Source: Octopus sinensis (Eukaryota). Taken from it: DNA of 64,000 nucleotides. The notes under the pieces were generated by a model. The model did no database searches and was not told where the DNA came from. It saw nothing but the letters and a program-made list of their open reading frames with translations. The stretch spans positions 51,584,001-51,648,000 of the forward strand of contig NC_043013.1 of the NCBI RefSeq assembly GCF_006345805.1, read 5' to 3'. A program made the translations under genes and the position numbers. How positions within the stretch are numbered: the first letter of the stretch is position 1; each line of letters opens with the position of its first letter. Shown here one piece after another: positions 1 through 64,000 of the stretch.

Positions 1-13192: not shown

Positions 13193-14370
13193 TATGTGTG
13201 CATATACATACATATACATGCACTTAAGTAAATACATACAGAAACATATATACACTACACATACCTACACATCTCAACCATACATAAATACATACACATA
13301 CACGACATTGATGCATGCATACATCTATCTGCGTGTCTTTATATTTATCTTGTGCTGTATTTATCTGAGCGATGTTAAAAGAAAATTAAAATAAACATGA
13401 AGCGTAAAATAAATTGAACAAATAAAATAAGCAAAGAAAAGTAGCATACAAATAACCCCACTCCGCCCACCCCAAAATATACATACGGGTACCGACCACT
13501 TGTGTCACACATAGACGTACATGGGTACGACTATTAACCCACATAGAAACTCATATGAAGGCCATGAAACACAGAAATAACCTGGTATGATCACTGACAG
13601 ACATTACATCACAGGAATGTGATCACAAATAGACACAGAAATATACGGGTATGTTCTGTAATTGACGTGGATCACACGGGTATCTAAAAATATATGGGTA
13701 AGGGTGATACAAGGCATAGCGTCACCCGGGTATGACCACACTTGGATATAAAGAAGGGTACCACCACTAAGGGACGTAAAATGATGCGGGTATTACCATA
13801 AAGAGGTGTAGATATATACGGGTATGACCTCTAATTGACATAGTTCACGCTGGTGTTATCACAGTTATAAAAATAGATAGGTATGTCTATTAACAGCTTT
13901 AGAATCACGCGGGTATGATTACAATTGAATGCAAAATACCCGTCTACGCCGATTAACAAGCGTATACTCGTTAATGTATAACCATAAATAGGAAAAGAAA
14001 TATACGGGTATGACCGCTAACTTGCATACGGTATAAGGGTACGGCCACAAATAATGAAGGACACAGTTATGATTACAATTAGATATAAAAATTACACCGG
14101 TACGCTGACTAACATATGCAGAATCGTGCGTGTATGACCATTAACAGATATAAAAAATACGGGTATAATCGACGTGTAACACACTGGTATGACTATAGAC
14201 AGATATACATGAGTAGAAATACCAGGGCATGCAGAAAGTTAGGATAGAGTCATTAGCACACATGATATTATACGAGTATGACCACTAATAATTATCTACA
14301 GACGGGTATGACCACTAGCATACCGCAAAGACAGGTGTAAAATCTCTAGCAGACAGAAATATACGGGTAT

Positions 14371-14785
14371 CAAAGCGGCGAGCCGGCAGAATCGTTAGCA
14401 CGCCGGGCGAAATGCTTAGCGGTATTTCATCTGCCGCGCTACGTTCTGAATTCAAATTGCGCCGTGGTCGACTTTGCCTTTAATCCTTTCGGGGTCGATT
14501 AAAATAAGTACCAGTTACGCACTGGGGTCGATACTTAATCCGTTTGTCTGTCCTTGTTTGTCCCATCTGTGTGTAGCCCCTTGTGGGTAGTAAAGAAGTA
14601 GGTAATTCGTCTGCCGTTACGTTCTGAATTCAAATTCCGCCGAGGTCGACTTTGCCTTTCATCCTTTCGGGGGTCGATTAAATAAGTACCAGTTACGCAC
14701 TGGGGTCGATATAATCGACTTAATCCGTTTGTCTGTCCTTGTTTGTCCCCTCTGTGTGTAGCCCCTTGTGGGCAGTAAAGAAATA
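14371..14785 (+). mobile_element. tRNA-derived SINE family B (Nin/Deu-domain-like) with tandemly duplicated 3' part
   Basis: GGCGAGCCGGCAGAATCGTTAGC head; TTTGCCTTTCATCCTTTCGGGGTCGAT..AAATAAGTACC domain twice; apparent TSD AGAAATAT(A/G)CGGGTAT at 14355-14370 and 14786-14801. Confidence 0.85.
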
Positions 14786-15164
14786 AGAAATATGCGGGTA
14801 TTACTGCAAAGGGAATAGAATCATACGGGTATGACCACTAAGAAGCATAAACATACATGGGTATGGCAACTATCATATATAGAAATAGATAGATGCCATC
14901 ATTAATGTACACAGAAACATACGATTATAACTAATGCTATATATAGTCATGTAGAGCATGAGCACCAACAGATATATGCTCGCAGCGTATGACAACTACA
15001 GGCATAGAAGCATACGTGTATGGTCACTGATGGTTTATGGTCACTGAAACACACGTGTATGGTCACATAAAAATGGGGACATGAATTGTGGCACACAGAC
15101 TGAAATCTGTTTATAACCAGTAAAATATAGAGCATCACAGACGTATGACCAATAACAAATATCA

Positions 15165-15435
15165 CGTGACCGACCAGCGTACCAGGTTATTAGATGTTGT
15201 TACACATCTCTGGTCACAATGCACTTTCGCATTGTTTTAGACTTCGAATGACGCCACCCTGCTGGCTAGGCAAGCAGGCCAACATTCCCCACCCCTGATC
15301 GAATGGGTGACTGGAGCAACGTGAAATGGAGTGTTTTGCTCAAGAACACGACGTGCCAACCAATCAAGGAATTGAACCCACAATCAAGCAATCGTGAGTG
15401 CAACAGGTTAACGACTAGGCCACACGCCTTCACGA
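15165..15435 (-). mobile_element. SINE family D head with GTCACGTGAT-type tail
   Basis: Head GAAGGCGTGTGGCCTAGT...GGTTCAATTCC; tail shared with 51600-51721. Confidence 0.7.
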
Positions 15436-15441
15436 TAACAC

Positions 15442-15518
<77 letters not shown>

Positions 15519-15905
15519 TATATAAACGAATATATACAAGAAACGAGTATGACCACAGACAGGTATATAAACGAAAATATATAATCGCATGTATGAGTGT
15601 GTGCTTAATAAGCTTACTTGGAAACCACGTGGGCGGTAATTCGGGAAAGGGGCTTCTACTTCAGCCTCGGGCTGACCAATAATTCGAGTGCTAATTTAGG
15701 AGACAGAAAATGTGTAGAAGCCCTCCATATGTGTATGTGTGTGTTTGTGCGTGTGTGTTTGTGTATGTATGTGTGTGTGTATGTGTGTGTGGTTTTTGTC
15801 TGTCCACCCACCACCGTAGGACAACCGGTGTTGGTTTGTATATGTCCCCGTAACATGGCATTTTGATAAAGCACGCCGATAGAATAAGTACCAGACATAA
15901 AAAAC

Positions 15906-15954
<49 letters not shown>

Positions 15955-15974
15955 TAATAATAATAATAATGGCT

Positions 15975-16499
15975 CTCATGGCTTCTCATCTTAACTGATT
16001 GGAAGTGTTATCATGTACATTGTTTTGTCTTGGTATAAAAGATGGGCTACAGCAAATATTCTGCTCAATACCACATATTTGCTTGTCATTTGTTTGACCT
16101 TAACCAGTTGAGCATGTCCCTTAGTGGCTGACAATATGTGCATCTCTGATTACGAGCAGAGGTAGTGGGGGAGCATCATAGCTGCGTGTTGAGAGGGATT
16201 CTATGGAGTTTGAATAATTCACCTCTGGAAGCATAGGTGTTTCGTTCAACATCCTTAAACAACCCTTATTCAGGGACCTTTTGAGCGGGATGGGCTACTC
16301 AACCAGGAGAAAATTCTAACTGGGCCCCACCTGCAAGGTTATGTGCTGTTAATCTTGATATGAGATCACCATGTCGCGCATTTGTTGTGATGCATGTGTC
16401 TGGTGTACCCTTATCAGACGGGTAGTCATGATGGGTATATTGGGCTTCGTATATTTTACCCCAGTGTCACTTTGATGGCAAGCACTGCTCTCTCACTCA
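15975..16499 (+). mobile_element. Unclassified retroposon 3' region inserted in (AAT)n
   Basis: Flanked by (AAT)n on both sides; its last ~58 bp recur alone in another (AAT)n tract at 19443-19501, consistent with 5' truncation. Confidence 0.6.
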
Positions 16500-16570
16500 T
16501 AACAATAATAATAATATAATAATAATAATATAATATAATAATAATAATAATAATATAATAATAATAATAG

Positions 16571-16905
16571 GCGGTTACAATACCAGTGATCGTAGAGCAC
16601 TAGGATGATCAAGAGGGAACCGAAAATTATATGAGAATGATCCCTGGCTTACCATCCCTGCAAGAAGTGCAAAGATTGTCTTAACTGGTACATCACACGT
16701 ATTGAGAGAGCATTGGTCGATGTCAAACTATTACTACCCATTATTTTAATTTAACTTTTTAAAAAATAAAAAAAAAAAATGAACTAACTGGTGAGTTTAG
16801 TTTAATGGCCTACCAATGTATACTATGAGTTTCTTTGCCCTAGGAGTCGGGAAGACACTCGGCAAGAAATGGAAGCAAATTTGAAAGAAGAAGAAGAAAA
16901 GATAA
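16571..16905 (+). mobile_element. 3' fragment of an R4/Dong-like (RLE) non-LTR retrotransposon in (AAT)n
   Basis: Frameshift-corrected AVTIPVIV(G)ALGMIK..TENYMRMIPGLPSLQEVQKIVLTGTSHVLR matches the VPVVIGALG...LQKxVLLGT..ILR C-terminus of R4/Dong; (AAT)n on both sides. Confidence 0.75.
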
Positions 16906-17504
16906 CAATAATAATAGTAATAATAATAATAATAACAACAACAACAACAATAATAATAAATAAATGAATAATAAAAAGATCTTCAGGAGTTGATGTTTTC
17001 TACGAATTCCTTCAGACTGGTGCCCCAGCGTGGCCGCAGCGCAATGACTGGGATTTAAACGGTAAAAAATAAAGGATAAACAAAGAAAATTAAAAGAAAA
17101 ATAATTTAATCTGTACCCGGATTCGGGTGCATGTCAGAGAATGTCTGTATAAACCGAGAAGGTAGACGTGCGCGGGGGTGACCTTTTTTTAAATAGGCTC
17201 TGTAGTTACGCACTATCTTAGCCTGCACACCATGTGTGTTGTTTTGGACAGCGGGGTATCTGGGGTGGTTGGTACCCCAAATGGTGGTTTGCTGCAGAAT
17301 GTTGTAAACATCAAAACGTTTCTACAACCTCACCACCAGCACCAGTACCGCCACCAACACCACCATTATCACCCGTAACATTTTAACTCCCACCCCTCTC
17401 CCCCACCCTGTCCCGTCTTCTTCCTCATCCTCCAACACCAGCACGCCATCAACCATACTCCCCCAACGCTGCGTGGGTGAGGAAGCAGCTGGGCTGGTTT
17501 AAAA

Positions 17505-17800
17505 GGAAGAAGAAGAAGAAGAAGAAGAAGAAGGAGAAGAAGAAGAAGAAGAAGAAGAAGAAGAAGAAGAAGAAATAAGAAATAAAAATGAAGAAGAAGA
17601 AGAGAAAGAAGAAGAGAAAGAAGAAGAGAAGAAGAAGAGAAGAAAGAAGAGAAATAAAAGAAGAAGAAGAAGAAGAAGAAGAAAGAAGAAGAAGAAGAAG
17701 AAGAAGGAGATGAAAGAAGAAATAAAAACGAAGAAAAAGAAGTAGAAGTAGGGGAAGAAGAGAAGTAGGAGTAGGAGGAGAAGGGGAGGAGGAGAAGAAG
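17505..17800. repeat. (AAG)n-rich microsatellite
   Basis: Direct inspection. Confidence 0.9.
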
Positions 17801-18249
17801 AAATATACGGTGACTTTTTATCGTGTTGTGAGTAGTTGAATTGATAACAACAAATGCAATAATAATAATAATAATAATAACAACAACAACACAGCAACAG
17901 CCACCAAAATCAAGTAATGCAATGACATCTAAGATAACAACAACAGCAAAATACGTTTCTATGTAAAGATGCAGAGCAAGAGGAGGTGTGGAAGACGAGG
18001 AAGAGGATGGGTTGGCGGGGGAGGAGGATTTAATTCCAGACTTAGAGACAAACTGAGACATTTCCAAAGTAGCTTTAAGAAGACACTTCAATTCCAGAAA
18101 CGCAATGCAACATGTCTGCCATCGCAGACGAGGAGAGGAATGGCGTGAAACACGTATCGGAGCTTTTAACTGTTTTACTGTTGCGTTCATCGTGCATATA
18201 TACAACCGCCGCCACTACCACCTCTGTTGTTGAAATTCTGGGGGAAGGG

Positions 18250-18565
18250 ACTTGTGGATAACATAGACCCCTTCTCGAGCCATGCGTGGCTCACAAGGGC
18301 CGGTTTTACGGTTTCCTTGGTGTATAGGTTCCCCAGCTAGACGGGACGCCGATCCGACGCAGGTGAGCTGCAAGATGCAGGAAGAAAGAGTGAGAGAAAG
18401 TTGTGGCGCAAGGCTAATCAGACGTTCGCCATTACCTCCTGCCGGAGCCGCGTGGAGCTTAGACGTTTCGCTCATAAACATACACATCACCCGGTCGGAG
18501 ATTCGAACCCACGACCCCTTGACCATGAGTCCGACGCTCTAACCACTAGGCCATGTACTTCCACT
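18250..18565 (-). mobile_element. tRNA-derived SINE family C
   Basis: A-box TGGCCTAGTGG, B-box GGTTCGAATC, then GAGCGAAACGTCTAAGCTCCACG domain shared with 54810-55192. Confidence 0.8.
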
Positions 18566-19290
18566 ATCGACCCCACTGTTTCACTGGTGCTTATTTTAGT
18601 GACCACAAAATGATGAAAGGCAAAGTCAAACCTCGATGGAATTTAAACTCCGAACGTGGAGACAGACGAAATACTACTTAGCCCTTTGTCCGGCGTGCTA
18701 ACGATTCATTTCTACTCTAAGCACAAGGCCCGAAATTTTGGGGGAGGTGGGCAGTCGATTAGTTCGACCCCAGTACGCAACTGGTACTTAATTTATCGAC
18801 CCCAAAAGGATGAAAGGCAAAGTCAACCTCGGCGGAATTTGAACTCAGAACGTAGCGGCAGACGAAATACCTATTTCTTTACTATCCACAAGGGGCTAAA
18901 CACAGAGAGGACAAGCAAGGACAGAAAAATGGATTAAGTTGATTATATCGACCCCAGTGCCTAACTGGTATTTATTTAATCGACCCTGAAAGGATGAAAG
19001 GCAAAGTCAACCTCGGCGGAATTTGAACTCAGAACCTAACAGCAGACGAAATACCGCTCCGCATTCCACCTGGTGTACCATCGATTCTGCCAGCTCGCCA
19101 GTTCGATATCGGTTTCAAATTTTGGTACAAGGCCAGAAATTGTAAGGAAGGATGCAAATCGATTTCATTGACTTCTGTGCTCATGTGATACTTATTTTAT
19201 CGACTTCGGCAGCATTTGAGTTTAGGACGCAAAGTCGGAAGAAATGCCGTACTTTTTCCGGCGCGGTAACGATTCTGCCAGCTCGCAGTC
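18565..19290 (-). mobile_element. Cluster of SINE family B copies and fragments
   Basis: Repeated GGATGAAAGGCAAAGTCAACCTCGGCGGAATTTGAACTCAGAAC. Confidence 0.8.
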
Positions 19291-19295
19291 TTAAC

Positions 19296-19356
<61 letters not shown>

Positions 19357-19386
19357 TTAATAATAATAATAATAATAATCATAATG

Positions 19387-19443
<57 letters not shown>

Positions 19444-19610
19444 TGGGCTTCGTATATTTTACCCCAGTGTCACTTTGATAGCATGCACTGCTCTCTCACA
19501 CAATAATAATAATTTGTTTATTGACCGCAAAAGGTTTACATTAAGAAAAACATTGTAAAAGAAGAAGAAGAAGAAGAACAACAACAACAACAACAACAAA
19601 AATAGCAAAA

Positions 19611-19657
<47 letters not shown>

Positions 19658-19900
19658 ACTTGCCTCTTCAAAACGACATTTTACTTTTACCTCTGAAGTG
19701 AAATGCTTTAAAAAACGGTAACACGAAAGACGAAGAAAATATGGAATGCTCATTCTTCAGCTGCTGCAATGACAGACAAATACCCAAGACATGCACATAG
19801 ATACATTTATAGACACATATACACACCCACACATATCTCGCATATCTATGTCTATGTACATATATGTATACATAAATATTTTTTCACTATTTCTGTGTTC

Positions 19901-19936
19901 CTTTCTGTTGAAGAGCGCAGACTCGAAACGTAAAAG
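19901..19936 (+). ncRNA. Minimal hammerhead-like motif with variant core, in a short repeat (~19880-20020)
   Basis: CTTT-CTGTTGA-a-GAG cgcaga CTC-GAAA-cg-TA-AAAG; same family as 40263-40300. Confidence 0.5.
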
Positions 19937-20347
19937 ACGTTCTCACTTCCCGAGCGTTAGACTAATACATCTGTTTGTAGTTTACACATCCATCTTCGTC
20001 CTTTGTTTTGCTTATTTTTTGTAAATTCCAAATATATACATATATGTATATGTGTGTGTGTGTGTGTGTATTATATATATATAATATATATACATTATAT
20101 TATGCATGTATATATATATATATATATATACATTTGATATATATATGGAGTATATATATATATGCATACGTGTGTTATAAACAAACATAGTATATATATA
20201 ATATATTATATAGATATATATATATATCACAATCAAGGAACGGCCATAATAGGCCATTCACCCACTAGAAATAACAGCTAAAGCTTCCACCGCCAAAATA
20301 ACATTAATTCCGTAAACCAGGAGAAAATTAAAAAACATTACCCTGTA

Positions 20348-20450
20348 ATTTCTTATACGATGCACCGTTTCATCTACTGTTTAATGGTAAAACTACCTGA
20401 TTAAATAAATCAAGCCAATCTTCCATAGGCCCTTAGATTCGTCAGTAAAT
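20348..20450 (-). ncRNA. Type I hammerhead ribozyme copy 1 (stem I shortened by a 3-nt deletion)
   Basis: Reverse complement has intact CTGACGA, GAAA and GTA core. Confidence 0.7.
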
Positions 20451-20828
20451 AGCCAGATCGGAACAGATATTTTCACGAGGCATTTCTGTCCCTGCCTCGG
20501 CAATATCTGACCTAAAATTTTCAAATCATCGCACTCGCGCCAAATTTATCGGCAGCAAATAAATATAAGCCGCCGATTCCATTACGGAATTAACCAGAAA
20601 ATTCATAATTAATCAATATAGGGTGGCAAAAAATTTTGTAGAATTTTTTTGCCACCAGCGGCCTAGTGGGAAAAAATTAAATAGTCATAGACCATTTTTA
20701 AGTTCAACATCACAATCAAGGAACGGCCATAATAGGCCATTCACCCACTAGAAATAACAGCTAAAGCTTCAACCGCAAAATAACATTAATCCGTAAACCA
20801 GGAGAAAATTAAAAACATTTACCCTGTA

Positions 20829-20934
20829 ATTCTTATACGATGCACCGTTTCATCTACTGTTTAATGGTAAACTAACCTGATTAAATTAAATCAAGCCAAT
20901 CTTCCATAGGCCCTTAGATTCGTCAGTAAGAAAT
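20829..20934 (-). ncRNA. Type I hammerhead ribozyme copy 2
   Basis: Reverse complement TTCTTA-CTGACGA-ATCTA...TAGAT-GAAA-cggtgcatcg-TA-TAAGAA. Confidence 0.85.
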
Positions 20935-21118
20935 AGCCAGATCGGAACAGATATTTCAAATTATGAATTTTCTGGTTAATTCCGTAATGGAATCGGCGGC
21001 TTATATTTATTTGCTGCCGATAAATTTGGCGCGAGTGCGATGATTTGAAAATTTTAGGTCAGATATTGCCGAGGCAGGGACAGAAATGCCTCGTGAAAAT
21101 ATCTGTTCCGACTTGGCT

Positions 21119-21225
21119 ATTTCTTACTGACGAATCTAAGGGCCTATGGAAGATTGGCTTGATTTAATTTAATCAGGTTAGTTTACCATTAAACAGTAGA
21201 TGAAACGGTGCATCGTATAAGAAAT
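21119..21225 (+). ncRNA. Type I hammerhead ribozyme copy 3, extended stem II
   Basis: Stem I ATTTCTTA/TAAGAAAT (8 bp); CTGACGA at 21127-21133; stem II ATCTA...TAGAT (21134-21201); GAAA at 21202-21205; near-palindromic stem III ACGGTGCATCGT; GUA cleavage after 21217. Confidence 0.88.
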
Positions 21226-21442
21226 TACAGGGTAAATGTTTTTTAATTTTCTCCTGGTTTACGGAATTAATGTTATTTTGCGGTTGAAGCTTTAGCTGTT
21301 ATTTCTAGTGGGTGAATGGCCTATTATGGCCGTTCCTTGATTGTGATGTTGAACTTAAAAATGGTCTATGACTATTTAATTTTTTCCCACTAGGCCGCTG
21401 GTGGCAAAAAAATTCTACAAAATTTTTGCCACCCTATATTGA

Positions 21443-21476
<34 letters not shown>

Positions 21477-21479
<3 letters not shown>

Positions 21480-21810
21480 GCGCATGGTTTGAATTTTGGG
21501 TTCACAATCATAAGGTAGTATGTTCGATTCCCGGATCGGGCTGTGCGTTGTGTTCTTGAGCAAGACACTTTATTTCACGTTGCTCCAGTTCACTCATCTG
21601 TAGAAATGAGTTGCGACGTTACAGGTACCAAGCTGTATCGGCCCCTTTGCCTTTCCCTTGAGCAACGCAATGGTGTGAAGAGGGGAGGCCGATATATATA
21701 CGCAGACTGCTGGTCCTACAAAAATAAACCGTGACCGGACTTGAACCCTGGAGGAGAAACTTTTAGGAGCAATCCCATAGCCATTCATAACTGAAAGGCT
21801 GGAGGATGTC
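21477..21810 (+). mobile_element. SINE family D (Meta-domain-like)
   Basis: B-box GTTCGATTCCC, then GTTGTGTTCTTGAGCAAGACACTTTATTTCACGTTGCTCCAG. Confidence 0.75.
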
Positions 21811-21823
21811 TTTATCCTTTACC

Positions 21824-21859
<36 letters not shown>

Positions 21860-22171
21860 GTGTGTGCGTGTGTGTGTGCGTGTGTGTGTGCGTGTGTGTG
21901 TGCGTGTGTGTGTGCAGAGACACATATATCTATATCTATGTATTTATATATATTCCAGTTCCGAATCGAGGCGATAAGCAGGACTTTTAGTGAATCGCTT
22001 CAAAACTGGGGAAATTCTTTCTACATGAAGCCATTGATATCATTGCTGATCCACAACCAATACACACACATACACACACACACACACACACGCATATAAA
22101 TGTGACCTCGTGTGTACCGTTGGCGATTTTTTTCCTCTGTCTTCCCTTCTCTGGATCTTTCCTTCTCATAT

Positions 22172-22206
22172 GTTTCCGACGAAGAGCTCCGTTCGAAACG
22201 TTAAAC
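22172..22206 (+). ncRNA. Minimal hammerhead-like motif in a short repeat (~22100-22305)
   Basis: GTTT-CCGACGA-a-GAGC tcc GTTC-GAAA-cg-TT-AAAC; the core has U4 changed to C. Confidence 0.55.
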
Positions 22207-22333
22207 CCTCCTTCTTTCCTTCTTTCCTGAGCGTCCAATAATACTATGTTGTTCCACCTTTTCGCGTTGTTGTGTTTTTTTGTGCTTTCTTGTTTGGATT
22301 AGCTATATAATATATTATATATATAATATATAT

Positions 22334-22383
<50 letters not shown>

Positions 22384-22431
22384 CATATAATATATATATA
22401 TATATATATACATTATATATATATATAATAC

Positions 22432-22508
<77 letters not shown>

Positions 22509-23057
22509 ATATATACTTTTATATAGTACATTATTTTCATTTTGTGATAGCCGAAAGTATTTGTCTATTGTATGTGTATGATCTTTTTCTTTCTCTACTG
22601 TGCTATTATTTCATCACGTTACGTTCATCTAATACTCGAAATGCCTTTTCTGTTATTTATTTATTTGTAGATGTACAATTATTTGGGTCTTGATGTATAG
22701 TTGAAAGGTGTTCGCCTATTGTATGTGTATAATTCTTGCTTTCTTGTTCTTGTTTTCGTTCTTGTATACATTTATTTCCTTTCCCCAGAAGCTTAATGTT
22801 CTGGCGCTTGCAGGCTTTGAGCGGTCTCAGGAGCAAAAAACGTGAAACTGCTATGTCTTTCCGGAGGAAATCGGCTGCGAATGGTCTGTCTATCTTATTT
22901 TTATCCAGTTTCACGTTTGTTATGTTAACGTCTATTTTTTCGTATGTTGTTTTTTCGTTGGATTTACGCTTGTTGTGTTCCCTTCTGTCCTGCTCTTGAT
23001 ATAATATAGGGAGAATTCACAAAAAAAAGACGTAGACAGGTGGTGTAGACAACAAAC

Positions 23058-23095
<38 letters not shown>

Positions 23096-23193
23096 GTTTG
23101 TTGTCTACACCACCTGTCCTACTCTTGATATATATATAATATAGGGAGAATTCACAAAAAAAAAGACGAAGACAGGTGGTGTAGACAACAAAC

Positions 23194-23227
<34 letters not shown>

Positions 23228-23467
23228 CTGTATTACACTAATAAGCAGTGTACAGCACCAGAATTTTTAGAATGCTTTCACCGAGGATGGTTTACATAAT
23301 GGATTCATTTCCTATTATATATAACGCAAGCCTAAATCATGCGTATTAAATGATTTTCAAATATCACTCTTCGGTCTAAATTCCTCACTACATATATATG
23401 TGGGGGAAAGGAAGAGAGAGATGTAGGCACGCATGTTTTGGTATGATATATATATACTCACTCAGTG

Positions 23468-23790
23468 AAGGCGCGTGGTTTAGTGGTTAGGGTATTCGGA
23501 TTACAATCGTAAGGTCGTGAGTTCAATTCCTGGCGACGCGTTGTGTCTTTGAGCAAGACGCTTTATTTCACGTTGCACCACTTCTCTTGACTGACAAAAA
23601 TGAGTTGTACCTGTTATTCAAAGGCCGGATTATCACATTCTGTGCCACACTGAATATTCCTGAGGACTACGTTAAAAGTTCGCATGTCTGTGGTGTGCTC
23701 AGCCAGTTGCACGTTAATTACACGAGCAAGCTGTTCCGTTGATCAGATCAACTGGTACCCTCATCATCATAACTGATGGAGTACCAGACT
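23468..23790 (+). mobile_element. SINE family D head with family-C-type tail (duplicate at ~27136-27455)
   Basis: GAAGGCGCGTGGTTTAGTGG A-box, GAGTTCAATTCC B-box; tail resembles 55020-55190. Confidence 0.75.
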
Positions 23791-24687
23791 CGGCACACAT
23801 ACTCTGACTCTCTCTCCTCTCTCTCTCTCTCACGTGTCACATACGCGTCACATGGTTTAATTTTTCAGAATATTGTATAACCTATAAGTACAACTAATTT
23901 AATGTAGTCCATATTGAAATATTGTTTACTTCGAGAGATGAATGTCCAAGAACGAATCTAGGAATACGTCACTACTTTCTCATTTACCCAACTAAAAAAT
24001 AGAACAAAGATTTTGCTCATATCACACCCTCGACTTCTTAAGAATGACACATTGTTAAATCTAGCACCAACTATATTAGATCAAAATAAATTATGGGATA
24101 TTCATAACTGGAGCACTTTCTGTCACAGGTCTACTCAACCATTTCTGACTTGGTCTAAGACAAACATTAAATATTTCATAAACATTAATTTCATTATATG
24201 GTGACATGGTTTCAGATTTCTATCAGAGGAAGTTTTTAAAAAAGGAGGTCATTTGTGATTAATCCTTTTTGTGAATAATAATGTCATGCAGGGGTAATGG
24301 ATTAACCTGAATTAGGGGTAGAAAATAGATCACATAAATGATAATTACCCGAAACTAATTAAAGAGTATGAAAGAAGCGGAGAGGCTCGATTATATTTTT
24401 GAAGAAATTGAAATATGGTGTTGGCTGATGGAATTAGTAGTGGAATAGGTACCAGTTTTTACTTTCTTGTGTTTATATTCCGTGTTCGAATTCAGTTGTT
24501 ATTTTTGTTTTTCCGTGTGGGAAGAAGTTTGTTTCCCAACAACATCGTTCCGGGTTCAGTCCCACTTCGTAGCACCCTGGCAAGTGACTTCCACGATAAC
24601 TCGGGCTGACCGAATCATTGTGAGTAGGATTGACACGCGGAAACTGGAAGACGGTCGTGTGTGTATGTATGTGTGTGTGTGTGTGTA

Positions 24688-24730
<43 letters not shown>

Positions 24731-25315
24731 AGTGTGTTTGTCCCCATCACAGCTTGAAAACCGGTGTTGGTGTGTTTACGTCACCGTACAATAAGTACCA
24801 GGCTTCAAGAAAAATAAGCACTAGAGGTGGATTCGCTCGAAAAAATCTTTCAAGTTGGTGCCCAAGCATGATCGCAGTCTATTGACAGAAACAAATAAAA
24901 GATAAAAGATAAAACGTAACTAGATGCTTCCACACATAAACAGAGAGAGATGGGAGACAAAATAAAACATTAAAACGGTTGATGTCAAATAAGTCTGCAC
25001 CGAATCAGCGACGTGAAATAAGTGGCGCCAAAACAGCTGAGCTAAAGCGGCTCATACCCACTCTACCCACAGATATACCCACACTGTGCACCCTTATATA
25101 CATTTCTATACCAAATCATGCCAAGTCGCAACACTAGAGTACAATACACCATACTACATCACAAAGTACACGACAGTATGCTACACTATTCTAAACCACA
25201 ACATAAAACAGCATTATGGGCAATCATTACTCAACGCAAAATAGGAAAAAACACAGAAGGGAAAGCCACGGATGGAGAGCTATTTCTTAATCATATATAT
25301 TCCAAAACTCAAGAA

Positions 25316-40300: not shown

Positions 40301-40332
40301 AACGAGAGGAGAAAATAAAGAATGTGTAATGG

Positions 40333-40382
<50 letters not shown>

Positions 40383-41257
40383 GTCAGTCTAGATGCCTAT
40401 CTACTTATCAATTCATCTATCTATATACTAACGGTCCTCCTGTCTATCTATATATTTATCTATCTATCTGTCTATCTATCTATCGGTCTATCTAGCCATG
40501 TATCTATCTATCTAGCTATCTATCCATCTTATGTCCATGGATTTATCTATTTATCTATTACTCTTCCTATCCATCTATCCCTCTATCCACCTATCTGTCT
40601 ATCTACCTACTTATCCATATGTTCATCTATTTTTCTATCCATTTATCTAATTATCCATCTATCTATCCCCAAGTCCATCTTCCTCCCTGTCTCTCCACAT
40701 ATCTGTCTGTCTGTGAACGACTACAATACAGAATAAGCGGTTTCTCTTTCCGTATATCAAACCATTTAAAATCTAGAGTAATAACAAACGCTGTAGGTCG
40801 ATAACCGCAAGGATTCTACGATTATATCATAGTATTAAAAACCAGTCACAACCATCTGATAACAGAACGGTTGGTCTGCTCAGACGTAAGTATATCAGTG
40901 CCAAGAGACATGAAGGCGAGACCGTCTTTACGTGACATGAAACGCCAAGATTCCAGCTGTAAAGAATAACGACACAGTCTCTGCTAATTCTTGACATTCA
41001 AGACCAGGAAATGTAACATTATGTAATACGAGACGAATATCTTATTAATGATATTTTGTAGATAACCCACATTTAAAATGTGTTACCAATATGACACGTG
41101 TATCGAAAAGATCTTTTAAATTTGACAGTGGCGGGGTGACGATGGATATATGTTAATATATGTGTGTTTGTGTGTGTGAGTGCTTGTGTGTATCGGTCTA
41201 TCATTGTGACAGTGTGTGTCTCTATGCGTGTGGGTGAGTGTATGTTTGTGCGTACGC

Positions 41258-41295
<38 letters not shown>

Positions 41296-41764
41296 GATAC
41301 ATGTATGCCAACATTTTTTTACATATACATATACGCGAGTAAATGAAAATTATAAAATGCACGCATGTACATATATATATACATATATATATATACATAT
41401 GTGTGTGCGTACGTATGTATAATTAAGTATGTGTAAACGTGTGTATATAAATCTTTGTGTATATGTATATGTGTATATGAATATTAGTGAAAACTTATTT
41501 GTGTATGTGTTTGTGTGTGTACGTGTGAATGATTTCGGTTACGAGCGTTTTCTGAGATACATCTGAAAAGCGGTGCCGAATTTTACAATTGTGTAAATAA
41601 TTAAAAATAATGTTTTTTTTTTAATAAGCTATAAGCTTGTAAAAAATATTATTATTAATATATATATATATATATATATCGATTCCATTACATCAATCTT
41701 CACCTACCTACCAAGGAGCAGTGGAGAAGTAAGCATAAACGATCGTTGACCTTTAGAAGAAGCT

Positions 41765-42161
41765 CTCCGTCGGTTACGACGACGAGGGTTCCGGTTGATC
41801 CGATCAACGGAACAGCCTGCTCGTGAAATTAACGTGTAAGTGGCTGAGCACTCCACAGACACGTGTACCCTTAACGTAGTTCTCGGGGATATTCAGCGTG
41901 ACACAGAGAGTGACAAGGCCGGCCCTTTGAAATACAGGTACAACAGAAACAGGAAGTAAGAGTGAGAGAAAGTTGTGGTGAAAGAGTACAGCAGTGATCA
42001 CCACCATCCCCTGTCGGAGCCTCGTGGAGCTTTTAGGTGTTTTCGCTCAATAAACACTCACAACGCCCGGTCTGGGAATCGAAACTACGATCTGGGAATC
42101 GAAACTACGATCCTACGACCGCGAGTCCGATACCCTAACCACTGGGCCATTGCGCCTCCAC
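41765..42161 (-). mobile_element. SINE family C
   Basis: Matches 54810-55192; internal 20-bp duplication TCTGGGAATCGAAACTACGA. Confidence 0.88.
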
Positions 42162-42214
42162 GATCGTTGACCTACATAAAACACCCAACACACTCTATCT
42201 ATCATATTCTTTTA

Positions 42215-42577
42215 TACTCTAGACACAAGGCCCGAAATTTTGAAGGAGGAGACCAGTCGATTAGATAGATCCCCAGTACGCAATTGGTACTTCATCTATC
42301 GACCCCGGAACGATGGAAAGGAAAGTCGACCTCGGCGGAATTTAAACTCTGAACGTAAAGAAGGCGAAATATCAATTTTTTGACTACTCACAAAGGGCTA
42401 AACACAGAGGAGACAAACAAGGACAGACAAACGGATTAAGTTGATTATATCGACCCCAGTGCGTAACTGGTACTTATTTAATCGACCCCGGCGGAATTTG
42501 AACTCAGAACGTAACGGCAGACGAAATACTGCTAAGCATTTCGCCCGGCGTGCTAACGTTTCTGCCAGCTCGCCGCT
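42215..42577 (-). mobile_element. SINE family B copies
   Basis: Reverse complement of the head GGCGAGCTGGCAGAAACGTTAGCACGCCGGGCGAAATGC. Confidence 0.85.
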
Positions 42578-42653
42578 TTACTCTGTCTACCATATTAATC
42601 ACTATATATATATATATACACATACATACATACATACATACATACATACATAC

Positions 42654-42838
42654 ATCATCATCATCATCCTAGTCAGGTGTCACACTCTGCGATGCTCTGG
42701 TCATCACGATGTCTTGCCACCTTCTCCTGTCCTCTACCCCATGGTCAGCTGAGAATAAAGACAATCCTGTGGCTGCGATGTCTTTCAACCAAGACGTGGG
42801 TGGTCTGCCTCTTTCACGTCTGCCGTTCACCCTGGTTA
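42654..42838 (-). mobile_element. 3' end of an RTE-clade LINE
   Basis: GRRERGRPPTSWLKDI...EDRRRWQDIV matches the RTE C-terminus; (GAT)n tail. Confidence 0.75.
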
Positions 42839-42869
42839 TGTTTTGTATATATATATTATACATATATAT

Positions 42870-42924
<55 letters not shown>

Positions 42925-42933
<9 letters not shown>

Positions 42934-43252
42934 TCAACTTGTATGTCTGTGTGTGTATCTGTGTGTGTGTCTGTGTGTTAACTTCCCGGCACATCTCCTC
43001 CTAGTCAACAAATCGAAAAACCACAAAAAATGGGTCACTTAAAGTTTAGGCGAATGAAAATTGAACTGCGCTATTTCTGTTCCGAAAGTGCAAAAAACGA
43101 TAATGTGTTTGTTTAGGCCTTATCCCATGCATTGAATAGTGAACTTTACTCAGTCAGCTGTTTGACGTGAACTGTGTTCACCACGCGTGCAAGCATGCGT
43201 AAATTGCATGAAAACTAAAAAATCAAGATATAAAAACGGGCAATACTGCTAG
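42925..43252 (+). mobile_element. Non-autonomous Helitron-like element
   Basis: 5' TATAAAACTCAACTTGTATGTCTGTG; 3' CGGGCAATACTGCTAG; inserted in (TA)n. Confidence 0.55.
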
Positions 43253-43264
43253 TATATATATATA

Positions 43265-43315
<51 letters not shown>

Positions 43316-43875
43316 GTGTGCGTATGTTATACATTCACATATTAGTAGAACACCAAATTTCTGGACATCTATGATTCAGAATCTCTTATAATCCGCACTA
43401 ATTTACAAGCAGAGAAGTGAAATTACCGCAGCCGCCATATTTGTTTACTATTACCTCATACAGACTGGTATCCTACGCAATACAATATTAATAAACTTGT
43501 ATTATTTATACTAATGTACACGTACTTGTATTTCATTGAATTACTTCAATAAATTTAATATTTGTTTAGTTTAGGATATATTTATTAACATGACCATCCT
43601 CGGTTCGGTAAAATCAATAATCCGGAAAGGTTTGGGAGTAAAAAGTTTTGGAAAATGGATGTTTCACCTGTAAACATACATATATACATACAGCATGTGA
43701 CTACCTCCTGGTTGAGTGTCGCTTGTTCATTTGCCTTCATATTTCTTTTTCAATTCGTGTCTTTACTTTCTGTAAAAGAATGTATGCTCGAGACGTAAAG
43801 AACCTCTTTATTGAGAGCAAGCCTAATATAGTCTCTTTCTTAGCACGTGGTCGAGACTTAATATTTCTCGACCTC

Positions 43876-43925
<50 letters not shown>

Positions 43926-44084
43926 AGAGAGAGAGAAGAAGAGAGAGAGAGAAAGAGATAGATAGATAGATAGATTGATTGATAGATAGATGTGCGTGTA
44001 TAGGTATATGTATATATGTGTGTGTCTGTGTGTGTATGTGTGTGTATGTGTGTGTGTGTGTATGTGTGTGTGTGCATCTTCTAT

Positions 44085-44425
44085 CTTCTACTTGCTCGAG
44101 TCATTAGACTGCGGTCATGCTGAGACACCGCCTTAAAGAACTTTTAGTTGAATGTTTCGACCATGGTACCGTTTTTGTTGTCTTTTTTAAGCTTGGTACT
44201 AGCTCAATCGTTCCTTTTGCGAGAACGGCTAAGTTACGGGGACGTAAACACACTAACACCGATTGGATGCGGTGTGTGCTTCCTTGTGGAGAGGTCATAC
44301 ACAGACACACAGATATATATGTACACATACACGACGGACTTTTCTCAGTTTCCGTCTACCAAAGACACTTGCCCAAGATACCAAGCAGTGAGAATGAAAC
44401 CGGAACCGTGTGGTGGAGAAGTAAG
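44085..44425 (-). mobile_element. Degenerate SINE family A
   Basis: AGACACTTGCCCAAG and tail motifs. Confidence 0.7.
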
Positions 44426-44537
44426 GTACGCCTTGACCCCCACCCCCACACTCGACAAACTCGGTATCTGTAAGAAACCTACGAAACTTTAAGCTGCGCG
44501 GGGCCTCAGTAAACGATTTTAAACAATAATAATACTA

Positions 44538-44571
<34 letters not shown>

Positions 44572-44665
44572 TCTTGTTGTAGTTGCAGTGATAGTAGTTG
44601 TTGTTGGTGGTGGTGGTGTAGTAGTAGAAATAGTAGTAGTAGTAGTTGTAGTAGTAGTAGTAGTT

Positions 44666-44696
<31 letters not shown>

Positions 44697-44770
44697 CAGT
44701 AGTTGTTGTTCATGTTTTAGTAGTAGTTGTTGTTGTTGTTGTAGTTGTGGTTGTTGTAGTGGTGGTGGTG

Positions 44771-44818
<48 letters not shown>

Positions 44819-45060
44819 GTAATAGTAGTTGTTGTTGTTGTTGTTGTTGTAGTAGTGATACCTATCTTAATATTTACCCTCATCCTCCTAATTAATTTGA
44901 TTCGCTTCCTTCATATACCCGATATACCGTTGCACCCGCTTTTCTACACTTTCTAACAATCTACCCTGAATGCCGTCCTCGTTTTCTCTCTTTCTTCTCA
45001 TCGTCTTCATATTTTATTTGCAATATTTTTCTTGGAGTTTTTTTCTTTTTTTGTCTTTTC

Positions 45061-45403
45061 CAGTTGATCCGATCAACGGAACAGCCTGCTCTGGAAATGA
45101 ACGTGTAAGTGGCTGAGCACTCAACAGACAAGTGTACCCTTAACGTAGTTCTCGGGGAGATTCAGCTTGACACAGAGTGGGACAAGGCTGGCCCTTTGAA
45201 ATACAGGTACAACAGAAACAGGAAGAAAGCGTGAGAGAAAGTTGTGATGAAAGAGTACAGCAGGGTTTGCCACCCCTGCCAGAGCTTCGTAGAGCTTTAG
45301 ATGTTTTCGCTCTATAAACATTCACAACGACCGGTCTGGGAAGCGAAACCGCGATCCTACGACTGCAAGTTCGCTGCCCAAACTATTGGGTCGTTGCGCC
45401 TCT
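45061..45403 (-). mobile_element. SINE family C
   Basis: Matches 54810-55192. Confidence 0.85.
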
Positions 45404-45492
45404 AGTTTTTGCTATATTTTAATTTATTTATGTTTTGATTGATTTATTTCTTTTCTTATTTATTTTCGGATGCCTTCACTTAATAAGTTTCA

Positions 45493-45585
45493 CATCGCTC
45501 CCATCTTGGCCTTATCCTGAGGACGGGTAGCCACTCAGAAACTCGAGTCCGTGTGTATCACATAATGTAAGAGATGGGAGCGATG
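45493..45585 (+). ncRNA. Type I hammerhead-like motif enclosed by a 14-bp perfect stem
   Basis: CTGAGGA (45517-45523), stem II GGGT agcc ACTC, GAAA, palindromic stem III ACTCGAGT, GUC site; CATCGCTCCCATCT/AGATGGGAGCGATG outer stem; proximal stem I imperfect. Confidence 0.6.
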
Positions 45586-45644
45586 ACCTCTCCTCACAAA
45601 TACTAATCGGACACAGAATGTGTGTCGCTAGTCAGCAGGAAGAG

Positions 45645-45954
45645 ATGTCTTTTCGTCTGTCGCTACGTTCTAAGTTCAAAATCCGCCGAGGTCGACTTTG
45701 CCTTTCATCCTTTCGAGGTCGATTAGATAACTACCAGTTACACACTGGGGTCGATATAATCGACTTAATCTGTCTGTCTGTCCTTGTTTGTCCCCTCTGT
45801 GTGTAGCCCCTTGTGGGTAGTAAAGAAATAAAATAAACGACAGTAGCACTATCCTTTATAGGACACCACTCTTGGTTGTCAATTATATGTTACGATTCCG
45901 TATTGCCACTGTTTATATCTCGCTCAGAGATTTAATATAGGATATATACACATA

Positions 45955-45990
<36 letters not shown>

Positions 45991-46161
45991 TATGTCTGTA
46001 TGTATGTACGTATGCATGTATACCTGTGTGTATATAAGTGTGTACGCATATATAATGGTGTTTGTGAAGACATACATGTGCATTTATACATATACATACA
46101 TACATACATACATACATACATACATACATTACATACATACATACATACATATATTATATAT

Positions 46162-46193
<32 letters not shown>

Positions 46194-46399
46194 GCATGTG
46201 TTTTAAACACCTACATACACGCACTCGTATATATTCACATGCTCATGCTTACGCACAGATATCCATTACATACACATAACTGGAATTTTGAGAAAGGAAA
46301 AAAATGTTCAAAGAATGAAGAGACAATTCGTGAATGAGTGTGGGGGTGTGCAAGTGTGTGAGTGTGCGCGTATGTGTTTACGTCTTCTTGCCAATGCAC

Positions 46400-46436
<37 letters not shown>

Positions 46437-48085
46437 AATATATATGTGTTCCTGTGCGCGTATGCATATATTTACATGTACGTTTATGTGTGCGTATATA
46501 TTATTTCCCCATGGATACTTGCATGTATGTTTGTTGAGTGTGTGTGTGTGTGTGTGTGTGTGTGTAAGTGTGCTTTAACAGCTGTGTTTGGTCACAGGAA
46601 TCAATTCTTCAGACTGACATCTCAAGTGTTTATCATATGCGAACTAAAATGCAGCTTAAAGTGATACTTTTCTCTCAACAACTGCCGCTCCACTCGATTA
46701 AGTAAACAATCTCGACTGACTCCGCTGTCTCACTATTGCTCTGTCCATCTGTCTGTCTGTGTGTCGCACTATCAACATGTCTGCCTTTCATTTAACTGCT
46801 ATCTGCTTGTCATTGTCCCAAACAACAGCCGTCAATGACTCTCTTTCAATCATATACAACAACTTTGTCCCAGGTCTTTATCAAACGATTACTATGTCTT
46901 CTCTATACTATTTTCTCTCGCTCCTCTGCTTTCTCGGTATCCAGGTTTCGTTACATGAAGGCGGCGAGCTGGCAGAATCGTTAGCGCGCCGGGCGAAATG
47001 CGTAGCCGTATTTCGTCTGCCGTTACGTTCTGAGTTCAAATTCCGCCGAGGGCGACTTTGCCTTTCATCGTTTCGGGGTCGATAAATTAAGTACCATTTA
47101 CGCACTGGGTCGATATAATCGACTTAATCCGTTTGTCTGTCTTTGTTTGTCCCCTCTGTGTTTAGCCCCTTGTGGATAGTAAAGAAATGGGTATCCAAGT
47201 TTCGTTACATGTTCTATTTGATCAATAGATTTCGTTTAGACAGCTCATTGCTCATACTGCTAATTAAACACACAGTTCCTACAATCGTGGAGGGATTAGT
47301 TATTTCTGCATATAACTTTCAATTTCCCGGTGGAAAGGGTAAGTCGATTACATCGACAGAAGTTTTTTAAATGCTACTTATGACATCGATCCGAATATTA
47401 TGAAAGTCGACGCCGGCGGCATTTGAACCCAGAACGTAAAGTCGGACGAAATACCGCTGAGCTGTAACGATTCTTATTTCTTTATTGCCCACAAAGGGGC
47501 TAAACATACAAGGGTTAAACAAGGACAGACAAAGAAATTTCATCGACCCCAGTGCGTAACTGGTACATTATTTATCGACCCCGAAAGGATGAAAGGCAAA
47601 GTCGACCTCGGCGGAATTTGAACTCAGAACGTAGCGGCTGACGTAATACCGCTAAGCATTTCGCCCGGCGTGCTAACGTTTCTTATTTCTTTGTTGCCCA
47701 CAACGGGCTAAACATAGAGGGAACAAACAAGGACTGACAAAGAGATTAAGTCGATTATATCGACCCCAGTGCCTAACCGGTACTTAATTTATCGACCCCG
47801 AAAGGATGAAAAGTAAAGTCGACCTCGACGGATTCTGCCGGCTCACCGCCTTAATTATTTCCACATACTAATTTCAAATTTTTGCACAAGGCCAGCAATT
47901 TCGGAAGAGATGGTATGGTGTGTCGATTACATCGACCTCAATGGTCAACTGTTACTGTCGACGTAGAAATGATAAAGGGTTAAAGTCGACACCGGACGCA
48001 TTTGGACACAGAATGCACAGTCGGAAAAATGCCGCTTAGCATTTATTCCGGTGTATTAACGATTCTACCCCCTTGCGACCTTAAT
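45645..48085. mobile_element. Multiple SINE family B copies (+ at 45645-45830 and 46958-47190; - cluster at 47320-48085)
   Basis: Family B head and domain motifs. Confidence 0.8.
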
Positions 48086-48210
48086 TTCTACATATAGGCG
48101 CAGGGGTGGCTAAGACGTTTGCTTCCCAACCACATGGTACCGGGTTCAGTCCCACTGCATGGCATCTTGTTATACAATAACATCTTGTATAACCTATAGT
48201 AAAACTTTGC

Positions 48211-48652
48211 GGATCTTTTCGGTTTGAACGGCAGTTTTTTTCTAGCGGTGTCATATGAAATTGTCACCCATAATTATGACCCTAGTATCGATCTATTGCA
48301 TTTCAATCCTTTTTAGGGTTAAGGTTAGTTAGGGTTAGGGTTAGGGTTATGGGTGGGGGGAAGGGTATCTTTTGTGCTTCACAAATGTAAATAAACCCAA
48401 TCTGTTTCTTAAACGAGGGACATATTCATACGGCACAGAATGTTTTTTACCTCAATAGACGCATTTGATTGGTTAAAATTGCAGAAATTGAAGAAAAAAA
48501 CAACAACAAATATCTTACAAGCTATAGAATTTTCTCAATAAAGCCAAGAGAAAAAGATGTTTTATAAACACATTCTACCAGTATAGGAAGTTTAAAATAT
48601 TTTAGTTACCTAGAAATTATGTTAAAAACTGCCGTTCAAACCGAAAATATCC
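48211..48652. mobile_element. MITE with 28-bp TIRs and internal (TTAGGG)n, nested in a family A SINE (48096-49472)
   Basis: GGATCTTTTCGGTTTGAACGGCAGTTTT / AAAACTGCCGTTCAAACCGAAAATATCC; flanks AACTTTGC and AACTTGTG. Confidence 0.85.
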
Positions 48653-48739
48653 AACTTGTGAATGGACTCAGTAGATGGAAACTAAAAGAAGCCCTTCGTA
48701 TATGTGTATATATATATATAATATATATATATATATATT

Positions 48740-49105
48740 CGTGACACTCCGTCGGTTACCACGACGAGGGTTCCAGTTGATCCGATCAACGGAACAGCCC
48801 GCTCGTGAATTTAAAGTGCAAGTGGCTGAGCACTCCACAGACCCGTGTACTCTGAACGTAGTTCTCGGGGAGATTCGGCGAGACACAGAGTGTGACAAGG
48901 CTGGCCCTTCGATATACAAGTACAACAGAAAAAGGGAGAAATAGTGAGAGAAAATTGTCGTGAAAGAGCACAGCAGGGTTCGCCACCAACTCCTGTCGGA
49001 GCTTCGTGGAGCTTCAGCTGTTTTCGCTCAATAAACACTCATAACGCCCTGTCTGGGAATCGAAACCGCGAGTCAGCTGCCCTAACCACTGGGCCATTGC
49101 GCCTC

Positions 49106-49108
<3 letters not shown>
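48740..49108 (-). mobile_element. SINE family C nested in the (TA)n of a family A SINE
   Basis: Matches 54810-55192. Confidence 0.85.
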
Positions 49109-49196
<88 letters not shown>

Positions 49197-50374
49197 TATA
49201 TATATACGTGTGTGTGTGCGTGTGTGTCTAAGTGTGTGTGTGTATGCCTCTGTGTGTGTGTGTCTGAGTTTGTACCCCACTACAGCTTGACAACCTATGT
49301 TGGTGTGTTTATCTCCCCCAATATGGCAGTTCGGCTAAATGGTTCCGATAGAATAAGTACCAGGCTTTAAAAATCTAATCTCTGTGGTCGATTCATTCAA
49401 CTAAATATCCTTGAAGAAGGTGCCCCAGCATAGCAGCAGTCTAATGCCTGAAACAAATACGAGATTAAAGATGAACGATACTAAATACAAAAAAACAGTC
49501 TGATTCTATTGTCTGGGACACGAATTAGTCGGGTTACACAAAATCAGTGTAATTCAAACGGTTATATGGTTATAGAAACACCTGGATTTGGCCTGTTTCC
49601 TGCTTTCATTTTTAAACAATGTAGTTTCTCCACTACCGCCAGCCTCTACTTGGTTACCAACAGAAAAATAATATACTTTTACGCTGTGAATGAGAGTCTA
49701 TTTCACAGCTCATAAGTTTGTGGTCTGTCTTAGTTCACAGTGACAAAATCTAATTTTTGTTTCCTTCTTTTCTTGTTTTTTTTTTTTAATATATTTCTCA
49801 CAGAATTAAGAAGCCAGCTTTACTAAATAGAGACAATGTCTGTTCTATATCACAAACATAAAATTCTATTTTAGATCACAGGATCAAGAAATCTGTTTTA
49901 TATCTCAGGCCTACAACGTCTATTATACAGCGATTTTACAATATTAGTTGTATCTATGATGGCGGCGAGCTGACAAAATCGTTCGCACAGCCGACAAAAT
50001 ACTTAACGGCATTCTGCCAGTCTTTCACATTCTGTGTTCAAATTTCGACGTGGTCGGCTCTGCGTTTCATCCTTTCGAGGTCGATAGAATAAGTGCCAGT
50101 TAAATACTGGAGTTGATGTAATCGACTTACACTTAAGTCCATATTAGTTGTATGTGTTATGTTTTTTTCTGGTAAACATTACCGGGTTGTAAACTTAATC
50201 TAGTTCACCTGCTTTTTTGATTATCCGTTCATTGTATTCTATTGTACTTTGTGGAATACTATTCACGGGATTAATGCAAACAATGAATTTCCTCTACCCT
50301 TTATCTGGATTTTGAGAGTACAGATACTTTCAAATTGCTGTTTCCCTGATTAAATGTGTGTGTGTGTAAAGATA

Positions 50375-50407
<33 letters not shown>

Positions 50408-50703
50408 CTTTTACATGTTTCAGTCATTTGACTGCGGCCATGCTGGAGCACCACCTTTAGTCGAACAAATCGACTCCAGGACTTATTCCTTGTAAGTCTA
50501 GTACTTATTCTATCGGTCGCTTTTGCTGAACCACTAGGTCACGGGGACTAAAACACACCGACGGTGGGGATAAAAACACAGACAACCAAATACATACATA
50601 TATACATACATCCATATATATATATATATGCCACGCAGTGGAACTGAACCCATAACCATGTGGTTGGGAAGGAAGCTTTTTCCCCACGGCCACTTCTGCG
50701 CCT
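50408..50703 (-). mobile_element. Internally deleted SINE family A
   Basis: Head and tail motifs are present, middle is missing. Confidence 0.75.
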
Positions 50704-50804
50704 ATATACATCGGTTAGGTAGGTACTATAAATTTAGGGTGAATACTTGATAAGTGAAAGCTCCTGTATACGCCAGCTAGTAGCAGAGGTGAGAGGGTAT
50801 AAGT

Positions 50805-51355
50805 ATCAAATGAAATCAAAAACAGAACCATAAAGGATGTCGCGGTACACGTGTTTCGAGTTTTATAAAACAACTTATTCTTACATCAATGTATAATCGA
50901 CATAACAGATAGTTTAAAGCTCTCTTCAACCGCATGCAATTGCTACACCAAAGACTTGTATCACATTATAAAAAATCCGAAAGGTATATTTGTTATTACC
51001 CATAATGATAGGTATATCGAGTCTCCCTGAGAAAGTATGTTTCTAAAGTATGGACAGATTTTCGAAGTCCAATGATACCCTACACACCTATTTGGTTATG
51101 AATGTTTACAAACATACTTTTTCAGGGAGACTTGATATATTTATCATTATGGGTAACACTAATTGTACCTTTCGGATTTTTCATAATGTGATGTAAATTT
51201 TTGGTATAACAATTGCATGCGGCTGAAGAGAGCTTTAAACCATCCTTTATGTCGATTATACAATGATGTAAGAATAGGTCGTTTATAAAGCTTGAAACAC
51301 GTGTACCACGACATCCTTTGTGTTCTGTTTTTGATTTCATTTGATTTCATTTGAT
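50805..51355. mobile_element. Head-to-head inverted pair of a hammerhead-bearing ~300-bp element (family 2)
   Basis: 50805-51047 is the diverged reverse complement of ~51104-51355; HHR on minus at 50842-50933 (core TTGAAGA) and on plus at 51219-51309. Confidence 0.85.
51219..51309 (+). ncRNA. Type I hammerhead ribozyme, extended stem II (family 2)
   Basis: GCGG-CTGAAGA-GAGCTTTA...TAAAGCTT-GAAA-cacgtg-TA-CCAC; palindromic stem III ACACGTGT. Confidence 0.78.
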
Positions 51356-51405
51356 ATATATATGTGTGGTGTGTGTGTGTGTGTGTGTGTTGTGTGTGTG
51401 TGTGT

Positions 51406-51714
51406 GCGGAGGCGCAATGGCCCAGTGGTAAGGGCAGCGGACGTGCGGTCGTACGATCGCGGTTTCGATTCCCAGACCGGGCGTTGTGTGTGTTTATTGA
51501 GCGAAAACACCTAAAAAAAGCTCCACGATGCTCCGGCAGGTGGGGTGGGGTGGCGATCCCTGATGTACTCTTTCACTACATTTTCTCCCACTCTTTCTTC
51601 TGTTGGCCTGCTCGCTTAGTCAGCGGGGTGGCGTCATTCGAAGGCTAAAACAATGGGAACGCATTGTGACCAGCGATGTGTAATAACATCTAATGGTCTG
51701 GTCGGTCACGTGAT

Positions 51715-51721
<7 letters not shown>
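51406..51721 (+). mobile_element. SINE family C head with GTCACGTGAT-type tail
   Basis: GGAGGCGCAATGGCCCAGTGG head; tail shared with 15165-15280. Confidence 0.8.
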
Positions 51722-51757
<36 letters not shown>

Positions 51758-51964
51758 TTAATTTAATATTTTTGGTAAGTTATTGCCTAGATCCATTTGC
51801 GCGGCGTACAATGTGTCATGAAGCATCTAAACAACTTGAGTTGAAAGAAAAAAAAACAGAATAATGAACTAATTATATCTTGCAATCAACAAGGATGTTT
51901 ATCCAGTACCATGCAAAATCGAAATCACCAGTGTTGCGATTTCAGTTTCACAGTAAAATCCATA

Positions 51965-52474
51965 TAATAATCCCTCGCCATATCGCGGTTCACCTGTCGC
52001 GATTTATTATTTAAACTTACGTCGTAAACTCCTTCGTGGTGTTGTTTTGCATTCATAATAAAATACATATATACAAATTATAAAAATAATTTTTTTAAAT
52101 ATTCAGTACAGCACTGGTTCTACTTCGCGGATTTTCACCTATCGCGGAGGGTTTGGGAACGTAACAACCGCGATAGCCGAGGGATTAGTGTATATTTATA
52201 TACAGGATGTCCATAAATTATCTTTACAGACTCTATACTTTGAAGCTTTATATTGTAAAGAGATTTGAAGGACACCCTATATACATAAATACCTAATCGT
52301 TCACCTATCGCGGTGTCAATTCCTCCATGGTGTTCCTTTGCAGAAAATAAATATTTACAAATTATAAAAGTAATCTTAAAAAATATACAGTACAGTACCG
52401 GTTCTACTTCGCAGATTTTCACCTATCGCGCCGGGTTTTGTAATGTAATACCCGCGATAGTCAAAAGATTACTG
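51965..52474. mobile_element. pogo/Tigger-like MITE (51965-52190), tiny mariner-like MITE (52203-52279) and a second partial pogo-like copy (52296-52474)
   Basis: TAATCCCTCGCCATATCGCGG / CCGCGATAGCCGAGGGATTAGTG; CAGGATGTCCATAAATTATCTTTACA / TGTAAAGAGATTTGAAGGACACCCTA; TA flanks. Confidence 0.65.
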
Positions 52475-52720
52475 TACATGGACTTAAATTTCATTCACGC
52501 ATCCATCGCAAATTGATGCAGCAATTTATTTTATTTTTAAACCTTTAAGAAAATCTTTTCATTGAAACACTCATACGTCGAAAAGGTGAGTGGCCATCAT
52601 ATTAACATATACGTATGTGTGTGTATAGTATATATGTCAATATATAAGCTTCCATTCCAAGCTATGAATACTCTCCTTAAGAGATAAGGAAGAAGCTTTT
52701 CACATACTCACATGGATATG

Positions 52721-52799
<79 letters not shown>

Positions 52800-52811
52800 A
52801 TATATATATAT

Positions 52812-53026
52812 ACTCTTACTCTTTACTCTTTTACTTGTTTCAGTCATTTGACTGCGGCCATGCTGGAGCACCGCCTTTTAGTCGAGCAACTCGACCCCGG
52901 GACTTATTCTTTTTGTAAGCCCAGTACTTATTCTATCGGTCTCTTTTTGCCGAACCGCTAAGTGACGGGGACGTAAACACACCAGCATCGGTTGTCAAGC
53001 AATGCTAGGGGAACAAACACAGACAC

Positions 53027-53059
<33 letters not shown>

Positions 53060-53229
53060 CATATATACGACAGGCTTCTTTCAGTTTCCGTCTACCAAAT
53101 CCACTCACAAGGCATTGGTCGGCCCGGGGCTATAGCAGAAGACACTTGCCCAAGATGCCACGCAGTGGGATTGAACCCGGACCATGTGGTTGGTTAGCAA
53201 GCTACTTACCACACAGCCACTCCTGCGCC
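52812..53229 (-). mobile_element. SINE family A, full length
   Basis: Near-identical to 56592-56980. Confidence 0.92.
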
Positions 53230-53331
53230 TATATATATATATTATATATATATATATATATGTAGGTCCCGGTTAGTCGGGGTTAACCACAGTAAATAAG
53301 GTACTCAATACATAGAAGCTCCTTCTATAAA

Positions 53332-53383
<52 letters not shown>

Positions 53384-53586
53384 ATATATATATATATTGA
53401 GTGAGAGAAAACGGTATGGACGGTTTTTGGAGTCCAATAATATCCTGTACACCTATTTGATTATGGAGATTTACAAACATACTTTCTCAGTGATACTCAG
53501 TGTTTACCTACCATTATAAATAATACCAAATGTTCTTTCTCAGACCTTTCATAATGTGATACAAGTCTTTGGTGTAGCAATTGCAT

Positions 53587-53679
53587 GCGGCTGAAGAGGG
53601 CTTTTTAAACTATCTGTTATATCGATTATACATTGATGTAAGAATAAGTTGTTTTATAAGCTCGAAACATGTGTACCGC
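53587..53679 (+). ncRNA. Type I hammerhead ribozyme, family 2 solo copy (element 53398-53715, in (TA)n)
   Basis: GCGG-CTGAAGA-GGGCT...AGCTC-GAAA-catgtg-TA-CCGC. Confidence 0.78.
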
Positions 53680-53711
53680 GACATCCTTTGTGTTCTGCTT
53701 TTTATTTCATT

Positions 53712-64000: not shown

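Follow-up and report, generated by a model that had tools for sequence, protein, structure and literature searches.

Tandem hammerhead repeats in animal genomes have been described as non-LTR retrozymes accompanied by abundant circles, and the discussion of that work put forward a model in which a Penelope-like element (PLE) supplies the enzyme that copies such circles into tandem cDNA (PMC7229834). A 2026 preprint argues that animal retrozymes are non-autonomous PLE derivatives and states that evidence on the retrozyme life cycle is limited; among its frog retrozyme families, 21 of the 22 matched elements were PLEs, and one of nine predicted retrozyme dimers was cleaved while the other eight stayed uncleaved (10.64898/2026.07.22.740005). 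PLE insertions are recognized by partial tandems that are truncated, by an inverted copy next to them, by a tail confined to one end and by (TA)n targets (PMC8557442, PMC3846280). The tail has been traced to two internal start sites of reverse transcription, the purified enzyme cutting and extending both strands, and for the same anole PLE hammerhead cleavage was dispensable in vitro, with unprocessed RNA serving as the main template (PMC11167929). From a squid genome, 235 Rfam hammerheads have merely been listed (PMC6962438).

The window considered here is a stretch of 64,000 nucleotides from the genome of Octopus sinensis (contig NC_043013.1, positions 51,584,001 to 51,648,000), and the locus within it (Table 1) is almost certainly one insertion of a non-autonomous PLE-type retrozyme. 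The order A-B-C-A / B'-A'-C' between TA tracts, which had been proposed from the letters of the sequence, was upheld by self-BLAST: 20226-20472 and 20709-20956 form a repeat pair of 94% identity, while 20959-21347 is an inverted repeat of 20226-20610 (97%) and 21097-21447 of 20608-20956 (98%). In unit coordinates, where q1-488 corresponds to 20960-21447 of the window, a minus-strand arm composed of q138-488 and q1-388 stands head to head with a plus-strand arm of q1-488. The three hammerhead cores of the original prediction were recovered as CTGACGA...GAAA...GTA starting at 21127 on the plus strand and at 20926 and 20445 on the minus strand, with predicted cleavage nucleotides 21217, 20836 and 20356, of which the two on the minus strand lie 480 nt apart, as had been claimed. 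A unit of about 480 nt describes the spacing of the window copy and does not describe the family, whose period is 487 nt (median of 139 spacings, range 473-501); the shorter spacing in the window is due to indels in the leftmost copy. That copy carries several small indels resembling long-read error, among them the loss of 3 nt from stem I, which leaves hammerhead copy 1 with 4 pairs in this stem instead of the usual 6-7. The RNA released by members of the family would accordingly measure about 487 nt, and the pair of sites in the window is a slightly damaged instance.

Table 1. Features of the locus (positions in the 64,000-nt window; cleavage sites and hammerheads are predicted)
Feature	Position	Strand	Remarks
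(TA)n-type tract, left half of insertion target	20072-20225		TA tract extends to 20227
Minus-strand arm, 1.5 units	20226..20956	-	5'-truncated at 20956; 3' end 20226 is the fixed 'short' end, q388
Type I hammerhead copy 1	20349..20452	-	core from 20445, predicted cut 20356/20355
Predicted monomer between two cleavage sites	20356..20835	-	480 nt here, 487 typical
Type I hammerhead copy 2	20829..20933	-	core from 20926, predicted cut 20836/20835
Inner head-to-head junction of the two 5'-truncated arms	20956..20960		q138 and q1
Plus-strand arm, one full unit	20960..21447	+	3' end 21447 is the fixed 'long' end, q488
Type I hammerhead copy 3	21120..21224	+	CTGACGA 21127-21133, GAAA 21202-21205, predicted cut 21217/21218
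68-nt stem II with long inner hairpin	21134..21201	+	
Hairpin 12 nt before the short 3' end (21347)	21314..21335	+	
100-nt 'tail' between short and long 3' ends	21348..21447	+	
Hairpin 14 nt before the long 3' end	21400..21433	+	sister family: same place and spacing
(TA)n tract, right half of insertion target	21448..21476		TA tract from 21446

The unit had also been described as structured and non-coding, and both descriptions hold: the 480-nt piece folds with z = -5.3 (0 of 100 shuffles equally stable), and the longest stop-free stretch in a natural 5-unit array is 60 amino acids. Its GC content is 36% (0.363) and it has no tRNA gene, in keeping with animal non-LTR retrozymes, which are free of LTR, PBS and tRNA parts. 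Target-site duplications of these retrozymes exceed 4 bp when present; at the unit both flanks consist of (TA)n, masking any duplication. The stretch is present in 19 sequencing runs from 7 studies with 3 organism labels, 14 of these runs being only presumed to be RNA. Among contigs from eight runs, the cleavage site is spanned by some, and 21217 is the last position of one and the first of another; assembly branching can explain these contig ends, a junction between tandem units looks the same as that of a circle, and contig depths do not rank expression.

Other repeats were noted in the window. Very abundant SINE-like repeats, in the form of tandem copies and one fragment, lie beside the locus (18565-19230 and 21490-21660), and a repeat of 133-169 nt, with inverted arms around (TA)n and in tandem at 26228, occupies 22988-23226 and 26228-26901 and resembles a miniature inverted or PLE-derived element. 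Farther away, frames at 515-1345 and 1957-2454 (minus strand) resemble by eye the remnants of Tc1/mariner transposases, a (TATG)n tract extends over 4.2 kb (30609-34858), and a frameshifted LINE-like remnant with gag-knuckle-like and reverse-transcriptase-like stretches was recognized by eye at 61064-63453 (plus strand).

A type I hammerhead is predicted in each unit and would be expected to self-cleave. In copy 3, stem I has 7 bp, stem II has 5 bp and the 12 nt of stem III are fully self-complementary; two copies of stem III pair at -19.5 kcal/mol compared with -1.2 for a single one, and in animal type I hammerheads such a self-paired arrangement favours dimeric cleavage (PMC4209133). Stem II spans 67-68 nt, a feature absent from the original prediction and far longer than in canonical animal hammerheads. 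Rfam does not recognize the motif, with 0 matches over the whole window at the gathering score and, at E <= 10, 17 weak unrelated matches over the locus, none of them a hammerhead; this marks a variant hammerhead and not a missing motif. All 12 core bases are kept in 219 of the 232 units covering the motif, and the free core position 7 varies (C in 30, T in 25). Taken alone, core conservation within the family does not reach significance because the family is too young, and the stem I pair that is C-G instead of T-A at 10 of 79 loci reflects one inherited event. The ribozyme may be weak, given the poor first pair of stem II (A-T in only 38 of 82 loci, against T.T in 29, A.C in 11 and A.A in 4) and the U at position 3 in a sister family; the lowest-energy fold predicted for the hammerhead region is inactive, the active fold lying 2.1 kcal/mol higher. 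At one locus (L008), the same change of the GAAA core occurs on both arms, and a core-damaged monomer may have been mobilised there, as dimeric cleavage would allow.

The supposition that the unit is multicopy was confirmed by exact-pattern counts of 277, 1,576 and 2,305 in the 2.72 Gb of genome searched (controls 0); the highest count, from a 19-nt core pattern, is a floor, the second core pattern (1,576) only partly overlapping it. A DNA search returned 141 matches within the 40 scored of 959 candidates. The first set of loci comprised the best DNA matches, the first pattern matches on two contigs and eight hand-picked long arrays, amounting to 82 distinct loci once 18 duplicate fetches of the same arrays had been removed from 100; a second set of 20 loci was chosen from the matches listed for the 2,305-match pattern, so that both sets hold 102. 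The truncated locus L097 was left out of the end counts (101 complete loci), L203 out of the pooled variant spectrum, and L090, L203, L211 and arms under 4 units out of the neighbour test, and sites within 3 columns of a gap were excluded. Units differ from the majority of their own array by a median of 0.3% (32 arrays), and two arrays, L087 (2,615 sites) and L079 (985 sites), contain no internal difference. Because of this low divergence and these two arrays, the family can be called young, as had been supposed, and may be active now.

The anatomy of the insertions follows a near-strict rule. The arms are directed outward, their 3' ends are fixed and their points of 5' truncation scattered, and 133 of the 139 arm 3' ends (81 loci) adjoin a TA tract. 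Long ends lie at q484-488 and short ends at q382-393, in either case 12-14 nt past a hairpin; the hairpins were taken from a sigma-70 promoter scan, of which only the coordinates were used, the sigma-70 model being unsuited to an animal. A two-armed head-to-head structure was found in 73 of the 101 complete loci, and 69 of these 73 pair one long with one short end (55/58 in the first set, 14/15 in the second), which has P = 3e-21 if each arm chose its end independently. No two-armed locus is long/long (0/73), and the four exceptions each have one atypical end, L068 (375/388) being a possible eroded short/short pair. Up to 9 units stand in a row, the longest arm measuring 4,437 nt. The PLE-like mode of insertion suggested by the window, with truncated partial tandems, an adjacent inverted copy, a one-sided tail and (TA)n targets, is thus a property of the family, and the architecture common to the 69 loci excludes an assembly chimera or a single-copy rearrangement. 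As a separate observation, six loci that seem single-armed (L036, L061, L091, L204, L222 and L031) possess minute arms on the opposite side, 8-25 nt long and derived from the long end, which are in places present twice, like abortive or telomerase-style re-priming.

The inner junctions bear on how the second arm arises. Their position varies between loci. Among 55 loci, 32 show an overlap of 1 nt or more, 3 are joined bluntly and 20 have extra bases, and microhomology is often 1-9 nt. Near mirror symmetry occurs in 11 of the 55 against 3.5 expected, a surplus that would suit the proposal made for rotifer Penelope (PMC3846280), in which the first product folds back to prime its own inverted copy and the second target end does not act as primer; fold-back would also make both arms share variants. 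As the general origin of the inverted arm this is nonetheless improbable, since at 18 of the 55 loci, including that of the window, part of the shorter arm has no counterpart in the longer, which means that neither arm can be a copy of the other. Moreover, the longer arm may be either one (31 versus 24), and both outer ends are fixed and adjoin TA. Fold-back may account for a minority of junctions, and it or hairpin-guided joining may act in some loci.

The variants within arrays bear on the template. At its origin each insertion consisted of identical copies of a single monomer, and its units have since diverged one by one. In the first set, units differ by 0.0067 substitutions per site within the same arm (337 pairs) and by 0.0067 between opposite arms (214), compared with 0.0354 between loci (38,240); the corresponding values in the second set are 0.0106, 0.0071 and 0.0366. 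Neighbours are no more alike than other units, with 0.0067, 0.0070, 0.0068 and 0.0075 at unit separations of 1 to 4+. At sites covered by at least 3 units, 289 variants are present in all units, 16 in all but one, 253 in a single unit and 15 at intermediate frequency, and the pooled figures for at least 4 units are 297, 18, 213 and 28, respectively. Both arms carry 10 of the 11 testable locus-private variants, and a haplotype is common to just 2 of 561 array pairs. Since the arrays are uniform across both arms, lack a neighbour effect and carry near-private haplotypes, each must have been built at once from one monomer. In only 36 of 67 loci do units lie closer to one another than to the most similar of the other loci, which is expected if independent changes add up and is not a clean separation.

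This pattern makes it very improbable that inserted monomers were later amplified in place as a satellite through unequal crossing-over, slippage or gene conversion, an origin that has been suggested for vertebrate retrozymes (10.64898/2026.07.22.740005) and that would suit the internal duplications of L090 and L211 and the 15-28 variants of intermediate frequency. Under such amplification adjacent units should be closer than distant ones and arms more alike within than between, neither of which is observed; besides, the variant spectrum is U-shaped and the arrays keep exact paired ends.

A cut linear monomer was also considered as the template and judged unlikely. The predicted cleavage site is crossed by 125 of 139 arms, arm starts do not pile up near it (5 versus 3.1 expected), and the junction is not error-prone, with 228 of 247 units exact across the site and an indel rate of 0.0085 there against 0.0124 overall.

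Alternatively, the template of the same PLE-type parasite might be a linear multimer that is transcribed from a donor array and never cut, the hammerhead being slow or a passenger. The in vitro dominance of unprocessed RNA as substrate of the anole PLE (PMC11167929) and the weak-looking first pair of stem II speak for such a template, and a brand-new uniform donor would yield uniform daughters. We consider it unlikely, because an uncut multimer cannot spread a new variant array-wide, yet there are 63 distinct array-wide variants and 559 of the 561 array pairs differ; likewise, L087 and L079 are uniform inside, yet lie 0.8% and 0.5%, respectively, from their nearest sampled loci. Singletons that recur across loci also speak for a linear template, their excess being modest (36 versus 25.9 +/- 4.0 simulated, P = 0.009). 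These singletons, however, join unrelated haplotypes (median distance 0.024 versus 0.025 for the background) and are mostly out of phase, often at homopolymer edges, which points to hotspots or assembly error.

The monomer bottleneck would be preserved if an RNA circle (or an excised DNA circle) were copied into multimers by host RNA polymerase and then inserted by ordinary target priming. Rolling transcription of this kind would likewise give uniform arrays that read through the cleavage site, so that the variant data fit it and rolling reverse transcription of the circle alike, and RNA-to-RNA replication has been reported for plant retrozymes (PMC9695139). It is unlikely in our estimate, as it requires an extra activity for which nothing in the data calls; its symmetric, viroid-like form is excluded, the antisense strand being devoid of a hammerhead core (0 in a 5-unit array).

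The genome contains candidate sources of the enzyme. Intact frames with reverse transcriptase and GIY-YIG domains were found in two PLE families, P1 (781 aa) and P2 (775 aa), both of which end in (TA)n, the same target as the unit. A CxxxxCxxC motif precedes the nuclease in both, as in Neptune and Nematis elements (PMC8557442), and this motif, taken alone, suggests that they are Neptune-like. Copies of P1 are 99% identical. P2 (L138) bears a minimal hammerhead, has two 3' ends 26 nt apart and combines long and short arms in 3/3 two-armed loci. Neither family, both drawn from the GIY-YIG search (150 of 5,029 candidates scored), is similar to the unit in sequence. No pLTR similar to the unit was detected by BLAST in 42 GIY-YIG loci or by nhmmer in 77 PLE-related loci, barring separate arms of the unit or sister family. 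A shared-motif pattern devised for the partner was dropped, as it matched again only the unit and sister families.

As side observations, P1 (L131-L135, L139-L142) is young and has an upstream ORF of 479 aa and a pLTR with a candidate hammerhead core (possible U3-A8), and three more unrelated hammerhead motifs were seen in PLE flanks (L131:1584, L134:1851, L138:6521), one of them having a stem II of 57 nt. Repeats of many families seem to bear hammerheads in this genome.

These searches also address the concern that the unit might be only the pLTR of a coding PLE. Head-to-head truncated hammerhead pLTRs are common in animals (PMC4209133), one locus (L084) joins the unit to PLE coding sequence, and the indels of the leftmost window copy are of a kind typical of long-read error. 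Such a reading, or one that makes the arrangement an assembly chimera, has next to no probability: what lies upstream of a unit is another unit, up to 9 in a row, no fetched PLE locus has a unit-like pLTR, and insertions of this architecture, each with its own inner junction, are seen on many chromosomes. Because L084 is the sole direct contact with PLE coding sequence in 102 loci, the unit does not constitute the terminus of a coding element; together with the lack of an ORF, this agrees with the non-autonomous character ascribed to it at the outset. PLE-derived matches at 12 other loci lie 199-840 nt away, across TA runs, and the 2.7-kb gap within array L203 is not PLE coding sequence. The L084 structure (L084:1-2366 / L168:7030-8501) is flanked by TA, with the 3' part of P2 as its left arm, a unit array as its right arm and no TA between, and it obeys the long and short rule. 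A template switch between P2 RNA and the unit was entertained for it and not retained, a later deletion being equally likely as the two parts differ in age (the P2 piece is 1.3% diverged with two deletions, the array 0.34%).

An older sister family was found beside locus L030 (copies L143-L167, e.g., L144:640-1210 and L149:1372-1757; 1,468 search candidates), with about 90% identity among its copies. It aligns over the whole unit with a score of 259, against a shuffled maximum of 152, and is roughly two-thirds identical to it. Stems I, II and III are kept with different base pairs, so that the predicted hammerhead helices covary between the two families; the pairs were tabulated by script, MAFFT having misaligned the 3' core of the hammerhead, and the P1 row of that table, being out of register, was left aside. 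The sister hammerhead has a 42-nt stem II along with the U at position 3 mentioned above. Its two 3' ends lie about 90 nt apart, and about ten two-armed loci were long and short, one (L156) being long/long; these ends were read by eye, the reference containing TA flank and being unsuited to automatic end-calling. More distant relatives with head-to-head arms were seen at L135:6975-7630 and L198:3098-3526, the former running straight into the 5' end of a full-length P1.

We propose the following cycle. An array would be transcribed on the hammerhead strand, and neighbouring hammerheads, paired through their self-complementary stem III, would cut out a monomer that a host ligase closes into a circle, by analogy with other retrozymes. 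A PLE protein with a GIY-YIG nuclease, probably Neptune-like, would then cut both strands of a (TA)n tract, which is the target at the loci examined. Priming would take place at the long site from one DNA end and at the short site, which is 100 nt upstream, from the other, giving the paired ends observed. Both products would be copied from a single shared monomer, over anything between part of a turn and nine turns; the origin of both arms from one monomer is established by the variants, and the template would be circular. The two 5'-truncated products are finally joined head to head, often at microhomology of 1-9 nt. The cycle agrees with the circle-copying model of PMC7229834, which was advanced there without evidence of this sort, and with the two start sites demonstrated in PMC11167929. 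Rolling-circle reverse transcription best explains the arrays because of their one-monomer uniformity and the read-through of the cleavage site, and we assign a probability of roughly 0.6 to the full mechanism in which a circular template is copied round and round by a PLE enzyme. The more specific proposal, that the family is a genome-wide fossil record of a dimeric PLE-type enzyme priming both (TA)n ends on one RNA circle, one end per fixed site and for up to nine turns, has in our judgement an even chance. If true, it would provide direct genomic evidence for the proposed retrozyme cycle and a single account of why PLE insertions have a tail, an inverted head-to-head arm and tandems.

This family offers countable evidence on how retrozymes return to the genome, in arrays of one monomer whose two arms derive from the same sequence. 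The head-to-head inversion of PLEs with a one-sided tail has been attributed to self-priming (PMC3846280) or to two start sites (PMC11167929), and a young and abundant family makes the near-strict pairing of long and short ends countable. Additionally, it supplies a 487-nt substrate alongside intact candidate enzymes and a hammerhead form with a 68-nt stem II that is missed by Rfam. In our literature search, outside which Repbase, supplements and most subscription papers lay, there was no account of the unit family, no count of paired long and short arms across a family and no use of within-array uniformity to infer a template.

Compared with the animal non-LTR retrozymes described in PMC7229834 and 10.64898/2026.07.22.740005, the unit is alike in being a non-coding tandem with 36% GC in dispersed arrays, with one type I hammerhead per unit, a palindromic stem III and autonomous PLEs in the same genome; this likeness is drawn from sequence, cleavage and circles being predicted. 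Its 487 nt are above the 150-450 of the former source and inside the 51-972 of the latter. It differs in its 68-nt stem II, in an often unpaired first stem II position and in head-to-head arms with two fixed, paired 3' ends; the word 'inverted' has 0 occurrences in the main text of PMC7229834. No match of the unit to the pLTR of a coding PLE was found among the PLE loci compared, whereas 24 of 57 frog families were matched according to the preprint text (10.64898/2026.07.22.740005).

With Neptune/Poseidon-type PLEs, as portrayed in PMC8557442, PMC11167929 and PMC3846280, the unit shares 5' truncation, partial tandems, an adjacent inverted copy, a one-end tail, two start sites, a hammerhead upstream of the 3' ends and (TA)n targets. 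Unlike them, it has no ORF, a tail of 100 nt instead of 30-40 and up to 9 identical units per arm; moreover, the PLE in vitro used both start sites alike on both strands (PMC11167929), whereas 69 of 73 insertions of the unit use each once. The minimal hammerheads of PLE pseudo-LTRs, as presented in PMC4209133, are likewise of type I, with a palindromic stem III suggesting dimeric activity and with opposite-strand pairs 100-700 bp apart. The unit departs from them in its full 7-bp stem I, 4-bp stem III and very long stem II, and in being a self-contained tandem and not the end of a coding element. The element therefore belongs to a described class, to which it adds a very long stem II, a 100-nt tail and near-strict paired ends, and the surprise lies in its mechanistic footprint and not in the kind of element.

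What the first reader, a model, noticed from the sequence alone, without database searches (positions are those of the whole stretch)
50805..51355. Second, unrelated long-stem-II hammerhead family with the same head-to-head architecture
Two diverged copies point outward from a junction at 51047/51048. Each carries a type I HHR with a 64-nt stem II, palindromic ACACGTGT stem III and a GUA site; the left copy has a C3-to-U core mutation. Visible divergence between the arms argues against a read fold-back artefact. No obvious sequence similarity to the 20226 family, yet the same design, points to a shared insertion mechanism (inferred Penelope-type).
Basis: partly seen in the sequence, partly recalled or inferred. 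Interest (0 to 1): 0.72.

Follow-up and report, generated by a model that had tools for sequence, protein, structure and literature searches.

The report
Penelope retroelement ends with long hammerheads
These are two back-to-back leftover ends of a known kind of animal jumping gene (a Hydra-type Penelope-like retroelement), each carrying a predicted self-cutting hammerhead RNA whose second arm is more than twice as long as in published Hydra elements, and the regular way such pairs end suggests that the element is likely copied from two start points in one event.

Summary
Confirmed, and explained by a known element class. The pair (about 50713-51355) is two 5'-truncated copies of the 3' terminal repeat of an autonomous Penelope-like retroelement, joined 5'-to-5'. 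Walking upstream from genomic copies reached a reverse transcriptase plus GIY-YIG ORF with Hydra-clade motifs, and a full-length copy with this hammerhead at both ends. The hammerhead is supported by covariation across sister families. All of them carry a 36-66-nt helix II, against 12-26 nt in published Hydra hammerheads; a 54-nt precedent exists in a plant element. In 29 of 30 classifiable outward pairs one arm stops at a body end and the other at a tail end about 75 nt further, which fits two primings in one insertion. The arms here differ more than usual because the left arm has a roughly 100-nt tract from another sub-lineage. Cleavage is untested, and both ribozymes here are damaged and on opposite strands. 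The scan noted long-helix-II Hydra hammerheads and two-ended arms before on other DNA. Verdict: new variant of a known kind.

The parts
50713..51047 (-). Left arm: 5'-truncated 3' terminal repeat (pseudo-LTR) of the Hydra-type element, ending beyond the tail site
   Evidence: outer end 50708-50713 by alignment to full-length copies
50713..50804 (-). Tail: 75 nt (50730-50804) past the body end plus about 17 nt more; in full-length copies this sequence runs on to the ORF start; absent from the right arm
50842..50933 (-). Left type I hammerhead: stem I 4 bp, core with C3-to-U (50929), 65-nt helix II with one proximal mismatch, palindromic stem III 50854-50847, cleavage base 50846; predicted inactive
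50858..50959 (-). Tract in the left arm that carries alleles of another sub-lineage (gene conversion or template switch, inferred)
   Evidence: differs from the right arm at 13 of 17 diagnostic sites inside and 2 of 22 upstream, Fisher p 2.9e-5
51044..51048 (.). 5'-to-5' junction; 4-nt overlap region matching the right-arm upstream sequence at 3 of 4 letters; no spacer
51048..51355 (+). Right arm: 5'-truncated terminal repeat ending at the body site (51345) plus a 10-nt duplication, followed by AT/GT microsatellite
51219..51309 (+). Right type I hammerhead: intact core, 64-nt rod-like helix II, palindromic stem III 51297-51304, cleavage after 51305, one stem I mismatch (51308)
53411..53722 (+). 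Third copy of the same repeat, another sub-lineage, intact core at 53591, 66-nt helix II; similar to the donor type of the left-arm tract

Best explanation
The pair is two 5'-truncated copies of the 3' terminal repeat of a Hydra-type Penelope-like retroelement joined 5'-to-5', likely made in one insertion in which the element's enzyme would cut both DNA strands in a TA microsatellite and prime reverse transcription twice. Shown: the repeat is continuous with an RT plus GIY-YIG ORF; copies end at two fixed sites, about 40 and about 115 nt past the hammerhead cleavage site; outward pairs have one arm of each kind; the arms of a pair usually share a sub-lineage; the copies span the cleavage site. 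Inferred: each cut strand primes at one of the two sites, both cDNAs stop early and are joined by microhomology or short filler, and the template was uncut (or re-ligated) at the hammerhead. Inferred: the hammerhead works as a dimer through its 8-nt palindrome when two repeats lie on one strand, as in full-length or tandem elements, and the long helix II is a conserved three-segment rod that the core tolerates. At this locus the two ribozymes are damaged and on opposite strands, and a read-through RNA would fold into one long hairpin, so they are predicted inert.
For: Full-length copy G000:C4 about 73973350-73982000: short inverted piece, repeat with hammerhead and tail, ORF, 2.5-kb 3' UTR, repeat with hammerhead, TA run. 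EN fragment, UTR segments and hammerhead unit lie collinear on one strand in 8 of 12 10-kb stretches examined. 3' ends of 164 pieces: 66 body, 82 tail, 16 other; 29 of 30 classifiable outward pairs are body plus tail, binomial p 6e-8. The young sister family shows inverted arms attached to ORF-bearing arms with the same two ends. Arms are at least 93.5% identical in 17 of 19 comparable pairs. TA runs flank 95 of 118 ends. Junctions of 37 pairs: 15 overlap, 2 blunt, 13 filler of 1-40 nt, 7 far apart. Covariation over 14 representatives: 96.1% of cells paired against 75.6% shuffled, 0 of 500; 9 of 13 pairs change on both sides; the stem III palindrome is kept in four different sequences. A purified Penelope-type protein cuts and extends both strands, starts at two adjacent internal sites that define the tail, is predicted dimeric and inserts uncut RNA (PMC11167929).
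Against: No cleavage or priming was tested. The hammerhead fold is 7.3 (right) and 4.9 (left) kcal/mol above the free minimum, and helix II is significantly stable in only part of the copies (z -0.1 to -5.5). Ten of the 14 rows in the covariation test were found by a pattern that demands pairing, and the rows are related. Within the family, the flank just downstream is almost as conserved as the core (94.5% against 97.7%). One pair is tail plus tail and 7 of 37 pairs could not be classified; two of the three queries contained the tail. 73 of 116 places show a single piece, though flanks were mostly 1.5 kb. The window pair is itself atypical (88.4%, 11 of 35 diagnostic sites differ). The in vitro precedent is a Poseidon element, not Hydra. 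Clade assignment rests on motifs, not a tree.
Confidence: 0.68

Rival explanations
1. Same element, but one priming only: a single cDNA is made and the second arm arises by fold-back or template switching onto a second repeat of the same (tandem or circular) RNA, with the tail made when the intermediate is resolved.
For: Arms usually share a sub-lineage. Craig et al. ascribe the one-sided tail to EN-mediated resolution of the intermediate (PMC8557442, passage). Five tandem places exist.
Against: The two arms have independent 5' truncation points and either arm can be the longer one. Two start sites and two-strand extension were measured for a related protein.
Confidence: 0.2
2. The hammerhead-like motif is a conserved protein-binding or RNA-pairing structure that no longer cleaves; the long helix II blocks or replaces catalysis.
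For: Weak folding of these copies. Copies span the cleavage site. Only 4 arms start near it (3 places) plus one sister-family copy. Published metazoan PLE hammerheads cleave poorly or need protein.
Against: The catalytic core letters are kept across sister families whose stems have changed completely, which is what selection on catalysis predicts.
Confidence: 0.2
3. Two separate insertions, or a later DNA-level inverted duplication, put the arms together.
For: The window's arms are no closer than average copies (rank 42 of 83 and 30 of 83).
Against: The excess difference is confined to one tract; outside it the arms share alleles (2 of 22 differ). The body/tail rule holds in 29 of 30 pairs. 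No remainder of an interrupted copy lies beyond the right arm.
Confidence: 0.07
4. A non-autonomous retrozyme or a DNA MITE.
For: Most copies are short and non-coding. The neighbouring 20226 family is a tandem non-coding unit.
Against: The repeat is continuous with an ORF. It has no fixed unit length, no fixed terminal inverted repeats and no recognisable target duplication; arm lengths vary from tens of bases to kilobases.
Confidence: 0.03

Closest known systems
Hydra clade of C-terminal EN+ Penelope-like elements (Craig et al. 2021, PMC8557442; e.g. Hydra-1_Obim, Hydra-1_Crog, Penelope-13_HM)
   Same: RT plus C-terminal GIY-YIG; RW and DKT motifs; CxCX5C linker; no CCHH; CxxC and CxH around E and N; type I hammerhead near the 3' end with a short self-complementary stem III; (TA)n targets; inverted 5'-truncated copy; tail at one end.
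   Different: Helix II 64-66 nt (36-60 in sister families) against 12-26 nt in the 26 Hydra rows of their File S2; unit about 5.4 kb with a 2.5-kb microsatellite-rich 3' UTR against generally under 3 kb; tail about 75 nt against 30-40 bp; visibly a different family from Hydra-1_Obim (other hammerhead and RT sequence, compared by eye).
Minimal dimeric type I hammerheads of metazoan PLEs (Cervera and De la Pena 2014, PMC4209133)
   Same: Short stem I, palindromic stem III, location in the terminal repeats; that paper already notes pairs 100-700 bp apart on opposite strands.
   Different: Their 'larger than usual' helix II is 7-8 bp; here it is a three-segment rod of about 25 bp.
PLE-X1 elements of spike mosses (Craig et al. 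2021, File S2)
   Same: PLE hammerhead with a long helix II region (54 nt in PLE-X1_sMoe), flagged there as non-canonical.
   Different: Plant, EN-minus, rDNA-targeting, unrelated clade; a single family, no covariation series.
Poseidon element PAc of Anolis (Frangieh et al. 2024, PMC11167929)
   Same: Two adjacent RT start sites defining the tail; both strands cut and extended; AT-rich targets; uncut RNA used as template.
   Different: Other clade; the start sites lie inside the ORF start; no genomic body/tail pairing rule in the parts read.
Metazoan non-LTR retrozymes (PMC7229834; bioRxiv 10.64898/2026.07.22.740005)
   Same: Type I hammerhead, link to PLE terminal repeats.
   Different: Retrozymes are tandem non-coding units; this repeat belongs to a coding element.

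Membership tests
Penelope-like element (EN+) | One ORF with RT and GIY-YIG endonuclease, flanked by pseudo-LTRs | tested here: met
   broken ORF between two hammerhead repeats in G000:C4; intact 842-aa frame in the sister family, 59-82% identical over matched segments
Penelope-like element (EN+) | 5' truncation, inverted 5'-truncated copy, optional tail at one end | tested here: met
Hydra clade | DKG changed to DKT | tested here: met
   ADKTG in L166 and L198, ADKIG in L167
Hydra clade | N-terminal RWK motif | tested here: inconclusive
   RW is present but followed by A in this family; RWR and RWK in sister families
Hydra clade | CxCX5C linker before the EN | tested here: met
   L160, L163, L198; spacing shorter in L156 and L157
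Hydra clade | CCHH absent; CxxC before E and CxH after N in the EN | tested here: met
Hydra clade | Hammerhead near the 3' end; insertion into (TA)n | tested here: met
   (95 of 118 ends)
Hydra clade | Typical size under 3 kb (descriptive in the paper, not a clade criterion) | tested here: not met
   ORF about 2.9 kb plus 3' UTR about 2.5 kb; sister family 4.7 kb
Hydra clade | Placement inside Hydra in an RT tree | not tested
   The published reference proteins were not available as stored sequences; resemblance read from the supplement
Type I hammerhead ribozyme (dimeric PLE type) | Conserved core CUGAnGA, GAA, A15.1-U16.1, H17 in type I order | tested here: met
   right copy intact, left C3-to-U; 99 of 125 copies intact
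Type I hammerhead ribozyme (dimeric PLE type) | Three helices supported by covariation | tested here: met
   across families; not recovered within the family alone
Type I hammerhead ribozyme (dimeric PLE type) | Palindromic stem III able to pair between two copies | tested here: met
   duplex -10.3 kcal/mol against -0.5 as a hairpin
Type I hammerhead ribozyme (dimeric PLE type) | Self-cleavage after H17; loop 1-loop 2 contact | not testable with these tools
   needs a bench assay
Non-LTR retrozyme | Non-coding tandem unit with a hammerhead in each repeat | tested here: not met
   continuous with an ORF; 5 of 116 places tandem only
MITE | Fixed terminal inverted repeats and target-site duplication | tested here: not met
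   arms variable and unequal, flanks are microsatellite

The most novel reading that the evidence does not exclude
A whole sub-clade of Hydra retroelements in this animal lineage uses a hammerhead with a 36-66-nt rod-like helix II that short-loop search patterns miss. Its 8-nt palindrome pairs two element RNAs, which a dimeric enzyme then primes on opposite DNA strands at two different fixed sites, so that every inverted Penelope insertion is the footprint of a two-RNA, two-primer reaction. The mosaic left arm could be a recombinant between two co-used RNAs, and one locus whose arms are joined exactly at the palindrome would be a direct trace.
Probability: 0.2. Interest if true: 0.68.

Novelty: new variant of a known kind. 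Interest (0 to 1): 0.38.

Why it matters
How Penelope-like elements make their inverted and tailed insertions, and what their hammerheads do, are stated open questions (PMC8557442, PMC11167929). The 29-of-30 body/tail rule gives a sharp prediction for an in vitro priming assay, and a sister family with intact 842-aa frames supplies the reagent. The long helix II series shows that searches with short-loop patterns undercount hammerheads in animal genomes and offers natural variants for testing what helix II may carry. The locus itself is a decayed repeat with no sign of a host function.

Tried and rejected
Rfam: no hammerhead in the window's best 150 of 611 matches or among 10 local matches. 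Single-sequence folds not better than shuffles; unconstrained consensus fold of 64 copies gave 8 pairs without covariation. PLE ORFs next to L019, L025, L028 and L124 looked like the parent but belong to other families: none of the 29 other RT loci of the L019 family carried this hammerhead, and L124 is a different element with its own repeats nested in a pair. Pfam gave no RT or GIY-YIG hit for 4 Hydra-type proteins; the 120 listed homologues are unnamed or hypothetical, the named ones from molluscs and a bryozoan. Expression: no RNA holder listed; four contig runs laid on the stretch cannot show ends or strand and no piece spans the junction. 5' ends at the cleavage site: a few cases, no clear excess, and the queries were biased. 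Target-site duplication cannot be judged in microsatellite flanks. The idea that the arms came from two wholly different templates was dropped once the tract was mapped. One search lacked the locus map and was redone. Two papers were not held (PMC5785218, PMC5850863), and the supplements of PMC4209133 and of the bioRxiv preprint were not seen; long helix II hammerheads may be described there.

Full report
Observation. The window holds an inverted pair meeting at 51047/51048. The right arm runs 51048-51345 with a 10-nt duplication to 51355, then AT/GT microsatellite. The left arm runs from 51047 to about 50713 on the minus strand. Each arm has a type I hammerhead pattern: 4-bp stem I, CTGAAGA, a 64-nt (right) or 65-nt (left) helix II, GAA, the palindrome ACACGTGT and a GUA site. 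The left core has C3-to-U; the right stem I has one mismatch. Rfam does not see the motif and the two copies fold no better than shuffles, so the case had to come from relatives.

Family. The genome (2.7 Gb) gave 1163, 1820 and 1322 first-look candidates for three queries, 40 scored each. From all fetched loci I collected 164 pieces at 116 places: 73 single, 37 with an outward-facing pair, 5 tandem only, 1 inward only. Flanks were mostly 1.5 kb, so 'single' is an upper bound. 99 of 125 pieces that span the motif keep the full core pattern. In the first 64 copies, core letters were 97.7% conserved, proximal helix II 95.7%, distal helix II 90.5%, the upstream flank 87.4% and the downstream flank 94.5%; this alone is weak evidence.

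Parent element. PLE ORFs beside four loci were other families. Two steps of walking upstream through a pyrimidine- and microsatellite-rich region reached a GIY-YIG coding end. In 8 of 12 10-kb stretches the EN fragment, UTR segments and hammerhead unit lie in order on one strand (the other four lack the hammerhead within the stretch on that strand). One copy is full length: a short inverted piece, the repeat with hammerhead and tail, an ORF broken by stops and nested insertions, a 3' UTR, the repeat again and a TA run (G000:C4); its two repeats are 98.8% identical. The protein has RW, DKT, a CxCX5C linker, no CCHH, and CxxC and CxH around the conserved E and N. These are the marks given for the Hydra clade (PMC8557442, section 11 as passages). 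No tree was built. The unit is about 5.4 kb, longer than the published Hydra elements.

Is the hammerhead real? A protein search found a young sister family with intact 842-aa frames and more distant families. A general pattern found 22 hammerheads in 13 of 15 10-kb stretches around these ORFs, against a mean of 0.15 in 20 shuffles. All have a long helix II (36-60 nt). On 14 representatives (4 of this family, 10 of sister families; near-identical rows left out), 96.1% of cells pair against 75.6% shuffled (0 of 500), 9 of 13 pairs change on both sides, and slid controls fall to 21-43%. Stem I varies as GCGG/CCGC, TCGG/CCGA, TTAG/CTAA and TTGG/CCAA. Stem III stays palindromic in four sequences. 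The ten sister rows were picked by a pattern that demands pairing, so the count leans upward. Helix II folds as an unbranched rod with internal loops in 17 of 18 motifs tried, better than 95% of shuffles in 12 of 18 (10 or fewer of 200 shuffles as stable). The palindrome pairs at -10.3 kcal/mol between two copies and barely as a hairpin, as in the dimer model for PLE hammerheads (PMC4209133, parts 1-2 of 4; PMC6765202, passages). In File S2 of PMC8557442 the 26 Hydra rows have 12-26 nt between the two core halves (my count); a spike-moss PLE-X has 54 nt, so a long helix II is not without precedent.

Architecture. Copies end at two sites, about 40 nt (body, 66 pieces) and about 115 nt (tail, 82 pieces) past the cleavage site; 16 end elsewhere or are cut. 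Of 37 outward pairs, 30 could be classified: 29 have one body and one tail end, 1 has two tails. The window pair follows the rule. Two of three queries held the tail, which fixes one arm but not its partner. The young sister family shows the same two ends with inverted arms attached to ORF-bearing arms. Junctions are overlaps (15), blunt (2), short fillers (13) or far apart (7); at one place the two arms overlap exactly in the 8-nt palindrome. TA runs flank 95 of 118 ends. The inverted copy and the one-sided tail are described for PLEs in general (PMC8557442). A purified Poseidon protein cuts and extends both strands, starts at two adjacent sites that define the tail, is predicted dimeric and does not need hammerhead cleavage (PMC11167929, parts 1-2 of 4). 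Two primings in one event is therefore my reading; a fold-back or template switch from one priming is not excluded.

Why these arms differ. In 17 of 19 comparable pairs the arms are at least 93.5% identical; the window pair is 88.4%. The excess lies in one tract: between about 50858 and 50959 the left arm differs from the right at 13 of 17 diagnostic sites and from the third copy (53411) at 2 of 17, while upstream it differs from the right at 2 of 22 and from the third copy at 15 of 22 (p 2.9e-5 and 8e-4). Each arm also has 7-9 rare changes. So the arms likely came from one insertion, and the left one took a tract from another sub-lineage, by later gene conversion or by template switching. The pair is not a fold-back artefact: the arms differ in both ends and in sub-lineage. 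A read-through RNA would form one hairpin of about -338 kcal/mol, so the ribozymes here are predicted inert.

The 20226 family. No similarity was found (best E 0.75). It has a 67-68-nt helix II, a 12-nt near-palindromic stem III, a tandem unit of about 484 nt and two outward arms ending about 103 nt apart. I did not look for its parent.

Novelty. The element class, the hammerhead, the inverted copy and the tail are known. Five literature searches showed no report of long helix II hammerheads in animal Hydra elements or of the body/tail pairing rule; most hits were seen as listings only, two key papers were not held, and PMC7229834 (passages) and the retrozyme preprint (part 1 of 5) were read in part. 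Earlier notes of this scan report both features on other DNA. Score 0.38: an ordinary decayed repeat at this locus, with a real structural variant and a testable mechanistic footprint in the family.

Noticed in passing
window 53411-53722: Third copy of the same repeat with an intact core, 98% identical to a young sub-lineage; its hammerhead fold is within 0.7 kcal/mol of the free minimum.
   Followed up: yes
window 20226-21447: The 20226 family also has two outward arms ending at two sites about 103 nt apart; copies of it sit beside PLE copies at L105, L113 and L170.
   Followed up: partly
L274 (G000:C10:45181579-45181758): Two arms overlap exactly in the 8-nt stem III palindrome, as if two cDNA ends annealed there.
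   Followed up: partly
L185:794: A sister-family copy with a long ORF begins within 2 nt of the hammerhead cleavage site; a single case.
   Followed up: partly
L198, L199, L200: Young Hydra-type family with intact 842-aa frames, a 51-nt helix II and near-identical terminal repeats: a candidate active element.
   Followed up: partly
L083, L094, L101-L111: Abundant young PLE family (784-aa frames, Zn-finger linker and CCHH, Neptune-like by motif); my hammerhead pattern found no motif of its own in 30 RT loci, whose flanks may be too short.
   Followed up: no
L124:1273-6572: Another PLE with its own inverted repeats, nested between the two arms of a pair of this family; a decayed short hammerhead-like motif is visible in its repeat.
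   Followed up: partly
window 50730-50770 (-) and L198:1488-1520: A small hairpin just before the tail end is similar in this family and the sister family; a possible start signal, also suggested by note e1-9560118.
   Followed up: partly
L191:3074-3185: Outward pair of yet another long-helix-II hammerhead (49 nt) beside a sister-family copy; parent not traced.
   Followed up: no
window 51408-51700: Repeat with a tRNA-like head right of the pair (SINE-like by eye, also after the copy at L016); not tested.
   Followed up: no
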